Shown here in pieces: positions 1 through 64,000 of a stretch of DNA of 64,000 nucleotides (its first letter is position 1; every line of letters begins with the position of its first letter). Both the position numbers and the translations under genes were made by a program. Origin of the DNA: an uncultured Verrucomicrobiae bacterium. Its GTDB lineage: Bacteria; Verrucomicrobiota; Verrucomicrobiia; Limisphaerales; UBA11358. The notes beneath the pieces were generated by a model, which had not been told where the DNA came from, searched no databases, and worked only from the letters and a program-made list of their open reading frames with translations. The stretch lies in NCBI GenBank assembly GCA_963802965.1, contig CAWDKS010000008.1, positions 5,053 to 69,052 of the forward strand, in the 5' to 3' direction.

Positions 1-720
1 ATGGCTGGCATCGCGCAACAAGAGCGGAGTCGTAAGAGTTGATTTCTTCAGTTCAACCAAGTCAGCAAAACCATCTACGCTCAAATAAATCAGGTCAGCC
101 CTGGATTCGAGACCGATTGTCCGCTTTGGGATGCGGGCGATGTATCGTTTTCCAAAAATCCACGTATGCTCATCAAACCATTTTTGCAGCACTGGTTCGC
201 TGGTATCCGCATTGACGAGTCTCCCAAGGGTTTGGAGGCTCTCTTCCATTTTGACGTAACGGACCGCACTTTCAAGCTTCTCAACAATTTGCGGGTTGAC
301 GATTTTCGCCAACTTTTTGATGTTCTCGTCATCTAATGAGGCGACCAACTGTTTGATTGAGGTGATATCCCGCTCTGTCAGTTTGCGAAGGGTTTCTGAA
401 TCTCCGCCGCGCAAGACAACTACATCATCCCCCGGCGTTACGTTCTGAAGGAGAGTCTGCGCTTTGACGGCGGCTGCAAGCTTTCCTATGTCATCTTCGC
501 CCAGATTGATTTTTTGATCCGGCTCGTTAGGAAAATTGGGATCCGTGGGTTTCTTTTTGTATTGCTCGATTCGCAAGCTGACGTGTTTACGATCCGGCTC
601 TGAACTCGGAACGACCCAGAAAACCGCATCAATCCGCATCCGATCCGTCCGGTGAATCGCGAATTCCTGGCGAAGGCGATCACCGCCGCCGCCGATTTGC
701 GGCTGAAGGATATCTGTCAT
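1..720 (-). CDS. Shedu-like (SduA/DUF4263) anti-phage nuclease, 3'-truncated by the window edge
   Basis: Absent from the ORF track because there is no stop in the window. Manual translation from ATG at 720 is open for 240 codons: MTDILQPQIG...SEPVLQKWFDEHTWIFGKRY...RADLIYLSVDGFADLVELKK...DASH. This matches the DUF4263 pattern E..Q.F....WIFG..Y / D....DG..D.VE.K. Confidence 0.72.
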   Translation of the reverse strand, partial: MTDILQPQIGGGGDRLRQEFAIHRTDRMRIDAVFWVVPSSEPDRKHVSLRIEQYKKKPTDPNFPNEPDQKINLGEDDIGKLAAAVKAQTLLQNVTPGDDVVVLRGGDSETLRKLTERDITSIKQLVASLDDENIKKLAKIVNPQIVEKLESAVRYVKMEESLQTLGRLVNADTSEPVLQKWFDEHTWIFGKRYIARIPKRTIGLESRADLIYLSVDGFADLVELKKSTLTTPLLLRDASH

Positions 721-760
721 AATTCGCGCCAAGTTAAATTCATAGGTTCGTTTTGGAATT

Positions 761-804
761 CATGTTCGCAAATTCCGCCGCCGCCGCAAGGATTCCTTCC
801 TGGC
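761..804. repeat. 44-bp direct repeat, copy 1 (leader/promoter-like, upstream of the Shedu-like gene)
   Basis: 40/44 identical to 1409-1452; core 768-799 is 31/32 identical to 1416-1447. Confidence 0.85.
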
Positions 805-860
805 CAAACCCAAAGGCGCGTGGTGGGAAACTGGCCTTCGCCCGTCTGCCACGCAGTTGA

Positions 861-1121
861 TTATTTCTTTCCGTATTTCACCAGCTTGTCGTGGAGCACC
901 AGCGGACCGGCGACGGATTCAAGCCCTTCCAATGTCACGGCGGGAATTTTAGCCGGGCCAAGAATGGATTTGGCGTCCAAAATCTCAATCCCCACCAGCT
1001 TCTCCCCCTCGCCAATGTTTAACGCCACTTCTTCGGACAGGCGCACGGTGCGGCACTCGTGTCGCCCTTCCCGCAGCCGGATGTAAAGCGCGTCAATCTC
1101 TGGATCGTAACTGATTTTCAT
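861..1121 (-). CDS. DUF2283 family protein, putative antitoxin
   Basis: MKISYDPEIDALYIRL...GEKLVGIEILDA signature; directly downstream of a DUF4258-like gene. Confidence 0.8.
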   Translation of the reverse strand: MKISYDPEIDALYIRLREGRHECRTVRLSEEVALNIGEGEKLVGIEILDAKSILGPAKIPAVTLEGLESVAGPLVLHDKLVKYGKK

Positions 1122-1133
1122 GGCCGGTCTCTT

Positions 1134-1388
1134 TCAAAAATAGAACGTATAAACGGTAATGACAACTATTTCGCTGGCCTTTTCGACCATGACCGGCGCA
1201 ACCTGCTTGATGGCATACGGTTTGCCCTGCCATTTGCGCCCGAAGGTAAAATTATACCGGCACAGATCCCGCCCGTGTTTGGCCGGTTCGCGCGCTCCCT
1301 TGCGAACGGCTTCAGCCACTTCAGCGGCGGTTACGCCGCGTTCCTGCGCCTGTTCTTTGGCATGTCTGGAAAACCGGATGGGTTTCAT
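1134..1388 (-). CDS. DUF4258 family protein, putative toxin
   Basis: MKPIRFSRHAKEQAQERGV...IVVITVY; 84 aa from ATG at 1388; typical pairing with DUF2283. Confidence 0.72.
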   Translation of the reverse strand: MKPIRFSRHAKEQAQERGVTAAEVAEAVRKGAREPAKHGRDLCRYNFTFGRKWQGKPYAIKQVAPVMVEKASEIVVITVYTFYF

Positions 1389-1408
1389 TGCATTCCGATG
1401 TCGCGACG

Positions 1409-1452
1409 CATCTTTGCAAATTCCACCGCCGCCGCAAGGATTCCTTCGTGGC
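1409..1452. repeat. 44-bp direct repeat, copy 2 (upstream of the TA pair)
   Basis: Matches 761-804; minus strand contains TTGCGG-N16-AAAGAT. Confidence 0.85.
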
Positions 1453-1527
1453 TTTGATTTTGCCACGCCCGGGCAAAAGTTCAACACGCCCCTTTACAGG
1501 TTCGCGCGCGGGGACTAAAGTCGTTTC

Positions 1528-2199
1528 ATGGCTGCTGATTACGATACAACCGAATTTGTGGACACCGATTTTCAAACCCAGAAATCGCCTTACGGAAACC
1601 CCGCGCCTGTCGGCGACCCGCTCCGCGCGCCCACGCGCGAGGAAGTGGACCGCAAGGTTGTCGAGGCGCAGCAAAAGCTCGCCGAACTCAAACGCGCGCA
1701 GGAGGGCTTGGAACGCGAACGCGCCGCGCTCGAGGAATTGCGCCGCCGCCAGAATGAATTCCAAACCGGCCGGCAGGAAATGGTCCACAGCCTCACGCGC
1801 GGCCTCGGCCTGCTCGAAGAGGCCGAGTTCAACGCCCGCCGCGACGCCGAGCAAATGGTCAAAACCGTCGCCGATTTCCGCGACGCGCTCGACAAGCTCC
1901 AGGCCATCCACGACGAAAGCTGGAGCAAGGAGAATTTCAGCATCGAACTCACACGCGCGCTGACCACCATCGAAAACTCGCGCATGGAATGGAACGCCGC
2001 GCGGCTCAAGTTTCCCATCCTGTCGGGCGAAACCCCGGCAAACGCGGAAGCTGAAAACGCGCCGCCGCCCGCCGCATCACCCTTCGCCAGCATGAATTTG
2101 GGCGAGCTTTGCAAGGTCGGTTTCGGGCTGACGTGGCCGCTGGCGCTCATCGCGTTGCTCGCGCTCGGTCTGATGATGGCCGTTTTGTTGCGCCACTGA
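1528..2199 (+). CDS. Coiled-coil protein with C-terminal TM helix, unknown function
   Basis: Host-like codon usage; E/R/Q heptad region; hydrophobic C-terminus; TTTACA-N17-TAAAGT promoter ending 6 nt before the ATG. Confidence 0.75.
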   Translation: MAADYDTTEFVDTDFQTQKSPYGNPAPVGDPLRAPTREEVDRKVVEAQQKLAELKRAQEGLERERAALEELRRRQNEFQTGRQEMVHSLTRGLGLLEEAEFNARRDAEQMVKTVADFRDALDKLQAIHDESWSKENFSIELTRALTTIENSRMEWNAARLKFPILSGETPANAEAENAPPPAASPFASMNLGELCKVGFGLTWPLALIALLALGLMMAVLLRH

Positions 2200-2212
2200 A
2201 AGTTGAAGCCGT

Positions 2213-2731
2213 ATGGCGTTTGCAAAGAAAAAGGCGAAAACGGTTGACCCGATTTCCGACCGCGCACGCACCCTGAACACCCAGATCGCCGCGCTCGAAA
2301 CCGAAATCAAAAGGCTCGATACGCAGCTTCAGCACACTCCCGGGCCGCGCCTGCGTTCCACCGCCATTCCGCACGGCGCGACCATTAACCGCATGCATGA
2401 GTCGCCGCCGCCTCCGCCCGCGCAGGAGCCGGTCTTTGAGGAGGTCAAACCGGTTCCGGCGAACGACGAGACCGCCGCGCCCGACCAGTTCAACGACCTC
2501 GGCGTGCGCAAATACGATTTGCCCGCGCTCATCCAGCGCCTGCGCCGGCGTTTCAGCCGGCCGGTGGCTTCCAATCCGCGGCTCGTGACCTATCTGGCCG
2601 CCGGCGGCGTGCACGGCCTGCGCCCGTTGCGGTACGAAAAGCGCGTGGCGCGGAACCGTTTCATCGTGTTCGCCGGCGGCCTATTCCTGCTGCTGCTCGG
2701 CATCATCCTCATCTATCTGCACAACCACTGA
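2213..2731 (+). CDS. Hypothetical protein with C-terminal TM helix
   Basis: 13 nt after the previous gene; N-terminal coiled coil; hydrophobic tail. Confidence 0.7.
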   Translation: MAFAKKKAKTVDPISDRARTLNTQIAALETEIKRLDTQLQHTPGPRLRSTAIPHGATINRMHESPPPPPAQEPVFEEVKPVPANDETAAPDQFNDLGVRKYDLPALIQRLRRRFSRPVASNPRLVTYLAAGGVHGLRPLRYEKRVARNRFIVFAGGLFLLLLGIILIYLHNH

Positions 2732-2743
2732 CCGAATACGCCC

Positions 2744-3262
2744 GTGAATAATCAATTGTTCCAACTGTCCATCCGCACGCCGGATGGCCAATTCATCGCG
2801 CGTTATTCCGCCAAAGGATTGGCTGAACTGAAATTCCCACGGGTAGGGTCGGCGCGCTGCGCCGACCGGACATCGCAGCGCGATGTCCCTACCAACAAAA
2901 TCCCCGCCCAAATTCTCCGCTGGCATCGCGCAACGGCGGCCGGACTGAAAAGTTCCCTGGCCGGACGCAAACCGAAAAACCTGCCGCCGCTGGATTTGGA
3001 AGGAACAGAATTTCAAAAAAGCGTCTGGAACGCGCTACGGAAGATTTCCACCGGTCGGACGAAAAGCTACGGCGAAATCGCGCGGGCGGTTGGCAAGCCA
3101 AAAGCTGTTCGCGCCGTCGGTGGCGCGTGCGGCGCGAATCCGATTCCGGTTCTCGTGCCCTGCCACCGTGTGCTGGCTGCGCAAGGAAAAATCGGCGGGT
3201 TTGGCGGCGGATTGGATTGGAAACGCAACCTGCTCGCACGCGAAGGCATTTCGTTTCGGTAG
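2744..3262 (+). CDS. ogt: Methylated-DNA--protein-cysteine methyltransferase
   Basis: GTEFQKSVW, SYGEIA, RAVGGA and PCHRV active-site motifs; carries an in-frame REP-like insert. Confidence 0.93.
   Translation: MNNQLFQLSIRTPDGQFIARYSAKGLAELKFPRVGSARCADRTSQRDVPTNKIPAQILRWHRATAAGLKSSLAGRKPKNLPPLDLEGTEFQKSVWNALRKISTGRTKSYGEIARAVGKPKAVRAVGGACGANPIPVLVPCHRVLAAQGKIGGFGGGLDWKRNLLAREGISFR
2842..2893 (+). repeat. GTAG-type REP doublet, family A, in frame in ogt
   Basis: GGTAGGG...CCCTACC termini with two hairpins; translated as VGSARCADRTSQRDVPT; siblings at 8428 and 19108. Confidence 0.88.
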
Positions 3263-3287
3263 GGCGCGTCACTCCGTGCGCGCCGTT
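3258..3287 (+). repeat. GTAG-type REP, family B; supplies the ogt stop codon
   Basis: GGTAGGGCGCGTCACTCCGTGCGCGCCG; reverse complement occurs inside metH at about 57521-57549. Confidence 0.8.
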
Positions 3288-3294
3288 AGCAGTT

Positions 3295-3894
3295 ATGATA
3301 GAATTATTTTCTTCCGACAAAGCTATGGGGTACCGCCTTTTGGTTGGCGTCTTCATGTGTTTAATGCTGCCATTTGCGAGCCTTTTCCTATCCGCCAGAG
3401 TGCGAAACAAACTCGGAACGCGTGGGGTCATTGCAGGATTGATTCTACTATTAGTCGTTATTCCAGTCGTGCTGGCGATCACCGCACCTGTATGGCTTGA
3501 GTCGCCCTATATTCGTTTCACGCATAAAAACCAAAAGTATTATGCCGAGATTTCCAGGGCCTCTGATTTGCTGCTACAGCAACACACGACTTTCTACAAA
3601 CATTCGGAGCCACTTTCGCAACAGCATCCCAAAACTGATTTTCATTGGATAGATACAAACGACGTTGTCTGGGATATGATTGCCCTTTCAGGGCAAGATC
3701 CGACGCTTCCCAAGACCATCCGCCGACTACATCCATACCAAATCCTTATTGCACCCAATCATGTTAGTATCTGGATCGGTGTCAGACCTGACTACACGAT
3801 AAATTGGGACCAAGATGAGACGAAAACCAACTCTTGGACTCTGACGTGCGGCGGTGAAGGAGTGGGGGAAAGCCTTTATGTCGAAACGAGGTAA
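3295..3894 (+). CDS. Hypothetical membrane-anchored protein, lower GC
   Basis: Open frame with two N-terminal hydrophobic segments; visibly more AT-rich than its neighbours; start at 3295 is inferred. Confidence 0.55.
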   Translation: MIELFSSDKAMGYRLLVGVFMCLMLPFASLFLSARVRNKLGTRGVIAGLILLLVVIPVVLAITAPVWLESPYIRFTHKNQKYYAEISRASDLLLQQHTTFYKHSEPLSQQHPKTDFHWIDTNDVVWDMIALSGQDPTLPKTIRRLHPYQILIAPNHVSIWIGVRPDYTINWDQDETKTNSWTLTCGGEGVGESLYVETR

Positions 3895-3946
3895 CAAAGC
3901 CACGACGACTGGCTGCTAATTTTCCTTTCTTTGTCTTTGCCAACGT

Positions 3947-4954
3947 TCACCCTGCCGTCAAGCGGATGATTTCACGCAATGATGTTTGAGGTTTGAAATT
4001 TACGAACCGTTCCAGTTTTTTCACCAGCGGCTTGCGTCGCCGCATGTCATCAAATCCGGGCGAATACGCCTCGTCGTAAGGAATCAGTTTAATCTTCGAT
4101 TTTGAGCCGAGCGTTTTGACCACCAATCGCGCGAGTTCGAGGATGCTGATTTCCTCCGTGCCGCCGATGTTGAAAATTTCGCCGAGAACACTTTGGCATG
4201 AGAGAGCTGGCGTCCCGCCGGCGTTTTGAGTTCGCAGGCGGGACGCCTGCGCTACTTTTTGCAAACGCACCAACGCTTCCACCGCGTCATTCACCAGACA
4301 AAAACATCGCGTCTGCCTGCCGTTGCCAAAGACTTTCAGCGGTTCATTCTTTTTCGCTGCCGCGATGAAGCGGGGCAGCACCATGCCGTAACGCCCGGTC
4401 TGGCGCGGGCCGACGGTGTTGAACAGCCGCGCGATGGTGACTGGCAGGTTTTTTTCGCGCGCGTAGGCCAGCGCGAGAAATTCGTCGGTGAGTTTCGAGC
4501 ACGCGTAGCTCCAGCGCGATTGCCCCGGCGGGCCGATGAGCAAATCGTCGTCCTCGCCGAACGCCGGCTTTGCGTTCTTGCCATAGACTTCCGAGGTCGA
4601 GGTCAGCAGGAGCGGCGTGCGGTTCGCGGCGGCGGCGCGCAGCAAAATCTGCGTTTCGTAAAAACTCGCCTCCAAAACGTGCAGCGCGGATTTGACGACG
4701 AGTTCAACGCCAACGGTCGCGGCCAGATGAAAAATAAATTCCGCGTTCGCCGCCAGTTTTGGCAATTCGGCGCACGTGGAAATTTTGGATTCAATCACGC
4801 GCAGCCGCGGATGGTTTCTTACCGTGCGCAGATTTTCCAACCGGCCGGTTGAAAAATCGTCAATGACGACGACACGATTGCCGTTGGCCAGCAGTTGCTC
4901 GACCAGGTGCGAGCCGATGAAGCCGGCTCCTCCTGTGACAAGGATATGTTTCAT
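3947..4954 (-). CDS. NAD-dependent nucleotide-sugar epimerase/dehydratase
   Basis: MKHILVTGGAGFIGSHL, TSTSEVYG, YACSK (YxxxK), RLFNTVGPRQ. Confidence 0.92.
   Translation of the reverse strand: MKHILVTGGAGFIGSHLVEQLLANGNRVVVIDDFSTGRLENLRTVRNHPRLRVIESKISTCAELPKLAANAEFIFHLAATVGVELVVKSALHVLEASFYETQILLRAAAANRTPLLLTSTSEVYGKNAKPAFGEDDDLLIGPPGQSRWSYACSKLTDEFLALAYAREKNLPVTIARLFNTVGPRQTGRYGMVLPRFIAAAKKNEPLKVFGNGRQTRCFCLVNDAVEALVRLQKVAQASRLRTQNAGGTPALSCQSVLGEIFNIGGTEEISILELARLVVKTLGSKSKIKLIPYDEAYSPGFDDMRRRKPLVKKLERFVNFKPQTSLREIIRLTAG
4201..4255 (-). repeat. REP-like palindrome, family C, in frame in the epimerase
   Basis: GTAGCGCAGGCGTCCCGCCTGCG...GCCGGCGGGACGCCAGC; peptide VAQASRLRTQNAGGTPAL. Confidence 0.75.
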
Positions 4955-5099
4955 TCGCTGGACGGGTGAAACATCCAATTGATCGTAGCGGCGTCCCGGC
5001 AGAGCGCCGCTAATTTCAAAAAATTCGAGAATGCGGCTCTCTGCCGAGAAGCCGCTACGCCATCTCCGAATTTCGATTCGCCGATGTAACGGTTCGTTT

Positions 5100-6203
5100 T
5101 CATTTGAGCGCGGCAGCGATCGCCTCCGCCAGTTTCTGCCGGTAGTCCGCGCTTTCAATCCGCTTTGCCTCCGCCGGATTCGAGAGGTAGCCGTTTTCAA
5201 CCAAAACCGCCGGACAATTTTGGCCGCGCAGCACTTCGATGTAGCGCACGTGGCGCACGCCGCGGTCTTCCATTCCCGTCGCGCGCAGCAACGCGGTTTG
5301 CAGCTTTACCGCGAGTTGCAGATTTTGCGCGTCAAAATCGTTGCTCGACAATTTTTCCCGCCACAAATCGGCGTAACCGCGCGTGCCGGTCGAGGGCATT
5401 CCGGTCGGAGTGAAACAATAAGTTTCCAGGCCGGCAATGTTCTCGTCCCGGTCGGGCGTCGCATTGAAATGCAGGCTGATGAACAAATCCGCGCGATGCG
5501 CCGTGGCGAAAACGGGGCGGTTGGAATTGGCCACGTAGCTGTCGTTCGTGCGCGTGAGAAACACCGTCCAGCCGTTTGTTTCGAGCAGCGGCTTGAGGCG
5601 TAGCGCCGTGTCGAGCGTGAATTCCTTCTCGAACCGGCCGTCGAGCACGCTGTGCGTGCCGGTATTGCTGCCGCCGTGGCCGGGATCAATCACGATGACG
5701 CGGTTGGTGCCGAACATCAACGGCGGGTCGCACAAAAGCGGTTCAAGATTTCTCCGCAAATCGAGTTCGTGCAGAAAAATCTGATTGTCAATGAGCTGCG
5801 GTTCAAAGCCCAGGTTGATTTCGATGCCGTTCCAGGTCGCTTCGCGGCTGCCGATTTCCAAAACCATCGCGCCGTTTGTCGAACCGATGGCATACGCGGC
5901 CACCGGCAGGCCGGACAGCAAATGCGGCGCGCCGATTTTGTGTTCGACGGCCCAGCGGCTGAGCGAAGTCCACGTTAACACCGGCGCGGGACGAGCGGCG
6001 TTCGCCGGGTGAACGACCGGCGGCAGGGATGTTTTGACGACCGGTGTGCTGGGACGAGGCGGTTGCGGCATTTGCGGCTTTTGAACTTCATTGGTCGCGG
6101 GCCAGTTGGGCGGCAGCGGTTCGTTGGGGGCGCTGCGCGGCGTGGTCGCGCAGCCCGCCAAAAAAAACGCCGCGATGAAAATGAGGCCAGCCGGTTTTAA
6201 CAC
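5100..6203 (-). CDS. N-acetylmuramoyl-L-alanine amidase (Amidase_3), lipoprotein
   Basis: Lipobox LAGC; IDPGHGG, EK, TR, SLHFNA and PAVLVENGYLSN motifs. Confidence 0.9.
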   Translation of the reverse strand: MLKPAGLIFIAAFFLAGCATTPRSAPNEPLPPNWPATNEVQKPQMPQPPRPSTPVVKTSLPPVVHPANAARPAPVLTWTSLSRWAVEHKIGAPHLLSGLPVAAYAIGSTNGAMVLEIGSREATWNGIEINLGFEPQLIDNQIFLHELDLRRNLEPLLCDPPLMFGTNRVIVIDPGHGGSNTGTHSVLDGRFEKEFTLDTALRLKPLLETNGWTVFLTRTNDSYVANSNRPVFATAHRADLFISLHFNATPDRDENIAGLETYCFTPTGMPSTGTRGYADLWREKLSSNDFDAQNLQLAVKLQTALLRATGMEDRGVRHVRYIEVLRGQNCPAVLVENGYLSNPAEAKRIESADYRQKLAEAIAAALK

Positions 6204-6255
6204 GCGGCCATTGTGCGGCAGGCAAAACCGGACTCAAGCTGTTTCGAGTTCAATC

Positions 6256-6356
6256 CTCCTCGTCGTCGTCCTCGTTCTCGTAATCGAACTGTGGAATTCG
6301 AGGACGAGGACGAGGACGAGAACGAGGACGAGGACGAGAACGAGGACGAGGACGAG
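6256..6356. repeat. Hairpin of inverted hexamer tandem repeats (CTCGTC / GAGGAC)
   Basis: Left arm 6256-6287; right arm (GAGGAC/GAGAAC)n at 6298-6356. Confidence 0.85.
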
Positions 6357-6401
6357 CGGGATGGGTTGCTCGTTTGAAACGGCTCGGTCATAATCCGGCC
6401 A

Positions 6402-6959
6402 GTGAAGATCTTGGTTGCCATCACCGGAGCCAGCGGCGCGCTTTATGCGCAACGCCTGCTCGATAATCTCGACCCGCGCCGGCATGAATTGAATGTCGTG
6501 ATAAGCCATTACGCGCAGCAGGTCATTGCCGGGGAATTGCCCGGTGGCCTGCGCCTGCCCGCCGGGGTCAGGACGCACAACCTCAAGAGCATGAACGCGC
6601 CGTTTGCCAGCGGGTCGAATCCGCCCGACGCCATGGTCGTCATCCCCTGCACCATGGGCACGATGGGCCGCATCGCGCACGGTTACAGCGAGGACGTGCT
6701 GCTCCGCGCCGCCGACGTGGTGTTGAAGGAACGGAAAAAATTGGTTTTGGTCCCCCGCGAAACACCGTTAAGCCTCGTTCACGTCAAAAACATGGAACTG
6801 TTGCTGCAGGCTGGGGCGACGATTCTGCCGGCGAACCCGGGGTTTTACTCGAACCCGAAAACCGTCCAGGACGTGGTGGACACCGTGGTGGCGCGCGTGC
6901 TGGATCATCTGGGCCTGCCGCAAAAGCTCGTGCCGCGCTGGTCGGAAGAAAAAGAATGA
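6402..6959 (+). CDS. ubiX: Flavin prenyltransferase UbiX
   Basis: ILVAITGASG, APFASGS, PCTMGT, RAADVVLKERKKLVLVPRETP. Confidence 0.95.
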   Translation: MKILVAITGASGALYAQRLLDNLDPRRHELNVVISHYAQQVIAGELPGGLRLPAGVRTHNLKSMNAPFASGSNPPDAMVVIPCTMGTMGRIAHGYSEDVLLRAADVVLKERKKLVLVPRETPLSLVHVKNMELLLQAGATILPANPGFYSNPKTVQDVVDTVVARVLDHLGLPQKLVPRWSEEKE

Positions 6960-6963
6960 AGAC

Positions 6964-7048
6964 TTAACGCGGAGGCGCAGAGAACGCAGAGTTGAAATGA
7001 AAAATCTTTGCGTTTCTTTCTCTACGCTCTCTGCGCCTCTGCGATGAA
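6964..7048. repeat. Hairpin of inverted 9-mer repeats (CGCAGAG-type)
   Basis: TTAACGCGGAGGCGCAGAGAACGCAGAG ... CTCTACGCTCTCTGCGCCTCTGCGATGAA. Confidence 0.8.
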
Positions 7049-7060
7049 GAAAATTCACCG

Positions 7061-7957
7061 ATGATTCAGATATTACAAAAATGGGGCGGGTTCGTCCGCT
7101 TCTCGCACACGGTCTTCGCGCTGCCGTTTGCGCTGGCGGCGATGATGGTGGCGGCGCGCGATAACCGTGGCTGGCCGGGCTGGAAAATTTTCGGACTGAT
7201 TCTCGCGGCGATGGTTTGCGCGCGAACGTGCGCGATGGCGTTCAATCGCATCGTTGACCGCAAATTCGACGCGCTGAATCCGCGCACGGCCAGGCGCCAC
7301 TTGCCCGCCGGACAAATTTCACTGACGAGCGCAATCGCGCTTTGCCTGTTGAGTGGCGTGGGATTGGTCGTTACCAGCCATTTTCTGAATCCACTGTGCT
7401 TTTATTTGTCGCCCGTCGCATTGGTGGTGGTTTGTTTTTATTCGTTCACGAAACGGTTCACGGATTGCACCCACGTTTTTCTCGGAATTTCACTGGCGCT
7501 CGCGCCGGTCGGCGCGTGGCTGGCGGTGAAAGGCGCGGATGTTTCCGTTCTGGAAATTTTGCAGATGACCGCGCTCGCGCTGGCCGTGGTTCTGTGGCTG
7601 GTCGGTTTCGACATCATTTACGCGCTGCAGGATTACGAGTTCGACAAGGCGCACGGGCTGCGCTCGCTCGTCGTGGCATGGGGACCGAAGAACGCGCTGG
7701 CGGCCGCGTTTCTGGCGCACATGATGATGTGCGGATTGCTGGTGCTGTTCGGACTGCTCTGTGGATTTCGCATCGCCTATTTCCTCGGCTGGTTTGTCAT
7801 CGTCGGCTGCCTCGTGCTGGAGCATTGGATTGCCCGCCGCCGCAGCTTGAACTGGATCAATCTCGCCTTTTTCCGCCTGAACGCGCTCGTCAGCGCCGTT
7901 TTTCTGATCGTCACCGCCGCCGAAGTGATTTTTCAAGGCGGATTCAAGCTGCGCTGA
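7061..7957 (+). CDS. mqnP: UbiA-family prenyltransferase of the futalosine pathway (MqnP-like)
   Basis: FSHTVFALPF, NRIVDRKFDALNPRT, YSFTKRFT, GFDIIYALQDYEFD; mqn gene context. Confidence 0.85.
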   Translation: MIQILQKWGGFVRFSHTVFALPFALAAMMVAARDNRGWPGWKIFGLILAAMVCARTCAMAFNRIVDRKFDALNPRTARRHLPAGQISLTSAIALCLLSGVGLVVTSHFLNPLCFYLSPVALVVVCFYSFTKRFTDCTHVFLGISLALAPVGAWLAVKGADVSVLEILQMTALALAVVLWLVGFDIIYALQDYEFDKAHGLRSLVVAWGPKNALAAAFLAHMMMCGLLVLFGLLCGFRIAYFLGWFVIVGCLVLEHWIARRRSLNWINLAFFRLNALVSAVFLIVTAAEVIFQGGFKLR

Positions 7958-8005
7958 CCGCAAACGCGAATTTGCCAAACGCGCAATTTCTGCTAATCCT
8001 GTCGC

Positions 8006-9238
8006 GTGAATTTTTTTATTCAACGCAGCGAATTGCGCGACCTCTACGACAAGGTCGCCGCCGGGGAGCGCATTTCCGAGGCCGACGCGCTGCGGCTGTT
8101 TGAATCCAAAGACCTGAACGCCGTCGGCGCCATCGCGGATTTTGCGCACCAGAAAAAAACCGGCAACAACCGCGCCAGCTACATTATCAACCGCTACGTC
8201 AACTACTCGAACTACTGCATCCTGTCGTGCCAGTTCTGCTCCTTTGCGCGCAAGAAACGCGACGCCGACGGCTTCCAATTCACGGTTGACGAAATTGTGC
8301 AAAAGGCGCGCGAGGCGTTGAAGCTCGGCATTACCGAATTGCACATCGTCGGCGGACTGCATCCGTCGCTGCCGTTCAGCTATTACACGGACATGCTCAA
8401 GGCGCTGCGCGCTTTGAATAATGAAATGGTAGGGTCGTCGCGCTGCAACGACCGGACGGCGCAGCGCGCCGTCCCTACCCAGCGCCTGCAATTGAAATGC
8501 TTCACCGCCATAGAAATTTTGCACCTCGCCTGGCTCGCCAAAAAATCCGTCGAGCAGACGTTGATTGAATTGAAAGATGCCGGACTGGATTCGCTCACCG
8601 GCGGTGGCGCGGAGATTTTCCGCAAGGAAGTCCGTTCGGCCATCGCCAAAGGCAAGGAATCCGCCGAGGAATATCTGGACGTGCATCGCACCTGGCATCG
8701 CATGGGCGGGCGCAGCACCTGCACGATGCTTTACGGCCACGTCGAATCACTGGCCGACCGCGTGGCCCATCTGCGGCAATTGCGCACGCTGCAGGACGAG
8801 ACGCACGGTTTCACCGGCTTTGTGCCGCTGCCGTATCAGCCGGAGGACAACGACATTCCTGTGGAGAATCCACCGACCGGCTTCGATTCGCTCCGCACCA
8901 TCGCCGTCAGCCGCATCTACCTGGACAACTTCGACCACGTCACCGCGTATTGGGTCGGCCTCGGCCTGAAGCTGGCGCAGGTGGCGTTGAGCTACGGCGC
9001 GGACGATCTGCATGGCACCATCATCGAAGAACACATCTTCCACATGGCCGGCGCGACCTCACCGCAGTTGCAGACGGAAGCGGACATGATCAAGGCCATC
9101 CGTGAAGCCGGACGCACGCCGATCCAACGCAACACCTTCTACGAGCCGATAAAAATTCTGGAAAACGCGCCAGAGCCCGAAGCGACGGAAAATTCAGTGC
9201 GTTCCAAGGTGCTGGAGGATAATCTGGCGACGGCATGA
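8006..9238 (+). CDS. mqnE: Aminofutalosine synthase MqnE (radical SAM)
   Basis: NYSNYCILSCQFCSF (CxxxCxxC), ELHIVGGLHP, GGGAEIF, TMLYGHVE, GTIIEEHIFHMAGA. Confidence 0.9.
   Translation: MNFFIQRSELRDLYDKVAAGERISEADALRLFESKDLNAVGAIADFAHQKKTGNNRASYIINRYVNYSNYCILSCQFCSFARKKRDADGFQFTVDEIVQKAREALKLGITELHIVGGLHPSLPFSYYTDMLKALRALNNEMVGSSRCNDRTAQRAVPTQRLQLKCFTAIEILHLAWLAKKSVEQTLIELKDAGLDSLTGGGAEIFRKEVRSAIAKGKESAEEYLDVHRTWHRMGGRSTCTMLYGHVESLADRVAHLRQLRTLQDETHGFTGFVPLPYQPEDNDIPVENPPTGFDSLRTIAVSRIYLDNFDHVTAYWVGLGLKLAQVALSYGADDLHGTIIEEHIFHMAGATSPQLQTEADMIKAIREAGRTPIQRNTFYEPIKILENAPEPEATENSVRSKVLEDNLATA
8428..8479 (+). repeat. GTAG-type REP doublet, family A, in frame in mqnE
   Basis: Peptide VGSSRCNDRTAQRAVPT; same architecture as 2842-2893. 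Confidence 0.88.
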
Positions 9239-9309
9239 CGCAGGACGTTTCGAAACCATACATCGGCCCGGCGCATTCTTTCCGCGCCGCGCCGGTCCGT
9301 TATCTAGCG

Positions 9310-10029
9310 ATGTCCCTGCTTTTGATATTGCTGCTGACCGGCTGCTCAACCGTGACAACGTATAAATCGAACATGGCTGCCGGACCAGCGAAGCCGCTTG
9401 GCTATCCCGTTCTCGTCTATACGGAGGACATGACGGTTCCCCGGCCGTGCGAGGTGATCGGGACGGTTTCCATCGGCGACAGCTACTTCACCATGATTGG
9501 TGGATCGGTCGAAAGCGAGATGGCAAAGGTGATGCGAACCGCCCGGGAAAAGGGCGCCGACGCCGTGCAGATGAAGTCGGTCGAAAAACCGGGTTTTTCA
9601 GATGCGAATTATCACCTGGTGGCCGACCTGCTCCGCTACACGGATATTTGGGAGACCATTGCCATTCCGGAGCAGGAGTTCGCCAATTATCTCGACACAA
9701 ACCGGCGGAACCTCGACCCGATTGAAGGGGTCTGGAACGGGAACGGACAGATTCCGCACCGCATCGGCATCATGAGAGATAATTCAAAGCCGGGCCGGGA
9801 TTTCATCGGCGTTATTCTTAACACGGAAAATCCGACGTGGCACAAAGGCTACAAAAAAATTGACATCCATCGCGGCCCCCAACCCGGAACCTACCTTTTC
9901 GACTACTACCTCGACGATTTCAGCAAACGGGAAACCACCATTATTTTGGGCGCGGGAATGACATTCACGCTGGCCATCCCGACATCTGATGAAAAAACCG
10001 ACCTCATCACCTATTCCAAGAACAGGTAA
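9310..10029 (+). CDS. Lipoprotein with a YbjQ-like (heavy-metal-binding-like) domain
   Basis: Lipobox LLTGC; PRPCEVIGTV...AREKGADAV. The ORF extends upstream to 9235, which may be a relic (see findings). Confidence 0.6.
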   Translation: MSLLLILLLTGCSTVTTYKSNMAAGPAKPLGYPVLVYTEDMTVPRPCEVIGTVSIGDSYFTMIGGSVESEMAKVMRTAREKGADAVQMKSVEKPGFSDANYHLVADLLRYTDIWETIAIPEQEFANYLDTNRRNLDPIEGVWNGNGQIPHRIGIMRDNSKPGRDFIGVILNTENPTWHKGYKKIDIHRGPQPGTYLFDYYLDDFSKRETTIILGAGMTFTLAIPTSDEKTDLITYSKNR

Positions 10030-10043
10030 TTCACGTAAATCCT

Positions 10044-10868
10044 TTGGACCATTCACCGACTGAAATGCCCGCCGCCGAAGTTCCAAAATTCCGCATCGGC
10101 TCGGTGCAATATCTCAACGCCGTGCCGCTCACGCGCGGCATCGAGGACCAGGTCATTTTCGCCACGCCCGCCGAACTCGCCGAAATGCTCCGGCGCGATG
10201 AACTCGACGCCGCGCTCGTCAGCACAGCGGAGGTTTTGCTCACCGACCGCTATGACATTCTCGACGGCGTTGCCATCGCGTCGCTGGGCGAGGTTTACAG
10301 CGTGCTGCTGGCTCATCGCCGGCCTCTCGCGGAGTTAAAGGAGATTTTCTGTCATACCGCGTCGCTGTCGGGCTTGAATCTTTTGAAGGTTCTGCTGGCG
10401 GAACGCGGGTTGAAGCCGGAATTCAAGCCGCTGCCCGACCCGCAAACGGCGGCGGAACACGACGCGGTGCTGCTCATCGGCGATCCGGCGATTGATTTCC
10501 AACGCTCCCGTCCGCCTTCGCGCGATTCCGGCGCGACAAGCACTCCGCACGAAATTTTCGATCTTGGCACGGCATGGTACGAACTGACCCATCTGCCGTT
10601 TGTGTTTGCCGTCTGGGCATTGCGACGCGGCATCGAGAACAAGGAACTGCGCCGCGAACTGCTGGAAGCCAGACAATTCGGCCTCGAAACGCTGGATTAC
10701 CTCATCGAAACCCGCGCGGAATACGACGAGAATTTCCGCCGGGATTACCTCGGCTGGCACGTGCATTACCACCTGGCCTCGGACGAAAAGCGCGGCATTG
10801 CGAAATTCGCAGAACTGCTCCAGAAACACGGGCTGGGGCCGGTGTTTGAACCAAAATATGTTTCGTAA
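10044..10868 (+). CDS. mqnA: Chorismate dehydratase MqnA
   Basis: RIGSVQYLNAVPL, LLIGDPAI, DLGTAWYELTHLPFVFAVW; start uncertain (10044 or 10065). Confidence 0.9.
   Translation: MDHSPTEMPAAEVPKFRIGSVQYLNAVPLTRGIEDQVIFATPAELAEMLRRDELDAALVSTAEVLLTDRYDILDGVAIASLGEVYSVLLAHRRPLAELKEIFCHTASLSGLNLLKVLLAERGLKPEFKPLPDPQTAAEHDAVLLIGDPAIDFQRSRPPSRDSGATSTPHEIFDLGTAWYELTHLPFVFAVWALRRGIENKELRRELLEARQFGLETLDYLIETRAEYDENFRRDYLGWHVHYHLASDEKRGIAKFAELLQKHGLGPVFEPKYVS
10510..10541 (+). repeat. CCGCCTT...CGGCGCGACA repeat, family E, in frame in mqnA
   Basis: Peptide RPPSRDSGATS; siblings at about 29333 and 47378-47446. Confidence 0.65.
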
Positions 10869-10871
10869 AAT

Positions 10872-10933
10872 GGGAGGGTCGCCGTGTCGGCGACCCAAAT
10901 TTTGTTTTGGGATGGCGACACGCCGTCCCTCCC
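10872..10933. repeat. GGAG-type REP doublet, family D, between convergent genes (possible terminator)
   Basis: GGGAGGG...CCCTCCC termini; siblings at 60130-60187 (in metH) and 37267-37290. Confidence 0.82.
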
Positions 10934-10934
10934 G

Positions 10935-11684
10935 TTAATTTTCCTTTTCCAATCGCGCCAGTGTTTCCGGGTCGCGCACGTCCGCCCAGCGGCCTTGAAT
11001 CTCCAGCCCGGCCAGCTTTTGTCCGGCAGCGACCATCGCGCTGATGGCGTCGGTCAATTCGTATTCGCCGCGCGGCGACTTTTGCAGCCGCGCCGTGAAA
11101 CCGAACAGCGCCGGGCGGAAAATATAAATACCCGCGTTATACCAGACCGGCATGTTGGGCTTGAGCCAGCCGTCACGGCGCAATTCTTCCAACTGCTCCG
11201 GCGCCGGTTTTTCCACAAGCCGTTTCAGACAAAATTGTTCGTCGAAAAAATTCACGCCGCCCTTCGCCACGTCCTCGCCGCGCGTGACGGTGATGACGCC
11301 CGCGAAATCGCCTTCGCCGAAACGCCGGAGCATTTGCGGATAGGTTGCGGGTGGAACGAGAATGTCGCCGTAAGTCAGCAGAAACGGCGAGTCGCCGACG
11401 AACTCCTTCGCCACTTCCGGCGCCTTGCCCGTGCCGTCCTGGACGATTTGTCGTCCGAACGCGATGCTTGCATCGAATTTTTTGCCGTTACCAAAATGGT
11501 TTTCGACAATCTCGGCGCGCCAGCCAGTGACGATGAAAATGTCGCGGATGCCAGCCGCCAGAATTCCGGCAACGATGTGCTCGAGGATGGGTTTGCCCTG
11601 GACGCGGAGCATGGGCTTCGGCAACTCATTGGTGAGTTCCCGCATGCGCGTGCCCTTGCCGGCAGCCAGAATCACAGCCTTCAC
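10935..11684 (-). CDS. Sugar-phosphate nucleotidyltransferase
   Basis: MKAVILAAGKGTRM, PKPML, YGD, VEKP, SPRGEYELTDA. Confidence 0.92.
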   Translation of the reverse strand: MKAVILAAGKGTRMRELTNELPKPMLRVQGKPILEHIVAGILAAGIRDIFIVTGWRAEIVENHFGNGKKFDASIAFGRQIVQDGTGKAPEVAKEFVGDSPFLLTYGDILVPPATYPQMLRRFGEGDFAGVITVTRGEDVAKGGVNFFDEQFCLKRLVEKPAPEQLEELRRDGWLKPNMPVWYNAGIYIFRPALFGFTARLQKSPRGEYELTDAISAMVAAGQKLAGLEIQGRWADVRDPETLARLEKEN

Positions 11685-11693
11685 GAGCGAAAT

Positions 11694-11767
11694 TTAACCA
11701 CGGATGGACACGGATGAACACGGATTTTTGAGGCCAGGAAGTTTAAATCTGCACAATCCGCGGTTAA
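11694..11767. repeat. Hairpin of inverted 10-mer repeats (CACGGATGAA-type)
   Basis: TTAACCACGGATGGACACGGATGAACACGGAT ... AATCCGCGGTTAA; overlaps the PfkB stop codon. Confidence 0.78.
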
Positions 11768-12663
11768 AACTTCGTCAGCTTCTCCAATTCCCGGACGCGG
11801 CGGTCAATGTGAGCGCGCTTGATTTTGGTGGTTCGGGTCAGGCCAAAACCTTCACAGCAGAACGAGGCCACGACACTGCCGTAAATCATCGCGCGGCGGA
11901 GGTTCGCCTCCACCGGGCCCCGCGCCGTCGCCAGATGCCCCATCAAACCGCCGGCAAACGAATCGCCCGCGCCGGTCGGGTCCACGAGCTTTTTCAGGGG
12001 ATAGGCCGGCGCGACAAACATGCCGTTTGGCGACGACAAAATCGCGCCGTGTTCGCCCTTCTTGATGATGACATGGCGCGGGCCGAGCTTGTGAAGCCTG
12101 GGCAGCGCGGCAATGACATTGTCTTCCTTCGTCAACTGGTGCGCTTCGCTGTCGTTGAGGATGAACAGGTCCACGCGCTTGAGCAGGCGCAGCAAATCCG
12201 GCAGCGCGATGTTCAGCCACAAATCCATCGTGTCGGCGGCGACAAAGCGCGGACGCGCCATCTGGTCGAGCACGTGGTGTTGGAGCGCGGGCGCGATGTT
12301 CGCCAGCAGAACGAACGACACGCGCCGGTGGGATTCCGGCAGCGTGGGCGTGAAAGTCTCGAACACACCGAGTTCGGTTTCGAGCGTGCGACGGCGGTTC
12401 ATGTTCACCTCGTATTCGCCCGACCAGTGGAAGGTTTTGCCGGGGCAAATTTGCAGGCCTTCAAGGTCAATTTTATGCCGCCGGTAGAGCTGGAGATATT
12501 TCTTCGGAAAATCGTCACCGACGACCCCGATCAATTTGACCGGGCTAAAAAAGCTTGCGGCCACGGCGGCGTGGCTGGCCGACCCGCCCAGCAGGCGCGG
12601 ATTTTCCGCGTTCGGAGTTTTGATGGAATCCAACGCGGTGGAGCCGACAATTAAAACGCTCAT
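11764..12663 (-). CDS. PfkB-family carbohydrate kinase
   Basis: LGGSASHAA, NDSEA, KKGEHGA, DPTGAGDSFAGG. Confidence 0.93.
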   Translation of the reverse strand: MSVLIVGSTALDSIKTPNAENPRLLGGSASHAAVAASFFSPVKLIGVVGDDFPKKYLQLYRRHKIDLEGLQICPGKTFHWSGEYEVNMNRRRTLETELGVFETFTPTLPESHRRVSFVLLANIAPALQHHVLDQMARPRFVAADTMDLWLNIALPDLLRLLKRVDLFILNDSEAHQLTKEDNVIAALPRLHKLGPRHVIIKKGEHGAILSSPNGMFVAPAYPLKKLVDPTGAGDSFAGGLMGHLATARGPVEANLRRAMIYGSVVASFCCEGFGLTRTTKIKRAHIDRRVRELEKLTKF

Positions 12664-12686
12664 GTTAATAATTTTTGAAGCGAAAT

Positions 12687-13409
12687 CTAAGGACGGAATC
12701 GAATAGCTAACATTGTGACTTGTGTGTCACCATCGGGAAGATTTTTTATATCTTGCAACACAAGGGCATCAGCCTCTTTTGAAATAGCAACAGCGGCCAG
12801 TTGTTTGCCCGCCATTCCACTGCTTACGGTTGTGCCTAGAACATCGTAAGGTTTTTCTGGAGAATCAAAATAGCACGAAATACCGTTGATTATCTGCTTG
12901 GGAGATCCTGTTTTAATCGGCCAATCTTGTTGTTTTGCAGTATAAGGTGTGAAATCTATTTTAACAGGGAAGTTTGCCTGCTTGGTAATTTCATCGGCCG
13001 TTTCAAATTTGATGGCAGCATATCTGGCGGTGGTGGCATAGACAGGGACACTTACGGAAGTGCCAAAGGCCGATGCAAAATATGGGTTGCCGGAGGCATA
13101 GGCATTTCCAGTTGTTAGGTTTCCGCGATAAGAAGTATTGGCATCAATAAAAATAAGCGCGTCGGCACCTTTAGACTTGGCGATGCGGGCTGCATCGAAA
13201 CGATCGCGCGTATTAAGTTCGCCAATTATCTTATACTCTTTACTGGGCGCGCTGGAATAAATTGGAATAGCAAGCCCTTCAGTTTCGACTGCGGCGTAGA
13301 TTCCAGTTCTGCCAACTAAAGGTTGTTCCATTGGTGCGAAAACCGTGCGAGGGTTGTAAGCGCAGCCAGCCAATAAGGCAGTTGAAAATGCAAAAATGAT
13401 AATTTTCAT
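12687..13409 (-). CDS. Low-GC lipoprotein with two YbjQ-like repeats
   Basis: Lipobox LAGC; PSKEYKIIG...AKSKGADALI and PEKPYDVLG...AISKEADALV; AT-rich. Confidence 0.62.
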   Translation of the reverse strand: MKIIIFAFSTALLAGCAYNPRTVFAPMEQPLVGRTGIYAAVETEGLAIPIYSSAPSKEYKIIGELNTRDRFDAARIAKSKGADALIFIDANTSYRGNLTTGNAYASGNPYFASAFGTSVSVPVYATTARYAAIKFETADEITKQANFPVKIDFTPYTAKQQDWPIKTGSPKQIINGISCYFDSPEKPYDVLGTTVSSGMAGKQLAAVAISKEADALVLQDIKNLPDGDTQVTMLAIRFRP

Positions 13410-13434
13410 ACGAACTTGTTTTGGATTTTCAGTT

Positions 13435-13830
13435 TTAGTAGCCGCCTTTGCCCTTTTGGATCAATTCGATTTCGTAGCCTTCCGGCGCGTCAACGAACGC
13501 GAAGACCGTGCCGGTGGAAGTGGTCGTCGGGCCGTCGGAATATTTCAGGCCGTGTTTTGCCAGATTCCGGCCGAACTCCTCAAGGCTGTCCACCTCGAAA
13601 GCCAGATGCGTGAGGTCGGGCTGCACCTGCACCGGGCCGCCAGCCGGAAAACTGCAGATTTCAATCTCTTCGTCGCTGGCGGGCGCCTTGAGAAAAACGA
13701 GTTCGGAGCCGCGCGGCGATTTGTGCCGCTTGATTTCCTGAAGGCCCAGCACGTCGCGGTAAAACTTGAGGGTGCGTTCCAGATCGTTCACGCGGTAGCG
13801 CGTGTGCAGCAGCTTGTTGACCTTGCTCAT
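13435..13830 (-). CDS. VOC family protein / lactoylglutathione lyase
   Basis: LLHTRYRVNDLERTLKFY, HLAFEV, APEGYEIELI. Confidence 0.88.
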   Translation of the reverse strand: MSKVNKLLHTRYRVNDLERTLKFYRDVLGLQEIKRHKSPRGSELVFLKAPASDEEIEICSFPAGGPVQVQPDLTHLAFEVDSLEEFGRNLAKHGLKYSDGPTTTSTGTVFAFVDAPEGYEIELIQKGKGGY

Positions 13831-13848
13831 GTGCGAAGTTTTAACAAG

Positions 13849-13933
13849 TCCAATGTCCAAAGTGCAATGTCCAAAGTGCGCCGCATTGTTTGACTTTGGA
13901 CTTTAGACTTTGGATTTTAGAGTTTAGAATTTG
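13849..13933. repeat. Hairpin of inverted heptamer repeats (TCCAAAG / GACTTTG)
   Basis: Four heptamers, a spacer, then six complementary heptamers between divergent genes. Confidence 0.8.
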
Positions 13934-13937
13934 ATTT

Positions 13938-14438
13938 ATGGGCAAACGCCGTGAAGCGCGCGAACGCGCCGTGCAATTTTTGTTTCAGCACGATTTGAAT
14001 CCGCCGGAGGATTTGGACCGGGCGCTCAATGAATTTTGGGACACACAACGCGCGGCGGCCATCGCCGAGGAAAAAGGCCCGGCGACGTGGGGCCAGCCCC
14101 ACGAACTGCCGCCGCCCACCGCCGGGGAGGCCGAGACGCGGTTGTTTGCCGACCCGCTCATCCGCGGCGTGGTCGAGCACCGCGAGGAAATTGACACGCG
14201 CATCCGGGGACACGCGAAAAACTGGGAGTTCCATCGCATCGCCACGGTGGACCGCAACATCATGCGGCTGGCGATTTACGAAATGCTGTTCCGCGAGGAC
14301 ATCCCGCCCATCGTCAGCATCAACGAGGCGGTGGATATTGCCAAAAAGTTTTCCACGCAGGACAGCGGCAAGTTCGTCAATGGCATCCTGGACAAGGTGA
14401 AGGGCGAATTGTTGCGCCCTGCCAGAATTGTGAAATGA
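13938..14438 (+). CDS. nusB: Transcription antitermination factor NusB
   Basis: RREARERAVQFLFQ, DRNIMRLAIYE, INEAVDIAKKFS, FVNGILD. Confidence 0.95.
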   Translation: MGKRREARERAVQFLFQHDLNPPEDLDRALNEFWDTQRAAAIAEEKGPATWGQPHELPPPTAGEAETRLFADPLIRGVVEHREEIDTRIRGHAKNWEFHRIATVDRNIMRLAIYEMLFREDIPPIVSINEAVDIAKKFSTQDSGKFVNGILDKVKGELLRPARIVK

Positions 14439-15280
14439 AATTCGCCGATCTCCATCTGCACACGAATTTTTCCGACGGCACGTTTTCGCCGGAGGAGCTG
14501 GCCGGACACGCCCAGCGGCTCGGCTTCGCGGCGCTCGCGTTGACAGACCATGATTCGGTCGAAGGCTGCGCGCGCATGGCGGCGGTTTGCGGCGCGGCGG
14601 GCATTGAATTTATCACCGGCACGGAACTCACCGCCGAGCACAACGACACCGAACTTCATCTGCTCGGCTATTTCGTGGACACGCAAAATGAAAAATTCCT
14701 CGTGGATATCGCCCGGTTCCAGGGCGTCCGGCAGGACCGCATCCGCGAGATGGTGGCGCGCCTCAACAAATTGAACGTGCCATTGGAGGTGGAAACCGTT
14801 TTTGCGCTGGCCAATTGCAAATCACCCGGACGCCCGCACGTCGCGCGCGCCCTCGTGCAGGCCGGGCTTTGCAAATCGCTCGACGAGGCGTTCGAGCGTT
14901 TTCTCAAAAAAAACCGTCCGGCGTGGGTGCCCAAGGCCAAGATGTCCGCGCTCGAAGGTGTCGAGTTGATTCATCAGGCCGGCGGGCTGGCGGTGATGGC
15001 GCACCCCGGCTTGAACCGCACGGACGATGTCATCCCCGTGCTCGTGGACGCCGGGCTGGACGGCATCGAATGTTTTCACACGAAACACTCGACGGCGACG
15101 TCCGCGCGCTATCTGGAAATCGCCGGCAAATTTCATCTGCTCGTGACGGGCGGCTCCGACTGCCACGGCTTCAGCAAGGGCAAACCGCTCATCGGCACCG
15201 TCAAGCTGCCTTATGAACACGTGGAAAAATTGAAGCAGAAACACGATGAAGCGTTGAAGAGTTTAAGCGTTAGACCGTGA
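14435..15280 (+). CDS. PHP-domain phosphoesterase
   Basis: DLHLHTNFSDG, TDHD, GRPHVARAL, AHP, TGGSDCHG. Confidence 0.92.
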   Translation: MKFADLHLHTNFSDGTFSPEELAGHAQRLGFAALALTDHDSVEGCARMAAVCGAAGIEFITGTELTAEHNDTELHLLGYFVDTQNEKFLVDIARFQGVRQDRIREMVARLNKLNVPLEVETVFALANCKSPGRPHVARALVQAGLCKSLDEAFERFLKKNRPAWVPKAKMSALEGVELIHQAGGLAVMAHPGLNRTDDVIPVLVDAGLDGIECFHTKHSTATSARYLEIAGKFHLLVTGGSDCHGFSKGKPLIGTVKLPYEHVEKLKQKHDEALKSLSVRP

Positions 15281-15319
15281 ACGCCGCTTCAACGCTTGAA
15301 CCCTTCAACGCTTTAACGC
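15244..15319. repeat. Hairpin of inverted octamer repeats (CGTTGAAG / CTTCAACG)
   Basis: Left arm 15244-15274 lies inside the PHP 3' end; right arm 15288-15319 abuts the ftsY start. Confidence 0.75.
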
Positions 15320-15320
15320 G

Positions 15321-16256
15321 ATGAATTTGTTCCAAAAATTCAAAGCCGGCCTGCAAAAAACCCACAGCCAGCTGGCCCGCGAAATTAAGCGCATCGTCAC
15401 GCGCTCGCCGAAGCTGGACGCGGCATCGCTGGAAGAACTTGAAGCCGCGCTCATTGCCGCCGACCTCGGCCCAACCGTGACGGCGCAGATCGTCGCCGCT
15501 GTCAAACAAGCCTACGAATCGCAGGGAACGACCGGCCACGACGTGTTCGCCATCGCGCGTGCTGAAGTCGAAAAGAATCTTTTGACGGACACGCCCGGCT
15601 TGATCAAGGCCGCGCATGGGCCGACCGTGGTTTCCGTCGTTGGCGTCAACGGCACGGGCAAGACCACCACGGCCGCCAAGCTCGCGCACCTGATTCAATC
15701 GCAGAAGAAAACCGCCTTGCTGGCCGCGTGCGACACGTTTCGCGCGGCGGCGATTGAGCAGATCAAATTGTGGGGACAACGATTGAAGGTCGAAGTCATT
15801 GCCGGCGCTTACGGCGCGGACGCGGCGTCCGTGGCGCACGACGCCGTCACCGCCGCGCAAGCGCGCAAGGCGGATTACCTCTTCATTGACACGGCGGGCC
15901 GCCTGCACACGAAGCACAACTTGATGCAGGAATTGCAGAAGCTCCATCGCGTCATCGGCAAGCAGCTCGCTGGCGCGCCGCACGAGGTGCTGCTGGTGCT
16001 CGACGCGACGACCGGCATGAACGCGCTGAACCAGGCGCGCGAATTCCACAAGGCCGTGCCGCTCACCGGCCTGGTGGTGACCAAGCTCGACGGCACGAGC
16101 AAAGGCGGCATGGTGGTGGCGATCCAGCAGGAACTCGGCCTGCCCATCAAATTCATCGGCCTCGGCGAGCAGCCGGACGATTTGCAGCCCTTCGATGCCA
16201 AACAGTTCGCGGAGGCATTGTTTGCGGATGAAGGATTCGCGGGCAAGCGCGATTGA
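15321..16256 (+). CDS. ftsY: Signal recognition particle receptor FtsY
   Basis: GVNGTGKTTT, DTFRAAA, DTAGRLH, TKLDGTSKGG. Confidence 0.96.
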   Translation: MNLFQKFKAGLQKTHSQLAREIKRIVTRSPKLDAASLEELEAALIAADLGPTVTAQIVAAVKQAYESQGTTGHDVFAIARAEVEKNLLTDTPGLIKAAHGPTVVSVVGVNGTGKTTTAAKLAHLIQSQKKTALLAACDTFRAAAIEQIKLWGQRLKVEVIAGAYGADAASVAHDAVTAAQARKADYLFIDTAGRLHTKHNLMQELQKLHRVIGKQLAGAPHEVLLVLDATTGMNALNQAREFHKAVPLTGLVVTKLDGTSKGGMVVAIQQELGLPIKFIGLGEQPDDLQPFDAKQFAEALFADEGFAGKRD

Positions 16257-16300
16257 GGCTTGTCCAAGGCAGTTCTGACCTATAGAAAATGCCCCAGCGC

Positions 16301-18508
16301 ATGAATCCATTCACCCGCCGCGTTTTATTTTTTCTTTTCTTTTTGTCCGGGTTTTGCGGACTCGTCTATCAAGTGGTCTGGACCCGGATGGCGTTCGCTT
16401 CGTTCGGGATCATCACCCCGGTGCTTTCCATCGTCCTCTCGGTGTTCATGCTGGGCCTGTCCGCAGGGGCCTGGGCCGGCGGACGATTCATCGTTCCATT
16501 GACCCGGAAAACCGGACTCTCGGCGGTCATCTTTTACGGGTCGGTGGAACTGGTGATCGGGCTGGGTGCCTTTGCGGTCCAGAAATTGTTTGCCTTGGGC
16601 GAACACTTGTTGCTGGGCACCGGCGAAACCAATTCCTTCGCCTACCTTTCACTATCGGCGCTGGTGCTGGCCGCCTCGATTCTGCCCTGGTGTCTTTGCA
16701 TGGGGACGACCTTTCCTTTGATGATGGCTTTCATCCGGGAGCGGGATTCCCGGAACACGGACAGTTTCAGTTTTCTTTATCTGGCCAATGTGCTCGGGGC
16801 GATGACCGGGACGTTCATGACAGCCATTGCCTGGATCGAGGTCATGGGGTTCCACCACACGCTCTGGCTGGCGGCGGCGGGCAACTTCACCATCGCGTTC
16901 ATCAGCTTCTGCCTGGGCTGGGAACAGCGGTTCGCCGCCATTCCCGCGGAAGCAACGGACCACGCCGAATCCTCCGCCGGTTCGTCCGCTCTCCCGGCCC
17001 GCCGGAACGGGATGACCCGTATGATCCTGTTCTCGACGGGTTTTGTGGCGATGGCGACGGAGGTGGTCTGGACCCGGGCCTTCACGCCGGTCTTGAAAAC
17101 GCAGGTTTATTCCTTTGCCCTGATCGTTTTCACTTATCTGGGGGCCACTTTCTTCGGTTCGTTGATGTATCGCCGAAACCTTCGGCAGCGGCGTTTGTTT
17201 TCAACGGTGGAATTGATTGCTGGTCTGACGGTGGCGGCATTTTTGCCCGTGCTGTTCAACGATCCCCGGCTGGTAACGGCTCACTGGGCCGGGTGGGCTT
17301 ACCCCCGCAGCGTGTTCATTCTGCTGGCCAGCATTTGTCCGTTCTGTGCCGTGCTGGGATATTTGACGCCGGGTTTGATTGACGGATACGCCACCGGTCA
17401 TCCGGCAAGCGCCGGTGCGGCCTATGCCATCAATGTCCTCGGCTGCATCCTGGGACCGCTTTTCGCCTGTTATATTCTGCTGCCCCATTTGAGCGAGCGC
17501 CACGCCTTGATTTTGCTCAACCTGCCGTTCGTGGTTTTTTTCATCCTGCTCGGCGGCCACCAATCCCGGCGGCGGCGCCTCGGCTGGGGACTGGCCATCG
17601 GCATCGTGCTGGCCTGCTCGCTGTTTGTCTCGGAAGACTTTGAAAACATGCTGTTCCGCAGCCAGAAACACACTGCGGTCCGGCGCGACTACGCTGCTTC
17701 GGTGATTTCCTTCGGCGAAAACCGGGACAAACATCTTCTGGTCGATGGCGTTGGCATGACGGGGCTGACTCCCATCACCAAGTTCATCGTCCACTTGCCA
17801 CTGGCTTTTCACATGGGCCGGCCCCAGTCGGCTCTGGTCATTTGTTTCGGCATGGGCACGACTTATCGTTCGGCTTTGAGCTGGAACATTGAAACGACGA
17901 CCGTGGAATTGGTGCCCAGTGTGACCAAGGCGTTCGGGTTCTATCACGCGGACGCGGACCGTTTCCTCACCAATCCTCTGGGTCACATCATCATCGACGA
18001 TGGCCGGCGCTACCTGAAACGGACTTCGAAAAAGTTCGACGTCATCACGGTGGACCCGCCGCCGCCGGTTGAAGCGGCAGGTTCCAGCCTCCTTTTTTCC
18101 AGGGAATTCTATGCCATCGCCCGGCAACACTTGAACCCCGGCGGTGTTCTTCAGATGTGGTTTCCCGGCGGGGAACTCCTCACCGAACAAGCCGTCATCC
18201 GGTCCATCCACGAGTCGTTTCCCCATGTTCGCTGTTTTCGTTCCGTGGAAGGATGGGGAATCCACTTGCTGGCTTCCTCGGAACCCATCGAACGACTCGA
18301 CGCGAATCAGCTCGCGGCGCGGATGCCCGAAAGCGCGAAGCAGGACCTTTTGGAATGGAACGACTCCCAGGATGCCCCGGCTTATATCGGGCGGGTTATT
18401 AACAATGAAGTTTCTGTCCCCGAGCTCCTCAACCCCGACCCTGAAGTCGAAGTCACCGACGACCAGCCCTACAATGAATATTTTCTGCTGCGAGTTCTGC
18501 TGCGTTGA
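16301..18508 (+). CDS. Fused multi-TM / spermidine-synthase-like protein
   Basis: SGFCGLVYQVVWTR and MGTTFP in about 12 TM segments, then a Rossmann-like domain (FGMGTT, VELVP, DDGRRYL, DVITVDPPPP). Confidence 0.8.
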   Translation: MNPFTRRVLFFLFFLSGFCGLVYQVVWTRMAFASFGIITPVLSIVLSVFMLGLSAGAWAGGRFIVPLTRKTGLSAVIFYGSVELVIGLGAFAVQKLFALGEHLLLGTGETNSFAYLSLSALVLAASILPWCLCMGTTFPLMMAFIRERDSRNTDSFSFLYLANVLGAMTGTFMTAIAWIEVMGFHHTLWLAAAGNFTIAFISFCLGWEQRFAAIPAEATDHAESSAGSSALPARRNGMTRMILFSTGFVAMATEVVWTRAFTPVLKTQVYSFALIVFTYLGATFFGSLMYRRNLRQRRLFSTVELIAGLTVAAFLPVLFNDPRLVTAHWAGWAYPRSVFILLASICPFCAVLGYLTPGLIDGYATGHPASAGAAYAINVLGCILGPLFACYILLPHLSERHALILLNLPFVVFFILLGGHQSRRRRLGWGLAIGIVLACSLFVSEDFENMLFRSQKHTAVRRDYAASVISFGENRDKHLLVDGVGMTGLTPITKFIVHLPLAFHMGRPQSALVICFGMGTTYRSALSWNIETTTVELVPSVTKAFGFYHADADRFLTNPLGHIIIDDGRRYLKRTSKKFDVITVDPPPPVEAAGSSLLFSREFYAIARQHLNPGGVLQMWFPGGELLTEQAVIRSIHESFPHVRCFRSVEGWGIHLLASSEPIERLDANQLAARMPESAKQDLLEWNDSQDAPAYIGRVINNEVSVPELLNPDPEVEVTDDQPYNEYFLLRVLLR

Positions 18509-18733
18509 TCTTCCCAACTCCCCTGGCAATTTTGATCCAGGCGAATGCCTTCCGGTTGGGAAACCTCAATTCCAGGGGCACACTCCCCTGAAGCGTTTTT
18601 CGGTGATGCAGATTTGTGATGTTCAAAATCCGTGCCCCTCCGTCCCGTATTGCGGGATCCGTGGTTGATTTTCATTCCGGCTCGCAACCCTTTCCGTTTG
18701 AGCCTGTTCCCGTCAACGGCTACGCTGCGCACG

Positions 18734-19984
18734 ATGTCTGACGCCCAATTCATGCGCCTCGCCCTCCGGCTCGCCCGGCGCGGCTACGGCGCGACTTCGC
18801 CGAATCCGATGGTCGGCGCGGTGCTGGTGAAGGGCGGAAAAATCATCGGACGCGGCTGGCATCGGCGCGCGGGCTTGCCACACGCGGAAATCGAGGCGCT
18901 CCGCAACGCGCAGAAGCGCGGCCACAATCCGCGCGGCGCGTCGCTTTACGTGACGCTCGAACCGTGTTCCACGCACGGTCGCACGCCGCCTTGCACGGAC
19001 GCCATCATCGCCGCCGGCATCAAACGCGTGGTTGTCGGCGCGGTTGACCCGAATCCGGAACATTCGGGGCGTGCTTTCAAAATTTTGAAACGCGCGGGAA
19101 TTGAAATGGTAGGGTCATCGCGTCCACCCTCCGCAGTACTGCTACGGAGGACGCGCTGCGATGACCGGACGGCGCAGCGCGCCGTCCCCACCCGGCTTGC
19201 CGACGAATGCGCCCGGCTCAATGAGGCCTTTAACCACTGGATTGTTTATCGCACGCCGTTCGTCATGGTCAAAGCGGCGATGACGCTGGATGGCAAAATT
19301 GCCACGGCCAGCGGCGAATCGAAATGGATCACCGGTGAAAAGGCGCGCACTTGCGCGATGAAACTACGCCAGGGCAGCGATGCGGTCCTCGTGGGCATCA
19401 ACACAATTTTGGCGGATGATCCGTCGCTGACTGTGCGGAGCGTAACGCCGAGCACCGTCTCGGCTCGAAACGAAGCCATGCCGCAACACGCCGAGGCGGT
19501 GCTTGGCGCTCCGGGATTGCGCCGGATCGTTCTGGATTCGCTGGCGCGAACGCCGTTGAAGGCGAAAATGGTGAGCGACAAATTCGCCAGTCTGACCACC
19601 ATCGTTGTAAGCAAACGCGCGCCCCAAAACCGTGTCACGGCGCTGGCGAAACGCGCGCGTGTCATCGTCGCCCCTCTGGCCAAATCGGCAACCGGCAACC
19701 GGCAACCGGCAATTGACCTGCGCTGGCTGTTGAAAAAGCTGGGTGGGGAAAACGTCACGAGCCTGCTGGTCGAAGGCGGCGGCGAGGTCAACGCGTCGTT
19801 CCTGCTCGGCGGCCTCGCGCAGCGCGCGGCGTTTTTTTACGCGCCGAAAATTCTGGGCGGACGGGATGCGCGGAAGGCCGTGGCCGGCGACGGCGCGAAA
19901 TTCCTGGCAGAAGCGCTCCCGCTTCAGGACGTGGAATGGAAACAACTCGGCCAGGATTTATTGCTGATGGCGCGGGTGGAGTAA
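18734..19984 (+). CDS. ribD: Bifunctional riboflavin deaminase/reductase RibD with three repeat-derived insertions
   Basis: SPNPMVGA, HAE, TLEPCSTHGRTPPC, TLDGKIA, SKWIT, LLVEGG; start at 18734 follows TTGAGC-N17-TACGCT. Confidence 0.95.
   Translation: MSDAQFMRLALRLARRGYGATSPNPMVGAVLVKGGKIIGRGWHRRAGLPHAEIEALRNAQKRGHNPRGASLYVTLEPCSTHGRTPPCTDAIIAAGIKRVVVGAVDPNPEHSGRAFKILKRAGIEMVGSSRPPSAVLLRRTRCDDRTAQRAVPTRLADECARLNEAFNHWIVYRTPFVMVKAAMTLDGKIATASGESKWITGEKARTCAMKLRQGSDAVLVGINTILADDPSLTVRSVTPSTVSARNEAMPQHAEAVLGAPGLRRIVLDSLARTPLKAKMVSDKFASLTTIVVSKRAPQNRVTALAKRARVIVAPLAKSATGNRQPAIDLRWLLKKLGGENVTSLLVEGGGEVNASFLLGGLAQRAAFFYAPKILGGRDARKAVAGDGAKFLAEALPLQDVEWKQLGQDLLLMARVE
19108..19192 (+). repeat. Family A REP doublet with a nested 33-nt palindrome, in frame in ribD
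   Basis: 52-nt family A element plus CCTCCGCAGTACTGCTACGGAGG inserted in the first loop. Confidence 0.85.
19436..19513 (+). repeat. GGAG-type palindrome in frame in ribD
   Basis: CGGAGCG..CCGAGCACCGTCTCGGC ... GCCGAGGCGGTGCTTGGCGCTCCG. Confidence 0.75.
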
Positions 19985-20027
19985 ACACGGCTCGACGGAG
20001 TCTCGCCCCACCGTTAAGGTGGTGAGA

Positions 20028-20639
20028 ATGTTCACGGGCATTGTTGAAGAAGCTGGCATCGTCGAGCGCATCAAACCGGCGGCGAAATCCATTGAGCTGA
20101 CCGTCCGCGCCAACGTGACGGGCCGCGGTCTGAAACCCGGAGGCAGCCTCGCGGTGAACGGCTGTTGCCTCACCGCCGTAAAAGTTTCCACGCGCGGCAG
20201 ATTCAAACGGGTTCAATTTGATTTGCTCCAGGAAACGTGGCGGCGCACCAACCTGCAATTCGCGAAAGCCGGTTCGCTTGTGAACCTGGAGCGGCCGTTG
20301 CGGGCGGACGGCGAGTTCGGCGGTCATTTTGTGACCGGCCACATTGACGGCATCGGCAAAATCATCCGCTGGGAACGCGCCGCCCGGGACCACGTGCTCG
20401 ACATCGCCGCGCCGGCGGAGGTGATGCGTTACGTCATTTTCAAAGGCTCGGTGGCCGTGGACGGCATCAGCCTGACGGTCGCGGGCGTGGGCAAAAAAAG
20501 TTTTCGCATCTGGATCATTCCGCACACTTACGAAATCACGGCGTTGCGCGAGCGCAAAGTCGGCGACGCGGTGAACCTCGAAGCCGACCTGCTTGGCAAA
20601 TACGCGGAGAAATTTATCGCGGCGCGTGGCGGGCGTTGA
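20028..20639 (+). CDS. ribE: Riboflavin synthase
   Basis: MFTGIVEE, AVNGCCLT, VNLER, GGHFVTGH, KGSVAVDGISLTV. Confidence 0.95.
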   Translation: MFTGIVEEAGIVERIKPAAKSIELTVRANVTGRGLKPGGSLAVNGCCLTAVKVSTRGRFKRVQFDLLQETWRRTNLQFAKAGSLVNLERPLRADGEFGGHFVTGHIDGIGKIIRWERAARDHVLDIAAPAEVMRYVIFKGSVAVDGISLTVAGVGKKSFRIWIIPHTYEITALRERKVGDAVNLEADLLGKYAEKFIAARGGR

Positions 20640-20643
20640 AGTT

Positions 20644-20728
20644 TGGTGCGCATAGCAGGACTTGAACCTGCACGGGTTGCCCCACTACCACCTCAAAGTA
20701 GCGTGTCTGCCAATTCCACCATATGCGC
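20644..20728 (-). tRNA. tRNA-Leu(GAG)
   Basis: GCGCATATGGTGGAATTGGCAGACACGCTACTTTGAGGTGGTAG...GGTTCAAGTCC...GCGCACCA; long variable arm; encoded CCA. Confidence 0.95.
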
Positions 20729-20804
20729 ATCCGGCTCAATAATGAAGCAGGCAGGAGCACGGCACGCAAGGCGATTTTGAATCGGGAAACGGCCGTTCCA
20801 ATTT

Positions 20805-22010
20805 TCAATCAAAAATATGCTGCCAGCCGCGCCATTGGGAGGGTTGCGCGGAATGGAAACTCTTGCTGCGCAAAGGGCCGAGGTCAAGTTGCATGAGCAG
20901 GCCGACGCTGTTCGCGCCGCGCCCGTGCGAGCGGATGGCGTCAATGCCGTAGGCGTAATTCAGCATGATTTTCCAGCGGTCGGACTGCGAGTGATATAAA
21001 ATGCCGCCGCCCACGCCGTTGAGCCAGTTGCCGGGTTGCGATTCGCCGGGCAGATAATCCACAAACGCGCTGGCCGCGTTCACGTCAATGTTCCAGCGTT
21101 TTTTTTGGTCGAGCGGCAAAAGGTAATTGGCGTTGAAGAGCACAAACTGGCGCGCGCTGATTTCCTGATAAAAATAGCCGGGCAGCGACAGCGGGAATTC
21201 CGCGATGAGCGGCAGAAATCCGCCGAGCCGGTACGCGCTGAAACGGTCGGCGTCCACGCTCGTGCCGGCCGTCAGGCGGACGTAAAAACTTTGCTGGCTT
21301 TTGGGCAGCGTGTACGCCAGCGCCGCTTCCGCCCAAAACAGATGCGATTGCTCCTTGAGTTCGCGGTCGCCGCCAAAACCATACGCGCCGGAATCGCTGC
21401 GCAGATGGCCTTCATACCAGACGGACAGTTCCATGGCCAGCGGCGGAAACAGGGTCGGTTCGACGCCGCCCCAGCGCAGGCCGGTGCGCACGCTGAAGTC
21501 GCCGTGGTCGCCGGGCAGCGTGAAATTGGTCGCGGTGTTGTCGTCACGGTTGTAAACGGAATAATGCGCCGTGCCGCGCAAAACAAAGTTCAGCGGGATT
21601 TCATCGCCGGGATTGAACAGATGATAAATGCTCGCAGAAATTTCCCCGCCGTTGCCGTCAAACGATTCGTTTTGCAAATATGCGCCGCCGCGAATCTCGT
21701 TGTAGCCGTCCGCAAAACCTCCGCCGGCCACGCCGATGGCAAAATCCGTGTTGGGTCCCAGTCCGCCAACGAAGCCCAGCTCCGAATCGAGATAAACCGG
21801 CGCGAGCGCGAGCCGCAAGGTGAGGTTCGTTCGCAGAAAATCCGGCTGGTTGTGATAGTAAAACGCGTAGCCGGCCAGCGGGGCGCGGCCTTCGAATGCG
21901 GCGTTGTAGCCAACCTGAATCAGATCGCGCTTGACGGGATCAATTTGCGCGGAAGCAAAGGCGGGGGCGAACAACGTCAGCCACAACAGCACGCGCCCGA
22001 ATCTTTTCAT
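20805..22010 (-). CDS. Secreted protein, probable outer-membrane beta-barrel
   Basis: Signal peptide MKRFGRV...ASA-Q; alternating aromatic/Gly-rich strands. Confidence 0.6.
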   Translation of the reverse strand: MKRFGRVLLWLTLFAPAFASAQIDPVKRDLIQVGYNAAFEGRAPLAGYAFYYHNQPDFLRTNLTLRLALAPVYLDSELGFVGGLGPNTDFAIGVAGGGFADGYNEIRGGAYLQNESFDGNGGEISASIYHLFNPGDEIPLNFVLRGTAHYSVYNRDDNTATNFTLPGDHGDFSVRTGLRWGGVEPTLFPPLAMELSVWYEGHLRSDSGAYGFGGDRELKEQSHLFWAEAALAYTLPKSQQSFYVRLTAGTSVDADRFSAYRLGGFLPLIAEFPLSLPGYFYQEISARQFVLFNANYLLPLDQKKRWNIDVNAASAFVDYLPGESQPGNWLNGVGGGILYHSQSDRWKIMLNYAYGIDAIRSHGRGANSVGLLMQLDLGPLRSKSFHSAQPSQWRGWQHIFD

Positions 22011-22107
22011 CGCCGCTTTTCGTAACGTAAACCGGCCCGGGCGGCAAGCGGATTTGGGCAATCGCGCTGGACATGGCGGAGGCTTTGCGGCTTAATGTTC
22101 GGGCAAA

Positions 22108-23907
22108 ATGCCGCCACTGAATCCTGAATTGTTGGCCAAAGCAAAAGGTTTGGGTTTTTCCGACCGGCAGATCGCCCATTTGACCGGCGCCACCGAGGAT
22201 GAAATCCGCGCGCGGCGGAAAAAGCTCGGCCTCGTGCCCAGCTACCGGCTGGTGGACACCTGCGCCGCCGAGTTCGAGGCTTACACGCCGTATTATTATT
22301 CGACCTACGACCGCGGTGACGACGAGGTCAGACAGTCGCCAAAGAAGAAGGTGATGATTCTCGGCGGCGGGCCGAACCGCATCGGGCAGGGAATTGAATT
22401 CGACTACTGCTGTGTGCACGCCGCCTTTGCGCTCAAGGAAGACGGCTTCGAGACCATCATGGTCAATTCCAACCCGGAAACCGTCTCCACCGACTACGAC
22501 ACGAGCGACCAGCTTTTCTTCGAGCCGCTCACGCTCGAAGACGTGCTGCACATTTACGAGCGCGAGCAATGCTGGGGCGCCATCGCGCAATTCGGCGGCC
22601 AGACGCCGCTCAACCTCGCGCTCGGCCTCCAGAAAAACGGCGTCAACATCATCGGCACCTCGCCGCAGGGCATCGAAACCGCCGAGGACCGCAAGCTCTT
22701 CGCCGCGATGCTGGACAAGCTCGAGATTCCGCAGCCGCCCAACGGCATGGCCACCAACGAAGCCGAGGCGCTCAAGGCCGCCAAAAAACTCGGCTACCCG
22801 ATTTTGGTCCGTCCGTCCTTTGTGCTGGGCGGCCGCGCGATGCAAATTGTTTATTCCGACGCCGAGCTGCAGCATTACATGCGCTTTGCGGTCGAGGCCT
22901 CGCCGAAACGCCCGGTGCTCGTGGACAAATTTTTGGAGGACGCCACGGAAGTGGACGTGGACTGCATCGCGGATGTCGGACAGTTCAAAGAGCCGGACGA
23001 GGGAACCATTGTCATCGGCGGGATGCTGGAGCACATCGAGTTTGCCGGTGTCCACTCCGGCGATGCCGCGATGGTGCTGCCGCCGCATGCGCTGGCCAAA
23101 AAGGTCATCGAAACAATCCGCGATTACACGCACGCCATGGCGCGGGAATTAAAAGTCATCGGCCTGATGAACGTGCAATACGCGGTAAAAGGTGACACGG
23201 TCTATTGCCTCGAAGTCAATCCGCGCGCGTCGCGCACCGTGCCGTTCGTATCCAAGGCCATCGGTGTGCCGCTGGCAAAGCTGGCGGCGAAAGTCATGGC
23301 CGGCAGGACGCTCAAGGAACTGGGTTTCACGAAGGAAATCCGGCGGAAGTATTGGGCGGTGAAGGAGTCGGTTTTCCCGTTCAACCGTTTTCACGGGCAG
23401 GACATTTTGCTCTCGCCGGAAATGCGCTCGACCGGCGAGGTCATGGGCCTGGACGCCGACCTCGGCATCGCCTACGCGAAATCGCAAATCGCCGCCGGCG
23501 CGTCCCTGCCGTTGAGCGGAAAGATTTTCATCAGCGTGAGCGACGCGCACAAAAAACAGGTTGCGGCGGTGGCCAGACAATTTGTCGAACTGGGCTTTGA
23601 ACTGGTCGCCACCGGCGGCACGGCGGGCGTGTTGGAAAAGGCCGGGCTGAAAGTTCAGCGCATTTTCAAGCTGGCCGAGGGGCGGCCCAACGCGATTGAC
23701 CTGCTCAAGAACAAGGAAATCCAGTTCGTCATCAACACGCCGAGCGGCGCCACGCCGCGCGCCGACGAAATCAAAATCCGCACCACTGCCGTCTATACCG
23801 GCACACCGATCATGACGACGCTGAGCGGCGCCAAGGCCGCCGTACTCGGCATCGCCGCGCTCAAGAAATCAGGCTACAGCGTGAAGACGTTGCAGGAGTA
23901 TCATTAG
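22108..23907 (+). CDS. carB: Carbamoyl-phosphate synthase large subunit, C-terminal half only
   Basis: GFSDRQIA, VDTCAAEF, LGGGPNRIGQGIEFDYCCVHA, RPSFVLGGRAM, EVNPRASRT and an MGS domain; 599 aa. Confidence 0.9.
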   Translation: MPPLNPELLAKAKGLGFSDRQIAHLTGATEDEIRARRKKLGLVPSYRLVDTCAAEFEAYTPYYYSTYDRGDDEVRQSPKKKVMILGGGPNRIGQGIEFDYCCVHAAFALKEDGFETIMVNSNPETVSTDYDTSDQLFFEPLTLEDVLHIYEREQCWGAIAQFGGQTPLNLALGLQKNGVNIIGTSPQGIETAEDRKLFAAMLDKLEIPQPPNGMATNEAEALKAAKKLGYPILVRPSFVLGGRAMQIVYSDAELQHYMRFAVEASPKRPVLVDKFLEDATEVDVDCIADVGQFKEPDEGTIVIGGMLEHIEFAGVHSGDAAMVLPPHALAKKVIETIRDYTHAMARELKVIGLMNVQYAVKGDTVYCLEVNPRASRTVPFVSKAIGVPLAKLAAKVMAGRTLKELGFTKEIRRKYWAVKESVFPFNRFHGQDILLSPEMRSTGEVMGLDADLGIAYAKSQIAAGASLPLSGKIFISVSDAHKKQVAAVARQFVELGFELVATGGTAGVLEKAGLKVQRIFKLAEGRPNAIDLLKNKEIQFVINTPSGATPRADEIKIRTTAVYTGTPIMTTLSGAKAAVLGIAALKKSGYSVKTLQEYH

Positions 23908-24580
23908 CGCGTTTCAATTTCGCCACGGCGATGTCCGCCTGCCGCGTCGGTTCGGGGATGCGATGGCGCGTGCAGCAGGCCAGAACCAGTTTGATGGCTG
24001 ACGCCAAATCCACGCGCTGCCCGACGCTCACAAACACCGGGCGGATTCCTTTTTGCGTCCGCAGCACGGCGCCGATTTGTTCATCCCCATCCTTGAGCGC
24101 CGTCGTTGCGCCGGCATTTGATGCCAGTTTTCCGAATGTCCCAATCAACCTGCTTTTGGCGACGCCGACCCCGGGTTTGTCCAATTGAATCGCCAGATGC
24201 GATGCGATGCCGCAGCGGCGCGGGTGCGCGAAGCCTTGCCCGTCGAAAAGAATCGCGCCGAATTCGTGTCGTAACGCGCGAATCGCCTGCATCACCGCCG
24301 GGCCTTCACGAAAGCTGAGAAAGCCGGGAACGTAGGGGAATTCCGCCGGCCGGGTGGCGTGCGCGACCTCGATGATGCGATGCGTTTCGCGGTCGTAAAC
24401 AACAGCGGCGGCGAAGACGGTTTGTTTGTCGTTGGAAAACGCGCAATCGGCCCCGGCGACGAATCGCGGCAGCGGTTTCAGCGGTGCGAAAATCATCCGC
24501 TCGCACAGATGCGATTGTTCGGCCTTCCATTTGGCGATGAGCGCGGACCAATCGGGATCGAATTTGCCGCGTAGCGTCAT
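23861..24580 (-). CDS. nfi: Endonuclease V
   Basis: VAGAD, FPYVPGFLSFRE, DGQGFAHPRRCGIASH, GVAKSRL, RIPEPTRQAD. Confidence 0.93.
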   Translation of the reverse strand: MTLRGKFDPDWSALIAKWKAEQSHLCERMIFAPLKPLPRFVAGADCAFSNDKQTVFAAAVVYDRETHRIIEVAHATRPAEFPYVPGFLSFREGPAVMQAIRALRHEFGAILFDGQGFAHPRRCGIASHLAIQLDKPGVGVAKSRLIGTFGKLASNAGATTALKDGDEQIGAVLRTQKGIRPVFVSVGQRVDLASAIKLVLACCTRHRIPEPTRQADIAVAKLKRANDTPATSSRCSLIS

Positions 24581-27500
24581 AGACCCGCTTCCTTTGGCGG
24601 CGCGCGCAACACGCGATAGGTGTGCGTCCAGGGATCAATCCGGCAGGCGGCGCGGTAATCACAATATTCGCAGGGTGTTTCGCTGCCTTTGCGATACGGG
24701 TCCACTTTCGCCACGCCGGAAAAAATCGCGCGGCCCATGTCGCGCAATTGCCTCTCAACGCGGTCGAGCAATTTTTCAAATTCCACTCGTGGCAACGCCT
24801 CGGCCGAACCTTTGCGCAACGAGCCGTCCTTGTTCCGCTGATAGCTGAATTGATCCGCCGCTCCAATGCGGTCCAGTTTCGGCAACACGCTGGCGTCGAA
24901 CCGTCCCGTGTGGCGGTAGGCGCGTTTGCGCGCGGCGCCGGCATCCTCCAGCGCCTCGGCCCGCGTGCTGCCGCTTTCGTATTGGCCGCGCAGGTTCACG
25001 TAAAAAACACCCGCCGGAACCAGACGCGCCACGCCGAGCGCGTCGCGCGGGTTCGCCCAATGCCGGAGCACATTCAAATATGCCAGCAACTGCAACTGCA
25101 CACCATGCTCCAACAATATCGCATCAAGCTTTTTGCCGCTGGATTTGTAGTCCATCACCAACGCCAGCGCGGTATCGCTGCCCGGCTCACGCCACAAATC
25201 CACGCGGTCAATCCGCCCGTGCAGCTCGACCCGGTGGCCATCGCCCCAATCCAATTCCCACGCCGGCGCGCGGGCGCCGTCACCACCGAAATCCAGTTCC
25301 GCCGCCGCCGGGTCAAATTCGTTCTGCTCCCGCAGCCACGTCACCACAACCTCGATGAAATCCTGCAGCGACTCGGTCATCGCGCGCGCCTCGAACTGCG
25401 ACTGCGCCGTGTCGCGCAGCAATCCGCCGCGGAAATTTCCCGTCAATTCAACCGCGATGGCGCGAATTCGTTCCCGCGCTTCGGGCGGCGTCAAATCGCG
25501 CCAACGCGCGCCTTCGGCGGCCAGGCGTTCATGGAAAACTTTCAGCACGTCGTGCTGGAAACTGCCCCGTTCCCGCGCGTCGAGTTCAAAAATCTTCCGT
25601 TCCCCGGCCCGCAAACCGCTGCGGACAAAAAACCGGAACGGGCATTGGGCAAATTCCTCGAGCCGGCTCACCGACGTCTGCAGCGCCGGGCCGAAAAGTT
25701 TTTCCGCCAGTGCCGGCGACAAATTTTCCGCCGGGTCCGGCTCACGCAAACACCGCAAGCTTTCGGCGAGCGATTTCAAGGAAGGCAGTTCGAGCAATTC
25801 GGACCAGCCAACATTTGTAGGAGACGACGTAAGGAGTCGCTTTTTTGATTTGAGCCTCGTTACCTCGGCTCCTACGGAATTTTGAATTTCGACCAGCGGC
25901 GCGGCAATTTCGGCGGGATGCACCACTTCAGCCATGCCAATTTCGCCGCCGAATTCCTCGATTTCCAGTTTGGGAAACAACCGTCGCAAATGTGAAATGA
26001 ACGGCGATGGATTCAGCGTTTTGCCGCCGGCATCGTGGCGGGCGAAGGTCACGGCCAGTCGTTCGCTGGCGCGGGTGCAGGCGATGTAACCGTAGTAACG
26101 TTCGCGCGCCAGCCGTTCCCGCAAATCCGGGCCGAGCGTGACGCCGCCTTGCTCCAATTCATCGCGGTCGGCGTCCGTCAAAATGGACGGCGCGGCGGGC
26201 GCGGCGGGAAAGACGGATTCGTTCACGCCGAGCACGAGCACAAATTTCAAGTTCGGGTTGCGGGCGCGGTCAATGGCGCCGACCAGCACTTCATCAAGCA
26301 CGGGCGGAATCACGCCGACGGTCAGGCTGGCCAAGCCCGCCTCCAAAACCGGCAGCCAGTCGCGCAAGGGCAGCGCTTCGCGAGGGAACGCGAGCGCCAC
26401 GTTGTCCAGCCACACATTCATTTGCTCCCAAACGGTCTGGTGGATTGACGATTGACGATTGACGATTGACGATTGTTCCCGGCCGGCCAGGCTCCAACGT
26501 TCCAGGGTTTTTTCCACGTCAAGTTCGTCCCAGAATTCGCGAAGTGCGTCGGCAAGCTCTCCGCCGGCCGGCTGGTTTTTGTGCTGCGCGAGTCGCGCGG
26601 CGAAATCCCCAAACGGCGGAAGAATTTCTCGGCGCAGCCGTTCCAGCGAATGGTCATCGGTTGGCAGCGGCGCGCGCCATTTTGTGCCGCGCCAGCCAAA
26701 TTCCAGCGCGGCATTTTCGAGCCGGTCAATTTCGTTTTCGTCAACGCCGGAAAACCCGGCCTTGAGCGCGGCAAACCAGTCGTCATGCGGCCAGTCGAAG
26801 GCGACCGTCCGAAGCGCGCTGCGGGTGAGTTCGGCCAGCGGGTGATGCGCGACGGATTCACGGCGGTCCAGGAAAAACGGGACACCATAACGACGAAACA
26901 CGCGCGCCAGCGGTTGGTGATAACTATCGAGGTTCCGCACGAGCACGGCGCAGTCGCGGAACCGGTTGCGGCGGTTTTTGTCACGGACAAATTTCAGAAT
27001 TTCGCGCGCGGCGAAAGTCGCTTCGGCTTCGGGATTCGTGCAGGCGCTCAAGGAGATGGCAGATGGGAGTTGGGAATTGGAGGCTGGCTTCGCCCAGTTT
27101 TCTTCGAGTTGTGCGAGGTCGGAATTTTTGGCAAAGCGCCTTTTGAACGAATCACGTTTAAGAATTTCGATTTTGCCGTCCGGCAGATTTTCAATCCGCC
27201 GACGGCATTGCTGAAAGGTTTTTCCGACCGGCGACCAGATGGAGGGCCACGAAGTTTCCGCTTCAGGCTCGTTTTCGAGGCAGAACGCGAGCGTCGCTCG
27301 CTCGCAATGCGGCAAAATGGCGGCGAGCAAGTCCAATTCCTGCGGCGTCATTTCCGCGAAACCGTCGAGCCACAGGCCGTCAAAGTTGAGGGTTGAGGGT
27401 TGAGGGTTGAGGGTTGCTCGACGCAGCGCGGCGGTGGCAAAACCGAGCAGGCGGTTCGCATCCTGCAATCGGTGTCGGGCGAGCCAGCTTGCGTAAACTT

Positions 27501-28002
27501 CGTCCAGCAGCGCGAGGTCGTGAAGTTTGTCCTGCAGTTCGCGGCGTCCCGCCAGGCGGGAGGCGAGCGCGCGGAGTCTGGCGGGTGTGAACTGGTGTTG
27601 TTGCAGTTCGCCGAGCAACCGGCTGAGTTCCCGGGAGAACCCCGGCCGGCGCGCGCTTCGGCGGAACAGCTTCAATTCCTTCTCGTGCAGCAGCAACAGG
27701 GCGCGCAAGACCATCACGCGGCCTTCTTCGGTGAGCAGTTGCGGCGGCGCGACGTTCAATTTTTCAAGGACAAATTGCGCCAGCCGCTCGAACGAAAAAA
27801 TATGGAGCCGCGTATAACCATCGAACCCCGCCGCTGCGGGATCGGCAAGCAACTGCCGTTCGAGCTGGAACGTGGCCTGTTTGGGCGCGAGCAAAATCAG
27901 CGGCGGACCCTCCGCGCCTTCCCGCAAGGCGGCGCGGATTTCGGCCAGGCAGCGGAACGTTTTGCCGCTGCCGGCGGGCCCGAGAAGAAAGCGCGCTGGC
28001 AC
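24577..28002 (-). CDS. addB: AddB-like ATP-dependent helicase/nuclease subunit
   Basis: GPAGSGKT, SVSRLEEFAQCPFRFF, GRIDRVD, DYKSS, LQLLAY, CEYCDYRAAC (Fe-S staple); GTG start at 28002 inferred. Confidence 0.9.
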   Translation of the reverse strand: MPARFLLGPAGSGKTFRCLAEIRAALREGAEGPPLILLAPKQATFQLERQLLADPAAAGFDGYTRLHIFSFERLAQFVLEKLNVAPPQLLTEEGRVMVLRALLLLHEKELKLFRRSARRPGFSRELSRLLGELQQHQFTPARLRALASRLAGRRELQDKLHDLALLDEVYASWLARHRLQDANRLLGFATAALRRATLNPQPSTLNFDGLWLDGFAEMTPQELDLLAAILPHCERATLAFCLENEPEAETSWPSIWSPVGKTFQQCRRRIENLPDGKIEILKRDSFKRRFAKNSDLAQLEENWAKPASNSQLPSAISLSACTNPEAEATFAAREILKFVRDKNRRNRFRDCAVLVRNLDSYHQPLARVFRRYGVPFFLDRRESVAHHPLAELTRSALRTVAFDWPHDDWFAALKAGFSGVDENEIDRLENAALEFGWRGTKWRAPLPTDDHSLERLRREILPPFGDFAARLAQHKNQPAGGELADALREFWDELDVEKTLERWSLAGREQSSIVNRQSSIHQTVWEQMNVWLDNVALAFPREALPLRDWLPVLEAGLASLTVGVIPPVLDEVLVGAIDRARNPNLKFVLVLGVNESVFPAAPAAPSILTDADRDELEQGGVTLGPDLRERLARERYYGYIACTRASERLAVTFARHDAGGKTLNPSPFISHLRRLFPKLEIEEFGGEIGMAEVVHPAEIAAPLVEIQNSVGAEVTRLKSKKRLLTSSPTNVGWSELLELPSLKSLAESLRCLREPDPAENLSPALAEKLFGPALQTSVSRLEEFAQCPFRFFVRSGLRAGERKIFELDARERGSFQHDVLKVFHERLAAEGARWRDLTPPEARERIRAIAVELTGNFRGGLLRDTAQSQFEARAMTESLQDFIEVVVTWLREQNEFDPAAAELDFGGDGARAPAWELDWGDGHRVELHGRIDRVDLWREPGSDTALALVMDYKSSGKKLDAILLEHGVQLQLLAYLNVLRHWANPRDALGVARLVPAGVFYVNLRGQYESGSTRAEALEDAGAARKRAYRHTGRFDASVLPKLDRIGAADQFSYQRNKDGSLRKGSAEALPRVEFEKLLDRVERQLRDMGRAIFSGVAKVDPYRKGSETPCEYCDYRAACRIDPWTHTYRVLRAPPKEAGL
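25817..25875. repeat. GTAG-type REP doublet, family F, in frame in addB
   Basis: 24 nt (GAGCCTCGTTACCTCGGCTCCTAC) identical to intergenic 50395-50418; peptide VGAEVTRLKSKKRLLTSSPT. Confidence 0.85.
26443..26475. repeat. (GATTGAC)x4.7 heptamer tract in addB
   Basis: Peptide QSSIVNRQSSI. Confidence 0.85.
27385..27416. repeat. (GTTGAGG)x4.6 heptamer tract in addB
   Basis: Peptide TLNPQPSTLN; same unit intergenic at 50740-50767. Confidence 0.85.
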
Positions 28003-28174
28003 AAGGGATTTTTTGTCCAAAATCGCGCGGTCGCAACGCAATTTATCCAAAAAATGGCAAAGGCCGTGCGGTGGGCGGCTGTATTTTTTATTTCCTTTTG
28101 AGCGGGTTGGACTATGATTGCCCGCTGTTGAAAAAATCCGGATTCGATTCAACAACAAACAACATGGAAAGCTT

Positions 28175-29140
28175 ATGCCACTGACACACACCCGGGAATT
28201 GTTTGCGAAGGCGTTGAAGGGCAAATACGCCCTCGGCGCGTTCAACGTCAACAACATGGAGCTGCTTCAGGCCATCGTCGAGGCGTGCGAGGAGGAAAAG
28301 GCGCCGGTGATGCTCCAGATTTCCAAGGGCGCGCGCCAATACGCCAACCCCGTCTATCTCAAGAAGCTCATCGAGGCGGCCGTCAGCCTGTCCACCATCC
28401 CGATTGCGGTGCATTTGGACCACGGCGACACGTTCGAACTGTGCAAGGACTGCATTGACGAGGGGTTCACCAGCGTGATGATTGACGCCAGCCACGAGCC
28501 GTTCGAGAAAAACGTCGAAATCACCAAAAAGGTCGTGGAATACGCGCACAAGCACAATTGCGTGGTGGAATCCGAACTCGGCCATCTCGTCGGCGCGCAA
28601 TTTGACGAAGGCGAGGAAGGCGGCGCGCATTCCGCCAGCGGCCATTACACCGTGCCGGAAGACGTGGTCAAATTCGTCAAGGAATCCGGCTGCGATTCAC
28701 TGGCCGTGGCCATTGGCAATTCGCACGGCGCCTACAAGTTCAAGGGCGAGCAGCACCTCGATCTGGAACGTCTCAAGCTCATCAAAAAGGCGCTCATGGA
28801 TGCCGGAATGGGCGACTATCCACTGGTGCTGCACGGAGCGTCGAGCGTGCCGAAGGAACTGGCCGAGGAAATCAACAAATACGGCGGCAAGCTGGGTACC
28901 GACACCGCCGGCGTGCCGGAGGCGGACATCGAGGTCGCGCGCCGCACCGGCTGCACCAAGGTGAACATTGACACCGATCTACGCCTCGCGATGACGGCAG
29001 CCATTCGCCAGGCGATGTTTGAGAATCCAAAGGAATTTGATCCGCGCAAATATCTCGGCCCGGCCCGCAACAAGGTGAAAGACCTCGTCCGGCATAAAAT
29101 CAAAGACGTGCTCTGCTGCGCCGGTCACGCGTTTGATTAG
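28175..29140 (+). CDS. fba: Class II fructose-bisphosphate aldolase
   Basis: GAFNVNNME, HLDHG, SVMIDAS, LAVAIGNSHGAYK, LVLHGASS, KVNIDTD, DPRKYL. Confidence 0.95.
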   Translation: MPLTHTRELFAKALKGKYALGAFNVNNMELLQAIVEACEEEKAPVMLQISKGARQYANPVYLKKLIEAAVSLSTIPIAVHLDHGDTFELCKDCIDEGFTSVMIDASHEPFEKNVEITKKVVEYAHKHNCVVESELGHLVGAQFDEGEEGGAHSASGHYTVPEDVVKFVKESGCDSLAVAIGNSHGAYKFKGEQHLDLERLKLIKKALMDAGMGDYPLVLHGASSVPKELAEEINKYGGKLGTDTAGVPEADIEVARRTGCTKVNIDTDLRLAMTAAIRQAMFENPKEFDPRKYLGPARNKVKDLVRHKIKDVLCCAGHAFD

Positions 29141-29210
29141 TCACGGATCAAAAGATTGGAGAAAAGTTGGTTTGGCCGGGCCGCAGCCCGCTGGCACGAT
29201 GTTGAACCAG

Positions 29211-29394
29211 CCCGCCTGCGCGCTCGACGCTTTAGCGCGGCAGCCTTTTCGCCCTCGCTTCGCCGCTGTAAAAATTGAGCTGGCCTGCCGAGCCGTAGCT
29301 CGGAGCGCTTGTGATTGGAAAATTGTTTTGCCGTCCGCCTTTACTTCGTTTCGGCGCGACAGCCTTCGCTCTCCGCTGCGTTCCGAGCGAAGGC
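29211..29394. repeat. Family E repeat cluster 3' of tRNA-Tyr
   Basis: Two CCGCCT...GCGC(G)(G/A)CAGCCTT units and the hairpin CAGCCTTCGCTC...GAGCGAAGGCTG. Confidence 0.6.
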
Positions 29395-29479
29395 TGGTGG
29401 TAGGTGATGGATTCGAACCATCGAAGGCATAGCCAGCAGATTTACAGTCTGCCCCCGTTGGCCACTTGGGTAACCTACC
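29395..29479 (-). tRNA. tRNA-Tyr(GTA)
   Basis: GGTAGGTTACCCAAGTGGCCAACGGGGGCAGACTGTAAATCTGC...GGTTCGAATCC...CCTACCACCA. Confidence 0.95.
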
Positions 29480-29550
29480 AATGTGTGGCCGGATATTAAG
29501 CCACGCCGCCGCGCGCTTGTCAATTCGCCCGCGCTTGTTAGTTTGATGCG

Positions 29551-30897
29551 GTGTTCGATTCGTTAAGCGGCAAGCTCCAGAACGCCTTCCGGAACCTGCG
29601 CGGGCTTGGAAAAATTTCCGAGGCCAACGTCGCCGATTCCCTGCGCGAAGTCCGCATGGCATTGCTGGAGGCCGACGTGAATTTCAAGGTTGCACGCGAC
29701 TTCATCGAGCGCGTCAAAACCAAATCGCTCGGCGCCGAAGTCGTCGCCAGCGTCCAGCCCGGCCAGCAAATCATCAAAATCATCCATGACGAACTCGTGG
29801 ACCTGCTCGGCTCGCAAAACGCCGGGCTGAATTTGAACGGCAATCCGACCTGCATCCTGATGGTCGGCCTGCATGGCTCCGGCAAGACGACTTCCAGCGG
29901 CAAGCTCGCGCGGCTGCTCCAAAAGCAGGGACGCCAGCCGTTGCTCGTCGCGGCGGACGTTTACCGTCCGGCAGCCATGGACCAATTGGAAACGCTCGGA
30001 AAGCAGCTTGAATTGCCGGTGTTCGTCAAACACGGCGAAACGGATGTTTCGAAAATTGCGCGTGAGGCGCTCGATTTCGCGAAAACAAACAACCGCAACG
30101 TCTTGATTTTTGACACCGCCGGCCGGTTGCAGATTGACGAACCTCTCGTGCAGGAGCTCGTGCGCCTGCAAGACCTCGTGAAGCCGCAGGAAATCCTGCT
30201 CGTGCTGGATGCCGCCACCGGACAGGAAGCCGTGAACGTCGCCACGCATTTTGATCAGGCGCTGCAAATCACCGGCTCCATCCTGACCAAGCTCGACGGC
30301 GACGCGCGCGGCGGCGCGGCATTGAGCCTGAAGGCCGTCACCGGCAAGCCCATCAAGTTTGCCGGCATGGGTGAAAAGCTGGACGAGTTCGAGCCGTTTC
30401 ATCCCGAGCGCATGGCGTCGCGGATTCTCGGCATGGGCGATGTTGTCAGTCTTGTCGAGAAGGCCGCCGAGGCCGTGGATTTGGAGGATGCAAAGCGCAT
30501 GGAAGAAAAAATGCGCAAGGGCCAGTTCACGCTGGAGGATTTTCTCGGGCAACTGCGCCAGATGAAAAAGCTCGGCTCGCTCGAAAGCGTCGTCGGGATG
30601 CTGCCGGGGGGCGCGGAGATGTTGAAGCAGCAGGGCGATTTGTCGAAGCAGGAAAAGGAATTCCACCGGATGGAAGCGATGATTTGCGGCATGACGCCGC
30701 AGGAACGCAAAAGCCCGCAAATCCTGAACGCCAAACGCCGCATTCGCATCGCCAAGGGCAGCGGCGTGAGCGTGACGGAATTGAACACCATGCTCAACAA
30801 GTTCGGCCAGATGCAGCAGATGATGAAGAAAATGGGCAAGTTTACTAAGATGATGGCCAAGATGGGCGGCGGCTTGCCGGGGATGTTGCGGAGGTGA
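29551..30897 (+). CDS. ffh: Signal recognition particle protein Ffh
   Basis: LLEADV, GLHGSGKTT, DVYRPAA, DTAGR, DGDARGGAALS, Met-rich M domain. Confidence 0.97.
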   Translation: MFDSLSGKLQNAFRNLRGLGKISEANVADSLREVRMALLEADVNFKVARDFIERVKTKSLGAEVVASVQPGQQIIKIIHDELVDLLGSQNAGLNLNGNPTCILMVGLHGSGKTTSSGKLARLLQKQGRQPLLVAADVYRPAAMDQLETLGKQLELPVFVKHGETDVSKIAREALDFAKTNNRNVLIFDTAGRLQIDEPLVQELVRLQDLVKPQEILLVLDAATGQEAVNVATHFDQALQITGSILTKLDGDARGGAALSLKAVTGKPIKFAGMGEKLDEFEPFHPERMASRILGMGDVVSLVEKAAEAVDLEDAKRMEEKMRKGQFTLEDFLGQLRQMKKLGSLESVVGMLPGGAEMLKQQGDLSKQEKEFHRMEAMICGMTPQERKSPQILNAKRRIRIAKGSGVSVTELNTMLNKFGQMQQMMKKMGKFTKMMAKMGGGLPGMLRR

Positions 30898-30933
30898 AAT
30901 TTGTTCCGGGTTTGCCGTGCAACCGAACAGAAA

Positions 30934-31557
30934 ATGGACGTGAACAAAATCAAGTCCGCGCTGGCTGACATCACGGCCGAGCGGGACCCGACGCTCAAAA
31001 GCGCCAAGCTCGCCTCGCTGTGTAGCGCGTTGTGGGCGGCGCGCGGCGTGGAACTCGTCGTGGTCGGCGGTTCGGCGATTGAGATATTGACGGAAGGCGC
31101 GTATGCCTCCGGCGACCTCGATATGTGCCACATCACGAAGGCGACCTTGCCGATTGTTGAGCGGAAAGCAATCATGGGCTTGCTTGGCGCCAAAGGCGGT
31201 CCGCGCAACTGGCAGGTGGCTGGCATGTATCTGGATTTGCTCGGCCCTGCGGAAAGCTTCGCGCACACGCCGTTCCGCCGCATCGAAGCGCCTTACGGAA
31301 GTTTTCTGGTGATGAAGCCGGAAGATTTGCTGGTCGAGCGCGTCTTGATGACGTTTTATCCTGGCGAAAGTCAAACGGCGCATGACTGTGCGAAAAAATT
31401 TATCTCGGTCATTCTCACAGGCGGCGTTGCTGTGAATTGGAATGAGGTGCGCAGACTTGCGAATCTGCCGGAATATCGTAACCTTCCACAGTGCGTGAAA
31501 CTGGTGCAAGAAGTCGCCGATGAACTCAAAATCAAAAGTCCCCTGCATCCCGATTGA
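30934..31557 (+). CDS. Nucleotidyltransferase-fold protein (DUF6036-like), putative TA component
   Basis: VVVGGSAIE...YASGDLD (hG[GS]...DxD) and PEDLLVER. Confidence 0.6.
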   Translation: MDVNKIKSALADITAERDPTLKSAKLASLCSALWAARGVELVVVGGSAIEILTEGAYASGDLDMCHITKATLPIVERKAIMGLLGAKGGPRNWQVAGMYLDLLGPAESFAHTPFRRIEAPYGSFLVMKPEDLLVERVLMTFYPGESQTAHDCAKKFISVILTGGVAVNWNEVRRLANLPEYRNLPQCVKLVQEVADELKIKSPLHPD

Positions 31558-31729
31558 AGGCTCGATCAGTTGGGAAGACTGGTTGAAAGGCCGGCGGTTT
31601 CGTCGTAAAATGGGCAATCGGGTCGCGCCGGAAATCATCCGGCGCAAGCGCAGTTCCAGCGACCGGCGGCTGAAAAAACTCTTCAACGGCGAACGCGGCC
31701 TGCCCTTCACGCCCACAGAAAAACTTTGA
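31520..31729 (+). CDS. Small basic hypothetical protein, putative partner of the NTase
   Basis: 69 aa, Arg/Lys-rich; overlaps the NTase 3' end and ends at the duplicated ffh segment. Confidence 0.4.
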   Translation: MNSKSKVPCIPIEGSISWEDWLKGRRFRRKMGNRVAPEIIRRKRSSSDRRLKKLFNGERGLPFTPTEKL

Positions 31730-31800
31730 AGAAGACAGGTCAGTTCCAGAAAATGATGGCCCGCATGGGCGGTGGCCTGCCGGGAATGTTGCGGAGATAA
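31726..31800 (+). pseudogene. Diverged duplicate of the last 25 codons of ffh
   Basis: Reads LKKTGQFQKMMARMGGGLPGMLRR* versus ffh MKKMGKFTKMMAKMGGGLPGMLRR*; 56/75 nt identical to 30823-30897. Confidence 0.9.
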
Positions 31801-31849
31801 AATCGGTGAATCGACCTCTCAACGATTTCACTTTTGCTCAAAATAATGT

Positions 31850-31879
31850 CACTCATCGCCGATAGACTCATTTCCGACA
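31850..31879 (+). promoter_or_regulatory. C-box-like tandem operator
   Basis: CACTCATCGCCGATA GACTCATTTCCGACA: two ACTCAT boxes at 15-bp period, 19 nt before the XRE start codon. Confidence 0.5.
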
Positions 31880-31898
31880 ACGGTGTGAAATATGCGTC

Positions 31899-32126
31899 AT
31901 GCGTAAGCGTGACTCCATCCTTTGCTCGTTCGGGCAAAGCGTAGCAAAGCATCGGCGAGCCCAAGGTCTTTCCCAAGAAGTCCTCGCAGAAAAAGCTGAC
32001 CTCGACCGCACTTACCTCAGCGACATTGAGCGCGGCGTCCGCAATCCCGGGATCAAAAATGTTATTCTGATCGCCAAAGCTTTGGGCATCACGCCCGCCG
32101 ATTTGTTGAAGGGAGTCGGCGGATGA
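31899..32126 (+). CDS. XRE-family HTH regulator resembling R-M controller (C) proteins
   Basis: GLSQEVLAEKADLDRTYLSDIERGVRNP; 75 aa; ATGA overlap with the next gene. Confidence 0.85.
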   Translation: MRKRDSILCSFGQSVAKHRRAQGLSQEVLAEKADLDRTYLSDIERGVRNPGIKNVILIAKALGITPADLLKGVGG

Positions 32127-34094
32127 ACCAAATCCGGACCATGCGGTTAAAAATCGCCGCCCTCTTTGAATTCGAGGGAAAAACTCCGCTCGCGAATGCA
32201 AACGATGTTGTTTCCATCACGCCGCTTGTTTTGAAGCAGTTCGGTTTTCTTCCGCAACCCGTGATGGTGACAGTCGAAGGCGATGAGGTTGTAATTCAAT
32301 GTCCCGAAGAAACAGCGGCTGCCCAAACTGAAGCCGCCCGGCTCGCCGAACGCGCCGGAAAACGCGCAGCCGAGGGCAACTATGAAAAAGCCATCGGCAT
32401 TCTCAAGCGTGTTTTGCAATTGCAACCTTCGCTGCATAAGGCACGCCGCGACCTAGCAATGGCTTATGTCGAGACCGGCGACGTTGACAACGCGACGAAT
32501 CATCTGATTGAGGTTCTCCGGCTTGATCCGGGCGATGCGTGGAGTTGGGTCGTGCTGGCCAATCTTTACATCCGGGAAAAGTCAGACAAAGAAACCGGAG
32601 AAAAGTTTCTGCGCAAAGCACTTGAAATCGCGCCGAATGACGCATGGGCGTTAAACAGCCTGGCATCCGTGACTTTTGAACACGGCAAGACCGATGAAGC
32701 CATTTCACTTTTCGAGCAGGCGATTAAATCCAATTCTGAATTTGCAAATGCATACTACGGCGAAGCCATCGCCTACGCAAAAATAGGGCAGCCGGACAAA
32801 TCACTCACCGCACTCGAAAGACTTTTTGCCCACGCAAAAATGCAAGATGCGCGGTCGAAAACGGTTTACGACGGCGCCCGGCAGCTCTTCGGCAAACTGC
32901 AGGTTGACCTTGCCCAGCGCAACGAATCGGAAACTTTCAAGCTCGTCCAGAATTACAAAGCCGAGATGGAAATCCTGTCTGGCTATCCGATCCGAATTCA
33001 GGAGGAGAATTTCGAAAGCAAAATCGGCGCGACAATTCTGATGGCCTGGAAGCACAGGCGCGATTTCCATTTGGTGAAGATTAGAGCGGATTACCCCCCC
33101 CCCATTAGTCAATCACTTAGAGAGCCACGAACTCACCCATCTCAAGCTGGAATCCGAGGCTCGCAAGGTTGGTAAAAATCTTTTCTTTGCCACCACCGCC
33201 AAGACGCGAGACACGGCCATTCGTGCGGTTGCCGGAGACATCCGCAAGTGGGAAAAGGCCGGGCGCTCCGAAGAACAAATCACCAAGATCACCTTGATGC
33301 TGGTCGGCGGGCTTTGTGAGTTTCTGTTTAATTGTCCGCTCGACATGCTGATTGAGCGGCATCTGCGCGACACATTCAAACCACTCCAACCCGCGCAGTT
33401 CCTCTCCGTGCAGCTCATGGCAAACGAAGCGTGGCAGACGAATAGCAACCCGGAGATCCGCCGGTTGACGCCGCGAAAGATTTTTCAGGCGAGTCTCACC
33501 TTGAACGGAGCTTACGGTTTGTTCTTGGATGATCTCTTTCACAGTGCATCGACCTTTGCGGCGCAGTATCGAAGCTCGGACACTTTCGGTTTATCACAGC
33601 GGCTTTACAAACATTGGCAGGAGCGCGCCAAGAATCTTGGGCCTGGCGACGAGTATGGTTTGGTTGATGAATTTGCCGACATGACCGGTCTGCGTGACTG
33701 GTATGAATGGCGGCCTGACCCCGGCCATCACGAGGCGACCGCCGAACCGCTCAAACAAGGCATAACCAATCCGGCGCTGCTCAAAGTAAAACAGCCGGCG
33801 GCGGTTTTTTATTTCCTAGACGCTTTCAAGCGATTTGATGCTATGACGCCGGAGCAGGTGCGCGACGTCGCGTTTGAAATCGCGCTGCTGGGCCGGGACG
33901 GACTTGACTACGCCGCGCCTGACGAGAAATACGAACTCCGCGCGCTGCCCGACCGGAAATTCTCCGGCTTGCACCTCATGTGCCTCATGTATGCGGGCTT
34001 TAAGCGCGTCGCACCGGAACACGACCCTGGGATGGATTTAATCGACCCTTTTTTAACTGCGCTGCAATTACACCAAGCACAAGGAGGCAAGTGA
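32123..34094 (+). pseudogene. TPR + HExxH protein, frameshifted at C10 (33094-33103)
   Basis: ORFs 32123-33175 (TPR repeats) and 33294-34094 join into 656 aa if one C is removed: ...DYPPPLVNHLESHELTHLKLE...NCPLDMLIE. Confidence 0.78.
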
Positions 34095-36487
34095 TGAGAC
34101 TCTACGCTGGTTCGAGTGAGGAATTTATTTCCGATTCGGTTAATAACCGGATTGCGGACAAGCTAAAAACTGCTTTCTTTGGAGAATTCCGTTATAACCC
34201 TTCGCCAGGTGAAGTAAATTCTTGGCGAAATTCGCTTCGCGCTTTGTCACAGGTTTTCCAATATGGGGAATTCAGGGGGCACGGTGTGTTGCTGGAATAT
34301 GAGCTTCCCCTCACGTCAAAACGGTTGGATTGTTTGATTACTGGTCGAGACAATTTGCTCAACGATCAAGCGGCAATTATCGAATTGAAGCAGTGGGAGA
34401 AGTGCGAAGAAGGCGACGCCGAACGAATTGTCACATTTGTTGGAGGCAACAATCGCGATGTTCTTCACCCCTCGGTTCAAGTTGGCCAATACCGCCGCTA
34501 TCTCGCCGATTATCAGCCCGCGTTTTATGAAGGCGAATCTCCCATCGGCCTGCGGGCCTGTTCATACTTGCATAATTACACACCGGAAGACGGCGACGCC
34601 TTGTTCGCTCTACAATACGCGCCATATATCAAGGAGTGTCCACTGTTCACCGGCGACGATGTCGCAGAGCTGACAGGCTATTTGCGTGAGTTCTTGGTCA
34701 AAGGCGATGACCAACACGCGCTCCGCCGGATACTCGAAGGTAAATTCCGTCCAAGCAAAAAACTCCTTGACCATGTCGGGAAGGTTTTGGACGGCAAACC
34801 TGAATATGTATTGCTTGATGAGCAGTTGGTTGCATTTGAGCGGGTGATCGCAACCGTGCGCGAAGGAATTAAACAGCGGCAGAAAGCGGCAATTATTATT
34901 CGGGGCGGTCCGGGCACGGGAAAGTCCGTCATCGCACTCAATCTTTTATCCGCACTCGCTCGTGAGGGGGTAAGCGCTCAATACGTTACAGGCTCAAAAG
35001 CATTCACAGAAACCTTGAGGAAAATTGTTGGCGATAGAGCCGATACGCAAGTCAACTATTTTAACAGTTATATGCAGTCGGATTTTAATGAGCATGATGT
35101 TCTGTTGTGCGATGAAGCTCATCGAATCCGGGAAACCAGCAACAATCGTTTTACCAGAGCGGCGCATCGTTCAAACCGTTCACAAATTGAGGAACTTTTC
35201 CATGCGGGTAAGGTGCTTGTCTTCTTCATCGATGACCGTCAGGTCGTTCGTCCTGGGGAGATTGGTTCAGCAACAGTCATCACAGATTCGGCGAAAGTTC
35301 AAGGGGTAAGGCTCTTCGACTACAAACTAGAGGCGCAATTCCGATGTGCTGGGTCGGCTGGCTTTGTGAACTGGATTGAAAACACCCTTGAAATCGAGCG
35401 GACGGCAAATGTGTTGTGGAATGTGAATGATAAATTCGAATTCGGGATTGTCGATTCACCGCAAGCATTGGATAAAATCGTCCGCAGCAAACTCGAAGCG
35501 GGAAACTCGGCTCGCCTGATGGCAGGTTTTTGTTGGGACTGGTCTGACCCGTTGCAGGACGGCAATTTGGTTGATGATGTCGTCGTCGGTGATTTTAAGC
35601 GCCCTTGGAATGCGAAGCCCGGCGCTGGTCGCGTAAAACGAGGAATACCCAAGGCGACACTGTGGGCTCACGACGCACGTGGAGTGGAACAGGTCGGCTG
35701 CGTATACACGGCACAAGGTTTTGAGTTCGACTACGCCGGTGTCATTTTTGGGCCAGATTTGGTTTACCGTCCGGGAAAAGGTTGGATTGGTCAGCATGAG
35801 AATTCGTTTGATACAGTGGTCAAACGGTCAAAAGAAAATTTTTTAGAACTTGTGAAGAACACCTATCGGGTTCTTTTTTCCCGCGCAATGAAAGGTTGCT
35901 ACGTTTATTTCGTCGACAAGGAAACGGAAAACTTCTTTCGAAGCCGTATCGAGGGCGGCGCAATTGTGGATGAAGTCGAAACTACAAAAGAATTGGTTCC
36001 GCCTCTACCTTTCCGCATTTTGGAAGAACACGAGTTGGAACGTTTTGTAAACGCCGTTCCCATCTTCGATTTACAAATCGCGGCAGGGTCTTTCAGCGAA
36101 GAGCAGTGGATCGACGAATGTAAGTGGGCTCAGTTGCCTGATCCGTTTGTAGCAAAGAAGGGGTTTTTCTTAGCGAAAGTCGTGGGCGAATCGATGAACA
36201 AGAGAATTCCAAATGGATCGTGGTGCATGTTTAAAGCATCACCGGAAGGCAGTCGGCAGGGCAAAGTTGTTTTGGTGCAGCATCGCAAGATTCAAGATCC
36301 AGACAGCGGGCAGTTTACCATAAAGATTTACGACAGTAAGAAAATCGCCCTTGAGGATTCTTGGAGGCACGAACGTATCATTTTAAGGCCCGATTCGCAC
36401 GAAAGTGGTTTTAAAGAGATCGTCCTGCATCGAGATGACGCTGCTGAATTGAAGGTGATTGGCGAATTTGTAGCTGTTGTGGGCTAA
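34091..36487 (+). CDS. DUF2075 (Schlafen group 3-like) nuclease-helicase with C-terminal S24-like domain
   Basis: RLDCLITG..IIELKQW, HPSVQV, GGPGTGKS, CDEAHR, QFRC, VYTAQGFEFDY; C-terminal IAAGSF...VGESMN...FTIKIY; lower GC. Confidence 0.82.
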   Translation: MMRLYAGSSEEFISDSVNNRIADKLKTAFFGEFRYNPSPGEVNSWRNSLRALSQVFQYGEFRGHGVLLEYELPLTSKRLDCLITGRDNLLNDQAAIIELKQWEKCEEGDAERIVTFVGGNNRDVLHPSVQVGQYRRYLADYQPAFYEGESPIGLRACSYLHNYTPEDGDALFALQYAPYIKECPLFTGDDVAELTGYLREFLVKGDDQHALRRILEGKFRPSKKLLDHVGKVLDGKPEYVLLDEQLVAFERVIATVREGIKQRQKAAIIIRGGPGTGKSVIALNLLSALAREGVSAQYVTGSKAFTETLRKIVGDRADTQVNYFNSYMQSDFNEHDVLLCDEAHRIRETSNNRFTRAAHRSNRSQIEELFHAGKVLVFFIDDRQVVRPGEIGSATVITDSAKVQGVRLFDYKLEAQFRCAGSAGFVNWIENTLEIERTANVLWNVNDKFEFGIVDSPQALDKIVRSKLEAGNSARLMAGFCWDWSDPLQDGNLVDDVVVGDFKRPWNAKPGAGRVKRGIPKATLWAHDARGVEQVGCVYTAQGFEFDYAGVIFGPDLVYRPGKGWIGQHENSFDTVVKRSKENFLELVKNTYRVLFSRAMKGCYVYFVDKETENFFRSRIEGGAIVDEVETTKELVPPLPFRILEEHELERFVNAVPIFDLQIAAGSFSEEQWIDECKWAQLPDPFVAKKGFFLAKVVGESMNKRIPNGSWCMFKASPEGSRQGKVVLVQHRKIQDPDSGQFTIKIYDSKKIALEDSWRHERIILRPDSHESGFKEIVLHRDDAAELKVIGEFVAVVG

Positions 36488-36651
36488 ATGGTGATCAATG
36501 CCTGTATACGACATTGATGCTGCTAAGCCGCCCGCCCTTGCCAACCAAACTCCTCGCGCCCCTTCAGGGCGCATATTTTTGTGGGACGATTTCCGTAGCG
36601 CCTTCAGCGCATTTCAGTTTGCGCCAATTCGTGCAATTCGTGTCAAAATCT

Positions 36652-37206
36652 TCAACTTGGCAGCGGCCCGCCGGCATTGATTTTGTGTTTCAAGCAGTAA
36701 GCGCCGTTGTCCACGTATTTCTCCGCCCACCATTTCAGTCCGGCGCGTTCTTTCTTGGATAATTTGCGGACGACTTTTGCCGGCGCGCCGAGCACGAGCG
36801 AGCCTGGCGGGATTTTTGTTCCCTGCGTCACCAGCGCCTTCGCGCCGATGAGCGATTGTTTGCCGATGACCGCGCCGTCCAAAATCACCGCGCCCATGCC
36901 GACCAACACTTCGTCGCCGACTTTGCAGGCGTGAACTATCGCGCCGTGGCCGACGGTGACCCAGTTGCCGACGATGCACGGAAAATCGTCGGCGAGGTGC
37001 AGCACGGCGTTGTCCTGGATGTTGGTGTGATGGCCGACGACGATGCGGTTGATGTCGCCGCGCAGCACCGCGCCATACCACACGCTGGAATACGCGCCGA
37101 GCGTCACGTCGCCGAGGACGACTGCGGTTCGGGCGAGATAGACACCCCGGCCGAGCCGCGGCTGTCTGCGCAGGAACGTGTCGAGTTGTTTCACCGTATT
37201 TTTCAC
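36652..37206 (-). CDS. Gamma carbonic anhydrase family protein
   Basis: AVLRGD, TNIQDNAVLH, TVGHGAIVHAC hexapeptide repeats. Confidence 0.92.
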   Translation of the reverse strand: MKNTVKQLDTFLRRQPRLGRGVYLARTAVVLGDVTLGAYSSVWYGAVLRGDINRIVVGHHTNIQDNAVLHLADDFPCIVGNWVTVGHGAIVHACKVGDEVLVGMGAVILDGAVIGKQSLIGAKALVTQGTKIPPGSLVLGAPAKVVRKLSKKERAGLKWWAEKYVDNGAYCLKHKINAGGPLPS

Positions 37207-37352
37207 GCGGGAAATTTAATCCCGCAAGGCGGGAATGTCGCGGATTGATTTTCAAAGTTCAAATGCGGACGGCGACACGCCGTCCCTCCCAAAATGAAAA
37301 CGGCGTTTTGCATTTCATTCGGTGCACGCAAGGATTAAAATGCGGTTGTCGT

Positions 37353-38282
37353 ATGACGAAACCGGTTTTACCACGTCCCGCCGCGCCGCGCCGGCGGCTG
37401 CCGCGTTCCTTCAAGGATTTGACGCCGTCGAAGCATTTCAATCCGCGCACGTTTTTTCAGGAACTCATCTGGAAGGCCCTGCTGACCCGGCGCACCGGTC
37501 AGCAGCGCCGCCCGATTTTCCCCAAATTGTCACACGGCCAGGTCGCCGTCACCTGGATCGGTCATGCCTCGTTTTTAATCCAGTTCACGGACCTGAACGT
37601 CTTGATTGATCCGAACTTTGCGAACTGGCTGTTCCTCCTGAAGCGCATCAAGCGGTCCGGCTTGAAAATCCGGGACCTGCCGCGGATTGATCTGGTGCTG
37701 CTCACGCACGCGCATTTCGATCATTTTCACAAGCCGACGCTGCGCCGCCTGCCGCGCCCGAAAATCGGCGTGATGCCGTGGGGCGTCGGCGATCTGGCCC
37801 AAAACCTCGGCTTCGCGCGGGTGATCGAGCTGGAATGGTGGGAAAGTTTTTCGCAAGCGGACTGGCAGGTCACGTTCACGCCGAGCCAGCATTGGGGCGC
37901 GCGCACGTTGCACGATCACCATCGCGGTTACGGCGGGTTCGTTTTGGAGCATCAAGGCCGGAGAATTTATCACGCGGGCGACAGCGCCTATTTTGAGGGC
38001 TTCAAGGAAATCGGGAACAAGATTTCCCCGGAAATCGCGCTGCTGCCCATCGGCGCGTATCACCCGGAATCGTTCCGCCGCGTCCACATGGGCCCGGACG
38101 AGGCGGTGCGGGCGTTCCGGGATTTGCGGGCGCGGTGGCTGGTGCCGATGCATTACGGGACCTTCAAATTGTCGTTCGAGGAAATGGACGAGCCGCCGCG
38201 CTGGCTCCGCGAAATTGCCGCGAAGGAAAATCTCACGCAAAAAGTCCGGATGCTTGACGAAGGCGTGCCAATGGTGTTTTGA
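37353..38282 (+). CDS. MBL-fold metallo-hydrolase
   Basis: WIGHASFL, THAHFDH, AGDSAY, LPIGAY, PMHYGTF. Confidence 0.9.
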   Translation: MTKPVLPRPAAPRRRLPRSFKDLTPSKHFNPRTFFQELIWKALLTRRTGQQRRPIFPKLSHGQVAVTWIGHASFLIQFTDLNVLIDPNFANWLFLLKRIKRSGLKIRDLPRIDLVLLTHAHFDHFHKPTLRRLPRPKIGVMPWGVGDLAQNLGFARVIELEWWESFSQADWQVTFTPSQHWGARTLHDHHRGYGGFVLEHQGRRIYHAGDSAYFEGFKEIGNKISPEIALLPIGAYHPESFRRVHMGPDEAVRAFRDLRARWLVPMHYGTFKLSFEEMDEPPRWLREIAAKENLTQKVRMLDEGVPMVF

Positions 38283-38306
38283 TCTTAAAAATTGCGCCGC
38301 GCCAAC

Positions 38307-39851
38307 ATGACCGACGACCACGGCAATCACCGCGCCACACTCCTTGACCCGCTCCGGCGTTATGTTCCGCTGGCGGTGTGGGTGATTGTCATCTTGGTCA
38401 TCCTGGCCATCCCCTTGAAAATCATCAGCTATGGTTATTTGCCGGGCGATGATGCCTTGCGGCACGCAGCCAAGGCGGTGAGCGGCAAGCCGTGGTCGGA
38501 AATCCTCGTCCTCAACCACGCCTACCAGATTGACCATGAGTTCGGCTGGAACCTGCTGCTGGAGAAAATCCATCATTGGGAAAACTGGGATGCTGAAAAG
38601 CTGGTGGTTTTTTCCGTGGTGGCGCTTTTCGTTCTGACGGGCTGGTCGGTGCTGCCCTGGCTGAAACGGCCGGAGGCATGGCTGATTACGCTGACGGCGG
38701 CGATGATTGTTTCGGACATCCCCCAACGGTTCATGCTGGGGCGGCCTTATCTGGTGAGCATTTCGGTTTTGATGACGTTGTTTCTGTTGTGGCAAAGGCA
38801 CGGCGCATCACCGCCGAAATGGTGGATGGCAGGTCTGATGACGGGCTTGTTTGCCATTGCAACCTTTGTGCATGGAGTCTGGTATCTGTGGGCGCTGCCG
38901 ATTGCGGCGTTTTTCTTCGCCGGACAATTTCGCTGGGGACTGATGCTGGGGGTGAGCTGGGCCATTGGCGTTTTGGTGGGTGCGGCGCTCACCGGACATC
39001 CGGTGGCCTACCCCACGCAAGCCTTGAAACTGGCGCTGCTCGCCGTCGGGATGCACGCCACCGTCCGCACGATGGCAACGGAACTGCAACCGGACACGGG
39101 TGACGCGCTGGCGCTGATCATTCTGGGCGGCCTGTTGATTTTACGCCAACTGGCCAGGCTAAACGCGCGGCCGTTGACCGCCACGCCGGCGTTCTGGCTG
39201 CTCTGTTTCAGTTGGCCCCTCGGCTTCAAAGTCGGGCGCTTTTGGGACGATTGGGGCTGGCCGGCGCTGATGGTTTTGATGACGTGCGATTTGCAGGCGC
39301 TTTTGCAGGCGCGTTTCGCGGTGGATTCGTTCAAGCGATTGGGGCTGACTTGCGGCCTGGCCCTGGCGGCTTATCTGTGTTTGACCAGCGACCTCAACAG
39401 CCGCTGGTCGGCAACGCTGGTGAATCAATATCTGACGACGGCGGAACATCCCGAACTCAACGGCTGGATGCCGGACAAAGGCGGCATTTTTTACTCGGCG
39501 GACATGACGCTGTTTTATCAGACCTTTTTCAAAAATCCGAACGGCGACTGGCGTTACCTGCTCGGCTTTGAACCGACATGGATGCCGAAGGAGGATTTCG
39601 AGGTTTATCACAAGGTATTGTGGAATTACGGCGACGCCAAAGCCTACTCACCGTGGGTGCAGAAAATGCGGCCGGAAGACCGCTTGGTGATTCGCGCCGG
39701 ACGCGCCAGTCCGCCCAACATTCCGCAACTCGAATGGGACTACGGCGTCAGCGGTATCTGGGTCGGACGGCTGCCGCGCACCAACGCCCCCGCGCCAGGA
39801 GCGCCGCCGGCCATTCCGGCGACGGCGCCGCGCGACGGTTCAGCGAAGTGA
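38307..39851 (+). CDS. Multi-pass membrane protein (GT-C-like), unknown function
   Basis: About 10 hydrophobic segments; DDALRH motif after the first TM helix. Confidence 0.6.
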   Translation: MTDDHGNHRATLLDPLRRYVPLAVWVIVILVILAIPLKIISYGYLPGDDALRHAAKAVSGKPWSEILVLNHAYQIDHEFGWNLLLEKIHHWENWDAEKLVVFSVVALFVLTGWSVLPWLKRPEAWLITLTAAMIVSDIPQRFMLGRPYLVSISVLMTLFLLWQRHGASPPKWWMAGLMTGLFAIATFVHGVWYLWALPIAAFFFAGQFRWGLMLGVSWAIGVLVGAALTGHPVAYPTQALKLALLAVGMHATVRTMATELQPDTGDALALIILGGLLILRQLARLNARPLTATPAFWLLCFSWPLGFKVGRFWDDWGWPALMVLMTCDLQALLQARFAVDSFKRLGLTCGLALAAYLCLTSDLNSRWSATLVNQYLTTAEHPELNGWMPDKGGIFYSADMTLFYQTFFKNPNGDWRYLLGFEPTWMPKEDFEVYHKVLWNYGDAKAYSPWVQKMRPEDRLVIRAGRASPPNIPQLEWDYGVSGIWVGRLPRTNAPAPGAPPAIPATAPRDGSAK

Positions 39852-40124
39852 CAATTCGTCGAATTTTCGCGCGAGCACAAAATCCTTTTTCGTCAATCCG
39901 CCCGCGTCATGCGTCGTGAGCGTGAGCGTCACCTTGTTCCAGCGGATGTCAATGTCCGGATGATGCCAGGCTTGCTCGGCGAGTTTGGCGACGGCGTCCA
40001 CGAATTTTATCGCGGCGGGAAAATCCTTGAATTGAAACGTCCGCGCAATTGTCGCGTCCTGTTTTTTCCAGTCCGGCGCGCCGGCGAGCGCGGTCTTGAT
40101 TTGAGCGGCGGTGAATTTTTTCAT
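39840..40124 (-). CDS. phhB: Pterin-4-alpha-carbinolamine dehydratase
   Basis: AEQAWHHPDIDIRWNKV, THDAGGLT. Confidence 0.92.
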   Translation of the reverse strand: MKKFTAAQIKTALAGAPDWKKQDATIARTFQFKDFPAAIKFVDAVAKLAEQAWHHPDIDIRWNKVTLTLTTHDAGGLTKKDFVLARKFDELSLR

Positions 40125-40126
40125 GG

Positions 40127-40585
40127 TCAAAACCATTCCTTGCGGCCGTCCACGTATACCCGCACGAATTCCTCGTCCGGCTTGCACAGGTAAATAATGC
40201 CTTCGATGAGGCCGATGAGGTGCATGATGGGCGAAAGGGTGAAACAGGAAAGCACGGTGACCAGCAGCATGATCAAACCGGCGCCGGTGTAACCGAGGAT
40301 GAATTTATGGATGCCAAGCGAACCCAGCAGTATCCCGAAAATGCCCGCCGCGATTTTTTGCGACGCCCGCGCGGCCACGGCGCCGGACGCCGGCAGGATT
40401 GGCGGCGGAGCGGCATTCAACCCGGCGGCGAATTCGGGCAGGGAACCCAGCGGTTTCCAATCCTGGGCGCCTTCCGTCTGAACCAGGGTTTGGGCGTGAA
40501 CGCGGTTCTCGGTGAACCAGCGCCGGATTTGCTCCGCGTTCACTGGCCCGTATCGCCGGCCATCGGTTCCGATGATTTTATACAT
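40127..40585 (-). CDS. GYF_2 (DUF4339) + TM2 domain protein
   Basis: MYKIIGTDGRRYGPV...WKPL..LPEF; KIAAGIFGILLGSLGIHKFILG. Confidence 0.8.
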   Translation of the reverse strand: MYKIIGTDGRRYGPVNAEQIRRWFTENRVHAQTLVQTEGAQDWKPLGSLPEFAAGLNAAPPPILPASGAVAARASQKIAAGIFGILLGSLGIHKFILGYTGAGLIMLLVTVLSCFTLSPIMHLIGLIEGIIYLCKPDEEFVRVYVDGRKEWF

Positions 40586-40630
40586 GCGACCTTCTCCAGA
40601 GTTTTGTCATGCCGCCGGACGAATCCAGGT

Positions 40631-41038
40631 TCAAGCCTTCGGCGGGACGGAACCGCCGGTGGAATCAATTTGTCCGGAAGCTTCCGCCGGGGCACTCCGG
40701 CGGGCTTCAATAAACAGGCTGATGCTCGTCACCAAAGCCCAAAACCAGGATGCGACAAATACAATCCCGCCGGTTACGCCAATCCAGCCGACCGGATGTG
40801 GCTGCGCGTCGCCGCCGATCTGGTCATAATACTGAATCATCACTTTGAAAAACCACACGACGACCATGATGAAACCCGCCACGGCCAGGGCCAGTTGTCC
40901 ACTGCCCGCGATCCAGCGCCCGGCCATCAGCGAGCCGAGACCGGGTGTGGCCAGTTGATTCACCAACGCGGCGTTCCGGGCGCTGACGATGTCAACCGGT
41001 TTGCGACCCGGCTGAGGAAAAGATGGTTTCATACGCAT
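40631..41038 (-). CDS. Small membrane protein
   Basis: NQLATPGLGSL followed by two TM helices; within the GYF gene run. Confidence 0.65.
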   Translation of the reverse strand: MRMKPSFPQPGRKPVDIVSARNAALVNQLATPGLGSLMAGRWIAGSGQLALAVAGFIMVVVWFFKVMIQYYDQIGGDAQPHPVGWIGVTGGIVFVASWFWALVTSISLFIEARRSAPAEASGQIDSTGGSVPPKA

Positions 41039-41981
41039 ACATCAATGCCCCCAAGCCGATGGGCATGGTGAACAACAAGCCGACGCAGCACAGTAACACG
41101 CCAACGACGTTGAGCAAGCTCACCAAAACAAACAATCCAAAAACCAACCACCAATGTTTGTTGACCATTTTCCAACTCGTCTTCATCGCCTGCCAAAATT
41201 CCATTTGCTTGTCCATGATGAGCGGCAGGGTGAAGGACCAGCTTATCTGCAAATATACCGTCGGAATCAGGCATATCAATAAAACCGGCAGGATAACCGG
41301 AAGCTGGTTCTCAAAGACCTGGGTGATCATTTGGGGGTCCGGGGCCGCGCCATGCGCGGCCGCAGCCGCACGCACAATCCCAATGACCAGCACAATGAGG
41401 AAAGGAATCATGCATAAACCCGTCAGCAATCCGCGCACGAGATAACCGAGAAAAAGCTGCAGGAAAGCCTTGCGAAACCCGGCAAATACATCGCCAACCT
41501 CCGCCGGTTGGCCGCGGATCGCCTGGATAAACATGTAAAAAACGCCGCCCATCAACGGTCCGGTAATGAACAGATTCGCAATCGAGAACAGCGGGCCGAT
41601 AATGGGAATCGAGCCCAAACCCGCAATGGCGCCTACGATCAGGAAGTAAATCAAAACGCCGGCGAAGAGCAGCCCGAAATTATTTTTCAACAATGTCCAT
41701 CCGCGGCCGATGCAACCGCCAATGTCGAGATCGTAATCACGTTCCAGCAGGTTGGCGGATGAGACCGATGCCGGTGGTGGCAGTGTTTCTGGAGCTGCGG
41801 CCGCGAGCGCGGCCGCGAATTCCGGGAACCCCCCGAGCGGACGAAATTCCACATCGTCTTCCACCTTTGCCAACGTCTGCGCGTTGAGCCGGCCCTCGGC
41901 AATCCATCGGCGCATGTCTTCCGCCGAAACCATGCTGTATTCCTTTTGGTCGCCGCCGATGATTTTATACATGACTGCCAT
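40992..41981 (-). CDS. GYF_2 domain + multi-TM membrane protein
   Basis: MYKIIGGDQKEY...WIAEGRLNAQT...FPEF; about 6 TM segments ending GVLLCCVGLLFT. Confidence 0.8.
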   Translation of the reverse strand: MAVMYKIIGGDQKEYSMVSAEDMRRWIAEGRLNAQTLAKVEDDVEFRPLGGFPEFAAALAAAAPETLPPPASVSSANLLERDYDLDIGGCIGRGWTLLKNNFGLLFAGVLIYFLIVGAIAGLGSIPIIGPLFSIANLFITGPLMGGVFYMFIQAIRGQPAEVGDVFAGFRKAFLQLFLGYLVRGLLTGLCMIPFLIVLVIGIVRAAAAAHGAAPDPQMITQVFENQLPVILPVLLICLIPTVYLQISWSFTLPLIMDKQMEFWQAMKTSWKMVNKHWWLVFGLFVLVSLLNVVGVLLCCVGLLFTMPIGLGALMYAYETIFSSAGSQTG

Positions 41982-42014
41982 TTTGAGTTACACGGGAATT
42001 GGGTTGTTTCCGGT

Positions 42015-42899
42015 TCATGGATCCCAACGAAGTGTGTTGATCTGTGATTCGCGCAATTGCCGGACGCTGCCGTCCGCAAAGGCAACCACGAACAATCGGT
42101 CGTGACGCGGTTTGCCAATCATCAGTTCCGGGCCGCCATTCGCGTTCCAGCCGCCGTCCGACTCAAAAATCATCACGGTGTCCGGGGCGATTTTGCTTCC
42201 GTCCATGCCGCCCAATTTGGCGTTGAAGGCATAATCGCAGCGGCTGCTGGAATTCGCGGCGGCACATTTGAAGGCTTTTCCCGATCCAACGTTGACTTTG
42301 ATGGCGTCGCACCAGTTTGCAGCGGGCGGTAATTGTCCGTTGTGATCACCGGAATAAATTTTTACGGCTACCGCAAGTTGCGTTTCGTTGTTCACGCAAT
42401 TAATGGCCTCGGCTTTTTGCTTCGCCGCCGCCAATGCCGGAAGCAGCATGGCGGCGAAAATCGGAATCATGATCACAAAGATTGAGGACACGATCACCCC
42501 GGCCAGCGCGAAGCCATTGACTCCCAGCGCGCTCCGGTTCTGTTTGGCCTTTACCAGGGCAATGATTCCAAAAACCAATCCAAACAACGCCGTGAAGCCG
42601 CAGGTGAACAGTCCCAAAATCCCCAGCACCAGCGAGGTAATGGCCAGGCCGTTGGTGTTTGCAGGCAGGGGCGGCGCGGCGGACGGCAAAGACGGTGGCG
42701 TGCCGGAGACGGCGGACCTGGTGGCGAGCGCGGCGGCGAATTCGGGAAAAGCCGAGAGCGGACGCCATTCCGCATCGCTCTCCGCCTTTGCCTGGGATTG
42801 CGGGTTCAGCCGGCCATCCAAAATCCATTGGCGCAACTGTTCCTCCGTTACCGGGCCATATTCTTTTTGATCGCCCCCGATGAGGATGTAGGTCGCCAT
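42015..42899 (-). CDS. GYF_2 + DUF4190 + pilin-like helix / H-X9-DG protein
   Basis: YILIGGDQKEYGPV; TNGLAITSLVLGILG; AMLLPALAAAKQKA...CVNN; HDRLFVVAFADG. Confidence 0.78.
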   Translation of the reverse strand: MATYILIGGDQKEYGPVTEEQLRQWILDGRLNPQSQAKAESDAEWRPLSAFPEFAAALATRSAVSGTPPSLPSAAPPLPANTNGLAITSLVLGILGLFTCGFTALFGLVFGIIALVKAKQNRSALGVNGFALAGVIVSSIFVIMIPIFAAMLLPALAAAKQKAEAINCVNNETQLAVAVKIYSGDHNGQLPPAANWCDAIKVNVGSGKAFKCAAANSSSRCDYAFNAKLGGMDGSKIAPDTVMIFESDGGWNANGGPELMIGKPRHDRLFVVAFADGSVRQLRESQINTLRWDP

Positions 42900-42960
42900 A
42901 ATTTTGTCCCGCGTTTGCCGACTTCTAGTCCATCGCGCGAATTGACGCAAGCCGTTTCGC

Positions 42961-44067
42961 TCACGTGTTCCGCACAAACAATTTTCCCGGCAATTGCCTG
43001 ACCACCCGTTTCATTTCCAAACCCAGCAACGCCACGCTCGCCGCCGAACTCGGCAGGCCGCTGCGCCGGATCACCTCGTCAATGGAGGATTCCTCGTGGT
43101 TCAGCGCGTCATAGACTTTCCGCTCGTTTTCGCCCAGTTCAAGCGCGGGCAGCACGCCGGTTTCGCCCGGTGACGGCGGACGATTGCTGGCCGGGAACAG
43201 ATATTCGAACTCGCTCAAAATGTCCTCCGCGCCTTCGCACAGCTTCGCGCCTTTTTTGATCAAATCGTGGCAGCCCTTGCTGCGCGGTGAATCAATCCGG
43301 CCCGGCACGGCAAAAACCTGCCGGCCGTATTCCGTCGCAAAATTCGACGTGATGAGCGCGCCGCTGTGCAGGTCGGCCTCGACCACCACCGTGCCCAGGG
43401 TCATGCCGGCAATGATGCGGTTGCGGATGGCAAAGGATTGTTTGTCGCCGTTGCGGTTGAAGGGGAATTGCGTGATGACCGCGCCGTTCTCCGCGATGCG
43501 CGTGAACAAATCCCGGTTCTCCGGCGGGAACACCAGGTTGATGCCCGTGCCCAGCACGCACACCGTCCGTCCTTTCGCCGCCAGCGCGCCCTGGTGCGCC
43601 GCCGTGTCAATGCCGCGCGCGCCGCCGCTCACGACCGTCACGCCGACGTAGGCCAGTTGATACGCCAGCTTGCGCGCGGTCTCGAGGCCGTAATGCGTCG
43701 TCATCCGCGAGCCGACCATCGCCACGGCGCTTTTGTCCTTCGCAGTCAGGGCGCCTTTGACGTAAAGCACCAGCGGCGGGTCGTATATTTGCCGGAGCGA
43801 TTCGGGATAATCGCCATCAGATTGGATCAAAACGTGGCAGCCGAACTCCTGAATGCGCCTAAGTTCACTCGCAAGGTCAATGGCCTTTTCCCATCCGACA
43901 ATCGCGTCGGCGGTTTCCTCGCCGATATTGCGGACGCGGAGCAGTTCGTGTCGGGATGCCTGAAGAATCCTGGGCGCGTCGCCGAAATGTTCGAGCAACA
44001 GCCGCGCGCGCACCGGCCCGACGTGCTCGACCAAGTTCAAAACAATGAGCGCTTCTTTCGGTTCCAC
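42961..44067 (-). CDS. dprA: DNA-processing protein DprA
   Basis: DPPLVLY, VGSR, VSGGARGID, RNRIIAG, SGALIT, AVPG, LIKKGA. Confidence 0.95.
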   Translation of the reverse strand: MEPKEALIVLNLVEHVGPVRARLLLEHFGDAPRILQASRHELLRVRNIGEETADAIVGWEKAIDLASELRRIQEFGCHVLIQSDGDYPESLRQIYDPPLVLYVKGALTAKDKSAVAMVGSRMTTHYGLETARKLAYQLAYVGVTVVSGGARGIDTAAHQGALAAKGRTVCVLGTGINLVFPPENRDLFTRIAENGAVITQFPFNRNGDKQSFAIRNRIIAGMTLGTVVVEADLHSGALITSNFATEYGRQVFAVPGRIDSPRSKGCHDLIKKGAKLCEGAEDILSEFEYLFPASNRPPSPGETGVLPALELGENERKVYDALNHEESSIDEVIRRSGLPSSAASVALLGLEMKRVVRQLPGKLFVRNT

Positions 44068-44155
44068 GCAGCTTCAATAACTTTTTATGATTTGTACCGC
44101 AAGCAAAAGCTGTGCGCACCGTTGCAATTCTCAAATTTTCTGCTACTGATGGCGT

Positions 44156-44980
44156 GTGCCTGATCCCAGCTTGCTGCTGCTCATTCCGGCTTACAACGAG
44201 GCCCGCCGCATCGAACCGGTGCTGCGCGATTACGCGGAATTTTTCAGGCTGAATTATTCCGGCGAATTCCAAATCGTCGTCGTGCTCAACGGTTGCACGG
44301 ACAACACGCTCGGCGTGGTGCGTCGCGTCGCGGCGGAATTTTCCGCCGTTCACACGCTCGAATTTCGCGAGGCCATCGGCAAGGGCGGCGCGCTCATCGA
44401 AGGCCTCAAGCTCGCAACACATGCGGATTTGATCGGCTACACCGACGCCGACGGGGCAACGCCGCCGCGCGCCTTTCTCGAATTGGTCCGGCACGTCGGC
44501 GAGGCCGATTGCGTCATCGGCTCGCGCTGGATTCGTGGCGCGGTCATTCATCAGTCACAGGCCGGCCACCGGCAATTTGCCAGCCGCGCGTTCCATTTGA
44601 TTGTGCAAGTGTTCTTTTGGTTGAACATCCACGACACGCAGTGCGGCGCGAAGGTGCTGAAACGCGAGGTCGTCGAAAAAATCCATCCCTACCTGCGCAT
44701 CGCCGACATGGCGTTCGACATCAATCTGCTGGTGGCCATCAAACGCGCGGGCTTTCGCATCCTCGAAGTGCCGACCGAATGGACGGACCAGGCCGGTTCC
44801 AAAGTCATGTTGTTTCACTCCTCGCTGGCCATGTTCCTTTCCGTGGTGCGGTTGTGGTTGATCTACTGGCCATTCGTTTACAAATTAATGCGCCCGCTGC
44901 GCCCGTTGGAAGGCTGGGTTTACAAAAAACTGCGCGCGCCGCCGCCGTTGCCCGGACCGGACTTGAGAGATGGGAGATAG
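44156..44980 (+). CDS. GT2 glycosyltransferase (dolichyl-phosphate glucosyltransferase-like)
   Basis: IPAYNEA, GKGGAL, DADG, IGSR, DTQCGAK. Confidence 0.9.
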   Translation: MPDPSLLLLIPAYNEARRIEPVLRDYAEFFRLNYSGEFQIVVVLNGCTDNTLGVVRRVAAEFSAVHTLEFREAIGKGGALIEGLKLATHADLIGYTDADGATPPRAFLELVRHVGEADCVIGSRWIRGAVIHQSQAGHRQFASRAFHLIVQVFFWLNIHDTQCGAKVLKREVVEKIHPYLRIADMAFDINLLVAIKRAGFRILEVPTEWTDQAGSKVMLFHSSLAMFLSVVRLWLIYWPFVYKLMRPLRPLEGWVYKKLRAPPPLPGPDLRDGR

Positions 44981-45060
44981 CAGATCGAAGTTGAGGTGGC
45001 TTGGTTGAAGTGAAAACCATCATTTCTCCCCATCTCCAAACTGCTGTCTCCGATCTCCGG
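44966..45060. repeat. Inverted heptamer (GGAGATG-type) hairpin overlapping two convergent 3' ends
   Basis: AGAGATG GGAGATA GCAGATC ... CATTTCTCCCCATCTCC...GATCTCC. Confidence 0.65.
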
Positions 45061-46312
45061 TTTTGCCCCACGTGAACCACGCACAGGCGCCCAGCAGCAA
45101 CAGGTTGAAAACGCCGAGGGTTTTCAGCACCGTTATCAGGCTGTCGTGAAATTGAGTCAGCGCGACGCCGTAAGCCGCGGCGAGCAGCAACAGCACCGGC
45201 ACGATGCGGAATTGCGACCGCGCCAGCAGGTTGTTGACCAGTGCGTAGGCCAGGGACAGCGGCACCATCGCCCACGCATACCACGGCAAAACCGCCGCCG
45301 CGACGGAAACATAGTCTTTCGAGTAAGCCAGTTTGATGACCCACGGTCCCAGCACCGTCAACCCCAGCGCGCCGCCCGCCGCCAGAACGGCCGTGCCGAG
45401 CAGCACGACGCCCAGCAGGCTGCTTTTTTCCGAGCGCGCGACGCTGTGAACAATTTTTGGAAACATCACCGTGGCCAGCGGCACCACCAGCCACAGAAGT
45501 CCGCGCGACAACGTCCCGGCGCTCACGTAAAACGCCGCATCATCGCCGGAAAAACAGGCCTTCACGAACATGGTGTCGGCGGTGAAAAAAAATTGAACCG
45601 CGCCGAACCCCAGCATCAGCGGGCCGATTTGCGCCAGCAGGCTGCGCCAGTCGAACGGTTGCGCGCGCCTCAGCCACAGTGACCGCGTCTGCCAGATGCT
45701 GATGCCGACCGCGATGACCAGCCCCAGGCAAACACCCACCATCATTCCCGCCGCGTAACCGCCGAGCAACAGCACAATAACCGACGCCAGGCCCAGCCGT
45801 CCGACGGCGTTGAAAATGTTCGACCAGCCCAGCCAGAAAAAATTCTGTTGCCCCTGCAACACGCCCCAGAACAGCGGCAGCCAGAACGAAAGCAACACCA
45901 CCAGCAGCGTAATCCACAAGCCGGCCGGGTTCGTCAGTTTCCAGGCTGCGAGAATTTCCGCCTGCCAGATCCACGCGCCGATGGCCAGCAGGAGACACAG
46001 TCCAAGCGTTCCCAGCCATGCCAGCCGGATCATGCCTGCCAGTTCGCGCTCCCGGTTCGTGGCCAGTGCTTTGGCGGTTTGCTGGGCAAACACCATCTGC
46101 AACGGCAGGTTCGGCACGAACATCGCCACCGCCAGCAGCACGCCGAACACGCCGTATTCCCCCGCCGGGATTTTTTTATTCAATAAATGAACAGCATACA
46201 TCAGCAGGCCGCCGCCCACGTTCGCAATCATGAGCCAGCCGCTCTGCCGGAAAAAGGCGGCGTGATGCGAAGCGGAACCTGCCGGGGTCGTCTCGGTTAT
46301 GGCTGCGGACAT
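45020..46312 (-). CDS. Oligosaccharide flippase (Wzx/MOP family)
   Basis: About 12 TM segments; FFRQSGWLMIAN, EYGVF, MFPKIV. Confidence 0.75.
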   Translation of the reverse strand: MSAAITETTPAGSASHHAAFFRQSGWLMIANVGGGLLMYAVHLLNKKIPAGEYGVFGVLLAVAMFVPNLPLQMVFAQQTAKALATNRERELAGMIRLAWLGTLGLCLLLAIGAWIWQAEILAAWKLTNPAGLWITLLVVLLSFWLPLFWGVLQGQQNFFWLGWSNIFNAVGRLGLASVIVLLLGGYAAGMMVGVCLGLVIAVGISIWQTRSLWLRRAQPFDWRSLLAQIGPLMLGFGAVQFFFTADTMFVKACFSGDDAAFYVSAGTLSRGLLWLVVPLATVMFPKIVHSVARSEKSSLLGVVLLGTAVLAAGGALGLTVLGPWVIKLAYSKDYVSVAAAVLPWYAWAMVPLSLAYALVNNLLARSQFRIVPVLLLLAAAYGVALTQFHDSLITVLKTLGVFNLLLLGACAWFTWGKTGDRRQQFGDGEK

Positions 46313-46342
46313 GGGGGTAGGACAATAAAAGAACCAGACGGT

Positions 46343-47500
46343 TCAAGGAAGCGATTTCAGAAAGTTCAAAAGCAGGTTTTTGCCGCGCTCCAGCGACGCC
46401 AGTGAAATCCATTCGTCCGCCGTGTGCGCCTGCGCGATGTCGCCGGGGCCGAAGACCACGCTCGGAATGCCGGCGCCGGACAGCACCGCCGCGTCGCAAA
46501 AATAATCCACGCCCGCCGGCTTCGACTGGCCCACGGTCCGCAAAAATTGCCGGACGAGCGGCAGCTTCGGGTTCGTTTCCAGTGGCAGCGCCGGCGCCAG
46601 CTTCGTGCTGGAAATTTTCGCGGACAAATTTTTCGAGTTCAGGAACGCGGCAATTTCGCGGCGAACACCGGTTTCCGTTTCGCCCGGCAGCGTCCGGCGG
46701 TCAATTGTGATGGCGCAACGGTCGGGCACGATGTTCGGTTGCGCGCCACCACAAATGGCGCCAACGTTTACCGTCGCCGTGCCGAGCAGCGGATGTTTTT
46801 GTTTCCGCAACCGCGCGGCGTAATCCGTTTCGAGGGCAACCACGATGCGCGCCATTTCATGGACGGCATTCTGGCCGAGTTGTGGCGCCGCGCCGTGCGC
46901 CGCCTTGCCGCGCGTTTCGAGTTGCAGCCACAAACTGCCCTTGTGCGCGGTGACCACCTGCAACCGGGTCGGCTCGCCGACGATGGCCAAATCAGCTTTG
47001 AATCCGCTCGCGGCCAGCGCGCGCGAACCCGCCTGCGCATTTTCCTCGTCAATCAAGCCGGCGAAAACAATTTCGGTTTCGTTCGGACGCGATTTGGCGT
47101 TCGCCAGTTCGCAAAGGGCGGTGAGCATGGCGGCGACGGAACCTTTCGTATCGCACGCGCCGCGCCCGTGCAAGCGGCCGTTTTTCCAGCGCGGGACGAA
47201 TTGCGATTCGCCCGCGCCGATGGTGTCCAGGTGCGGCGCGAGCAAAATGGTCCGGCGGATTTTGTTTCGCGGCAGCAACCGCGCGATGAGGTTGGAACGA
47301 CCGGGAAGGACTTTCTGAAATTCCACTTCGAGTCCGGCTTTGGCAGCAACCGATGCCAGGAAATCCGCAACGTGCTTTTCACCATAATGCGATTGACGAA
47401 GGCGGGCCTGTCGCGCCGAAGCTCCATCGGATGGAGCAAAGGCGGGATTCACGCTGGGGAGCGCGATGAGTTCGGCCAGAAGTTTTCCCGTGCGCGTCAT
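46343..47500 (-). CDS. M20 metallopeptidase (ArgE/DapE family)
   Basis: HLDT, GRGACDTKG, DEE, GEPT, AHKG, GPGDIAQAHTADE; family E insert near the N-terminus. Confidence 0.9.
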   Translation of the reverse strand: MTRTGKLLAELIALPSVNPAFAPSDGASARQARLRQSHYGEKHVADFLASVAAKAGLEVEFQKVLPGRSNLIARLLPRNKIRRTILLAPHLDTIGAGESQFVPRWKNGRLHGRGACDTKGSVAAMLTALCELANAKSRPNETEIVFAGLIDEENAQAGSRALAASGFKADLAIVGEPTRLQVVTAHKGSLWLQLETRGKAAHGAAPQLGQNAVHEMARIVVALETDYAARLRKQKHPLLGTATVNVGAICGGAQPNIVPDRCAITIDRRTLPGETETGVRREIAAFLNSKNLSAKISSTKLAPALPLETNPKLPLVRQFLRTVGQSKPAGVDYFCDAAVLSGAGIPSVVFGPGDIAQAHTADEWISLASLERGKNLLLNFLKSLP

Positions 47501-47658
47501 GGCCGCAGAATGACACGAGCTTGAAATCTTTGAAAGTCAATTGGACAGCGGCATATTCGGCATTGCCTGACGATGTCGCTCCTGACGGAGCTTGATTCAT
47601 GGGCTTCGCCAAACTACAAAGATGCCAGCCCGACGGGCTTTAAACATCACAAACCGAT

Positions 47659-48435
47659 ATGAAAAATTTGATTCCCGTTTTTCTGGCTTTAAGTTGCGCC
47701 ACGACCGTGCGCGCGGACATCCACACCAAAACCGTTGAATACACGCAGGGCGGCGTCACGCTCGAAGGATTTGTCGCCTACGACGACGCCATCCCGGGCA
47801 AACGCCCCGGCGTGCTCGTCGTGCATCAATGGATGGGGCTGACCGATTACGAAAAGCACCGCGCGGAGATGCTCGCCCAACTCGGTTACGTCGCGTTTTG
47901 CGCGGACATTTACGGCAAGGGCGTCCGCCCGCAGAACACGGCGGAAGCCGGCGCGCAGGCGGGCAAATACAAAAGCGACCGCCAGCTTCTGCGCGTCCGC
48001 GTCAATGCCGGTCTGGACGCGCTGCGGCAGCAGCCGCTCGTGGACCCCAAACGCATCGCCGCCATTGGCTATTGTTTCGGCGGCACGACGGTGCTGGAAC
48101 TGGCGCGCAGCGGCGCGGACGTCGCCGGCGTCGTGAGTTTTCACGGCGGATTGGATGCGCCGGACCCGACGGACGGCAAAAACATCAAATGCAAGGTGCT
48201 GGTCTGCCATGGCGCGGACGATCCCTTTTCATCGCCCCAAGACATCGCCGCCTTTGAAAACGAAATGCGCCAGGGCGGCGTGGATTGGCAGCTCATCAAA
48301 TACGGCGGCGCGGTCCATTCCTTCACCCAGCCCATGGCGGGCAATGACAATTCCAAAGCGGCGGCCTACAACGAAAAGGCGGACCAGCGTTCGTGGGCGG
48401 CCATGAAACAATTCTTCGCCGAAATTTTTAAATAA
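47659..48435 (+). CDS. Dienelactone hydrolase family protein, secreted
   Basis: Signal peptide; GYCFGG, SFHG, HSFT. Confidence 0.92.
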   Translation: MKNLIPVFLALSCATTVRADIHTKTVEYTQGGVTLEGFVAYDDAIPGKRPGVLVVHQWMGLTDYEKHRAEMLAQLGYVAFCADIYGKGVRPQNTAEAGAQAGKYKSDRQLLRVRVNAGLDALRQQPLVDPKRIAAIGYCFGGTTVLELARSGADVAGVVSFHGGLDAPDPTDGKNIKCKVLVCHGADDPFSSPQDIAAFENEMRQGGVDWQLIKYGGAVHSFTQPMAGNDNSKAAAYNEKADQRSWAAMKQFFAEIFK

Positions 48436-48441
48436 CTAAAT

Positions 48442-48513
48442 CGGAGGGGCGAGTTACACGAGCCCCTAAACCACAAACCATTTGGAATGGGACTCGTGTA
48501 ATTCGCCCCTCCG
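48442..48513. repeat. GGAG-type palindromic element / possible terminator
   Basis: CGGAGGGGCGAGTTACACGAG...CTCGTGTAATTCGCCCCTCCG. Confidence 0.75.
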
Positions 48514-48522
48514 AAAATTAAA

Positions 48523-49116
48523 ATGCGCATCACCGGCGGCAAAGCGGCGCGGCGGATTCTGAAAGTCCCCAAAGGACTCGACGTTCGTCCGACGCCCGAC
48601 CTTGTCAAACAGGCGGTCTTCAACAGCCTTGGCGCGCGGGTTGTCGGCGCGCGGGTGCTGGAATTGTTCGCCGGTTCCGGCGCGTTGAGCCTGGATGGCC
48701 TGAGCCGCGGCGCAGCCTCGGCGCTGTGCGTTGAAAAATCACACCGGCACGCCGGATTTATCCGGAGCAACGCGGAAACGGCCGGCTACGGGGAAATGCT
48801 CGACGTTCGCACGCAGGACGTGTTTCCGGCGATGCACCAGCTTGTCGAAAGCGGCCGGCAGTTTGACTTGATTTTTGCCGACCCGCCCTACGGCGAAAAG
48901 AACATCGGCCACCGCTCCATTTCATTCGCGCAGCAACTGCTCGACGAGGCGAGCCTGCCGAAGCTGCTTGCGCCGGGCGGACGATTCATCCTCGGCCATG
49001 CCCGACGCGACACGCTGGAAATCGTCGCGCCTTGGCGCGAAGTGAAGGCGCTCAAGCACGGCGACAGCATGATGCGTTTTTTGGAAATTGCAGCAGCGGA
49101 CGTCAGTCTGCTCTGA
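48523..49116 (+). CDS. rsmD: 16S rRNA m2G966 methyltransferase
   Basis: MRITGG, RPTPD, LFAGSGAL, DPPY. Confidence 0.9.
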   Translation: MRITGGKAARRILKVPKGLDVRPTPDLVKQAVFNSLGARVVGARVLELFAGSGALSLDGLSRGAASALCVEKSHRHAGFIRSNAETAGYGEMLDVRTQDVFPAMHQLVESGRQFDLIFADPPYGEKNIGHRSISFAQQLLDEASLPKLLAPGGRFILGHARRDTLEIVAPWREVKALKHGDSMMRFLEIAAADVSLL

Positions 49117-49150
49117 CTGATTTTTTTAGCCGACTTACGCCGGCTGCTAC
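49090..49150. repeat. GTAG-type REP doublet overlapping the rsmD and obgE 3' ends
   Basis: GCAGCAGCGGACGTCAGT...ACTTACGCCGGCTGCTAC; supplies the obgE TAG. Confidence 0.72.
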
Positions 49151-50325
49151 GAAGATTCTTCCACCGCTTCCCGGATCATCTTCCTGAACTTCTCAAGACC
49201 CTGATCAAATGCGGCGGAGATGGGCAGCAACGAAACCTTTTTTATCTTCTTTTTGAACTGGTTCAGGTTCTTTTCGGCGACCGCTTCATCCATTTTGTTC
49301 GCGACGACGAGGCGCGGTTTTTCCAGCAACGCCTGGTCATAAAGCTTCAGTTCGCTCAATAACTGCTGGTAATCATCCCACGGCGCGCGGCCATCCGTGC
49401 CGGCCATGTCGAGCAGCAGGACGAGGATTTTGCAGCGTTCGATGTGGCGCAGGAACGCGTGGCCGAGCCCGACGTTTTGGTGCGCGCCTTCGATCAATCC
49501 CGGCACGTCGCAAACCGTGAGCCGGTGGAAGTCGGCATATTCCAAAATGCCGATTTGCGGATGCAACGTGGTGAACGGATACGGCGCGATTTTCGGGCGC
49601 GCCTTGGAAATGGCCGTGAGCAGCGTGGACTTACCCGCGTTGGGATAGCCGACCAGGCCGACCTCGGCCATGATGCGCAGTTCGAAAAGATAATCGCCTT
49701 CCCCGCCCGGCTCGCCCGGCTGCGCGAAACGCGGCGTCTGGCGGGCGGCGGTGGCGAAATTGCGGTTGCCCAGACCGCCGCGCCCGCCCTTGCACAGCAC
49801 GAATTGTTGTCCGTTTTCGGTGAGGTCGGCGACCAGTTCGCCTTTTCCCGGTTCGCCGGTGGAAAATTCCCCCGTGTCTTCCCGGCTCAAATCAATTTCC
49901 TGCGCCAGCGCGCCGCCCGCGCTGCGAATCAACGGCCGTCTGCCGGTGCTGGTTTTGAAAACCGGTTTCTCGTCCTCGTCCTCGTCCTCGTCCTTCATTC
50001 TTTTCGTTTCGATGGGCGGCGTGGTATCCGCGAGCCGCCACACGAGCGTGCCGCAGGGGACTTTGACGATGAGGTCTTTTCCGGCGTGGCCGTCCATGCC
50101 CTTGCCGAGGCCGGGCTGTCCGTCCGGCGCGATGAGGCGCGGCTGATAATACTGGGCGATGAGATTGTTGAGGTCGTGGTCGGCCTGCAAAATCACGCTG
50201 CCGCCCCGACCGCCATTGCCGCCGCTCGGTCCGCCCTTGGGCACGAACGCCTCGCGATGGAACGCGACGCAGCCTTTGCCGCCGTGCCCCGCCCGCGCGT
50301 AAATTTTGATCTCGTCAATGAACAT
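49147..50325 (-). CDS. obgE: GTPase ObgE
   Basis: MFIDE, GGPSGGNGGRGG, GYPNAGKST, YPFTTL, DVPG, NKMD. Confidence 0.96.
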   Translation of the reverse strand: MFIDEIKIYARAGHGGKGCVAFHREAFVPKGGPSGGNGGRGGSVILQADHDLNNLIAQYYQPRLIAPDGQPGLGKGMDGHAGKDLIVKVPCGTLVWRLADTTPPIETKRMKDEDEDEDEKPVFKTSTGRRPLIRSAGGALAQEIDLSREDTGEFSTGEPGKGELVADLTENGQQFVLCKGGRGGLGNRNFATAARQTPRFAQPGEPGGEGDYLFELRIMAEVGLVGYPNAGKSTLLTAISKARPKIAPYPFTTLHPQIGILEYADFHRLTVCDVPGLIEGAHQNVGLGHAFLRHIERCKILVLLLDMAGTDGRAPWDDYQQLLSELKLYDQALLEKPRLVVANKMDEAVAEKNLNQFKKKIKKVSLLPISAAFDQGLEKFRKMIREAVEESS

Positions 50326-50334
50326 CTGTTCAAC

Positions 50335-50418
50335 GTGGGAGCCGACGTGAGGAGGCTCACTTTAAAATTCTCGAATTGAAACCGAATTTAGTCAGAGCCT
50401 CGTTACCTCGGCTCCTAC
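50335..50418. repeat. Family F REP doublet, intergenic
   Basis: GTGGGAGCCGACGTGAGGAGGCTC...GAGCCTCGTTACCTCGGCTCCTAC. Confidence 0.82.
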
Positions 50419-50471
50419 CAACAACAAAAAAGGCGAGGCGCCTGGCCTCGCCCGGAAATTCAATGGCGCGC

Positions 50472-50732
50472 CTAATTTTTCGCGGCGGGTTCAGCCACGA
50501 CGTTTACGCGGGTGCTGTTCTTATCAAACTTCACCTTGCCGTCCGCGAGCGCGAAGAGCGTCCAATCGCGGCCCGTGCCTACGTTCTGGCCGGCGATAAA
50601 TTTTGTGCCGCGCTGCCGGACGATGATGCTGCCGGAGGTGACAAATTCACCGCCAAACGCCTTCACGCCGAGCCGTTTGCTGGCGCTGTCGCGACCGTTG
50701 CGGACGCTGCCTTGACCTTTCTTGTGTGCCAT
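50472..50732 (-). CDS. rpmA: 50S ribosomal protein L27
   Basis: [22 protein letters not shown]. Confidence 0.98.
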
Positions 50733-50779
50733 ATAAAAAGTTGAGGGTTGAAAGTTGAGGGTTGAGGGCGTCTTTGGAA

Positions 50780-51091
50780 CTACGCTTTTATCTCTTTGAT
50801 CTTCACCACTGTCAATTCCTGACGGTGGCCGATGCTTTTGTGATAACCTTCGCGGCGGCGCATCTTGAACGTGAGCTTTTTCTCGCCGCGCTTGTGCCCG
50901 ACCACGTCGGCCACCACGCTCGCGCCGCTCACCGTGGGCGAGCCGACCGAGACCTTGCCGTCGCGGTTGACCAGCAACACGCGGTCAAACGTGACCGGCT
51001 TGCCGGCCTCGACGGTCAAGCGCTCGATTTCCAACGTGTCGCCCGCAGCCACACGATACTGTTTGCTTCCGGTTTCCAACACGGCGTACAT
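50780..51091 (-). CDS. rplU: 50S ribosomal protein L21
   Basis: [14 protein letters not shown]...GHRQ. Confidence 0.98.
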
Positions 51092-51192
51092 AAAATATTT
51101 CCCGCAAAAGGGGTCTGATAAAACCAGAAAGGCGCCGGGCTGTCAATGTTGGATTTCAGGAAAAATGGGTGCCGGTGAGAGCTTGAATTTGC

Positions 51193-51220
51193 TTGCACCG
51201 GTTGGTGCGCCGGCTATAAT
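51193..51220 (+). promoter_or_regulatory. Sigma70-type promoter of the RRM gene
   Basis: TTGCAC-N16-TATAAT. Confidence 0.7.
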
Positions 51221-51355
51221 GCCCGCGTCTGTGAGATAACTTGTCATTTCAAGACATGGCAAATCTTCAGGTGAACCTGGTTCAGTGATGATTTGAAACC
51301 CGATGGTCGGGGACAGTCTGGAAAACGGTTAGTCTGGAACAGCAAATCATCAAAT

Positions 51356-51691
51356 ATGAGCACGAAATTGTTTGTGGGAAATCTTTCCTTCAACACGACG
51401 GAGAACGACCTGCAGGAGGCGTTTGCGGCGCACGGGACGGTGGTGGAAGCCAACCTGATGATGGACCGGACGAGCGGGCGCTCGCGCGGGTTTGCCTTCG
51501 TTACTATGTCCACGCCGGAGGAGGCGCAAAAGGCGATTGAAGCGATGAACGGGGCGACGCTGGGTGACCGCGCGCTGACGGTGAACATTGCGCGTCCGAA
51601 AGAGGAGCGTCCGCGCGGTGACCGCGGCCCGCGCCGCGACTTCGGTGGCGGCGGCGGTGGTGGCGGCGGCGGACGCCGGGATCGTTACTAA
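51356..51691 (+). CDS. RRM (RNP-1) RNA-binding protein with Gly-rich tail
   Basis: KLFVGNLS (RNP2) and RGFAFVTM (RNP1). Confidence 0.95.
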   Translation: MSTKLFVGNLSFNTTENDLQEAFAAHGTVVEANLMMDRTSGRSRGFAFVTMSTPEEAQKAIEAMNGATLGDRALTVNIARPKEERPRGDRGPRRDFGGGGGGGGGGRRDRY

Positions 51692-51891
51692 TCTTTGCCG
51701 CAGACGGCTTTGGCCGGGGCGACGTTCGGCAACGAGCGTCGCCCTGTGGTCTTTGTGGGTAGTCTGACCGCTGCGGTTGGGGACAAGCGCAATCTTGGAA
51801 TCATCTCCCGCGCCGCTTGGTTGCACCGGAGCAACCGGTCGCGTCGCATTGACGCGGAGGAGAGGCGGAATGACCCCGCTGGAAACCGACA

Positions 51892-52413
51892 CTAACCTTC
51901 GTCGCGTTTCACCAAAATGGAAATCTGTCCATTTTCATCCCCCTGAATCACCAGCGGTTTCCCGAAAATGACGATGAACGTGGAATCCAATCCCACCGTA
52001 AGCTGTTGGTAGGACGGCGGGGTTGTTCCATTTGGCCCCTGGGCAGCGCCCGTCATGTAAGGCACGGTGCGGCCGATAAACAATTTGAGCCGGCCCTTTT
52101 CCGGACTCAGCAAGGTGAGGCAGCCGGAGAGTTTAAGCGTGGTGGGAATGTCCGGGCCGTTAATCTTCATCGTGCTGTGTTCGAGCGCGTCGAGATTGAA
52201 GGAGCCTTCGGCGGTCATCATCTGCACGAACCTGCTGCCCAGCTTGGTATCCTTCCATTGCACGCTGATGACATAATTGGCCGGGTCGTTCGTGCTCGTT
52301 GCCGGTGGCGTTGCCATTGATGGGGCGCTGGCCGACGGGGGCGCGAACGTCGGCTGGGCCTGGCACACGACGGCCCAAAGTGTGGCTGCGATAAGAAAAG
52401 GAAGGGCTTTCAT
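51892..52413 (-). CDS. Secreted hypothetical protein
   Basis: Signal peptide MKALPFLIAA...CQA; beta-rich mature part. Confidence 0.6.
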   Translation of the reverse strand: MKALPFLIAATLWAVVCQAQPTFAPPSASAPSMATPPATSTNDPANYVISVQWKDTKLGSRFVQMMTAEGSFNLDALEHSTMKINGPDIPTTLKLSGCLTLLSPEKGRLKLFIGRTVPYMTGAAQGPNGTTPPSYQQLTVGLDSTFIVIFGKPLVIQGDENGQISILVKRDEG

Positions 52414-52549
52414 GGCGGAGCAACCTTCCAGTCGCCGGCAAAATCGTCAAGCAGAAATAATTCCAAATTCCGCCGGATGGTTTGGCCGGTTGTGACCGGC
52501 CTTATTTCTCTTTTGGCGGACGGTTGGTTTGGGATGGGGCGGCCGGCGG

Positions 52550-53146
52550 TTAGCAGAGCCCGGCCTTGATGAAGGGCGCGAGTTCGGCGCCGTAACCCTC
52601 CGCCGCCATTTTTTCCACCGGAACAAATCGCAGGGACGCCGAGTTGATGCAATAACGCAAATGCGCCGGCCCCGGGCCATCGTCGAACACGTGGCCGAGA
52701 TGCGAATCCGCCAGCGCCGAACGCACCTCCGTGCGCTCCATGAAATAGGAATGGTCCGCCTGCTCCTTGAGGCTTGAATCCGCCAAGGGTTTCGAAAAAC
52801 TCGGCCAGCCGCAACCCGAATCGAATTTGTCCAGCGAACTGAACAACGGCTCGCCCGACACCACGTCCACATAAATGCCCGGTTTTTCGTTGTTCCAAAA
52901 CGCATTGTGAAAGGCCGGTTCCGTGGCCGACTCCTGCGTGACCGCGAATTGTTCCGCGGTCAATTGCTTTTTCAACCGCGCCGCATCCGGTTTCTTGAAA
53001 TCCTTCATATCCTTGAGGTTGACTGGTTGATTGGTTGAAATGTCATCCGGCTGCCCGCCGCCCGCGACGCGCATCAGCCCCACGCCCGCCACCAGCGCCA
53101 GTGCGGCGGCCAGCCCGCTGATACCGCGCAAATCCGTTCTTTTCAT
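52550..53146 (-). CDS. msrB: Peptide-methionine (R)-S-oxide reductase MsrB, exported
   Basis: [32 protein letters not shown]; N-terminal hydrophobic segment. Confidence 0.93.
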
Positions 53147-53357
53147 GTTCCATCTTTCTCCGCCAGAAATTCCTGCCGCGCCCCGCCCGTCCCGATTTTC
53201 CGCGAGGCAAGGCGCCAACCGCTCTTATGCCGATAATTAATCGTCTTCATCAATTGCCGCAACATAAAACCTCCCGCCTCTTCTGTCAAAGCACCGCCCA
53301 AATCGCCGCGGTTCGACGCGTGGCCGGTGAAACCAGGGTCCGCCGCCAGACGCCGTT

Positions 53358-54269
53358 TTACAATTTTTTTGAAGCCGTCATGGCGCGATAAGTCACCGGC
53401 ACCTGCCAGTCGGCGTAATTTGGACTGAACGTCTTCATGGCGCTGATGATTTGCTGGCGGAAAGTCGTTTCAATCAAATTGCCCTGTCCCGGCCAGATTT
53501 TGAAGTGGACGCGGACAAAATCCCAACCGCCGCCCGGCGCCGTTTCCAGCGGGCCAACCTCAGGCTCGCTCAAAATGATTGCGCCGAACTGCATCCACAT
53601 TCCGCGGGCGACGTTCCCGATGGCTTGGACGGCCTTGTCCCGGTCCGCGCCCGCCGGAAGCTGGATGTCGGCATACGCATAAACGCCGCCGTGCGGAAAC
53701 CGGCTCACGTTGGCGATGGTCCGGTTGGGGATGAACACCACCTGATTGTAAAAATTGCGGAGCGTGGTGAAGCGCAGGCCAATTTCCTCCACGCGCCCGA
53801 CGACGACGACGGTGCCGGCAATCTCCACCATGTCACCCGCGTCCATCGCGTCCGAAAAAATCAGCGTCAGGCTGATGACCACGTCCTGCACCAGCCCCTG
53901 CGAGCCGAAGCTGATGGCCAGCGCGACGATGGAGGCGGTGGCCAGATAATGCTTCAGGTTCACGCCCAATTCCTGCAGCACCAGTCCCATCGCCAAAAAA
54001 TAGATGACGAACATCACGCTGTTGCCGGCGAGTTGGATGAGCGTGATAAACTTCGGCTGCTGCGTGACGAAGCCGAGCGGACTTTCCTGCGCGTGGCTTT
54101 TGTTGATGATCCATTCGCTGATGCTCCGGATGGCCTTGACCGTCAGATGCACCAGGACGGCCAGAACCACGATGAGCAGCAGCCGCATTCCGGTGGACGA
54201 CTCATGGCCGGAGGCATAATGATATATGCGCCCCATCACCGTTGCGGCGCCTTGGTTGGTCGGGTCCAT
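53358..54269 (-). CDS. MscS-family mechanosensitive channel
   Basis: ISFGSQGLVQD, GRVEEIGLRFT, IPN. Confidence 0.88.
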   Translation of the reverse strand: MDPTNQGAATVMGRIYHYASGHESSTGMRLLLIVVLAVLVHLTVKAIRSISEWIINKSHAQESPLGFVTQQPKFITLIQLAGNSVMFVIYFLAMGLVLQELGVNLKHYLATASIVALAISFGSQGLVQDVVISLTLIFSDAMDAGDMVEIAGTVVVVGRVEEIGLRFTTLRNFYNQVVFIPNRTIANVSRFPHGGVYAYADIQLPAGADRDKAVQAIGNVARGMWMQFGAIILSEPEVGPLETAPGGGWDFVRVHFKIWPGQGNLIETTFRQQIISAMKTFSPNYADWQVPVTYRAMTASKKL

Positions 54270-54440
54270 TAAAATTCCTTTGGTAAATCTTTGGCAAATT
54301 ATAGGCACTCGAGCCGCGTTGCGTCTGACCGGGCGCGCGATGCCCCCGGTCGGGGAACGATTAAACACCATTTCAGAAACTTCGCAAGATTGCGCGTGCC
54401 GCGGCGGGTTGCGGGAGGCATCGTCCGGCCGGGGTTCGCC

Positions 54441-54806
54441 TTAAAGCCCGAGTGCTCTGGCCGCCTCGACCATGCTTTTACAAGTGACCGTCCGCGGATG
54501 ATGCCGGTAATGAAAGCGCGTGAGGATGTTCATCCCAATGTCCTGGCCCGGTTCCAGAATGACCCGCACCACCAAATCCACGCCCGCTTGACCGATCAAA
54601 TCCATCATCCGGCCAAGTTCCGGCGCGCAATCCAGCCCCATGGATTCCATCCGGCTGAAATCCGCCAGCAAGCGAAAGCCCGGCGACAACTCCCCCAATT
54701 GCGCCGTCAGGTCTTCCCGGCCGCCCTGTAACTCCTCCAGCCGCACCGGCCCGATGTAACTGATATGCAGCAACTGCTTCGACTTGTTCGAGGTGACCAG
54801 CAACAT
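54441..54806 (-). CDS. Hypothetical protein, STAS/SEC14-like
   Basis: About 120 aa alpha/beta protein with PGFRLLADFS. Confidence 0.5.
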   Translation of the reverse strand: MLLVTSNKSKQLLHISYIGPVRLEELQGGREDLTAQLGELSPGFRLLADFSRMESMGLDCAPELGRMMDLIGQAGVDLVVRVILEPGQDIGMNILTRFHYRHHPRTVTCKSMVEAARALGL

Positions 54807-54944
54807 GCCCATCACCCTACTTTGCCTCGAAGGAGAATTCGAGCGAATAAGCCGGCGGTCGCGCCGCCGGATTGGTTGGATCTCCCGCCGGGATGCCCGA
54901 AATGGGAGGCGGAAATTCCGGCAGTTGCCCGGCGCGGATGGGAT

Positions 54945-55559
54945 TCAGGCGGTCGCCGGAAGCTGCTTCTTCACGCGGGGTTGCACATCCGGCACCGCCG
55001 GCCCGCGCGCCTGTTTGAAATGCACCGGCGCGCGCAACAGCAGCGTGCCCAGGAACAAATCCGCCAGCGGCAGCACCACGTTGAAATTCCTTTTCATGTA
55101 ACGATGATGCAGCAGGTGATGGCCGTTGAGCCGGAAGAAAATCCCCGACCGTTCCACCTGCCGTTTCTTCGGCAGATGCATGCACCAGTGCATGTATTCA
55201 TAGGCCGCGTAGTAGCTTGCGCACGCCAGCAGCGCGCCGCAGGGGAAACCCCAACTGACCACGAAAAACGCGGCCAGGACGAACGGCGATATCCCCACCG
55301 CCACCAGCACCGGCCCGTTCCACCATGCCATCGGGATCGTTTTGGCGTCCTTGGCGTCAATCAAATGATACGTCTCGTCCGCGCGAAAGACGCGATGATG
55401 CACCAGCGCGTGGCTCTCGAAGGGATAACGGAACCTCCACAGCGGCCGGTGCATCACAAACCGGTGCAGCGTCCACTCGAAGAACGAGGCATAGACCGTG
55501 GCGACGACGAAACCGATGGCCATCCAGAAAATAAAACCTGAAAACAGAGTCATGAACAC
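54945..55559 (-). CDS. Fatty acid hydroxylase / sterol desaturase-like protein
   Basis: His boxes HRFVMH, HALVHH, HWCMH, HHLLHH. Confidence 0.75.
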   Translation of the reverse strand: MFMTLFSGFIFWMAIGFVVATVYASFFEWTLHRFVMHRPLWRFRYPFESHALVHHRVFRADETYHLIDAKDAKTIPMAWWNGPVLVAVGISPFVLAAFFVVSWGFPCGALLACASYYAAYEYMHWCMHLPKKRQVERSGIFFRLNGHHLLHHRYMKRNFNVVLPLADLFLGTLLLRAPVHFKQARGPAVPDVQPRVKKQLPATA

Positions 55560-55846
55560 CCAAGTATGACAGAAAACCCGGGCTAAGGAAGATAATTCGT
55601 GTTTTTAATTCAACGCGCCCGGTCGCGGCGAAATCCGGCCCGTCGCATCGAAGCGCGGCGAATACGGACGACGCGCAATTGTATTTACGGTAAACGCCGC
55701 GGCGCATATGGTTTTCCGACACCGGATGACGGTGTCCACATCATGGCTTTTCTCGAAACCGCCGTGAAGTCCGCGCCATCCGGCGCGAAGTGGACGCGCT
55801 TGGCCGGTATTTCAACAAACAAAAAGTAAAACTTGAAAAACGCAGA

Positions 55847-56668
55847 ATGAAAAACAAATTCCTCCTTCTCACGTTTCTGCTCGCCGCATTCGCGGGCGGT
55901 TCGCCGGCTGTTTCAGCGGCAGATTCAACCAACCCGATTGAAGGCTACAAGGACACGCCCATGCTTCCAGGCGGCAAGTGGCACGTGCATGACCCGGACC
56001 GCCCCCAACCGCTGGTGGTCACGCCCGGCACGTTCAGCACCCAGGCAAATCCTGGCCAGCCGCCGTCGGACGCCATTGTGCTGTTCAATGGCGGCGACCT
56101 CTCCCAGTGGCGCGACAGCAGCGGCAAACCGGCGCAATGGAAGGTGGAAAACGGCGAGATGACCGTCGGCAAAGGCTATCTTTACACGAAACAGGAATTC
56201 GGCGACATACAATTGCACGTTGAATTCGCGGAGCCGACACCGCCGGTCGGCAACGGCCAGGGGCGCGGCAACAGCGGCGTTTTTCTGATGGGCAAATTCG
56301 AGTTGCAAGTGGTGGACAGCTACCAAAGCCCGACCTATCCGGACGGCCAGATGGCGGCTCTCTACGGACAGCATCCGCCGCTCGTCAACGCCTGTTTGCC
56401 GCCGGGTCAATGGCAGGTCTATGACATCATTTTCAACGCGCCACGCTTCGGCAAGGACAACCAGTTGCTTTCACCGGCCTACATAACCGTTTTCCACAAC
56501 GGCGTCGTGGTTCAAAACCACCAGGCCTATTTGGGACCGACCCGCCATCGCAGCCGGCTGCCTTACACGCCGCTGTCGGTTGGCCCGGTCGCTCTGCAGG
56601 ATCATCAATGCCCGGTCCGTTATCGCAACATCTGGGTCCGCCCGCTTCAGACCCCGGACGACCCCTGA
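55847..56668 (+). CDS. DUF1080 (3-keto-disaccharide hydrolase-like) secreted protein
   Basis: [30 protein letters not shown]. Confidence 0.88.
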
Positions 56669-56751
56669 CGGAGACGGGCGTCCGGCGCGAAATCACCGGA
56701 CCTTTTCAATTGGCGTTGGAACCGCGCCAATCCATTTTCAATTGGACAATC

Positions 56752-56783
56752 ATATATCAACATATCAAGATACGTTGATATAT
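56752..56783. promoter_or_regulatory. Palindromic operator upstream of metH (SahR-like)
   Basis: ATATCAA-GATACG-TTGATAT at 56762-56781, within ATATATCAAC...GTTGATATAT. Confidence 0.6.
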
Positions 56784-56849
56784 TTTATTTGCTTCCTGAA
56801 ATCGAAGGGTTATTTTACACGCATAATTGCCAATATTGAATTGAACCGT

Positions 56850-60713
<3,864 letters not shown>

Positions 60714-60718
60714 AATTG

Positions 60719-60912
60719 GTCGCGGAGCGACCTTGGAAATCAGCCGGGGACAACGTCCCCGGAAAACGCCGAGCAACGGAATCTGTCCTGGAAGGGACGG
60801 CGGAAGCGCTCGAAAACAAGGCTGTTTCCAGCGTCCTTCCAGGACGCGGGACTATATCGGACGTCTTCCCCGGCACGTTGTGCCGGGCTAATTTCCCGTG
60901 TCGCTCCGCGAT
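60719..60912. repeat. 194-bp multi-hairpin palindromic element (MITE-like)
   Basis: Terminal inverted repeats GTCGCGGAGCGAC / GTCGCTCCGCGAT and nested internal inverted repeats. Confidence 0.72.
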
Positions 60913-61139
60913 TATTGCCAGCTTGCCCATCGGGGCGCCCCGGTCCAAAACTCTCTAATGCCAATAAAATCAGGAATTACTTAATCTGAGATGTTAATAT
61001 TAACTAATTCAAATGCGAATCCAAAAATTGTCAAGCTTTGGCCAAAACACGGTTGGTCGTTTGGTCGTCCTCCGGCCATCTTTTGGTTTGAAGGGCGCGG
61101 AAACGGCGCCGGCAACAATCAACCAACACAGGAAAAACG

Positions 61140-61484
61140 ATGAAAAAGATATTCGTACTCGCAGCCATGTTTGGCTTCGCCGCCGCGCTAAACGTCTCGG
61201 CTGCGGACGCCAAGGCAAACTGGGATTCGCTCTGCGCCAAGTGCCACGGCGCGGACGGTAAAGGCCAGACCAAGATCGGCGCGAAGCTGGGCGTCAAGGA
61301 TTTCACGGACGCCAAGGTTCAGGCGGCCATCAAGGATGAAGACGCCATCAAGACCATCACGGAAGGAAAGAAAGATCAGGATGGTAAGACCTTGATGAAG
61401 GCGTTCGTCACCGGGGCGGACACCCCCCTGTCGGATGACGAAGTCAAGGCTCTGGTCGCCTATGTCCGTGGTTTGAAGACGTAG
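61140..61484 (+). CDS. Monoheme cytochrome c
   Basis: Signal peptide; CAKCH; distal Met in TLMKAF. Confidence 0.9.
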   Translation: MKKIFVLAAMFGFAAALNVSAADAKANWDSLCAKCHGADGKGQTKIGAKLGVKDFTDAKVQAAIKDEDAIKTITEGKKDQDGKTLMKAFVTGADTPLSDDEVKALVAYVRGLKT

Positions 61485-61566
61485 CAGGATTTGCAGACGG
61501 GGTTGCCGGCCCGGCCATTTGAAAAGGCAGTCCGGCTTCCTCTGAAACGCCAAACCAAAGCCCGAC

Positions 61567-62025
61567 ATGTTGCGCCCCTTCAAATTACCACCGCAAATTC
61601 TGCGGTTGGTTTTGCTGACGCTGGCCATCGTCGGGTTCTACCTGGTCGCACGGGCTTTCCTGACCCCGCCGTCCTTTGGTCAATACGGCTGGTATCGCGG
61701 CGATGCGCTGGCGGAGATTGCGTCGCGGCCGCCTGTATTTGCGGGCAAGAAGGCGTGCGATGAATGTCACTCCGACATCCTGCACAAGCTGGCGGCGGAT
61801 GCGCACAAGACGCTTTCCTGCGAGGCTTGCCACGGCGTGAGCCGGGAGCATACCGACAACCCGGACATCCCGCCGGACAAGGCCACCGGCAGCCATTGCA
61901 TCCGGTGCCACGAAGCCAATCCGGCCCGCCCGGCCTGGCTCAAGCAAATCGTCGTCAAGGATCATTACGGGCCCAAATGCACCGATTGCCACATGCCACA
62001 TCAACCCACCAAAACACCGCCATGA
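61567..62025 (+). CDS. Membrane-anchored tetraheme cytochrome c
   Basis: CDECH, CEACH, CIRCH and CTDCH; N-terminal TM helix. Confidence 0.88.
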   Translation: MLRPFKLPPQILRLVLLTLAIVGFYLVARAFLTPPSFGQYGWYRGDALAEIASRPPVFAGKKACDECHSDILHKLAADAHKTLSCEACHGVSREHTDNPDIPPDKATGSHCIRCHEANPARPAWLKQIVVKDHYGPKCTDCHMPHQPTKTPP

Positions 62026-62831
62026 AGACTAAATTGAGCCGGCGCAGTTCATTGTTGAAAATGGGCGGGGCCATCGCAGGGTTGCTCACTCTTTCCATCG
62101 CGCGCACGGCCAAAGCGGTGGTGCAAAAGGTGTTTGTTTCCACGACAGCGCCCAACGGCTACGACCCGACCCGGCATAAATGGCTGATCTGCATTGACGA
62201 CAACAAGTGCATCGGCTGCGGGCTGTGCGCGGAAGCGTGCAAAAAGGAAAACGGCGTTCCGGAAGGCCCCTACTACCGCACCTGGATTGAACGTTACATC
62301 ATCCCCAAGCCGAAACCGGGTTCGGATCAAACCCGGGGCGAGGCGATCGTGGATTCTCCCGACGGCGGAATGCACGGTTTTCCCGAACCGACCCTGCCGA
62401 AGGACCAGATTGAGCACGCGTTCTTTGTTCCGAAGCTGTGCAACCTGTGCGAGAATCCGCCGTGCGTCCAGGTCTGTCCGGTCGGCGCGACGTTTCGCGC
62501 GCCGGACGGCGCGGTGCTGATTGACCCGAAATATTGCATCGGCTGCGCCTTTTGTGTTCAGGCCTGTCCTTACGGCTCCCGGTTCCTGAACCCGGTCACC
62601 CACACGGCCGAGAAATGCACGCTTTGTTATCATCGCATCACGCGCGGACTGAAGCCGGCCTGTGTCGAGATTTGCCCGGCGGAGGCGCGCATTTTTGGCG
62701 ATTTGAAAAATATGCATGCCGATGACCCACTCCAGAAATTTTACGAAAAAAACCGGGTGCAGGTGCTCAAGCCGCACCTGGGCACCGAACCCCGCGTTCT
62801 CTACGCCGGCCTGGACAAGGAGGTAAGGTAA
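62022..62831 (+). CDS. NrfC/PsrB-like 4Fe-4S protein, Tat-exported
   Basis: SRRSSLLK; CIGCGLC, CNLCENPPCVQVCP, CIGCAFCVQACP, KCTLC. Confidence 0.9.
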   Translation: MKTKLSRRSSLLKMGGAIAGLLTLSIARTAKAVVQKVFVSTTAPNGYDPTRHKWLICIDDNKCIGCGLCAEACKKENGVPEGPYYRTWIERYIIPKPKPGSDQTRGEAIVDSPDGGMHGFPEPTLPKDQIEHAFFVPKLCNLCENPPCVQVCPVGATFRAPDGAVLIDPKYCIGCAFCVQACPYGSRFLNPVTHTAEKCTLCYHRITRGLKPACVEICPAEARIFGDLKNMHADDPLQKFYEKNRVQVLKPHLGTEPRVLYAGLDKEVR

Positions 62832-62832
62832 T

Positions 62833-64000
62833 ATGATTGGCGAGGTGACCAATATCGTCGTGGAGGCGCTGCCGCAGTTTGAGGGGTATGTGTATCCCAA
62901 TGAAGCCAGCTTTCACCCGGTCTGGAGCACGTTGATTGTCATTTATCCCTACATCACCGGACTGGTGGCGGGCGCCTTCATCATGGCCTCGCTGGTGCGG
63001 GTGTTCAAAGTCAAGGCGCTGGAACCGGTGTATCGGCTCTCGATGTTGACGGCGCTGGCGTTTTTGCTTTGCGCCACCCTGCCGCTGCTGTGTCATCTGG
63101 GGCATCCCGAGCGGTGCTACGAAATCATGATGACCCCGCACATGACTTCGCCCATGGCGATTTTCGGCTTTGTCTATGCCTGGTATTTGATGGCGGTCCT
63201 GCTGCTGGAACTGTGGTTTGATTTCCGCCAGGACTTCGTGAAATGGTCAAAAGTCACCTCCGGCTTTCAGGGAATCCTCTATCGGGCGTTGACCCTGGGT
63301 GTGACCGATGTGTCGGAGCAAAGTGTGCGGCTGGACATGAAGATGGAGTGGATCCTTTCAATTGTCGGAATTCCATCCGCCTTTTTGTTGCACGGCTATG
63401 TCGGTTTCATTTTCGGTTCGATCAAGGCCAATCCCTGGTGGGGCAACGTGCTGATGCCGATCATGTTTATTCTGTCAGCCATCGTGTCGGGCATCGCGCT
63501 GTGCGTGTTCAACTACATCGTTCTGACCTGGATTCGCCGCAAGACCGTGGACATGCGCTGCCTGGACACCATGGCGATGTTTCTCTTCTACGCGCTGGTG
63601 GTGGATGCGGTCGTTGAAGGGTTGGACGTGCTCCATCGCGGCTATGCGGCGGAGGAAGGGTTCGCCGTGTTGCAGACCATGATCCGCGAGAAACTCTTTT
63701 ACACGCTGAACATCGGACAGGTTGGCATCGGCACGCTGCTGCCGTTGCTGATGCTGGGATCGCTCCAGCTTTTGCGCCGGCGCGTGCCGGATGCGGCCCG
63801 GCGGACCATGATTTTCTTCAGTGGAGCGGCGATCCTGATCGGCGTGCTGATGATGCGTTGGAACGTCGTCATGGGCGGCCAGTTTTTCTCCAAGAGCCTG
63901 CGCGGCGTGATGAGTTACAAAATGGAGTTTGCCGGACAGGAAGGCTGGCTCATCAGCGCCGTCATCATGTGCCTGCCGTTCATCATTCTGACGGTGCTGG
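62833..64000 (+). CDS. NrfD/PsrC-family membrane subunit, 3'-truncated by the window edge
   Basis: Absent from the ORF track. Manual translation: MIGEVTNI...WSTLIVIYPYITGLVAGAF...HLGHPER. Confidence 0.85.
   Translation, partial: MIGEVTNIVVEALPQFEGYVYPNEASFHPVWSTLIVIYPYITGLVAGAFIMASLVRVFKVKALEPVYRLSMLTALAFLLCATLPLLCHLGHPERCYEIMMTPHMTSPMAIFGFVYAWYLMAVLLLELWFDFRQDFVKWSKVTSGFQGILYRALTLGVTDVSEQSVRLDMKMEWILSIVGIPSAFLLHGYVGFIFGSIKANPWWGNVLMPIMFILSAIVSGIALCVFNYIVLTWIRRKTVDMRCLDTMAMFLFYALVVDAVVEGLDVLHRGYAAEEGFAVLQTMIREKLFYTLNIGQVGIGTLLPLLMLGSLQLLRRRVPDAARRTMIFFSGAAILIGVLMMRWNVVMGGQFFSKSLRGVMSYKMEFAGQEGWLISAVIMCLPFIILTVL

Follow-up and report, generated by a model that had tools for sequence, protein, structure and literature searches.

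Here we describe a three-gene operon located in a 64-kb window (the whole stretch of DNA that was analysed, 64,000 nucleotides), and on balance we read the operon's middle gene, placed under a controller (C) protein and set to OFF in the window, as a phase-variable front end that supplies a sensor protease to nuclease-based defence modules. The operon appears to be a self-contained, horizontally moving unit of three modules with a presumed anti-phage function. In line with an earlier reading of this DNA (the original prediction), searches with PADLOC-DB 2.0.0 HMMs, Pfam and NCBIfam, as well as in the literature, matched it to no named system.

The genes of the XRE protein, the TPR-HExxH protein (TPR-zincin) and the helicase are co-directional, as had been predicted, and their features are collected in Table 1. 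The predicted setting was also recovered: ffh (29551-30897) is located upstream, and GC content drops to 0.48-0.55 across 32-37 kb vs ~0.59 in the flanking DNA. An ATGA overlap joins the XRE stop to the TPR-zincin start as proposed, while the second overlap, proposed as GTGA, is probably TGATG. The ATG at 34094 is a more likely start than the GTG at 34091, because the homologues begin with MRLYAG (30 of 30 aligned), and AAGGAGG lies 6 nt 5' of the helicase start. The middle gene is not one open frame in the window and gives a 350-aa product. A scan of the window flanks for defence families returned no match. For comparison, we used 71 loci with a TPR-zincin gene from one collection, mostly Verrucomicrobiota MAGs. 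The exact trio is also present in L006 and L009, which match the operon at 88-89% DNA identity over exactly 31839/31847-36486 and have unrelated flanks; in L002, L003, L007 and L029 the similarity ends together with the TPR-zincin gene, at ~34066, and the cargo beyond differs.

Table 1. Features of the operon (positions in the window)
Feature	Position	Strand	Remark
Defence-type operon	31843-36487	+	operator, C gene, TPR-zincin gene, helicase gene
Conserved operator/promoter region, C-box-like	31843..31898	+	near-invariant in 7 loci
Two ACTCAT boxes	31851-31856, 31866-31871	+	15 bp apart; conserved, one T for C in L009
Controller (C) protein gene, 75 aa, XRE/HTH_3	31899..32126	+	Pfam HTH_3 3.6e-17
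TPR-zincin gene, frameshifted (OFF) in window	32123..34094	+	first frame stops at 33175
Poly-C tract, C10	33094..33103	+	in frame at C9, with codons Y-P-P-P
HELTH (HExxH) codons	33126..33140	+	frame reached only after the shift
Nhi-like effector, 797 aa, ORF intact	34094..36487	+	Pfam SLFN-g3_helicase 4e-84
Nuclease motif, RLDC (D79) ... ELK (E97, K99)	34322..34390 (ELK 34382-34390)	+	invariant, 31 sequences
Walker A GGPGTGKS	34904..34927	+	invariant in alignment
Walker B DE	35111-35116	+	invariant in alignment
LexA-type S24 domain	36056..36484	+	Pfam PF00717, 24.7 bits vs cut-off 23.3; 2.1e-5
Cleavage-site-like AAG	36080-36088	+	A664 invariant, 31 sequences
Ser700 in GESM	36185-36196	+	S700 invariant, 31 sequences
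Lys744 in TIKIY	36317-36331	+	K744 invariant, 31 sequences
Terminator-like hairpin and T-run, closing the operon	36556..36582	+	from consensus scan only

Judged by its sequence, the XRE protein is a true controller-family protein of the R-M type, and the description of it as controller-like was well chosen. It matches the PADLOC Control_protein model (1.6e-21), and its closest solved relatives in the PDB are C.AhdI (5.8e-12), C.BclI (6.7e-10) and C.Esp1396I (5.5e-9). Like these and C.PvuII, it is a small HTH protein whose gene opens an operon in which the products encoded further downstream may be toxic. Unlike the R-M controllers, it is followed by the TPR-zincin and not by an endonuclease, and family-model searches found no R-M genes in the window, which agrees with the proposal of a controller working in a non-R-M, defence-type unit. 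As a further difference, the same C cassette precedes cargo of the DUF2075, McrBC-like and type I R-M kinds.

The operator, positioned just 5' of the C gene as R-M C-boxes are, consists of two 15-bp tandem units [C/G]ACTCAT-NN-CCGA between inverted ATTGTC/GACAA, and the ACTCAT boxes show the period that had been predicted. In the whole 64 kb, ACTCAT occurs in 5 copies on the + strand and 4 on the - strand. The boxes represent more than chance, because they are placed inside a ~52-bp stretch that stays near-invariant across 7 loci despite 11-24% divergence of the coding DNA; homology to all 7 operator-bearing loci begins abruptly, at 31838-31847. The C-box designation stood in part: the operator shares its period of 15 bp and its GACT-CAT half-boxes with the PvuII type, but the B half-boxes (CACC, TTCC) are unlike the AGTC of the PvuII consensus. 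A simple scan for a sigma-70-like promoter at the boxes found none. Since no Shine-Dalgarno is visible upstream of the C gene, its mRNA may be leaderless. By analogy with R-M C proteins, the C protein would autoregulate its promoter and delay or limit expression on entry into a new cell.

The intact (C9) form of the TPR-zincin has 656 aa and matches homologues of ~650 aa with identity up to 93%. It is built of an N-terminal ~62-aa beta/alpha part, about 10 TPR helices (TPR families were matched in the Pfam search) and a ~400-aa C-terminal HExxH domain, in which H335, E336, H339 and E343 are invariant among 34 aligned sequences. The AF2 model (pLDDT 86-87.3) places a beta-sheet before a long HExxH helix. 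No family in Pfam, PADLOC, NCBIfam or PHROGs was matched by the C-terminal half, and the capP and M78 models, U49 and other peptidase families were likewise unmatched. The best PDB fold match of the C-domain, minigluzincin proabylysin, is weak, as is a BFVD match to the IrrE N-terminal-like domain (52 columns, E 0.52). Because comparison with solved or viral structures gave 0 matches at E <= 1e-3, the name 'peptidase' is drawn from the motif and these weak fold matches. We consider the protein a putative sensor metallopeptidase of no described family, presumably acting as a protease on a substrate.

The placement of an HTH gene beside that of an HExxH protein, with defence genes behind them, is reminiscent of CapH/CapP, ImmR/ImmA and DdrO/IrrE, and the signal-sensing TPR-zincin could by that likeness cleave the C protein and de-repress the operon. 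The XRE protein does match PADLOC capH (6.8e-11) and DdrO structures, the weak IrrE-like match agrees with such a role, and regulators of the HTH and metallopeptidase type are tied to diverse defence systems in the literature, PMC13228613 included, an association with several kinds of systems that the TPR-zincin shares. We nevertheless find this switch improbable. Such peptidases cut a C-terminal extension that the C protein, a compact HTH of 75 aa, lacks, and the TPR-zincin differs from them in having 656 aa with TPRs and no M78 or CapP sequence membership. Most loci have no adjacent HTH gene, a close XRE homologue preceding the TPR-zincin in 6/71, and the XREs of L015, L016 and L047 are divergent and located on the opposite strand. 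CapH/CapP occupies the strand opposite to its cargo, unlike the co-directional genes of the window.

The last gene encodes an effector with an N-terminal PD-ExK-type motif, a DUF2075/SLFN-g3 SF1 helicase and a C-terminal S24 domain, in this order. From the proposed nuclease-helicase-S24 arrangement, the helicase and S24 parts were recovered by Pfam; because no family model matches the N-terminal part, the nuclease is read from the D79...E97-x-K99 motif alone. The HELTH, Walker A, ELK and S24 Ser/Lys motifs named in the original prediction were all located. Among PADLOC models, PDC-S41 (1e-17), AbiO (2e-12) and Nhi (1e-11) were matched. Nuclease plus DUF2075 helicase is the architecture described for Nhi and Nhi-like single-gene defence, and the effector shares it; unlike Nhi, it bears an additional S24 domain and belongs to a regulated three-gene operon, and the Nhi and AbiO models match it modestly and over the ATPase core only. 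The S24 tail, which has no PDB sequence match, resembles LexA, UmuD and phage repressors in its Ser-Lys dyad, GxSM and upstream Ala-Ala-Gly at LexA-like spacing, but it forms the C-terminal end of a nuclease-helicase instead of being joined to an HTH or UmuD'. The nuclease and the helicase would attack replicating phage DNA, and the tail most likely acts as an activity switch by cleaving itself with the help of its Ala-Ala-Gly site, Ser700 and Lys744.

The cargo placed behind the TPR-zincin gene was compared in 42 loci, in which the 3' end of the gene and at least about 1 kb beyond it were present; cargo was counted when the next or next-but-one same-strand ORF belonged to a defence family. 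Such a gene follows in 27/42 loci, mostly with a gap of 0-80 bp, while upstream ORFs, scanned in 19 loci, gave one clear defence match (L018). The cargo includes DUF2075 types, type I MTase/REase, type II REase, type III REase, C5 MTase, McrBC-like PDC-M26A+DUF2357/PDDEXK_7, Mrr, BrxABC and WYL (behind the TPR-zincin in L048). On a 39-row tree of the TPR-zincin, cargo type is almost unclustered, its labels needing 23 changes against a minimum of 11 and a shuffled mean of 25.6. Because the cargo is varied and unrelated, the TPR-zincin would work with or ahead of any module that follows, as a promiscuous front end for nuclease-based modules. In this it is like BrxR/CapW (WYL) and RptR, DNA-binding repressors which are reported to lie upstream of diverse defence systems, including BREX and R-M; what sets it apart from them is a catalytic motif and the lack of any recognised DNA-binding domain.

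This variety bears on the original prediction of a dedicated three-gene system, in which proteolysis by the TPR metallopeptidase together with the S24 domain would gate the nuclease-helicase under controller logic. The operon is indeed tight, with overlapping stops and starts, the same genes recur in two other loci at high identity, and catalytic motifs are conserved in all parts. The expected co-occurrence of the three families was, however, not found: an S24-type helicase comes next after the TPR-zincin in 3/42 loci (L006, L009, L022), and both it and the rarely present C gene accompany the TPR-zincin only in close relatives. The DUF2075 cargo is of at least four unrelated lengths (737, 764, 620-660 and 798 aa), mostly without S24, at least eight other defence cargo kinds occur, and proteins of ~800-825 aa that fuse nuclease, DUF2075 and S24 are widespread across phyla. 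Moreover, the helicase gene stays intact beside the OFF allele, and therefore the peptidase is not its indispensable partner or antidote. We regard a co-evolved trio as very doubtful.

Somewhat less remote, though still unlikely, is a TPR-zincin acting on its own as a Lit-like abortive-infection effector: it would detect a phage protein and cut an essential factor of the host, and its position would reflect cassette capture, with only promoters shared. A TPR sensor joined to a catalytic domain makes a full sensor-effector architecture, phase variation and C-protein control would suit a costly or toxic product, and 15/42 loci have no recognisable same-strand defence neighbour (among these, L011, L017 and L028 have an opposite-strand defence gene, and some have unannotated ORFs only). 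Against it speak the strong same-strand, near-zero-gap bias towards the 5' position, which exceeds what island clustering predicts, and the missing match to U49 or any other peptidase family.

For the front-end reading, the poly-C tract provides the switch. It is the sole G/C run >= 7 in the window, and because it counts C10 the window allele is OFF, its annotated frame giving a TPR-only fragment without the HExxH helix. The original prediction treated the run as a lesion in need of repair to C9; what we found looks like a recurrent phase-variation switch instead. At this first site, 14 uninterrupted tracts of C7-C10 were seen, 8 of them in frame (C9 in seven, and C10 in L018 within its own context) and 6 out of frame (C10 in the window, L033 and L035, C8 in L010 and L029, C7 in L009), with OFF alleles scattered over the gene tree. 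Another clade has a poly-G at residue ~507, where L050 is frameshifted, and a third homopolymer site lies at the 5' end of the gene in L048 and L049. CCC makes up 60/200 Pro codons in six intact TPR-zincin genes.

Homopolymer length is a known weakness of sequencing, runs >= 8 being error-prone, especially in long-read MAGs such as several of the loci used. The out-of-frame tracts could thus be sequencing or assembly errors in a gene that is constitutively in frame; L009 and other long-read loci (L006, L008, L013, L022, L034, L041) do have frameshifts outside the tracts too. This we find rather unlikely, as the out-of-frame tracts of L010, L029, L033 and L035 are on contigs that, to judge by their names, may come from short-read assemblers, and errors would leave the existence and upkeep of tracts at three independent sites unexplained. 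Of 21 G/C runs >= 8, 17 are inside the TPR-zincin gene, which makes up 14.4% of 716,914 bp (binomial P = 1.6e-11), and the PPP lacks conservation across the wider family, where YDPEL, LPEDL and other sequences occur. Many database fragments of 320-356 aa also start near the tract position, for which contig ends are a possible alternative cause.

The frameshift, together with a neighbourhood lacking defence genes that would suggest an active island, might also mark the middle gene as a pseudogene on its way out of a non-functional operon. Decay of this kind is highly improbable: there is no lesion but the one that coincides exactly with the hypermutable tract, the two halves are still open frames with 85-93% identity to intact homologues, and nothing is broken in the operator, the C gene or the helicase gene, whose catalytic residues are complete.

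A hypermutable G/C homopolymer in a front-end gene would permit stochastic ON/OFF switching. In the OFF state, termination 0.9 kb ahead of the effector gene probably lowers effector expression by polarity, and probably does not abolish it, because that gene has its own AAGGAGG. Phase-variable defence genes are known from homopolymer or repeat tracts in R-M mod/hsdS and from the Streptomyces Pgl system, in which pglX has a G-tract. The window gene is like them in carrying an ORF homopolymer, with in- and out-of-frame lengths among strains, inside a defence operon. It differs from them in that an accessory gene heading the operon, for a putative sensor protease, holds the switch, which arose at three sites in one gene family and is found in environmental Verrucomicrobiota, not in host-adapted pathogens.

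The operon studied here is a modular defence operon, and its second gene, which encodes an undescribed TPR protein with an HExxH motif (hereafter TPR-zincin), recurs ahead of many defence systems. In the window it stands between the gene of a 75-aa controller-like XRE protein and a large ORF for an Nhi-like nuclease/DUF2075 helicase with an S24 tail, which we call the effector. In the original prediction the three genes were regarded as coupled, and this stands as to their common direction and the ATGA overlap joining the XRE stop to the TPR-zincin start; the second overlap had to be corrected, as the effector probably starts at an ATG that shares a single base with the preceding TGA. The lower GC content was also borne out, 0.48-0.55 at 32-37 kb vs about 0.59 in the surroundings. 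Upstream of the operon lie ffh, tRNA-Tyr and a class II aldolase gene, downstream a gene of the metallo-beta-lactamase fold. No defence model matched the window's flanking ORFs, family-model searches found neither MTase nor REase in the operon or its flanks, and the search for att-like direct repeats or terminal inverted repeats between 31600 and 36800 returned short chance-level matches only.

Behind ffh in the window, two ORFs of 218 and 69 aa, neither with a family match, take the place of the usual rpsP-rimM-trmD set, and a 717-aa ORF overlapping ffh is probably spurious. A 1226-aa AddB-type protein (ADDB_N 3e-57, PD-(D/E)XK 1.7e-37) and the adjoining endonuclease V belong to housekeeping repair outside the island.

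Coordinates of features in the window and in loci from other genomes (prefix L)
Feature	Position	Strand	Remark
endonuclease V gene	23861-24580		
AddB-type gene	24577-28257	-	
ffh	29551-30897		
717-aa ORF	29563-31716	-	overlaps ffh
218-aa ORF	30901-31557		
69-aa ORF	31520-31729		
ACTCAT copies	31851 and 31866		before XRE gene
XRE gene	31899-32126	+	
TPR/HExxH gene	32123-34094	+	frame broken
Tyr-Pro-Pro-Pro codons	33092-33103		ON frame
ten-C run	33094-33103		frame junction
HELTH	33126-33140		+1 frame
stop of first frame	33175		
effector (helicase) gene	ATG 34094 to 36487	+	
terminator-like hairpin	36556-36572		3' of effector gene
short-form genes	L053:2945-4060, L059:2466-3584, L052:1515-2918		examples
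MazG-like genes	L021:8963-9313, L039:8962-9312, L046:2637-2996		
RmrA/CapP-like gene	L003:10823-11977		
Mokosh-like/DRT1-type genes	L017:9052-15973	-	
unmatched ORFs behind TPR-zincin	L008:9431-10705, L016:8981-9583, L041:8850-10148		
unmatched ORF behind TPR-zincin	L002:8930-11725	-	

The TPR repeats and HELTH motif originally described for the middle gene are present, and what had been missed is that the gene is out of frame. Its first frame, from 32123, ends at an early stop, and the remainder, HELTH included, can be read through to 34094 in the +1 frame; the two frames meet at a run of ten C, the sole G/C run of at least 7 nt in the 64-kb window. Read as nine C, the run yields a 656-aa protein aligning end to end with proteins of about 650 aa at up to 93% identity (best 120 of 459 matches), and therefore the single-ORF form is native and the window carries an out-of-frame allele, whose 350-aa product has 24 out-of-frame residues in addition to the N-terminal domain and the TPRs.

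Many TPR family matches lie at residues ~75-245, and the C-terminal ~400 residues had no match in Pfam, NCBIfam, PADLOC-DB 2.0.0 (the 2023 copy, used in all PADLOC comparisons) or PHROGs. In the AlphaFold models (pLDDT 87.3 for the full length, 86.3 for the C-domain) a small N-terminal beta/alpha domain is followed by the TPR solenoid, three strands, a long HExxH helix, one more strand and, last, a large bundle of helices. Across 34 sequences with identity down to 41%, no variation was seen at H335, E336, H339 or E343. The fold search of the C-domain against PDB and BFVD gave 0 matches at E <= 1e-3. Minigluzincins (E 0.78-2.7) were the best PDB matches, all weak; proabylysin led (E 0.78, probability 0.85, 75 columns) and selecase ranked lower. 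The BFVD matches, likewise non-significant, included viral zincin proteases (E 0.03-0.4) and an IrrE-N-like domain (overall E 0.03-0.5). The full-length model retrieved only TPR proteins, and a zincin-domain profile run against PDB sequences only designed repeat proteins (E 0.005 or worse). In the ESM Atlas the C-domain resembled unnamed clusters (0.90-0.93) and DUF5781 (0.89), which serve as leads only, and the N-terminal 66 aa had no usable match. Judged from sequence and model, the protein is predicted to be zincin-like and to lie outside every described peptidase family; the label follows from the HExxH motif and the model topology rather than from a significant fold match. The C-domain profile found 2037 representatives at E <= 1e-3 (343 at <= 1e-30) in a 50%-clustered library, most of them about 650 aa long with the domain at 250-650.

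A short form of ~370-470 aa was noticed in L051-L061, from Terrimicrobiaceae and Spartobacteria MAGs. Only two stretches of TPR-zincin are matched by it, the TPRs (query 4-276) and ~110 residues at the C-terminal end (query 544-652), so that the HExxH core is missing. The next gene in L059 encodes a protein of 164 aa with a Control_protein match (2.6e-17) in its C-terminal half, and in L053 the short form adjoins an SspA/DndA-like gene.

A scan of genome contigs with the family alignment gave 71 loci, mostly in Verrucomicrobiota MAGs, the other lineages including Pontiella, an Aminicenantes, a Chloroflexi and a Kapaibacterium. DNA comparison delimits the module: L006 and L009 match the window over exactly 31839/31847-36486, and L002, L003, L007 and L029 match it as far as ~34066, the TPR-zincin gene stop, beyond which the cargo (the gene or module directly downstream) differs. 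A core gene that merely neighbours a hotspot was rejected as an explanation, as upstream contexts differ among close relatives and homology starts abruptly at the operator. The dedicated three-gene proteolytic circuit that had been proposed was not upheld by co-occurrence. Homologues of the window's DUF2075 helicase follow in about a dozen loci, the 798-aa S24 type in L006, L009 and L022 only, and a close XRE homologue is adjacent in 6/71 (tblastn); a few XREs occur on the opposite strand nearby.

Cargo was scored in the 42 loci holding the 3' end of the gene and ~1 kb or more downstream, leaving out contig-end loci (L007, L012, L020, L026, L040, L044, L045, L049) and L051-L071, treated as short-form. 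In 27 of them a defence-family gene came first or second among the same-strand ORFs downstream, mostly after a gap of 0-80 bp. The other 15 had defence genes on the opposite strand (L011, L017, L028, L037), more distant ones (L019, L041, L033 and the convergent MTase of L008) or unannotated ORFs only. Upstream ORFs, inspected in 19 loci, gave one clear defence match (PDC-S05, L018) and one partial domain match (L006). In a maximum-likelihood tree built from 39 C-terminal halves (internally frameshifted rows, e.g. L006 and L022, left out) the 12 cargo labels required 23 changes vs a minimum of 11 and a shuffled mean of 25.6, with 9 of 200 shuffles as low; cargo has therefore been exchanged almost freely behind the TPR-zincin gene.

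Cargo and homopolymer tracts by locus
Class	Loci
cargo: DUF2075 proteins, at least 4 length types	L001, L005, L006, L009, L010, L018, L021, L022, L027, L036, L039, L046
cargo: type I	MTase L003; REase L004
cargo: type II REase	L013, L031
cargo: C5 MTase	L025
cargo: type III REase	L038
cargo: McrBC-like PDC-M26A with DUF2357/PDDEXK_7	L014, L029, L035, L043, L050
cargo: Mrr-like	L015
cargo: BrxA-BrxB-BrxC	L023, L030
cargo: WYL protein	L048
tract site 1, in frame	C9: L001, L002, L003, L005, L006, L007, L028; C10 in own codon context: L018
tract site 1, out of frame	C10: window, L033, L035; C8: L010, L029; C7: L009
tract site 2, poly-G at residue ~507, different clade	L012 G10, L020 G11, L024 G9, L025 G9, L050 G9
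tract site 3, gene 5' end	G9: L048, L049

Tract length is polymorphic. At the window position (site 1, Tyr-Pro-Pro-Pro) we counted 14 uninterrupted tracts of C7-C10, 8 in frame (ON) and 6 out of frame (OFF), together with two interrupted ones, in frame in L004 and out of frame in L021. OFF alleles are spread over the tree, the window and L009 being OFF beside the ON loci L002 and L003. Two further sites carry poly-G, and the frame of L050 is broken exactly at the site-2 tract. All loci together span 716,914 bp and contain 21 G/C runs of at least 8 nt, 17 inside the TPR-zincin gene (tblastn span 103,178 bp, 14.4%; binomial P = 1.6e-11), 2 just 5' of this span and 2 elsewhere. The tract is dispensable for the protein, since the PPP is not conserved across the family and other clades have YDPEL, YSPEL or LPEDL; in six intact genes, only 60 of the 200 codons for proline are CCC. 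Many database entries of 320-356 aa start near the tract position, which fits split gene calls, with contig ends as another possible cause. Some tract lengths may be sequencing errors, several loci being long-read MAGs with frameshifts elsewhere, but contigs that, by the look of their names, were probably built by short-read assemblers have out-of-frame tracts too, and errors leave the presence of tracts at three sites of one gene unexplained. The homopolymer is best read from these alleles as a recurrent, convergent ON/OFF switch, OFF in the window. Since OFF alleles are frequent while the effector is intact, the peptidase is not an essential antidote to the nuclease.

Programmed ribosomal frameshifting and transcriptional slippage are possible on long homopolymer tracts, and either was considered as a leaky source of ON product from C10; they do not explain the C7/C8 alleles, where the opposite shift would be needed. 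The Tyr-Pro-Pro-Pro of the ON frame lies just 5' of the active-site helix; consecutive prolines are ribosome-stalling, EF-P-dependent motifs, so an effect of the window tract on translation itself is also possible.

The assignment of the XRE protein as controller-like was confirmed, as it belongs to the R-M controller family (PADLOC Control_protein PDLC03665, 1.6e-21) and its closest solved structures are C.AhdI (5.8e-12), C.BclI (6.7e-10) and C.Esp1396I (5.5e-9), ahead of DdrO and SinR. The idea of controller logic applied to a non-R-M system is supported as well. The 150 bp 5' of the XRE gene were aligned for the window and L002, L003, L006, L007, L009 and L029, which revealed a nearly invariant block, ATTGTCACTCATC[A/G]CCGATAGACTCATTTCCGACAA-GGTGTGAA-TATG; sequence 5' of it is unalignable, and coding DNA identity among the same loci is only 76-89%. 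The block consists of two tandem 15-bp units, [C/G]ACTCAT-NN-CCGA, between ATTGTC/GACAA. The PvuII-type C-box reads GACT-N3-AGTC-N4-GACT-N3-AGTC, e.g. GACTCATAGTCTGTAGACTCAAAGTC (PMC2175313). The 15-bp period and the CACT-CAT / GACT-CAT halves agree with it, whereas the partner halves (CACC, TTCC) differ from AGTC. Because of this agreement and the near-invariance of the block, a controller-type operator is a well-supported prediction at these boxes; exact C-box membership, as first suggested, is not well supported. At the boxes, scanning for the sigma-70 consensus turned up no site. R-M C systems co-transcribe the C gene with a restriction endonuclease, which the window operon lacks; in L003 the same cassette of operator, C gene and TPR-zincin gene is followed by type I R-M. 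A modelled complex of TPR-zincin with the C protein (score 0.00, mark 0.32) gave no usable answer and was counted neither way.

Of the effector domains proposed earlier, DUF2075 (PF09848, DUF2075/SLFN-g3, 4e-84, residues 265-609) and S24 (PF00717, 24.7 bits, just over the cut-off of 23.3) were both matched; its N-terminal 240 aa had no family or structure match and, by their motif, are a putative nuclease. The catalytic motifs are intact, and 31 aligned homologues all share D79, E97 and K99 (PD-ExK-type, E97-L-K99), GGPGTGKS, DE, A664, S700 (GESM) and K744. With its Ser-Lys dyad (S700, K744) the tail belongs with the LexA-like S24 peptidases. An AAG at 663-665 precedes S700 by 36 residues, with G replaced by S or T in some homologues, and in LexA the cleavage site lies ~35 residues from the Ser. 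All aligned helicase homologues begin MRLYAG, which places the start at ATG 34094, 6 nt behind an AAGGAGG. The ~800-825-aa S24-tailed form is common in several phyla, beside ~620-aa forms without a tail (120 listed of 7844 matches, 8000 candidates). PADLOC matches to PDC-S41 (1e-17), AbiO and Nhi were partial, and PDB sequence searches with the S24 tail alone, the nuclease-helicase part or the full helicase profile gave nothing useful. The defence proteins Nhi and Nhi-like are likewise built from a nuclease joined to DUF2075 (10.1101/776245; 10.1101/2022.05.11.491447), and with them the effector shares the helicase domain and its Walker A/B motifs.

To our knowledge, the known upstream defence regulators (C proteins, BrxR/CapW, CapH/CapP, RptR) are DNA binders or small HTH-peptidase pairs. 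Neither half of TPR-zincin nor a full-length homologue matched CapP, ImmA or IrrE (M78) in Pfam, NCBIfam or PADLOC capP, nor does TPR-zincin show the obligate pairing with an HTH substrate gene expected of such peptidases. The nearest concept to its switch is that of phase-variable R-M and Pgl genes. A search of open-access main texts and preprints found no description of the TPR-zincin family ahead of defence systems or of a DUF2075-S24 fusion, in line with the earlier view that the combination is not a named system, and the main text of the DefensePredictor paper mentions neither DUF2075, S24 nor metallopeptidase. CapH/CapP is oriented differently from the window operon (10.1101/2022.04.27.489752), and BrxR/CapW and RptR are promiscuous upstream regulators (PMC12255303), to whose position that of TPR-zincin may be likened.

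The operon may work as follows. The C protein would bind the conserved operator and autoregulate the operon, as C proteins do in operons of endonuclease genes; this would suit a unit moving between hosts. TPR-zincin would be a sensor-protease that acts before, or jointly with, any nuclease module lying downstream, its candidate substrates being a phage protein (e.g. an anti-restriction factor), a host factor, cleavage of which amounts to Lit-like abortive infection, or a regulator. Tract slippage would set the gene ON (C9) or OFF (C8/C10). In the OFF state translation would end 0.9 kb 5' of the effector, so less coupled effector expression and mRNA polarity are expected, with some independent initiation permitted by the effector's own AAGGAGG. 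The Nhi-like enzyme would then degrade or unwind phage DNA, and self-cleavage of its S24 tail at the Ala-Gly site, possibly in answer to RecA filaments, may switch it on or off.

Taken further, the TPR-zincin family could be a widespread, undescribed defence 'master front end', a sensor-protease leading captured nuclease modules (R-M types I-IV, BREX, Nhi-like) and repeatedly evolving homopolymer switches that bet-hedge whole operons in free-living environmental bacteria; we hold this broad reading to be tentative and somewhat less probable than its negation. Its interest lies in a large, predicted catalytic sensor protein in a promiscuous upstream position with a mutational switch of its own. 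If confirmed, it would extend phase-variable immunity beyond host-adapted pathogens, with a switch convergent at three sites of one gene, and offer a testable case of unrelated nuclease systems sharing a common sensing or licensing layer. Should the protease act on phage anti-restriction proteins or license the downstream nuclease, this would be a new layer of immune control across unrelated systems. That a common family of Nhi-like enzymes has a LexA-type tail also gives a direct lead on how such single-protein nucleases are restrained. Confirmation would also make the family a flag for unknown defence cargo, several downstream ORFs being unannotated.

Directly behind the TPR-zincin gene, ORFs with no PADLOC/Pfam match were found in L008, L016, L041, L002, L034 and L042, and by their position they are candidate new defence genes; the 424-aa ORF of L008 faces a convergent type II MTase and is possibly a new REase. 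In three distant loci a ~116-aa MazG-like gene (PF12643) lies between the TPR-zincin and DUF2075 genes, which suggests a two-gene MazG + DUF2075 module. The type I R-M operon behind the cassette of L003 ends with a 384-aa RmrA/CapP-like protein (RmrA 3.5e-16, capP 3.1e-14), so that two different peptidase-type accessories occur in one operon. The TPR-zincin gene of L017 lacks same-strand cargo; two genes converge on it, one for a Mokosh-like helicase (MkoC 1.9e-68) and the other for a reverse transcriptase-nitrilase of DRT1 type (Drt1a, E = 0), and the whole looks like a defence island. L001, L003 and L017 are labelled as uncultured Bifidobacterium/Bifidobacteriaceae MAGs, bin labels that may be unreliable; their cassettes are 78-85% identical to Verrucomicrobiota copies, at ~55-60% GC.
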